Positions 1 to 13,257 of a stretch of 13,257 nt of DNA are shown here, one piece after another. Numbering within the stretch: the stretch's first letter is position 1; every line of letters begins with the position of its first letter. This DNA comes from Candidatus Electronema aureum (GTDB taxonomy: Bacteria > Desulfobacterota > Desulfobulbia > Desulfobulbales > Desulfobulbaceae). The translations under genes were made by a program, and so were the position numbers. Under the pieces are notes generated by a model that worked only from the letters and a program-made list of their open reading frames with translations, did no database searches and was not told the DNA's origin. The stretch covers positions 1-13,257 of the forward strand of contig NQJD01000050.1 of the NCBI GenBank assembly GCA_004284765.1. The letters run 5' to 3'.

Positions 1-245
1 CTTTCATAAGAACGGCGTTTGGCTGGCGGGCATTCGCCCTCTGAAAACTGAGACCAAGTCGGAAGTCAACTTTTTCAATATTATATTGTTTTTAATGGTA
101 AATTCAATGTGTTTTTTAGGGAGCCGTCCGCTTTGCCACTCATGGTTCACCATTACCCAACTTGGGGTATCATAATAATATGGAGCGGTTTCCCCGCTTG
201 AGGTGGAGAGTAGAAAAGGAAGTCCGTTAGGCGGCAGGGGCGGTA

Positions 246-274
246 TTGATAATACTTCCTATATGAGATACACT
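246..274 (+). promoter_or_regulatory. Candidate sigma70-type promoter for the MBL-fold gene
   Basis: -35 TTGATA (246-251), 17-nt spacer, -10 TACACT (269-274), about 60 nt upstream of ATG 335. Consensus match only. Confidence 0.3.
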
Positions 275-334
275 GACAGCAAAGCCTCTAAAAAAACGTC
301 AGAGCAGTAATATATCCCTCACAACCTGTCAATC

Positions 335-1432
335 ATGGAAGACGTACCGATGATGAAGCCTGTTGAACTGCGAAAAAACGTCTGGTGGTTAGCCCATCGT
401 TCTGACTCCCTGCTAGAGGTGAATGTCTATCTCCTCTGTTATCCGCACGAAAAAGGCCAAGCTAACCTCATGATTGACCCTGGCCCGCCAGAGTTACTCA
501 CTTACCTACAAAAGGCGGTTCTTCCGATCACCGGTGGATTAGATAAAATCCAAGCGGTGCTGATCAATCACCAAGACCCAGATGTTGCGCCCAATTCCGC
601 CTACATTCAGAAGCTCAACCCGCAGTGTATGGTGGTCGCTTCAGAAGATACGTGGCGACTCATTCAGTTCTTGGGCCTTAAAGCCAGCCGCTTCAAGGCA
701 GTGGAAAGTTACCGTAATCACCGCGCCATAATGCCGGGCGGCAACCGACTGATCTTTGTTCCCTCTCCTTTCTGCCATTTCCGGGGAGCAATGATGTATT
801 ACGATGAGCGCAGCCGCATCCTTTTTTCCGGCGACCTCTTTGGTGGGCTATCTTACAGTCATGACCTTTATGCCACCGAAGCCTCTTGGGAGGGCATCAA
901 GACCTTTCATCAGCTCTATATGCCCTCGCGTGACGCGCTCAAACTGGCCGTCTCCCGTATTCGCAATCTTGATCCACAGCCAGAGATGATTGCGCCGCAA
1001 CATGGTTCGATCATTCAGGGTGGCCTGATTAAAGATTTCTTAGACAGGATGTACAATCTGGAGGTAGGCTTAGACTTGCTCATTGCCGGAGAAAAGAAGG
1101 AGAATTATCTCGGCGCAGTCAACGAAATTCTCAACGAGTTAGAGAAGGAAGGTTCCGCTGATGCCTTAGCCAAGGGCATTGCTGCTCTCAATCGCGATCG
1201 CTCTTTCACCAGCATCATGACCTTTGTTGGCACCAGAGTAACTGGCTTCAAGGTTGATCCGCCGATTGCGGTCAAAATTCTGCTCGAACATCTCCGCACC
1301 TACGGCGGCACCGGATTAGAAAGTTTGGTCAATTTAGTCGCCCTGAAAACCCTGATCGGTCGCAACATTCCTATCGGCGACATCCTGCCGCAGTCCGGCG
1401 GAGAGCAGGATTTACCGGATTATTTTGAATAA
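335..1432 (+). CDS. Metallo-beta-lactamase-fold protein, flavodiiron/ODP-like di-iron domain, with a non-flavodoxin C-terminal region
   Basis: 365-aa ORF. Motifs are arranged as in FprA/ODP-type MBL domains: 'LINHQDPDV' (H79-x-D81-x-D83-V84, nt 569-586) at the HxExDH position, 'SPFCHFRGAMMYYDERSRILFSGDLFGG', and 'IAPQHGSII'. The last ~120 aa show no flavodoxin-type motif. There is no clear SD before ATG 335. ATG 350/353, preceded by GGAAGA, are alternative starts. Confidence 0.75.
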   Translation: MEDVPMMKPVELRKNVWWLAHRSDSLLEVNVYLLCYPHEKGQANLMIDPGPPELLTYLQKAVLPITGGLDKIQAVLINHQDPDVAPNSAYIQKLNPQCMVVASEDTWRLIQFLGLKASRFKAVESYRNHRAIMPGGNRLIFVPSPFCHFRGAMMYYDERSRILFSGDLFGGLSYSHDLYATEASWEGIKTFHQLYMPSRDALKLAVSRIRNLDPQPEMIAPQHGSIIQGGLIKDFLDRMYNLEVGLDLLIAGEKKENYLGAVNEILNELEKEGSADALAKGIAALNRDRSFTSIMTFVGTRVTGFKVDPPIAVKILLEHLRTYGGTGLESLVNLVALKTLIGRNIPIGDILPQSGGEQDLPDYFE

Positions 1433-1456
1433 TATCAATAAAGGCTGCTGGCTGCC

Positions 1457-2143
1457 ATGAACCGCAAAAACATCCTGATCGTTGACCGGAACAAGGACTT
1501 CATGCAGGAGCTGCGTGAGGCCCTGCTGCCCTACAGCGGTACCTATCAGACCGCCTTTGCTTCCAACACTGCTAAGACGCGTGAAATTTTGAGCCAATTC
1601 ACAGTGCATTTAGTTTTAGCCAATGTCCATCTTTCTGGTGAAAGCGGCATCCAGCTGCTGTTGCATGTGCGCCGCTGGCACGCTGATACCCATGTGGTGC
1701 TGTATAGCGACGATCTCTCTGAGGAGCTGAAGCGTTCTGCGTACCATAGCGGCGTGGCCGCGATCATTGAACATCCCTTTCGTATTGAAGACCTCCTCCG
1801 GCTGCTGACCCGCATTTTTGCACGAGAATCAGGCAGTGCTTTCTTTGACTCAGTTCATTTGGCTGACCTCCTCCAGTTGATCGGTATGGGCCATCATTCC
1901 GCTGATGTGGTGGTAACTAACGCCGCTGACCGGATGCGGGGCATCATTCGCATCCGCAAGGGCAATCTGATCGAGGCTGAGACAACAGAAAAACGAGGCG
2001 TGGAGGCAGTGACAGAAATGCTCTCTTGGCCCTGCCCGACCATCCGCACCTGCCGAGCTGCCTCTGGACTGACCACACCTACCAAAGCAGTACCCTTGCA
2101 TGATGTACTGATGCAGGCCGTGGCCCGACTTGATGAGAAATAG
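1457..2143 (+). CDS. Receiver-like (pseudo-receiver) domain protein with C-terminal DUF4388/PATAN-like domain
   Basis: 228-aa ORF starting 24 nt after the MBL gene. The N-terminus 'NILIVDRN...HLVLANVHLSGESG...VVLYSDD...AAIIEHPF' aligns to the CheY-type receiver. The C-terminal 'VHLADLLQLIGMGHHSADVVVTN...GIIRIRKGNLIEAETTEKRGVEAVTEMLSW' matches the DUF4388 pattern as I remember it. Confidence 0.75.
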   Translation: MNRKNILIVDRNKDFMQELREALLPYSGTYQTAFASNTAKTREILSQFTVHLVLANVHLSGESGIQLLLHVRRWHADTHVVLYSDDLSEELKRSAYHSGVAAIIEHPFRIEDLLRLLTRIFARESGSAFFDSVHLADLLQLIGMGHHSADVVVTNAADRMRGIIRIRKGNLIEAETTEKRGVEAVTEMLSWPCPTIRTCRAASGLTTPTKAVPLHDVLMQAVARLDEK

Positions 2144-2150
2144 CAAAAAA

Positions 2151-2609
2151 TTACTTGCCTTCCGCAATCATGCGGATAATGTCCGACGTGCCGATCACCC
2201 CGATTAATTGCCCGTTCTCATCCAGCACCGGCAGGGTATGTATCTTTTTTTCCGCCATCAGGGTAGCAACTTCCTCCAGCGGACTATCCTGCCGCACAGT
2301 GAGCGGATTGCTGGTGTAAATGTCTTTCACCTTGGTACCAGCCATCTTCATCATTTCCTTTTCCATTTTCTCAGGGTCTTCAAGAAAGAAAAAGGCATCC
2401 AGAATGGCAAAGGCTGTGGGAATATGCACCTTTTTATTTTGAAAGATCAGGTCGCTTTCTGTAACCACGCCGATCACTTTTCCTAAGCCATCAACCACTG
2501 GTACGCCGCTGATTCGGTTAGCGGCTAAAATTTTAGCCAGCTCGCGCACTTCGGTTTCTGCGGTTACGGCGATGACGTTGATGCTCATCAGGTCTTTTGC
2601 TGTCAACAT
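2151..2609 (-). CDS. CBS domain-pair protein
   Basis: 152-aa ORF with two CBS-like repeats ('DLMSINVIAV...ISGVPVVDGLGKVIGVVTESDL' and 'DIYTSNPLTV...IHTLPVLDENGQLIGVIGTSDII'). GAGGAA SD lies just upstream of ATG 2609. It is convergent with the + strand gene ending at 2143 (7-nt gap). Confidence 0.85.
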   Translation of the reverse strand: MLTAKDLMSINVIAVTAETEVRELAKILAANRISGVPVVDGLGKVIGVVTESDLIFQNKKVHIPTAFAILDAFFFLEDPEKMEKEMMKMAGTKVKDIYTSNPLTVRQDSPLEEVATLMAEKKIHTLPVLDENGQLIGVIGTSDIIRMIAEGK

Positions 2610-2620
2610 GCTGTGTTCCT

Positions 2621-4219
2621 CTATTGGTATTGAATTTGGTTTATCTGCGTGACCGCAAAGGGCAGTGCTGCCGCGACCTCTGCTGCGGTGAAACCCTGCC
2701 TTCGTTCCTCGGCCAGCAGGTCAGCGGCCAAGCCGTGCAGGAAAACTCCGGCTGCTGCCGCATCCCAAGGTGTATAGCCTTGCGCCAGCAGTCCGCCGAT
2801 GAATCCGGCCAGCACATCGCCCATGCCACCGACAGCCATACCGCTGTTGCCGCTGCTGTTGATCGCCCAGCCCCCTTTGTTTGAGCAGACCACAGTGCCT
2901 GCGCCTTTCAGCACCGTGATGATTTCGTGGTTGTCTCGGATTTCCGCTTCTGCCAGCCAGTCTGCCGCCTTGAGCCGATCTGCCTGAATCTCCGCTGTCC
3001 GCAAGCCGGTGAGTCGAGCCATTTCGCCGGGATGCGGCGTAAGAATACGCGGCCCGGCAATCTCTCTTATGCAGCATGGCTCCAAGGACAGCAAGTTGAG
3101 CGCATCGGCATCTACCAGCAGAGGCGCGGGCAGCTCTTGGTGTAGTCGCCGTACCAGTTTGCCGGTCTCTGGTGCGGTGCTTAAACCAGGGCCGATAATC
3201 GCCGCATCCTTGTCGGCCATGAGGATGCGGATCAGTTTATAATCAGCCGATGACAGACATCCGTCCGAATGTGGTAGCAGCACCGTCATCGCTTCTGGCA
3301 GACTGGCGGCAAAAATCGGATTCAGTGCAGCTGGCACAGCCAGCGTCACCAAGCCGCAGCCGCTACGCAAGGCCGCTTTGGCTGCTAAGATGGCTGCACC
3401 GGTTTTACCTTCAGAACCGGCCAAAATGAGCAGATGACCGAAGCTACCCTTATGGGCTGCCTTGGCACGAGGCAGCAGCAGCGCAGCGACGCTCCGACGA
3501 TTAAGCAGCTGACCGGACAGTTTGGCAGAAGCAATCACCTGCTCTGGGATCCCGATGTCCACGACCTCTAGTTTACCGACCGCCGTGCCGCCGTGCAGAT
3601 AATGCCCCGGCTTGGGTAAACCGTAGGTCACGGTTAAATCCGCTTCAACCACGCAACCCAGCGGCATTCCAGTCTGAGCACAGAGACCGGAAGGAATATC
3701 CACCGCTGTTATCGGCCAGTGCTGCCGCCGAGCAAGATCATTGATACAACGAACAGCAGCGGCAAAGCGGCCTTCGAGCTTGCGGCTCAGGCCAATGCCG
3801 AACAGAGCATCGACTATACTGTGAATTGGATGATCAAAATGCAGTTGCTTGATTTTATCAATGAGCTGAGAAATTTCCTCTTCTTTGCGAATGATGCAAT
3901 GGGCGATCCAGAGCTTGCCGCAGATGCCCGCATTAATTGCTGCATCACCTTTTAACTGTTCTGGTTCGACCAAAAAAATGAGCAAAGGTGAGCCGCCGCG
4001 TTGAAGAACATGCCGAGCAATCACCAAACCATCGCCGCCGTTATTGCCCGGCCCGATAAAAATGCAAACGCTCTTGCCACCAACTGGACCGAATTGCGCC
4101 TCCATGCAATCAAGCGTCGCTCGGCCTGCGTTTTCCATCAGCACCAAGCAGGGAATGCCGAATTCCTCAATTGCTGCTTGATCGATGGCCTGCATCTGCT
4201 TTGGGGTGGCTATGTTCAT
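2621..4219 (-). CDS. nnr: Bifunctional NAD(P)H-hydrate repair enzyme (NAD(P)HX epimerase / ADP-dependent NAD(P)HX dehydratase)
   Basis: 532-aa ORF. The N-terminal YjeF_N hallmark is 'IFIGPGNNGGDGLV'. C-terminal carbohydrate-kinase-type motifs are 'GHLLILAGSEGKTGAAILAAKAALRSGCGLVTL', 'VLKGAGTVV' and 'GGMGDVLAG'. Confidence 0.9.
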   Translation of the reverse strand: MNIATPKQMQAIDQAAIEEFGIPCLVLMENAGRATLDCMEAQFGPVGGKSVCIFIGPGNNGGDGLVIARHVLQRGGSPLLIFLVEPEQLKGDAAINAGICGKLWIAHCIIRKEEEISQLIDKIKQLHFDHPIHSIVDALFGIGLSRKLEGRFAAAVRCINDLARRQHWPITAVDIPSGLCAQTGMPLGCVVEADLTVTYGLPKPGHYLHGGTAVGKLEVVDIGIPEQVIASAKLSGQLLNRRSVAALLLPRAKAAHKGSFGHLLILAGSEGKTGAAILAAKAALRSGCGLVTLAVPAALNPIFAASLPEAMTVLLPHSDGCLSSADYKLIRILMADKDAAIIGPGLSTAPETGKLVRRLHQELPAPLLVDADALNLLSLEPCCIREIAGPRILTPHPGEMARLTGLRTAEIQADRLKAADWLAEAEIRDNHEIITVLKGAGTVVCSNKGGWAINSSGNSGMAVGGMGDVLAGFIGGLLAQGYTPWDAAAAGVFLHGLAADLLAEERRQGFTAAEVAAALPFAVTQINQIQYQ

Positions 4220-4234
4220 GGGTATCTTGTCTTG

Positions 4235-5248
4235 CTACGGTCGCATCTCTTGCTTTAACATGCAGCAGGAAATGCGATGTTTTAGACTACCGTCTGGGAG
4301 ATAGTCAAGATTATCTGACTGAAGCAGCTTATTCATCACACAGCCTTCAGGGATGCTCAGATTGAAAAAACGGTCTTCGTTCAGACCCTGCTGCTGCACC
4401 AGCTCACTGTTTTCGATACAGAAACTGTGGATGGGGTAATCCTCACAGAGCGGGCAGCGATAGACCCGACCGTTAGGAAAAACGAAGTAATTTTCCGCTG
4501 CTAACCCAGCACAGGAAAAGGATTCACCCGGCTCCAGAAAAACCTTGGGATAGGTGACGTGGATGCCGAGTCGAGCGGCTTGTCGAGCGGTCTCCGGCAC
4601 GACCTCCAGCCAGCCAGCGCGATCAACTTGGAGGTTTTCCGCGCCACCAGTTGCTGAGTTACCGCGCAGTCCGATGACTTGGATAAAAAAACGCTGCACG
4701 CCCAGCTGAGTAAGCAAGGCGGGCATTCGGTGCAAGTGGTCGATGTTCAGGGCAGAAACCGTGCAAATCAGGCTGGTGCGAAAACCGAGCGAAACCGCCT
4801 GGCGTAGGTTCTCTGTGCAAACCGCAAAAACGCCCTTGCCTCGGATGGGATCGTTCACTGCCGCATCTGGTCCATCTAAGCTAAAGCTGAGGAAATCTAA
4901 CTCCACTGGTCTCACCCGCTTCAACAGGTCGTGAAAAAGAAAGCCGTTGGAATCAACAGTTACGGCATAGCGCAGAGCCTTGGCTGCTCGGATGATCGCG
5001 GCCAAATCAGGATGCAAGGTCGGTTCACCGCCGAGCAAAATCAGATTGCTCTCGCGTTCAGGTCGAGCAAAAAGCCGCAGCCATTGCCGCACAGTTTCTG
5101 TGGGCAGCATGGTCGTGCCGTGCTGGGTCGGATTGATATAGCAGTGGCGACAGGAGAGATTGCACTGGGTGAGCAGGTGGAGGAAGACATTGCGCTCACC
5201 GGGTTTAAAATCAACCGTTCGCGCGATCAATTCGTTGAAATTCTGCAC
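4235..5248 (-). CDS. Radical SAM enzyme with C-terminal SPASM/twitch-like cysteine motif, substrate unknown
   Basis: 337-aa ORF. 'CNLSCRHCY' (CxxxCxxC, nt 5141-5164) and 'LLGGEPTL' are present. The C-terminal motif is 'C-x13-G-x4-C-x2-C-x8-C' (nt 4418-4513), with further Cys at 303 and 328-329. The start must be non-ATG (GTG 5248 or TTG 5230), because the first in-frame ATG (M47) lies after the cluster motif. Confidence 0.8.
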   Translation of the reverse strand: MQNFNELIARTVDFKPGERNVFLHLLTQCNLSCRHCYINPTQHGTTMLPTETVRQWLRLFARPERESNLILLGGEPTLHPDLAAIIRAAKALRYAVTVDSNGFLFHDLLKRVRPVELDFLSFSLDGPDAAVNDPIRGKGVFAVCTENLRQAVSLGFRTSLICTVSALNIDHLHRMPALLTQLGVQRFFIQVIGLRGNSATGGAENLQVDRAGWLEVVPETARQAARLGIHVTYPKVFLEPGESFSCAGLAAENYFVFPNGRVYRCPLCEDYPIHSFCIENSELVQQQGLNEDRFFNLSIPEGCVMNKLLQSDNLDYLPDGSLKHRISCCMLKQEMRP

Positions 5249-5738
5249 AAGTGTATGAAGCCAGCAGGCTGCCCTGCCAGTAAGAGTGCTCTTGAAAAAA
5301 GCGAGCGAAGAGAGCCAAACTCTCGTTGCGCAGCAGGCCCGGTAGCAGATCCACGTGCATTTCCCGATAGAGCGGTGCTAACTGCGCTAACGGCAACGCG
5401 GTGCCGCCGCCCATCACGTCTTCATAGGCCCAGATAAAACGGCGGATGCCAGAAAGCAGCAGGGTGCTAAAGCACATCAGGCAGGGTTCGAGTGTCGAAT
5501 ATACCGTAATCTTGCTACAATCCACGCGGGGCTGCTCGGCTAACAGACTGCGCAGGGTGATACTTTCGGCATGATCCAGCTCGTTGCGCGATGCGCTGCC
5601 ACTGTTGCGGCGACGGCCTTGGGCGAGAATTTTTCCATCCAATGCCAGCACACAACCAACCGGAAACTCACCTGCTTCTAACGCCAACTGCGCTTCGGCT
5701 AAAGCCACCTCCATCAATTGCTTATCCTGAACGATCAT
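5211..5738 (-). CDS. CDA-fold nucleoside/nucleotide deaminase (TadA / guanine-deaminase-like)
   Basis: Zinc-deaminase motifs 'HAE' and 'PCxxC' occur in 'ELDHAESITLR...VYSTLEPCLMCFSTLL' (nt 5472-5573). The N-terminus 'MIVQDKQLMEVALAEAQLALEAGEFPVGCVL' is typical for the family, so ATG 5738 is preferred over the track's ATG 5810, which would overlap the upstream gene by 71 nt. No obvious SD. The upstream stop (5740-5742) is 1 nt away, suggesting coupling. Confidence 0.75.
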   Translation of the reverse strand: MIVQDKQLMEVALAEAQLALEAGEFPVGCVLALDGKILAQGRRRNSGSASRNELDHAESITLRSLLAEQPRVDCSKITVYSTLEPCLMCFSTLLLSGIRRFIWAYEDVMGGGTALPLAQLAPLYREMHVDLLPGLLRNESLALFARFFQEHSYWQGSLLASYTCAEFQRIDRANG

Positions 5739-5739
5739 A

Positions 5740-6981
5740 TTACAACGTTCTGCCAAAATGGAGGATACTTTTGTTGATAGCCACGCCGGTCTGCGATTGC
5801 ACCCAGTCATGGTGCTGATCTTGAAAAGGAAGATAAATCAATGAGGTGGCTATCGTTTCTGGCTCTGCGCTGGGTAGCTTAGAATAGAGAGCAGGCCCGT
5901 TGGCGGCGGAGAAGGCCAGCATAACCTTGATGGCTTGCCGTGCCTCATTGAGAGGTAGCGTCACAGGGTATAGATTGGCAACCGCCTTGATTTTCAGGTC
6001 TCTTTCTGTCCCAAGCTGTCGTTGACTGACAGTGATTTGCTTGCCGGTGCGAAGAAAAATTTCTGGCCGTAGCTTAAAAGCTGGAATCCAGAACTGCATG
6101 GCCTGATTGCGCCATTCCGGGCGGACTACCATTGGCTGGTTTGTACGCTCGATGAAATCAGCAAAGGTGCGGATATCCAGAGTAGAAAGCCGGACAGCGA
6201 TCTTCCAAAAAGGTAAGTGCAAGGCTGCCTCATCTTTGTTGCTGAGTATGGTTCTACAAAGCATCCGCTCTAATCCATGAGCAGCAATCTGCCAAGCTGT
6301 ATCGCAGTTGGTGCAGGTAGTTACAAGGCAGTCGCCTTCGCCGTCCAAATTGCCGCCACAGCGTGGACAGAGCGCAGCGAGAAATTTCATTTGCCAGTGC
6401 GACTGAAAAGGGACACCGCCCAAGGCTTGACTTGAGGCGGTCAGTGGTTGCCCTAAAACCGCATCGAACAGCCCGTCTTCCCGGATCAATAGGGGAAGAT
6501 AGATAAAACTGATGATTTCACCAATAAAGGCATGATGATAGACAATGCTATCATTGTTCCCATCGATCAAGTTGTGGAGCTTGGTTGCCTTTTCAAAAAC
6601 CTTTTTGGCTTCAATCGCAAGAGGTAAAAAGCGGCCTTTTGTCTCACTGCTGACCCGAACAAGGCTCATAGTTTGGGGCCGCAGACCGAGGGAAGCGGGC
6701 AATCCGGGCAGGCCGCAGCCGTCTTGGGTGGTGTCCACAATCCGGTGCGAGACCCCAGAAGCAGCCACGGAAAAAATATTGCCCTTGAAACGGAGATAGG
6801 GAGCATAAACTAACCGAGCCTGATCTTTGGCCCGGTTTGGGAGGGAGTAGCGGAACGGCCCACCCCCGGTGAGAAGAAAGTTTTTCACCTTGCAGTAGGG
6901 ACAGGTCAATAAGCGGTCAGCCGCTGAGAGCGTGACCGCACCGCCGCACTGAGGGCAAGGCTGTTCAACCCGGATGTTCAC
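5740..6981 (-). CDS. Hypothetical protein with two zinc ribbons and an internally duplicated architecture
   Basis: 413-aa ORF. Zinc ribbon 1 is 'CPQCGG..x12..CPYC' (nt 6892-6957). Zinc ribbon 2 is 'CPRCGG...C....CTNC' (nt 6304-6369). Each is followed by ~170 aa ending in 'IYLP(L/F)'. The GTG start overlaps the SPFH stop (GTGA, 6978-6981). I recognise no family. Confidence 0.7.
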   Translation of the reverse strand: MNIRVEQPCPQCGGAVTLSAADRLLTCPYCKVKNFLLTGGGPFRYSLPNRAKDQARLVYAPYLRFKGNIFSVAASGVSHRIVDTTQDGCGLPGLPASLGLRPQTMSLVRVSSETKGRFLPLAIEAKKVFEKATKLHNLIDGNNDSIVYHHAFIGEIISFIYLPLLIREDGLFDAVLGQPLTASSQALGGVPFQSHWQMKFLAALCPRCGGNLDGEGDCLVTTCTNCDTAWQIAAHGLERMLCRTILSNKDEAALHLPFWKIAVRLSTLDIRTFADFIERTNQPMVVRPEWRNQAMQFWIPAFKLRPEIFLRTGKQITVSQRQLGTERDLKIKAVANLYPVTLPLNEARQAIKVMLAFSAANGPALYSKLPSAEPETIATSLIYLPFQDQHHDWVQSQTGVAINKSILHFGRTL

Positions 6982-8006
6982 AGCTTCAGGCCGCAGCCGT
7001 GGCAGAATTTAGCCCCAGACAGATTTTCACTATTGCAGGCCGAACAGATAACTGTCGCAGGTTTTTCGTCAGTGGCGTGACCACAATGCGGGCAGAAACG
7101 GGACTCAGCAGCAACAGCTTTACCGCAAGCAGAACATTGTGTTTTTGCAGCAGATTGATTGTTCTGCATTCCAGCGAAGAGATGAGGCATCATCAGTCCC
7201 ATACCCATGCCGAGACCGGCTCCAGCCTCGTTGCCAGCGGCGGCAGCTTTTTCCATCGCCATTGCCGCTTTCATGCGAACAAAGCTATCCATATCCTTGA
7301 TCAGGCCGAGACGGCTGCGGTCGTCGATAGCGGTTTGAACTTCGTCCGGCGGGGTGATGGAGCCGATATAGAGTTCATCTAAGGCCAGTCCGAAGCGGGA
7401 AAAATCGCTGATCAGTAGCTTTTTCAGCTCCTCCGCCATTTCATTAAACTGCGCGGGCAGGCTAAAAAGCGTGTCAAGCGTCTCGCCGAGATAGTCATTG
7501 AGCCGGGAAACAATCACCCGACCCAGATATTCCTCTATTTGCTCAGTGCTGTATTTGCCCATCGTTCCGGCCAAGGTGTTGATGAACAGCACCGGTTGGA
7601 TGACCCGAACATTAAAGATACCATGCGCCCGCAGACGAACAAAGCCCAGCTCGGAATCGCGGAAGGCCACCGGATCACGAGTGCCCCATTTCAGGTTGGG
7701 AAAAACCTTGAGATTAATAAAATAAACCTCAGCGCGCAGCGGACTGGTCATGCCCCACGGCGCAGAGAGCAGCTTGGTGATGATTGGGATGTTGCCGGTG
7801 CGCAAGGTGTGGCGACCCGGCCCGAAGGCATCACCTGCCCTGCCTTTATAATACATGACTGCGGCTTGACTTTCCCGCACAGTGAGCTGGGCACCGAACT
7901 TGATTTCCCCGGAGCCGCGCTCCGGCAGACGGTGCAACAGTTCTTGGCCGGTCTCATCGAACCATTCTAAATTTTCAAGAAAGATCAAGTTGTCAGTACT
8001 ACTCAT
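6978..8006 (-). CDS. SPFH/band-7 (COG4260, YdjI-like) protein with C-terminal double zinc ribbon
   Basis: 342-aa ORF. The N-terminal 'LEWFDETGQELLHRLPERGSGEIKFGAQLTVRESQAAVMYYKGRAGDAFGPGRHTL' matches the YdjI-type SPFH pattern from memory. A Gly/Met-rich linker leads to 'CSACG..FCPHCG' and 'CSACN..FCHGCG' (nt 6993-7136). GGAG SD lies 6 nt upstream of ATG 8006. Confidence 0.85.
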   Translation of the reverse strand: MSSTDNLIFLENLEWFDETGQELLHRLPERGSGEIKFGAQLTVRESQAAVMYYKGRAGDAFGPGRHTLRTGNIPIITKLLSAPWGMTSPLRAEVYFINLKVFPNLKWGTRDPVAFRDSELGFVRLRAHGIFNVRVIQPVLFINTLAGTMGKYSTEQIEEYLGRVIVSRLNDYLGETLDTLFSLPAQFNEMAEELKKLLISDFSRFGLALDELYIGSITPPDEVQTAIDDRSRLGLIKDMDSFVRMKAAMAMEKAAAAGNEAGAGLGMGMGLMMPHLFAGMQNNQSAAKTQCSACGKAVAAESRFCPHCGHATDEKPATVICSACNSENLSGAKFCHGCGLKL

Positions 8007-8030
8007 GGCAGACTCCGGGCGCGGTGATAG

Positions 8031-8522
8031 TTAGAGCTGATACAGAGTTTCATCGCGGACAGGTTGCTTGCTGCCGAAGCGGACTTTCTTCTTCAGCCCG
8101 TCCAAGGAAAAGGCATCATCCGAGTTCAGCGAATCACCCATGTCCTTTTCGACTTCATCAGGGTCTTCGCCTGCCTCCATCCGTGAGATCGCCTCTTCCA
8201 TCTGCTCACCCAAATTGATGCCGGTTTTGTCCGAAAACTTACGCATTAGCTGGGCCATCTGACGGGGATCGTCCTCGTTTAGGCCCTCGGCTTCACGCAT
8301 CAGACCTTCAATAGCCTGTTCCATTTTACTTTCATCAATTCCGGCTAAAGGATCATCATTGCTTTCCTTGGCCTTGCCGATAACAGCAAAGGAGGATATC
8401 TGCCGGTTCAGCTCCTTTCTGCCGCATTTCGGGCAATCCGGGCGTTTTTCGGTGTTGATTCGGCTGGAAAGGAAATTGAAGATCGTGTTGCAGTCTTGGC
8501 AAAGAAATTCGTAAATCGGCAT
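8031..8522 (-). CDS. FmdB-family (CxxC_CxxC_SSSS) zinc-ribbon protein with acidic C-terminal tail
   Basis: 'MPIYEFLCQDCNTIFNFLSSRINTEKRPDCPKCG' (Cys pairs at nt 8424-8501) is the classic FmdB N-terminus, so ATG 8522 is preferred over the track's 8570. The remainder is Asp/Glu-rich. Confidence 0.8.
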   Translation of the reverse strand: MPIYEFLCQDCNTIFNFLSSRINTEKRPDCPKCGRKELNRQISSFAVIGKAKESNDDPLAGIDESKMEQAIEGLMREAEGLNEDDPRQMAQLMRKFSDKTGINLGEQMEEAISRMEAGEDPDEVEKDMGDSLNSDDAFSLDGLKKKVRFGSKQPVRDETLYQL

Positions 8523-8560
8523 GATGGTGTACGCTTCCCTGTATTCTGGGTGGAAAATGA

Positions 8561-8596
8561 AAAAGATCAAGCACCCGCAAGGATACCTGATCTTTT
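8561..8596. terminator. Candidate hairpin separating the DUF1566 genes from the fmdB-led operon
   Basis: A 9-bp inverted repeat, AAAAGATCA (8561-8569) / TGATCTTTT (8588-8596), has an 18-nt loop and T-runs on both strands. The AT-rich stem and large loop make it weak. Confidence 0.3.
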
Positions 8597-8642
8597 TGTT
8601 TTTTTCAACAACTGGGTGGAGCGAGTTTATAGCTAACTACAG

Positions 8643-9182
8643 CTATTGCATATCACGCACGAGGCGGACTCCAAGATTCTCAGAAGAGAGTGAACCATAC
8701 AGCATCTCCGCAAAATAAAAATTAATGTACCATGCATTGCTGGCATCAGGCAAAGGTGAATTGGACCATACAGAAGAGATAGACGTGCTGGGGAATATGG
8801 TCAAATTAATTGCAGGATTATAGCATTGCTCTTCCACGATGGACTGTAGTTCTTTGATGTTTGGTAACCGCCAGTTTTCGTAGTTAGCAAATTTTGTTGC
8901 GTTTGCTACTCCAGGCCGTGCCAGCGCATTGCTCCATGTGTAAAGCGAGGCTGTACCCGCTGCTGCCGCGCAGGTGTTGTTGGCACTGGAATAATTAAAT
9001 CCCTCCGGGCATCTCTTCCACATTAGCTTAGTTTTACTGTCCGTGACGGTACCGTCACTACCTCCTACCAGATGATTGGTTGAGGCAACTATAGTGGTGC
9101 TTTTACATATCTGCTGCTGCGCCTGCGAAGAACCCGCTACAAAAAATAACGCGATAACAAAAAAATATATACGTATCTGCAT
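8643..9182 (-). CDS. Secreted DUF1566 (Lcl C-terminal domain-like) protein
   Basis: The signal peptide 'MQIRIYFFVIALFFVAGSSQA|QQQ' starts at ATG 9182, preceded by AGGAGA. DUF1566 pattern: 'DGTVTDSKTKLMWKRC', 'NWRLPNIKELQSIV', 'VWSNSP...AWYINF', 'GVRLVRD'. Confidence 0.8.
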   Translation of the reverse strand: MQIRIYFFVIALFFVAGSSQAQQQICKSTTIVASTNHLVGGSDGTVTDSKTKLMWKRCPEGFNYSSANNTCAAAAGTASLYTWSNALARPGVANATKFANYENWRLPNIKELQSIVEEQCYNPAINLTIFPSTSISSVWSNSPLPDASNAWYINFYFAEMLYGSLSSENLGVRLVRDMQ

Positions 9183-9204
9183 TGTATATCTCCTGTGGCA
9201 TGAT

Positions 9205-9234
9205 TTTATAAGGTGCTGTGCATATCTCAAGCAA
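9205..9234 (-). promoter_or_regulatory. Candidate promoter for the 8643-9182 gene
   Basis: On the minus strand: -35 TTGCTT (9229-9234), 18-nt spacer, -10 TATAAA (9205-9210), about 20 nt upstream of the SD. Consensus match only. Confidence 0.3.
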
Positions 9235-9248
9235 GCAGGTCAAAACAA

Positions 9249-10118
9249 TCAATTTGCTGTTCTGACTAAAATTACGCTGATGGTGCTGGTTTCTGTCTTG
9301 TAGTACAACCCAAATGTGCTGCCTGTGGTAAATTTAACTGCCCATGCGCTTGCTGGATCTGCGGCATAAGGAGTCGCACTCCAGAAAAACTTGTTGGCTG
9401 TCATCCCGGAAAAATAGTTTTGATCTACAGCCAATGTCGTGCTGCTGCTCTTAACAATACCCAGTAGTTCCTTGATCGTGGGCAGCCGCCAGCCCGACGA
9501 GGCTCCACATAACTTATTTGTATTAGCCAATGCAGCATAACTTTCCGTGTTGGCTCCACCGTTTTCATTGCCAGCATTTCCTCCATTTTTGGAATTATCA
9601 CTGTTGAACCAAGGACGTTCTGAAGGATTGGCTTGTATTTCCCACATCAGGCCGGTGACATTGTCTTTAACACAAGCCCAACTTGTTGCGGATGCGGCAA
9701 GAGCAGTTCCATTGCTATCCAGCTTAGTGAAACTGAATCCTGCATGACCATCAGAAGGAACGGTATCCTGCACTGTTTTATCTCTGCCATAATCAGCGTC
9801 CTCCTGACCAGTGTTTCCTACTTTAGCAGTAATACCGGTGTCATTCAGCCCGCCTGTCGGAGTTGGAGTGCAGGGTTTACAAGGGTCGGCGCAGGTAGGA
9901 TAACAAGGCCCTGCTATACAGCTAGGGTAAGCTATGCACTGAGGATCGCATTTGACACAAGGATCAGGACATCCTGGATAACACTGTGTACAGCCATACG
10001 GTGTGCAATCAGTTTTCTGGACAACAAGAGGCGGTATGTCTAATATCAACTTAGCAGAACCTATTGATGGCACAGTCACAGCAGTCATCAATCCCAATAG
10101 CAAGTACATTTTTTTCAT
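9249..10118 (-). CDS. Secreted DUF1566 (Lcl C-terminal domain-like) protein with N-terminal Cys/Pro-rich module
   Basis: ATG 10118 is preceded by AGGAGG. Signal peptide: 'MKKMYLLLGLMTAVTVPSIGSA|K'. A 12-Cys stretch spans nt 9870-10007. DUF1566 pattern: 'VKDNVTGLMWEI', 'GWRLPTIKELLGIV', 'FWSATP...AWAVKF', 'ILVR'. The track's upstream start (10190) lies upstream of the predicted promoter. Confidence 0.8.
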   Translation of the reverse strand: MKKMYLLLGLMTAVTVPSIGSAKLILDIPPLVVQKTDCTPYGCTQCYPGCPDPCVKCDPQCIAYPSCIAGPCYPTCADPCKPCTPTPTGGLNDTGITAKVGNTGQEDADYGRDKTVQDTVPSDGHAGFSFTKLDSNGTALAASATSWACVKDNVTGLMWEIQANPSERPWFNSDNSKNGGNAGNENGGANTESYAALANTNKLCGASSGWRLPTIKELLGIVKSSSTTLAVDQNYFSGMTANKFFWSATPYAADPASAWAVKFTTGSTFGLYYKTETSTISVILVRTAN

Positions 10119-10148
10119 TGTGAAACCTCCTTGGCAAATTTTCTTTTT

Positions 10149-10157
10149 ATTATAGCA
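10149..10157 (-). promoter_or_regulatory. Extended -10 promoter element (TGcTATAAT) for the 9249-10118 gene
   Basis: The minus strand reads TGCTATAAT (10157-10149), with its 3' end 30 nt upstream of ATG 10118. A possible -35 TTGCGA sits at a 19-nt spacing. Confidence 0.45.
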
Positions 10158-10210
10158 CAAAACAAATTCTCTGTCGCAAATCTTTTGCATAAAACCACCT
10201 CTTTCTTCAC

Positions 10211-10234
10211 GATATTTTTTAACTGATAAATATC
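10211..10234. repeat. AT-rich inverted repeat at the aroB stop codon
   Basis: GATATTT (10211-10217) / AAATATC (10228-10234) with a 10-nt loop. There is no adjacent T-run, so it is not a classical terminator. It could be a weak hairpin or a binding site. Confidence 0.25.
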
Positions 10235-11315
10235 ATGCGGCAAGCACCGTATCCACATCCTCTTCCCGTACTTGATCGGTGATTTTCACCGCACCGATGC
10301 GCTCTGGCAGGACATAGAAGACCCTGCCGCCGACGGTTTTCTTGTCGGTGAGCAAGTATTTCTTTATTTCCTCGCGATTGATATTGGCAGGAATAGCGGT
10401 CGGCAGCCCATAAGCGGCAATCAGGCGGCGGATGCGCTCGGCAGACTCTGTGGTTAAACAACCACTGCAAACGGCCAGTTCCGCCGCCGCACACATGCCG
10501 ATGGCTACTGCATAGCCGTGAATAAGTTGAAAGCCGGAAGCCGCCTCCACTGCATGGCCGATGGTGTGGCCGAAATTGAGAATCCGGCGCAGACCGCCTT
10601 CACGCTCGTCCTGTTCCACCACCCACGCCTTGATCTCGCAGCAGCGGGCGATGAGCTTGGTCAGCACGTCCTGCTGGAGAGCAAAGACAGCTTCACGCTG
10701 CTGCTCCAGAAATGCGAAGAACTCGGCATCGTTGATCACCCCGTACTTGATCACTTCGGCAATACCGCCGCGCAGCTCATCAGCTGGCAAAGTATTCAAC
10801 ACATCGATGTCGATATACACCGCCTTGGGCTGGTAGAACGTGCCGACTAAATTCTTGCCTTCCGGGATGTCCACGCCGGTTTTGCCGCCGACCGAGCTGT
10901 CCACCTGCGAAAGCAGGGTGGTCGGCACTTGAACAAAAGGTATGCCGCGCAGATAGATCGAGGCGAGAAAGCCGGTGATATCACCGGTTACGCCGCCGCC
11001 AAGAGCGATGAGCGCATCTTTGCGGTCAAAACCACGTTGGGCTAATTCGCTGGAAAGCGCGGTGACCGTCTGGAGATGCTTGCTCGCCTCGCCAGCGGGA
11101 AAGGTGAGCAGCTCGGCCCGGATACCTGCATCAGTCAACGACTGCATAAAACGGCTGCCGTGCAGCGCGGCCACCCGGTCGTCGCTGATCACGCCGTATT
11201 TCGTGCCGATGTTCCGTTCGTGCAAATCAATGCCGATTTTCTCCAGCAGGCCAGAGCTGATCCGAATCGGATAACTGCGTTCGTCCAGCCCGACTTTCAC
11301 TAAAGTTTTTGTCAT
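10233..11315 (-). CDS. aroB: 3-dehydroquinate synthase
   Basis: 360-aa ORF with hallmark AroB motifs 'LGGGVTGDITGF', 'VPTTLLSQVDSSVGGKTGV' and 'LNFGHTIGHAVE'. Confidence 0.92.
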   Translation of the reverse strand: MTKTLVKVGLDERSYPIRISSGLLEKIGIDLHERNIGTKYGVISDDRVAALHGSRFMQSLTDAGIRAELLTFPAGEASKHLQTVTALSSELAQRGFDRKDALIALGGGVTGDITGFLASIYLRGIPFVQVPTTLLSQVDSSVGGKTGVDIPEGKNLVGTFYQPKAVYIDIDVLNTLPADELRGGIAEVIKYGVINDAEFFAFLEQQREAVFALQQDVLTKLIARCCEIKAWVVEQDEREGGLRRILNFGHTIGHAVEAASGFQLIHGYAVAIGMCAAAELAVCSGCLTTESAERIRRLIAAYGLPTAIPANINREEIKKYLLTDKKTVGGRVFYVLPERIGAVKITDQVREEDVDTVLAA

Positions 11316-11971
11316 CTTTCGTCTGTCCCCTCGTTCTTCATGAAACCGCTGACGATCGTTTTGAGAAATTTCAAGATGCTGAAAATGGCCTTGAGGTCTT
11401 CATGACGAGTTGCCAAATATCCCTCGCTGATGGAATAACTGCGCTCTTGCAGGGTCATGAAATGCCAGACTTCTCCTTTGACGTAACAGCCATAGACCGG
11501 CAGGCGGTGCTGATTGATCTCCTGCGCGACCAGCATGGCCGCAAGCACCTGTCCGGCAGGATCGCCCTCTGGGTCTTTCTCCTTTTTATATTCGTGTAGG
11601 CAGAAATACGGCTGCTGCGGTTCGCGGAAACCAGAAGCGATGATGCCGTCCGGCCTGCCGTTCATTTCAATCTCATCAACTGTGCCGCTCAAAGAACGTT
11701 CAGCGAAAAAATTGAATTTCTTCGAGCTGAATCTGACAAGTGCCATCACTGGGCCGATGAAATTATAGGCCAGCTCAGTTTCATTCCAGTCATACACATG
11801 TGCTACGAGCAAACTGCGGAATGAATCCAAGACCTCTTGCTCAAAAGGAGAAATTTCAGTTTGACCAGCCAGCCAGCTTTTGAGAACTGGGCTGTCGTCC
11901 GCGACAGTGAGGCCGAAGGTTCGGTCTAATTCAGCCAAAGTCCATTCTTTAAAAGTGCGTACAGATTTCAT
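11312..11971 (-). CDS. PD-(D/E)xK nuclease-fold protein (HsdR-N-terminal-like), function unknown
   Basis: 219-aa ORF. 'GRPDGIIA...YFCLHEYKKE' supplies the D...ExK motif (nt 11585-11650), followed by 'GDPAGQVLAAML'. Its stop overlaps the aroB start (ATGA, 11312-11315). Confidence 0.65.
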   Translation of the reverse strand: MKSVRTFKEWTLAELDRTFGLTVADDSPVLKSWLAGQTEISPFEQEVLDSFRSLLVAHVYDWNETELAYNFIGPVMALVRFSSKKFNFFAERSLSGTVDEIEMNGRPDGIIASGFREPQQPYFCLHEYKKEKDPEGDPAGQVLAAMLVAQEINQHRLPVYGCYVKGEVWHFMTLQERSYSISEGYLATRHEDLKAIFSILKFLKTIVSGFMKNEGTDER

Positions 11972-11995
11972 AATTTTTGATTTTTTAAAAATTCT

Positions 11996-13084
11996 CTATT
12001 CAACGCACCATTTTGGTATCCAAATATATTTTCCTTTAGAATTATAATCTAAAGTTTCATTTCCAGTACATGTTGAACGCGATAAAAACATTTTCATAAA
12101 ACCTTTAACATTAACCGTTGTGATTTTCACTTGATATCTTTCATCTGCTCTTTCTTGAACGATTCCTATCCAATAACTTCCATTATTGAATATAGATACT
12201 TCATCTCCATATGAATATTTATACACTCGAGGAGCAGGAGTGCCTGTGCTGTTGTCGTTCTTAATCTCTCTTTCTTTAGCATTTTGTTCATCTTCGGTTA
12301 GATATCCTTTCTGTAAACGCTCGTAGGCTCTTTTTGCGCCTAAGTGACCTTTATTAAGAGCTTTTCGGCACCAATATTTTGCTTTATTTATATCTGGAAT
12401 AACTGCTATAGCTTCTTGATACGCCCTACATAGATTCCAATAAGCGTATTTATTCTCTTCTTTTTCTGCTGCTTTTTTCCATAAATCTAACGCTTTTTCT
12501 TCGTTAACTGTAAGTCCTCCCGTGCCTTTTTCGTACATCAATCCTAAATTATTCATAGACATGGAGTAACCATTTTCATTTTGAGAATTAATCTCATATA
12601 ATTCTCTAGCTTTTACTAAATCGGCCTCAACTCCATATCCTTTTTGATACATATACGCTAATTTGTGGATCGAATCTTTTACTTCGGCGGATTTCTTGTA
12701 AAATTCAAATGATTTTAAATAATCCTTATTAAAGTACTCACCTCTATAATAGAGACTTCCCATGTTATGGAATGCCTCTTGATATGAATATTTAATTGCC
12801 ATATCAAAATATTCAACACATTTTCTATAACTGTCATTATCATTATTATCCCTTCCCTTTTTTTGGTAGAGTCTTCCGAGTTGGTATAAAATCCGTGCAT
12901 TGTCTGGTTCTTCCTTTAATGCACGGTCACATATTGGAATTGCAATTTTTGGGTTTAGCTCTTCAAATTTAACGCCTTTAATATTGTCAGGCTTCATAGG
13001 GTCTTCTTTATATGACGAATGTTCATCGCATTCTTTTTCCGCAGACGAGAAAGCCTTGCTGTCTACGCAGAAAATAAAAAACAT
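11996..13084 (-). CDS. Sel1-repeat (TPR-like) protein with small C-terminal beta-rich domain
   Basis: There are several Sel1-like units ('AFHNMGSLYYRGEYFNKDYLKSFEFYKKSA', 'KLAYMYQKGYGVEADLVKARELYE', 'MNNLGLMYEKGTGGLTVNEEKALDLWKKAA'). The gene is visibly AT-rich compared with its neighbours. The start is ambiguous. ATG 13084 gives 'MFFIFCVDSKAFS'. The track's TTG 13126 gives a better signal-peptide n-region but overlaps the transposase 3' end. Confidence 0.8.
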   Translation of the reverse strand: MFFIFCVDSKAFSSAEKECDEHSSYKEDPMKPDNIKGVKFEELNPKIAIPICDRALKEEPDNARILYQLGRLYQKKGRDNNDNDSYRKCVEYFDMAIKYSYQEAFHNMGSLYYRGEYFNKDYLKSFEFYKKSAEVKDSIHKLAYMYQKGYGVEADLVKARELYEINSQNENGYSMSMNNLGLMYEKGTGGLTVNEEKALDLWKKAAEKEENKYAYWNLCRAYQEAIAVIPDINKAKYWCRKALNKGHLGAKRAYERLQKGYLTEDEQNAKEREIKNDNSTGTPAPRVYKYSYGDEVSIFNNGSYWIGIVQERADERYQVKITTVNVKGFMKMFLSRSTCTGNETLDYNSKGKYIWIPKWCVE

Positions 13085-13106
13085 AACTATTAACCCAAGT
13101 TGTGAC

Positions 13107-13257
13107 CTATAACATTGTTTTTTCAATGCCGTAAGCCAAGATAAAAAGAAAAACCTTCAATTCAAAGCCATGCGAGGTGACAGCATGAATATGCGCTGGA
13201 AATCTTTGGGTGATGACGCTGAATGCTGATTCGATGCGCTTTCGGATGAATTTGACT
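13107..13257 (-). mobile_element. 3' end of a DDE transposase gene (IS982-like), truncated by the window edge
   Basis: Not in the ORF track (only 49 codons fall in the window). Minus-strand translation from 13256 gives 'VKFIRKRIESAFSVITQRFPAHIHAVTSHGFELKVFLFILAYGIEKTML*' with stop TAG at 13107-13109. 'RKRIExxFSxI...GF..K' is the C-terminal E-containing block of IS982/IS4-type transposases as I remember them. Confidence 0.55.

Follow-up and report, generated by a model that had tools for sequence, protein, structure and literature searches.

The minus-strand gene run in the window (the whole 13,257-nucleotide stretch analysed, contig NQJD01000050.1 of Candidatus Electronema aureum) is probably best read as three units that were compacted in Electronema, probably into one transcript, with the SPFH-U413 pair as its conserved part. 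This unnamed pair is what makes the run worth interest. A preceding sequence-only reading had described five consecutive minus-strand genes joined by a 24-nt spacer, a GTGA overlap, a 1-nt gap and a further overlap, and running on into nnr and a CBS gene. Re-reading of the sequence confirmed the genes, each junction and the run-on:

fmdB, ATG 8522 to stop 8033-8031, minus strand: 163 aa, FmdB-family zinc-ribbon protein
fmdB-SPFH spacer, 8007..8030, minus strand: 24 nt with a GGAG ribosome-binding site inside, read from the sequence
SPFH gene, 6978..8006 (ATG 8006, TGA 6980-6978), minus strand: 342 aa, YdjI-type cytosolic protein
U413 gene, 5740..6981 (GTG 6981, TAA 5742-5740), minus strand: 413 aa
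Deaminase gene (DEAM), 5211..5738 (ATG 5738, TGA 5213-5211), minus strand: 175 aa
Radical SAM gene (RSAM), 4235..5248 (TAG 4237-4235), minus strand: 337 aa
nnr, 2621..4219, minus strand: bifunctional NAD(P)H-hydrate epimerase/dehydratase, matching YjeF_N and Carb_kinase
CBS-pair gene, 2151..2609, minus strand: CBS domain match of 111 bits, final gene of the co-directional run

The U413 start codon (GTG 6981) overlaps the SPFH stop codon as GTGA, a single nucleotide (5739) separates U413 from the deaminase gene, and two start codons are possible for the radical SAM gene: GTG 5248, which gives a 38-nt overlap with the deaminase gene, or TTG 5230, which gives one of 20 nt. nnr starts 15 nt past the radical SAM gene, a position that it occupies only in Ca. 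Electronema aureum and Ca. E. nielsenii, and is followed after 11 nt by the CBS gene. Since the spacers have collapsed and no promoter-like site was seen inside the Electronema run, co-transcription is likely, and all genes of the run are probably co-expressed. Such co-expression could reflect a true functional coupling gained within Electronema. Tight gene packing is ordinary in bacterial operons; the feature beyond chance is not the packing, it is the repeated adjacency of SPFH and U413 across lineages.

Of 235 genome loci we inspected the best 80, together with 6 distant loci, about 90 being compared overall. Among those best 80, 79 were evaluable, and in 70 of them U413 immediately followed the SPFH gene. 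The gap between the two genes had a median of 21 nt across 69 loci and was 30 nt or shorter in 40 of these. The same order was found in 6/6 distant loci (Syntrophobacteraceae, Desulfatibacillum, Nitrospirota and metagenomes), where the two genes often overlapped and the flanking genes were unrelated. No other part of the run stays together beyond single orders and phyla as SPFH-U413 does, and because the two genes are found side by side in unrelated contexts in different phyla, more than synteny is needed to explain their adjacency. Seven Electrothrix loci kept U413 and the deaminase gene with no SPFH gene within 8 kb, and in two further loci (L009 and L058) U413 had neither SPFH nor deaminase as a neighbor. 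U413 may thus have a role independent of SPFH, or SPFH may simply be encoded elsewhere in the genomes concerned.

The SPFH protein matched Band_7_1 (PF13421) with 204.2 bits against a gathering threshold of 24, and also DZR, Zn_ribbon_3, Zn_Ribbon_1 and, with 47 bits, PF01145 (SPFH/Band 7). Its Band_7_1 domain is followed by a Gly/Met-rich linker and then by two zinc ribbons, and it lacks a transmembrane helix (highest Kyte-Doolittle 19-residue average 1.21). BLASTP aligned residues 13-342 with Bacillus subtilis YdjI at 27% identity (E 2e-30). These features bear out the earlier suggestion of a YdjI-like protein, and by its sequence and architecture we class the window protein as a YdjI homologue. 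It has the SPFH/Band 7 domain in common with HflK/C, flotillins and stomatin/QmcA and would be expected to show the same oligomeric scaffold behavior; unlike these proteins, which own a transmembrane helix or hairpin, it belongs to the Band_7_1 subfamily and has none.

In B. subtilis, partner proteins recruit YdjI (SamI), an SPFH protein of the cytosol (PMC8581546; bioRxiv 10.64898/2026.02.06.704340). Both YdjG and YdjH reside in the membrane (PMC8581546); YdjG has a transmembrane segment besides its NTF2-like domain and two zinc ribbons (PMC11237479). The ydjI gene is encoded together with that of a protein bearing two zinc ribbons (PMC8581546; PMC11237479). YdjI and the window SPFH protein are both cytosolic, with Band_7_1, a Gly/Met-rich linker and a C-terminal zinc ribbon, but YdjI has one such ribbon whereas the window protein has two. 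The order of the genes, SPFH and then its partner, also differs from that of the envelope-stress operon pspA-ydjGHI (samGHI). The partners differ further, U413 being a soluble protein made of a zinc ribbon plus a domain, twice over, whereas YdjG combines its ribbons with an NTF2-like domain and a transmembrane segment. Across 87 non-Bacillus loci, spanning about 8 kb on each side of U413 where the contig permitted, tblastn with B. subtilis PspA found no PspA/IM30 gene, no match was obtained for YdjH (TPM_phosphatase membrane protein), and no YdjG homologue was present. The earlier claim of an SPFH protein coupled to a zinc-ribbon protein without PspA was borne out.

The companion claim, that the partner is YdjG-like, was not supported: U413 shares the zinc ribbon alone and has no transmembrane segment. 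We considered U413 as a YdjG homologue but detected no such relationship, as the hhalign alignments spanned just 31-34 columns, all of them zinc ribbon. Once the ribbons were taken out, hhalign probability was ≤5%, in a comparison made at profile level (the YdjG model has a pLDDT of 52.7).

All five zinc ribbons reported by the sequence-only reading were recovered at the same coordinates when recomputed from the translations: C8/C11...C30/C33 of FmdB (8424-8501), the two CxxC...CxxC ribbons at the SPFH C-terminus (C291...C338; 6993-7136), and C9/C12/C27/C30 (6892-6957) and C205/C208/C223/C226 (6304-6369) of U413. The eight U413 cysteines were invariant in 69 representatives, each 28-48% identical to the window protein. 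Comparison of the U413 halves by hhalign supported an internal duplication (probability 89%, E 2.3e-6, 79 columns), in agreement with the duplicated zinc-ribbon protein proposed before. The protein is built as zinc ribbon plus beta-rich domain, in two copies. It matched no Pfam or NCBIfam model, and its family comprises 1124 clusters at 50% identity, 455 of them with E ≤ 1e-30. An AlphaFold2 model of U413 (pLDDT 82.9, pTM 0.79) had no fold match with E ≤ 0.001 in PDB or BFVD. The invariant positions are cysteines, prolines and aromatics, a set that is not catalytic-looking, and together with the model this makes U413 look structural rather than enzymatic.

We propose that the second unit of the run consists of these two soluble proteins, the YdjI-type SPFH protein and the duplicated zinc-ribbon protein U413. 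The SPFH protein would form an oligomeric scaffold beneath the membrane and, as B. subtilis YdjI, would need a partner for its positioning or regulation. Membrane association is assumed here from the family only, because SPFH and U413 both lack an anchor. U413 would be the dedicated partner or adaptor, and we infer that the two proteins interact physically. It would thereby replace the YdjG/YdjH membrane anchors in function, not by homology, with no adjacent PspA needed. Upstream of SPFH, a [CG]TATA[AC]T -10 element was found at 25-120 nt in 33 of 66 relatives (0.012 expected per window), and sigma-54-type sites were present in some Desulfobacterales-type SPFH-U413 loci. The sigma-70-type -10 element of Desulfobulbaceae and these sigma-54-type sites suggest that expression of the pair is regulated and possibly stress-responsive. 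A broader proposal, which we put forward tentatively and hold a little short of even, is that U413 represents a large, unnamed family (>1100 clusters at 50% identity) of soluble, duplicated zinc-ribbon proteins whose predicted fold matches no solved structure, and that the family is an obligate partner of YdjI-type SPFH proteins in Desulfobacterota and Nitrospirota. The two would constitute a PspA-free and anchor-free two-component SPFH system, sigma-54-controlled in some lineages, that Electronema has fused into one operon with the deaminase/radical SAM pair, so that scaffold and enzymes would now be co-regulated there.

The first unit would be the fmdB-type gene, standing alone. Its product matched TIGR02605 (51.7 bits, cut-off 31.3) and Zn_ribbon_8 (PF09723; 48.1 bits, cut-off 34.4) and has an acidic C-terminal tail. 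The 24-nt spacer of the window contains no promoter-like site. Relatives had fmdB at a median of 276 nt from SPFH and as much as 6.3 kb away, often with a 6-phosphofructo-2-kinase/phosphatase gene in between, and fmdB was missing from Desulfobacterales-type loci. Its linkage to SPFH is loose, and fmdB is outside the conserved core.

The third unit would be the deaminase and radical SAM pair, restricted to Desulfobulbales and preceded in sister genera by a conserved promoter motif of its own. The deaminase matched PF00383 (dCMP_cyt_deam_1) with 67.1 bits (cut-off 25), and the zinc-site motifs DHAE and EPCLMC (HAE, PCxxC) can be read in its translation. Its closest solved relative was TadA (7cph, E 1.5e-15), with which it shares the CDA fold, HAE and PCxxC, a similar length and a C-terminal FF-motif helix. 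Unlike TadA, it scored under the threshold of the TadA equivalog model NF008113 (64.4 bits, cut-off 150), is acidic (net charge about -4, counted from the sequence) and has no basic C-terminal tail; three orthologues likewise scored 74.8-82.6 bits, all under 150. On this sequence evidence we classify it as a TadA-like zinc deaminase of the CDA fold.

The radical SAM protein matched PF04055 with 75.7 bits and is 70-82% identical within Desulfobulbales. Its CX3CX2C motif (C29/C33/C36) was kept in 99-100% of 120 orthologues, and C144, C246, C265, C268, C303, C328 and C329 were also invariant. Six of the invariant cysteines are C-terminal, with a non-canonical spacing that includes a twitch-like C246-x13-G-x4-C265. 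The closest solved relative was BlsE (E 4.5e-11). BlsE, MoaA, PqqE and ScmF-type enzymes, radical SAM proteins with twitch/SPASM auxiliary-cluster domains, share with it CX3CX2C and a cysteine-rich C-terminal domain with C-x13-G-x4-C, but the window enzyme differs from them in its cysteine spacing and in having no match to Pfam SPASM (PF13186). NCBIfam equivalog models all scored far under their cut-offs, the best being ScmF with 86 against 400. The pair most likely provides a housekeeping activity of the lineage, directed at RNA or at a substrate of nucleobase or nucleoside type, a substrate class that we infer.

The sequence-only reading had treated all five genes as one module, in which a deaminase and a radical SAM enzyme that modify nucleotides or RNA upon envelope stress or infection are under the control of a membrane sensor or scaffold resembling YdjI/YdjG. 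We consider this quite unlikely. Each of the eight Electronema loci shows translational coupling of the genes (U413-deaminase gaps of -7 to +1 nt, deaminase/radical SAM overlap of 38 nt), and the order SPFH-U413-deaminase-radical SAM is kept over about 46 Desulfobulbales loci. However, the 46 loci that carry SPFH, U413 and the deaminase are all Desulfobulbales-type, and an association limited to one order fits inherited synteny. The proposed link to the enzymes does not extend beyond Desulfobulbales in the loci inspected, SPFH-U413 occurring without deaminase and radical SAM genes in 12 loci whose sequence runs on for 1.5 kb or more downstream and in 6/6 distant loci. The deaminase-to-radical-SAM gap had a median of -7.5 nt and the U413-to-deaminase gap one of 96 nt, being tight only in Electronema. 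Of 42 U413-deaminase spacers, 21 contained a conserved promoter element, TTGACA-N17-TGGTATAG, placed 26-66 nt before the deaminase start, and 21 of the 22 matches to the pattern TTGACA-N17-(TG)GTATAG in 1.97 Mb of loci fell in these spacers. An independent promoter at this junction, which the sequence-only reading had named as speaking against its module, is predicted in relatives, from a sequence motif only. A TPR-methyltransferase gene usually comes next after the enzyme pair. The radical SAM gene of Electrothrix YB6 has split off and lies with the TPR-methyltransferase gene 1.2 Mb away, beside a transposase gene; Electrothrix AR4 retains the unbroken order U413-deaminase-radical SAM-methyltransferase. 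The weak viperin resemblance of the radical SAM core would fit a response to infection, but it comes from the generic N-terminal core only. We rejected a pVip identity, as NF038283 gave 62.4 bits against a cut-off of 180 over residues 21-135 only, and the PADLOC pVip match was partial and confined to the same region. PADLOC gave zero matches for FmdB, SPFH, U413, the deaminase, Nnr and the CBS protein, and a search of viral contigs found no relatives of U413; there is no defense or phage signal here, and the infection idea is not supported. No membrane component was found either. From the Desulfobulbales-only link, the separate promoter motif, the relocation in YB6 and the negative PADLOC result, we therefore conclude that the module is probably a genus-specific merger of operons.

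Two other explanations divide the genes differently. U413 could be the partner of the deaminase and not of SPFH, as a zinc-ribbon protein that binds RNA or substrate for a TadA-like enzyme. The seven Electrothrix loci that lack SPFH (L010-L016) point this way, as they retain both genes (gaps of 8-110 nt) with radical SAM missing or moved, and in YB6 the two come after the RNA-modification genes tsaD and ksgA. Outside Desulfobulbales, however, the neighbor of U413 was SPFH in every locus examined and a deaminase in none, the promoter motif usually occupies the intervening spacer, and U413 matched no known RNA-binding fold; we regard this explanation as very unlikely. The deaminase could also be the housekeeping TadA (tRNA adenosine-34 deaminase) of the lineage in a divergent form, and the radical SAM protein an unrelated housekeeping enzyme, with synteny alone linking all genes, SPFH and U413 included. 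The deaminase does match TadA models and structures best, over its full length and with the C-terminal FF helix included, the radical SAM protein is conserved as strongly as AroB across the family, and aroB, tatBC and nnr are housekeeping neighbors. This explanation is nevertheless unlikely, given the low TadA model scores of all four orthologues (64-83 bits), the acidic, tail-less deaminase and an SPFH-U413 adjacency that recurs in unrelated contexts across phyla.

Candidatus Electronema aureum, a member of the Desulfobulbales, is a cable bacterium from freshwater. On the minus strand of the window, seven genes lie head to tail and tightly packed:

8522-8031, minus strand: fmdB, FmdB zinc ribbon (Pfam, NCBIfam)
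8006-6978, minus strand: SPFH, Band_7_1 (204 bits) plus double zinc ribbon (Pfam, NCBIfam)
6981-5740, minus strand: U413, two CxxC...CxxC ribbons
5738-5211, minus strand: DEAM, CDA-fold deaminase (Pfam, NCBIfam)
5248-4235, minus strand: RSAM, Radical_SAM (Pfam, NCBIfam)
4219-2621, minus strand: nnr
2609-2151, minus strand: CBS-pair gene

Junctions read from the window sequence confirmed that the first five genes are joined as the sequence-only reading had described. A 24-nt spacer separates fmdB from SPFH, a GTGA overlap links SPFH to U413 (encoding a 413-aa protein), a 1-nt gap follows U413, and DEAM overlaps RSAM by 38 nt, or by 20 nt with a TTG start. The five CxxC...CxxC ribbons likewise lie where that reading had placed them. 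Spacers of 15 nt (RSAM/nnr) and 11 nt (nnr/CBS) complete the run. No transmembrane-compatible hydrophobic stretch was found in any of the five proteins from FmdB to RSAM, Rfam returned no RNA element in the window, and generic promoter and terminator scans of the window did not rise above shuffled controls. The same reading had also suggested that the five genes form one functional module, an SPFH scaffold or sensor coupled to DEAM-RSAM; although the joining of the genes stood, such a module was not supported by gene neighbourhoods, spacing or promoter motifs.

We fetched the loci around the best 80 of 235 U413 relatives, used tblastn to place the window proteins on each locus, and grouped all ORFs into clusters. 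Among these, SPFH lay directly 5′ of U413 in 70/79 evaluable loci, the exceptions being eight Electrothrix-type loci (L009-L016) and one metagenome-assembled genome (L058). SPFH-U413-DEAM occurred in 46 loci, mostly with RSAM next, all of them Desulfobulbales-type by record title. SPFH-U413 with neither DEAM nor RSAM was found in 12 loci, each with ≥1.5 kb of sequence beyond the pair and most labelled Desulfobacteraceae or Thermodesulfobacteriota. Distant U413 representatives all (6/6) had a Band_7_1 plus DZR gene immediately upstream, often overlapping, the Nitrospirota contig holding only the C-terminal part of that gene; their flanks carried unrelated genes, neither DEAM nor RSAM. The pair is found in at least two phyla, without adjacent PspA. 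The median gaps between neighbours agreed with this picture.

Table. Intergenic gaps in U413 loci (negative values, overlap).
SPFH to U413: median 21 nt; 40/69 gaps ≤30 nt
DEAM to RSAM: median -7.5 nt; 35/42 gaps ≤30 nt
U413 to DEAM: median 96 nt; 8 gaps ≤30 nt (seven Electronema loci and Electrothrix L016)
fmdB to SPFH: median 276 nt; up to 6.3 kb

In relatives, fmdB and SPFH are often separated by a 6-phosphofructo-2-kinase/phosphatase gene. Most Desulfobulbaceae have a TPR-methyltransferase gene next after RSAM and, beyond it, tatC and tatB, which are encoded on the opposite strand. Only E. aureum and Ca. E. nielsenii (L001) have nnr and the CBS gene 3′ of RSAM; the U413 protein of Ca. E. 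nielsenii is 98% identical to that of the window.

Conserved promoter motifs were found in the relatives. A near-invariant TTGACA-N17-TATAG/T element was present in 21/42 U413-to-DEAM spacers of 60-400 nt (L025, L036, L038, L040-L050, L052, L056, L059-L061, L072, L080; for example L038 around 9240-9330). It is of sigma-70 type with an extended -10 (upstream TG) and lies 26-66 nt before the DEAM start. The whole pattern matched 22 times in the 1.97 Mb of loci on both strands, and 21 of these matches fell in that spacer. Upstream of SPFH, by 25-120 nt, a [CG]TATA[AC]T -10 element was detected in 33/66 loci, against an expected 0.012 per interval searched. Five Desulfobacterales-type loci (L063, L065, L068, L071, L074) have in its place a sigma-54-type TGGCAY-N5-TTGCW site, 56-114 nt upstream of the SPFH start, accounting for 5 of the 14 matches in all loci; these sites recall the E. 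coli psp operon, which is under sigma-54 control, and no enhancer-binding protein gene was seen beside the sites. From these conserved motifs, SPFH-U413 and DEAM-RSAM look like two separate transcription units in the sister genera. The Electronema window contains none of the three elements, and in this genus the spacers between the units have collapsed. Taken together, the data favour a genus-specific merger of three units: a loosely attached fmdB, a conserved SPFH-U413 pair and a Desulfobulbales-specific DEAM-RSAM pair.

Rearrangements in Electrothrix confirmed that these units can come apart. Electrothrix sp. AR4 has U413-DEAM-RSAM-TPR-methyltransferase in that order. In Electrothrix sp. YB6, RSAM and the TPR-methyltransferase gene lie ∼1.2 Mb from U413-DEAM, beside a DDE transposase gene (DDE_5), and U413-DEAM is flanked by tsaD and ksgA on its 5′ side and by an MFS transporter gene on its 3′ side. 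In other Electrothrix loci, U413-DEAM lies 3′ of a hybrid histidine kinase gene. The order U413-DEAM-MFS transporter without adjacent SPFH recurs in L010-L016 (e.g., L016:5609-11418) and L081:7349-10288. These Electrothrix loci stand as exceptions to the SPFH-U413 pairing, and SPFH may have been lost or relocated in this genus. Some Desulfobacterales-type loci have radical SAM genes close to SPFH-U413; these genes were rejected as RSAM, being SPASM-type with 24-27% identity to it. These spurious weak matches arose because, in one Desulfobacterales-type clade (L055, L058, L062, L068, L070, L075, L079), a tetrapyrrole/heme-synthesis cluster unrelated to RSAM adjoins SPFH-U413 upstream, with two SPASM-type radical SAM genes, delta-aminolevulinate dehydratase (hemB) and a siroheme-decarboxylase-like gene (NirDL).

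U413 itself had no family match in Pfam or NCBIfam. With sequences clustered at 50%, a profile search identified 1124 representatives, and 455 of these had E ≤ 1e-30. The family is both large and uniform, nearly all listed members being ∼400-450 aa with a full-length match. The named members belong to Electronema, Electrothrix, Desulfobulbus, Desulfatibacillum, Syntrophobacteraceae and Nitrospirota, and every one is annotated as hypothetical or misnamed after the ribbon. The eight cysteines of the ribbons do not vary among 69 representatives with 28-48% identity to the window protein, nor do a few Pro/aromatic motifs (PY, PFW, PAF, LPF). The N-terminal half is homologous to the C-terminal half (hhalign probability 89%, E 2.3e-6). 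The AlphaFold2 model is confident (pLDDT 82.9, pTM 0.79), and a Foldseek search with it against PDB and BFVD gave no match with E ≤ 0.001, only the ribbons aligning locally. One distant locus from a metagenome-assembled genome (L087:1-6509) carries SPFH followed by three U413 paralogues (523, 494 and 502 aa); a gene for a DUF502 membrane protein separates the last two paralogues.

We compared the pair with the pspA-ydjG-ydjH-ydjI locus of B. subtilis. To our knowledge, all understanding of bacterial SPFH proteins without a membrane anchor of their own comes from YdjI/SamI of B. subtilis, a protein dependent on YdjG, YdjH and PspA. Window SPFH aligned end to end with YdjI (27% identity, E 2e-30), including a Gly/Met-rich linker and the terminal ribbon. 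That moderately hydrophobic linker, AGAGLGMGMGLMMPHLFAGM (window 7170-7250, SPFH residues about 255-280; compare L085:3-410 and L088:5821-6792), separates the SPFH/coiled-coil part from the ribbons; its character is kept from B. subtilis YdjI to a Nitrospirota homologue, and it may be a membrane-contact segment. U413, on the other hand, matched YdjG ribbon-to-ribbon only. Both proteins open long beta-strands with an 'x-P-F/Y-W/L' motif, which suggested a remote homology; this was dropped, and homology is not claimed, since hhalign probability fell to ≤5% once the ribbons were removed. The AlphaFold2 model of YdjG (pLDDT 52.7) was too poor for fold comparison with U413. PspA, YdjG and YdjH had no tblastn match in any of the 87 non-Bacillus loci. 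YdjI/SamI is a cytosolic SPFH protein recruited by the membrane proteins YdjG and YdjH, and in turn localises PspA (PMC8581546; bioRxiv 10.64898/2026.02.06.704340); in YdjG, two zinc ribbons are combined with an NTF2-like domain and a transmembrane segment (PMC11237479). In outline the window pair therefore resembles a YdjI-plus-partner system, but it does not belong to the pspA-ydjGHI system. The proposal of a YdjI/YdjG-like unit lacking PspA thus held for its SPFH half and for the absence of PspA, but not for U413, which shares only ribbons with YdjG.

We conclude that SPFH-U413 is the part of the gene run worth following: it joins a YdjI-type scaffold to a new partner, a soluble and duplicated zinc-ribbon protein whose fold is unrecognised; a physical interaction between the two proteins, and the role of the pair, we infer. 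A widespread alternative partner of this kind, if true, would mean that this SPFH subfamily uses interchangeable adaptors, and would provide a defined two-gene system for asking what is organised by SPFH scaffolds in the anaerobic bacteria of the sulfur cycle, cable bacteria among them. The run also cautions that tight translational coupling in one genome can stem from recent operon merger and need not mean a functional module.

DEAM and RSAM, with the TPR-methyltransferase, make up an enzyme pair of their own, highly conserved in Desulfobulbales, to which no reaction has been assigned. The best matches of DEAM, over its full length, were TadA models and structures; DEAM and its orthologues (four tested) scored 64-83 bits against the TadA equivalog cut-off of 150 bits, and the protein is acidic, without a basic tail. 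RSAM has the canonical CX3CX2C motif and seven further invariant cysteines, including a twitch-like C-x13-G-x4-C. It matched no characterised family above threshold, and its nearest solved relative is BlsE (E 4.5e-11). RSAM is 70-82% identical across Desulfobulbales, as conserved as AroB, which suggests a lineage housekeeping role. A role in defence was rejected: the sole PADLOC report was a partial viperin-like match on the generic radical SAM core, and PHROGs and a viral-contig scan added nothing. Our literature search found no paper on SPFH proteins in cable bacteria or on the DEAM/RSAM pairing.

Several features flank the run. Between aroB and fmdB, two Lcl_C (DUF1566) proteins, each with a hydrophobic N-terminus, are encoded in tandem (8643-9230 and 9249-10190, minus strand); this pair occurs only in Electronema loci, aroB adjoining fmdB in other Desulfobulbaceae. 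A 219-aa ORF (11312-11971, minus strand), with a 4-nt overlap between its stop and the start of aroB, had no Pfam match and no relative among the fetched loci. At 11996-13126 (minus strand) a 376-aa Sel1-repeat protein has a signal-peptide-like N-terminus; GC content there is 33-34% vs ∼52% in the rest of the window, and the gene was probably acquired horizontally. At the other end (335-2143, plus strand), a gene for an ODP-family metallo-beta-lactamase-fold protein is followed by one for a response-regulator receiver fused to DUF4388. The two genes run towards the CBS-pair gene, and the facing stop codons are only 7 nt apart.

Follow-up and report, generated by a model that had tools for sequence, protein, structure and literature searches.

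SPFH genes are typically paired with one dedicated partner gene, as in the SPFH-NfeD operons. The classical case is NfeD, a membrane protein that carries an OB-fold domain and shares operons with stomatin-like SPFH proteins; HflK/C cages enclose FtsH. To our knowledge, work on bacterial SPFH proteins of YdjI/SamI type is so far confined to B. subtilis, where the part played by their partners is only beginning to be understood. In the B. subtilis pspA-ydjGHI operon the partner of the SPFH protein YdjI/SamI is YdjG/SamG, named at NCBI a TFIIB-type zinc ribbon-containing protein. Membrane recruitment of YdjI and PspA depends on YdjG and YdjH, which take part in a two-hybrid interaction network (PMC8581546), and a sensing/anchoring role has been proposed for these two membrane proteins (PMC8581546; bioRxiv 10.64898/2026.02.06.704340). 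SamI itself consists of an SPFH domain, a low-complexity region and a zinc finger (bioRxiv 10.64898/2026.02.06.704340).

We analysed a window of 13,257 nt from Candidatus Electronema aureum (GCA_004284765.1, contig NQJD01000050.1, positions 1-13,257) in which an SPFH gene is followed by a gene for a duplicated zinc-ribbon protein, named here ZR2. The features discussed are listed below with the evidence by which they were delimited.

5740..6981 (-): ZR2 gene, an ORF of 413 aa, stop codon included in the interval
6385..6981 (-): N-terminal unit of ZR2, residues 1-199 (ribbon 1 and domain); hhalign against the C-terminal unit, 97%, P=1.1e-10
5743..6384 (-): C-terminal unit of ZR2, residues 200-413 (ribbon 2 and domain); hhalign, AlphaFold2 model and homologue alignment
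6892..6957 (-): zinc ribbon 1 of ZR2 (C9, C12 ... C27, C30); cysteine conservation and sub-threshold matches to zinc-ribbon families and RpoP
6304..6369 (-): zinc ribbon 2 of ZR2 (C205, C208 ... C223, C226); cysteine conservation and weak IBR_1/DZR matches under the curated cut-offs
6978..6981 (-): GTGA overlap of the ZR2 start with the stop of the SPFH gene (TGA 6978-6980); seen in the sequence and recurring in loci L001 and L005
6978..8006 (-): Band_7_1 SPFH partner gene, 342 aa; Pfam Band_7_1 (PF13421), E=2.4e-60, and zinc-ribbon families
6990..7136 (-): residues 291-339 of the SPFH protein, its pair of C-terminal zinc ribbons; Pfam matches
8031..8570 (-): gene upstream of the SPFH gene, coding for a zinc-ribbon protein of FmdB type; Pfam/NCBIfam scans and synteny
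5211..5738 (-): cytidine/tRNA-adenosine deaminase-like gene, 1 nt downstream of ZR2 (TAA-T-ATG); Pfam/NCBIfam scans and synteny

The earliest start codon of ZR2 downstream of the in-frame stop TAA 7009-7011 is GTG 6981. The next candidates, TTG at codon 25 and GTG at codon 32, would each delete the first CxxC and the earliest ATG in the frame is codon 105, leaving GTG 6981 as the only candidate start that keeps ribbon 1. This start, proposed in the earlier note, is supported both by its overlap with the SPFH stop and by the ZR2 homologues, which begin at the same alignment column with the pattern M-x-I-x-V-E-Q-x-C-P-Q-C-G. In other Electronema genomes the codon at this position is ATG, 1-3 nt past the SPFH stop, and in many further genomes an ATG comes 0-3 nt past it.

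The sole conserved genomic neighbour of ZR2 is the Band_7_1 SPFH gene, mostly 0-30 nt apart from it. The SPFH protein is made up of an SPFH domain, a low-complexity segment rich in Gly, Met and Ala, and a pair of zinc ribbons at the C-terminus, and no transmembrane segment was found in it. In 70 of 80 species-level genomes of Thermodesulfobacteriota the gene directly upstream of ZR2 encodes a Band_7_1 SPFH protein that ends in zinc ribbons, and the dyad is also present at the distant loci L081, L082, L083 (a Nitrospirota contig) and L084; the remaining neighbours vary between loci. The specific link between the two genes put forward in the earlier note is thus upheld by the dyad, although its description of the proteins as 'stoichiometrically coupled' is not: the 4-nt overlap occurs in only 2 of the 70 loci and spacers vary (0-30 nt in 37 loci, 31-100 nt in 25 and >100 nt in 5), while eight Electrothrix loci have kept ZR2 with no SPFH gene within 6 kb, so that adjacency is not obligatory. 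What had been called a cluster is instead a two-gene dyad, with deaminase and radical SAM genes alongside only in Desulfobulbales. The earlier note also suggested that ZR2 may be a specificity or sensor subunit, whereas in B. subtilis a sensing role is proposed for the membrane proteins YdjG and YdjH and ZR2 has no transmembrane segment. Apart from the B. subtilis and PSP papers we found no literature on the SPFH-ZR2 dyad or the ZR2 family.

We consider it fairly probable that ZR2 serves as an accessory protein to the YdjI/SamI-type SPFH protein of the gene just upstream, to which we infer that it binds, and that it is soluble, stabilised by zinc and pseudo-dimeric. ZR2 would bind the SPFH protein or its oligomer and organise or regulate its assembly, as YdjG/SamG does with YdjH for YdjI/SamI. 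One ZR2 molecule would then carry two related, non-identical binding surfaces, with which it could bridge two SPFH subunits or engage the two C-terminal ribbons of the SPFH protein. Because both ZR2 and its SPFH partner are without a membrane anchor, any attachment to the membrane would have to be supplied by a different protein or by the SPFH protein's Gly/Met-rich segment. The same dyad conservation would also fit if ZR2 were not an adaptor but a client, cargo or enzyme under the control of an SPFH assembly, on the model of HflK/C with FtsH or NfeD with stomatin-like SPFH proteins. SPFH genes usually have one dedicated partner gene, and the non-cysteine residues that are invariant or nearly so in ZR2 (D83, D173, D275, R101, Q103 and E20) could form an active or binding site. 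We nonetheless think a client or enzyme unlikely, as these polar residues make up no recognisable catalytic motif, no similarity to an enzyme family was found in Pfam, NCBIfam, PDB sequences or Foldseek, and YdjG, its positional equivalent, serves in B. subtilis to recruit other proteins (PMC8581546).

Both ZR2 ribbons are strictly conserved, and they alternate with the domains instead of lying side by side. C27, C30 and the four cysteines of ribbon 2 are invariant in all 133 diverse homologues (28-47% identity), C9 and C12 are cysteine in 125 of them with a gap at a truncated N-terminus in the remaining 8, and the four CxxC motifs are present in 240 of 254 full-length family members. The family numbers 881 homologues when clustered at 90% and 1098 clusters at 50% identity; it is distributed chiefly among Thermodesulfobacteriota and is also present in Nitrospirota. 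That ZR2 belongs to no nameable family, as stated in the earlier note, agrees with our searches, which returned no match for the ~170-aa domain in Pfam, NCBIfam, PDB sequences or Foldseek (PDB and BFVD; best E=0.09, TM about 0.1, for the ZR2 model). Scans against Pfam, NCBIfam, PADLOC and PHROGs gave generic ribbon matches at most. The best match against the Pfam gathering thresholds was to IBR_1 (18.7 bits vs a cut-off of 27), DZR matches 53 of 58 family members with the window protein below threshold, and a PDB-sequence profile search with ZR2 found ribbon proteins only (e.g. RpoP, S27). Against the anti-phage defence models of PADLOC, neither ZR2 nor its SPFH partner nor the FmdB-type protein gave a match.

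Such ribbons could suggest a nucleic-acid-binding regulator, in which TFIIB/RpoP-like ribbons would bind DNA or RNA and turn the status of the SPFH protein into a change in gene expression. The ZR2 ribbons weakly resemble those of RpoP, ribosomal S27/L37ae and TFIIB-type proteins, YdjG carries Pfam Zn_Ribbon_TF, and DNA binding is possible for a ribbon of this type (bioRxiv 10.1101/2021.02.15.431232). Every ribbon match however falls under curated cut-offs and reflects the generic Cys4 knuckle, ZR2 contains no HTH or other nucleic-acid-binding domain and there is no experimental hint of DNA binding by YdjG, all of which makes a regulator of this kind improbable.

The FmdB-type gene, whose product probably starts at Met17, joins the dyad only in part of the Desulfobulbaceae. 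Synteny of the deaminase-like gene with ZR2 is confined to Desulfobulbales, and this gene lies outside the conserved dyad. Within that order ZR2, deaminase and radical SAM genes are syntenic, a single nucleotide separates the ZR2 stop from the deaminase ATG, and the ZR2-deaminase adjacency persists in Electrothrix where the SPFH gene has gone, as might be expected if ZR2 belonged with these downstream genes to a process that modifies nucleotides or tRNA and were only incidentally linked to the SPFH gene. We judge this very improbable, since the SPFH-ZR2 dyad stays while both genes are absent beside ZR2 in non-Desulfobulbales loci (other Thermodesulfobacteriota lineages and unclassified MAGs), on the Nitrospirota contig L083 and at the remaining distant loci, and the deaminase looks like a housekeeping TadA-type gene.

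The pseudo-dimeric character of ZR2 has its origin in tandem duplication of a unit in which a Cys4 zinc ribbon precedes an alpha/beta domain. In the AlphaFold2 model (pLDDT 87.5, pTM 0.86) the domain of the unit is a long beta-hairpin followed by a helix and a second long beta-hairpin, and the order of secondary structure is alike in both halves; in the C-terminal unit helices at 273-292 (motif FADFIERTNQP) take the place of the second strand of the first hairpin. Single-sequence alignment of the halves recovered the ribbons only (blastp E=0.006; Smith-Waterman z=3.9, a score reached by 3 of 1000 shuffles), and profiles were required. With a profile of 36 close homologues the halves matched at 90.8% probability (P=1.2e-6, 60 columns) with a second colinear match at SFIYLPL/SLIYLPF, and with the 133 diverse homologues at 97% probability (P=1.1e-10, 163-178 aligned columns) from the ribbon through the last hairpin. 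The duplication of a ribbon plus ~170-aa domain claimed in the earlier note is thereby confirmed, and the half-versus-half significance estimate that it had suggested gave a score of 71.1 against a maximum of 20.4 in 31 controls (1 reversed and 30 column-shuffled). Its four landmark pairs (e.g. YAPYLRFK/HLPFWKIA) all fall in aligned columns, and SLGLRPQ/AFKLRPE forms a fifth colinear motif pair. By themselves the ribbons matched at P=1.1e-8, and the ribbon-less domains gave two colinear matches (P=2.2e-4 and 5.5e-4). Two independent zinc ribbons joined to a chance likeness of beta-rich sequence might explain why ribbons alone align in single sequences and why the ribbon-less matches are modest, but such an artefact is hardly credible given the extent and significance of the full-unit profile alignment, the far lower control scores, the five colinear motif pairs and the equal secondary-structure order in a high-confidence model.

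The pairing of a Band_7_1 SPFH gene with a following gene for a two-ribbon protein is a partnership that spans at least five phyla, and Thermodesulfobacteriota (cable bacteria included) and Nitrospirota have a soluble, internally duplicated version of the partner. The ZR2 family counts >1000 clusters at 50% identity, without a Pfam model or a structural relative detected here. Taken together, these findings provide the field with a natural anchor-less variant, which could separate the effects of ribbon plus domain on the SPFH protein from those of membrane tethering. ZR2 is also a clear candidate for definition of a new domain family. More speculatively, and in our estimation doubtful, ZR2 would be a previously unclassified fold that with the anchor-less Band_7_1 protein may build an SPFH assembly residing entirely in the cytosol, its oligomer being capped, nucleated or loaded by the pseudo-dimeric ZR2. 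If true, a Band_7_1 protein and a zinc-ribbon protein would make up an ancient two-component core, of which the Bacillus PspA-YdjGHI membrane-stress system would be one membrane-tethered derivative.

Among known systems ZR2 resembles NfeD in being the dedicated partner in a two-gene operon with an SPFH gene, and it has no Pfam/NCBIfam NfeD match and no transmembrane segment. The YdjG domain has been described as YpeB-related (PMC11237479). By eye, a ZR2 unit, which ends in a helix (P-x-T/A-L-x-x-x-E-A), a beta-hairpin and a further strand, recalls PepSY/YpeB-like (NTF2-like, cystatin-like) domains; a PepSY identity was supported by no search, with none of 58 family members matching PepSY or any other non-ribbon Pfam family and Foldseek finding no PDB match.

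The SPFH protein of the window has the layout of SamI, namely a Band_7_1 domain, a low-complexity Gly/Met segment and C-terminal zinc ribbons, though it carries two ribbons vs one and is 26% identical to YdjI (full length, E=9e-30, measured against a provisional YdjI sequence). Band_7_1 partners from other phyla carry GYF_2 or HTH_17 as their C-terminal module. The comparison with YdjG suggested in the earlier note holds for the genomic slot and for the ribbon and first strand, and fails for the architecture, which is ZnR-ZnR-domain-TM with one domain in YdjG and ZnR-domain-ZnR-domain without TM in ZR2. Only YdjG has a C-terminal membrane helix: Kyte-Doolittle hydrophobicity over 19 residues peaks at 1.39 in ZR2 (family median 1.17) and at 2.23 in the median YdjG-like protein, at 94% of its length, and no window reaches 1.8 in 268 of 270 ZR2 family members. 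A further helix, placed after ribbon 2 and before the first hairpin, sets YdjG apart from ZR2. The Bacillus operon moreover holds PspA and the TPM-domain protein YdjH, whereas no PspA or TPM gene was found among 14 window ORFs scanned against Pfam; such genes are also missing at several proteobacterial and actinobacterial YdjG loci.

The likenesses begin with two Cys4 ribbons in each protein, the four CxxC motifs being present in 230 of 240 YdjG-like proteins. Outside Bacillus the YdjG-like gene lies, as ZR2 does, directly downstream of a Band_7_1 SPFH gene, as seen in Enterococcus, Vibrio, Comamonas, Tsukamurella and Paracoccus; YdjG homologues hold this slot in Bacillota, Proteobacteria and Actinobacteria. 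In both proteins a ribbon is followed by a Y-x-P-F/Y-W strand, aligned at 94-96% probability. Against a 245-sequence YdjG profile the N-terminal unit matched at P=5.2e-9 and the C-terminal unit at P=2.2e-7, over ribbon 2 and the Y-x-P-F-W strand, and the strand alone at P about 4-6e-4, above 60 of 60 shuffled controls. An initial YdjG profile that was shallow and drawn from Bacillus only gave alignment of the ribbons alone; widened with plasmid-borne and proteobacterial homologues it reached the first strand and no further, the domain past that strand gave no significant alignment, and a merged profile of both ZR2 units brought no gain. A likeness of the last hairpins noted by eye (IYLPF...QTG vs LLPVW...NGQTG) scored within the control range. 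No Pfam model covers the domain of either protein and Foldseek gave no PDB match for them, and in the predicted models of both proteins the domain consists of two long beta-hairpins with helices between, in parallel secondary-structure order (the YdjG model being of moderate quality, pLDDT 68.7). ZR2 is probably a distant relative of YdjG, akin to it in the ribbon and the first domain strand, that would have lost the transmembrane anchor and duplicated the whole unit.

The nearest related genome locus is that of Candidatus Electronema nielsenii (98 % identity), which places the window in a freshwater cable bacterium, family Desulfobulbaceae. The following features of the window are referred to here:

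4235-5248, minus strand, radical SAM protein with sub-threshold matches only (ScmF 86 bits, prokaryotic viperin 62-71 bits)
5211-5810, minus strand, deaminase ORF as listed, overlapping ZR2 by 71 nt
5740-6981, minus strand, ZR2, the duplicated zinc-ribbon protein, 413 codons with GTG as first codon at 6981
6978-8006, minus strand, SPFH Band_7_1 protein
8031-8570, minus strand, FmdB-type zinc-ribbon protein, C-terminal half acidic, gene upstream of that for SPFH
8643-9230 and 9249-10190, both minus strand, two secreted Lcl_C (DUF1566) proteins
11312-11971, minus strand, 219-aa ORF between aroB and a Sel1/TPR protein

The ZR2 ORF is preceded by an in-frame TAA (7009-7011), its start GTG overlaps the stop of the SPFH gene (GTGA) and the earliest ATG in frame is codon 105. 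The earlier note was correct that GTG 6981 is needed to encode the first ribbon: the alternative starts downstream (TTG codon 25 and GTG codon 32) both lose the first CxxC, and homologues share a start at the same alignment position (M-x-I-x-V-E-Q-x-C-P-Q-C-G), where sister Electronema genomes have an ATG 1-3 nt past the SPFH stop. The deaminase, which scored 64.5 bits against the TadA equivalog model (cut-off 150), most likely starts at ATG 5738, 1 nt past the ZR2 stop (TAA-T-ATG), and the FmdB-type protein probably starts at Met17 (MPIYEFLCQDC), not at the listed TTG. The larger Lcl_C protein (9249-10190) carries a striking Cys/Pro-rich stretch behind its signal peptide, CTPYGCTQCYPGCPDPCVKCDPQCIAYPSCIAGPCYPTCADPCKPCTP. 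A Pfam scan of the 219-aa ORF gave no match.

ZR2 represents a real, well-conserved and unnamed family. The first impression that no family could be named for it holds: Pfam and NCBIfam scans of the window protein gave no match above threshold, the ~170-residue domain of each unit stayed unmatched when 58 diverse members were scanned one by one with Pfam (the sole matches being sub-threshold zinc-ribbon families), a ZR2 profile run against all PDB sequences matched ribbon proteins alone (e.g. RpoP and S27), Foldseek with the ZR2 model found no match in PDB or BFVD, and PADLOC and PHROGs scans were negative. A word-indexed search returned 881 clusters at the 90 % identity level; clustered at 50 % identity, the family counts 1098 representatives with E<=1e-3, 457 of them at E<=1e-30. 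All complete proteins among the best 150 representatives span both units; shorter entries match the profile partially and are fragment-like. Confirmed relatives come from 256 species-level genomes, the majority of them Desulfobulbales or further Thermodesulfobacteriota; Nitrospirota have at least one member. The eight ribbon cysteines are kept in all homologues spanning them (six are Cys in 133/133; C9 and C12 are Cys in 125/133, the remaining 8 being N-terminally truncated). No segment of ZR2 is sufficiently hydrophobic for a membrane helix. On the best-supported reading ZR2 is a zinc-ribbon accessory protein that would bind a YdjI-type SPFH protein and would organise or regulate its assembly; this binding, like any role in envelope-stress handling, is inferred. 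The specificity or sensor role put forward in the earlier note is a conjecture. Readings of ZR2 as an enzyme or client under the SPFH assembly, or as a nucleic-acid-binding regulator, rank lower.

The upstream partner combines an SPFH Band_7_1 domain (E=2.4e-60), a Gly/Met/Ala-rich low-complexity segment and two zinc ribbons, and the window's protein has no transmembrane segment. It aligned over its full length (26 % identity, E=9e-30) with a sequence taken as B. subtilis YdjI, both ends of which match primers printed in PMC8581546. A matching architecture has been described for YdjI/SamI (bioRxiv 10.64898/2026.02.06.704340). When the window's genes were compared across 80 related loci, a Band_7_1 SPFH gene was the immediate, same-strand upstream neighbour of ZR2 at 70, with an overlap at 3, a spacer of 0-30 nt at 37, 31-100 nt at 25 and a longer one at 5. 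The stoichiometric coupling to SPFH proposed earlier is weaker than claimed, because such overlaps are rare across the family. The dyad also occurs in entirely different surroundings at four distant loci: L081, L082, L084 and the Nitrospirota contig L083, where the upstream gene is truncated and ends in the characteristic Gly/Met-rich segment and ribbons. At L082 (998-7509) a Band_7_1-ZnR gene precedes a tandem array of three ZR2 paralogues (523, 494 and 502 aa), all of them bearing an additional, third ribbon (CxxC...CxxC) at the C-terminus, and the gene row also includes an 80-aa two-TM protein and a DUF502 membrane protein.

Across the 80 loci the FmdB-type gene was found upstream in just part of the Desulfobulbaceae, and the downstream deaminase and radical SAM genes lie beside ZR2 within Desulfobulbales only. 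With the dyad kept at 70/80 and the four distant loci and the other neighbours variable, the conserved unit is therefore two genes, and the larger cluster envisaged at first is not conserved. A functional tie of ZR2 to the deaminase and radical SAM genes, the latter syntenic with ZR2 and the deaminase all across Desulfobulbales, is ranked lower. Exceptions to the dyad are eight Electrothrix loci, with a hybrid histidine kinase upstream, and two others. Electrothrix ZR2 is still fully conserved despite the missing adjacent SPFH gene, which was absent within 6 kb upstream of ZR2 at these loci (L009-L016). The deaminase gene still comes after ZR2 in these marine cable bacteria (e.g. L014, 2846-7925).

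Internal duplication of ZR2 is confirmed. As single sequences the halves align in the ribbons alone (blastp E=0.006, Smith-Waterman z=3.9). Profiles of residues 1-199 (N-unit) and 200-413 (C-unit) matched with 90.8 % probability (P=1.2e-6) using 36 close homologues. With 133 diverse homologues, whose identity to ZR2 is 28-47 %, the probability was 97 % (P=1.1e-10); local mode aligned 163 columns and extended mode 178, starting at the first cysteine and reaching the last hairpin. Chance ranks lower as an explanation, the observed score being 71.1 and those of the controls (C-half reversed and 30 column-shuffled) <=20.4. The ribbons by themselves gave P=1.1e-8, and the domains without ribbons two colinear matches (P=2.2e-4 and 5.5e-4). 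All four landmark pairs on which the duplication had been proposed fall in aligned columns (CPQCGG/CPRCGG, YAPYLRFK/HLPFWKIA, FLPLAIEAKK/VTLPLNEARQ, SFIYLPL/SLIYLPF), with an additional fifth, SLGLRPQ/AFKLRPE. The confident AlphaFold2 model, made with the family alignment as input (pLDDT 87.5, pTM 0.86), predicts an identical element order in both halves: four short ribbon strands, a short strand, a long strand/hairpin, a helix, a long hairpin and a final strand. The second strand of the first hairpin gives way in the C-half to two short helices (273-292), in which the highly conserved motif FADFIERTNQP lies. Duplication would give one chain with two related, diverged surfaces which, speculatively, might bridge two SPFH subunits or engage the partner's two ribbons.

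In B. subtilis YdjI requires the membrane proteins YdjG and YdjH for membrane localisation and then recruits PspA (PMC8581546). PMC11237479 describes YdjG as a protein with two zinc ribbons, a YpeB-related NTF2-like domain that is uncharacterised, and a transmembrane segment. Our YdjG query was verified: one database protein matches it at 100 % identity, and B. subtilis entries under the name 'TFIIB-type zinc ribbon-containing protein' share 99 % identity with it. When plasmids and chromids were searched with this query by tblastn, 12 divergent homologues (23-30 % identity) emerged. Six of the 12 regions were inspected, and in all five that are annotated (Enterococcus, Vibrio, Comamonas, Tsukamurella and Paracoccus; the Pseudorhodobacter record is without annotation) the homologue is immediately downstream of an SPFH gene, assigned by Pfam to Band_7_1 with a ZnR, GYF_2 or HTH_17 C-terminal module. 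The genomic slot of ZR2 in Thermodesulfobacteriota is therefore that of YdjG-type proteins elsewhere. These five loci (L086-L089 and L091) lie at about 2600-5260 in each, and a TPM (YdjH-like) gene is present at the Enterococcus locus only.

A shallow, Bacillus-only YdjG profile matched the ribbons of ZR2 alone. With the profile widened to 245 sequences, the N-unit aligned from the second ribbon through the M-Y-I-P-F-W strand (95.9 % probability, P=5.2e-9), crossing a ~31-residue YdjG insertion that is helical in the YdjG model, and the C-unit aligned over the same stretch (93.5 %, P=2.2e-7). With ribbons removed, the strand only was matched, at P of about 4-6e-4 for both units and above 60/60 shuffled controls; past it the profile comparison found no significant similarity. 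A likeness of the final hairpins scored inside the control range in a targeted test. In the AlphaFold2 models, that of YdjG being of moderate quality (pLDDT 68.7), the YdjG order (ribbon, ribbon, strand, helix, long hairpin, helices, long hairpin, transmembrane helix) parallels that of a single ZR2 unit.

ZR2 is best read as the counterpart of YdjG in Thermodesulfobacteriota and Nitrospirota, soluble, internally duplicated and probably distantly related to it. Through this family a little-studied SPFH module is seen to reach across phyla, and experiments gain a version of it that has no membrane anchor. YdjG-like proteins have a transmembrane helix at 94 % of their length, whereas it is absent in 268/270 ZR2 family members; the ribbons of YdjG are adjacent and precede one domain, whereas those of ZR2 are interleaved with two; and the Bacillus system includes PspA and a TPM gene, neither of which is near the ZR2 gene. 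The ZR2-SPFH dyad is not a system of a new kind; among YdjG-type partners of Band_7_1 SPFH proteins, ZR2 is a variant with a new architecture.
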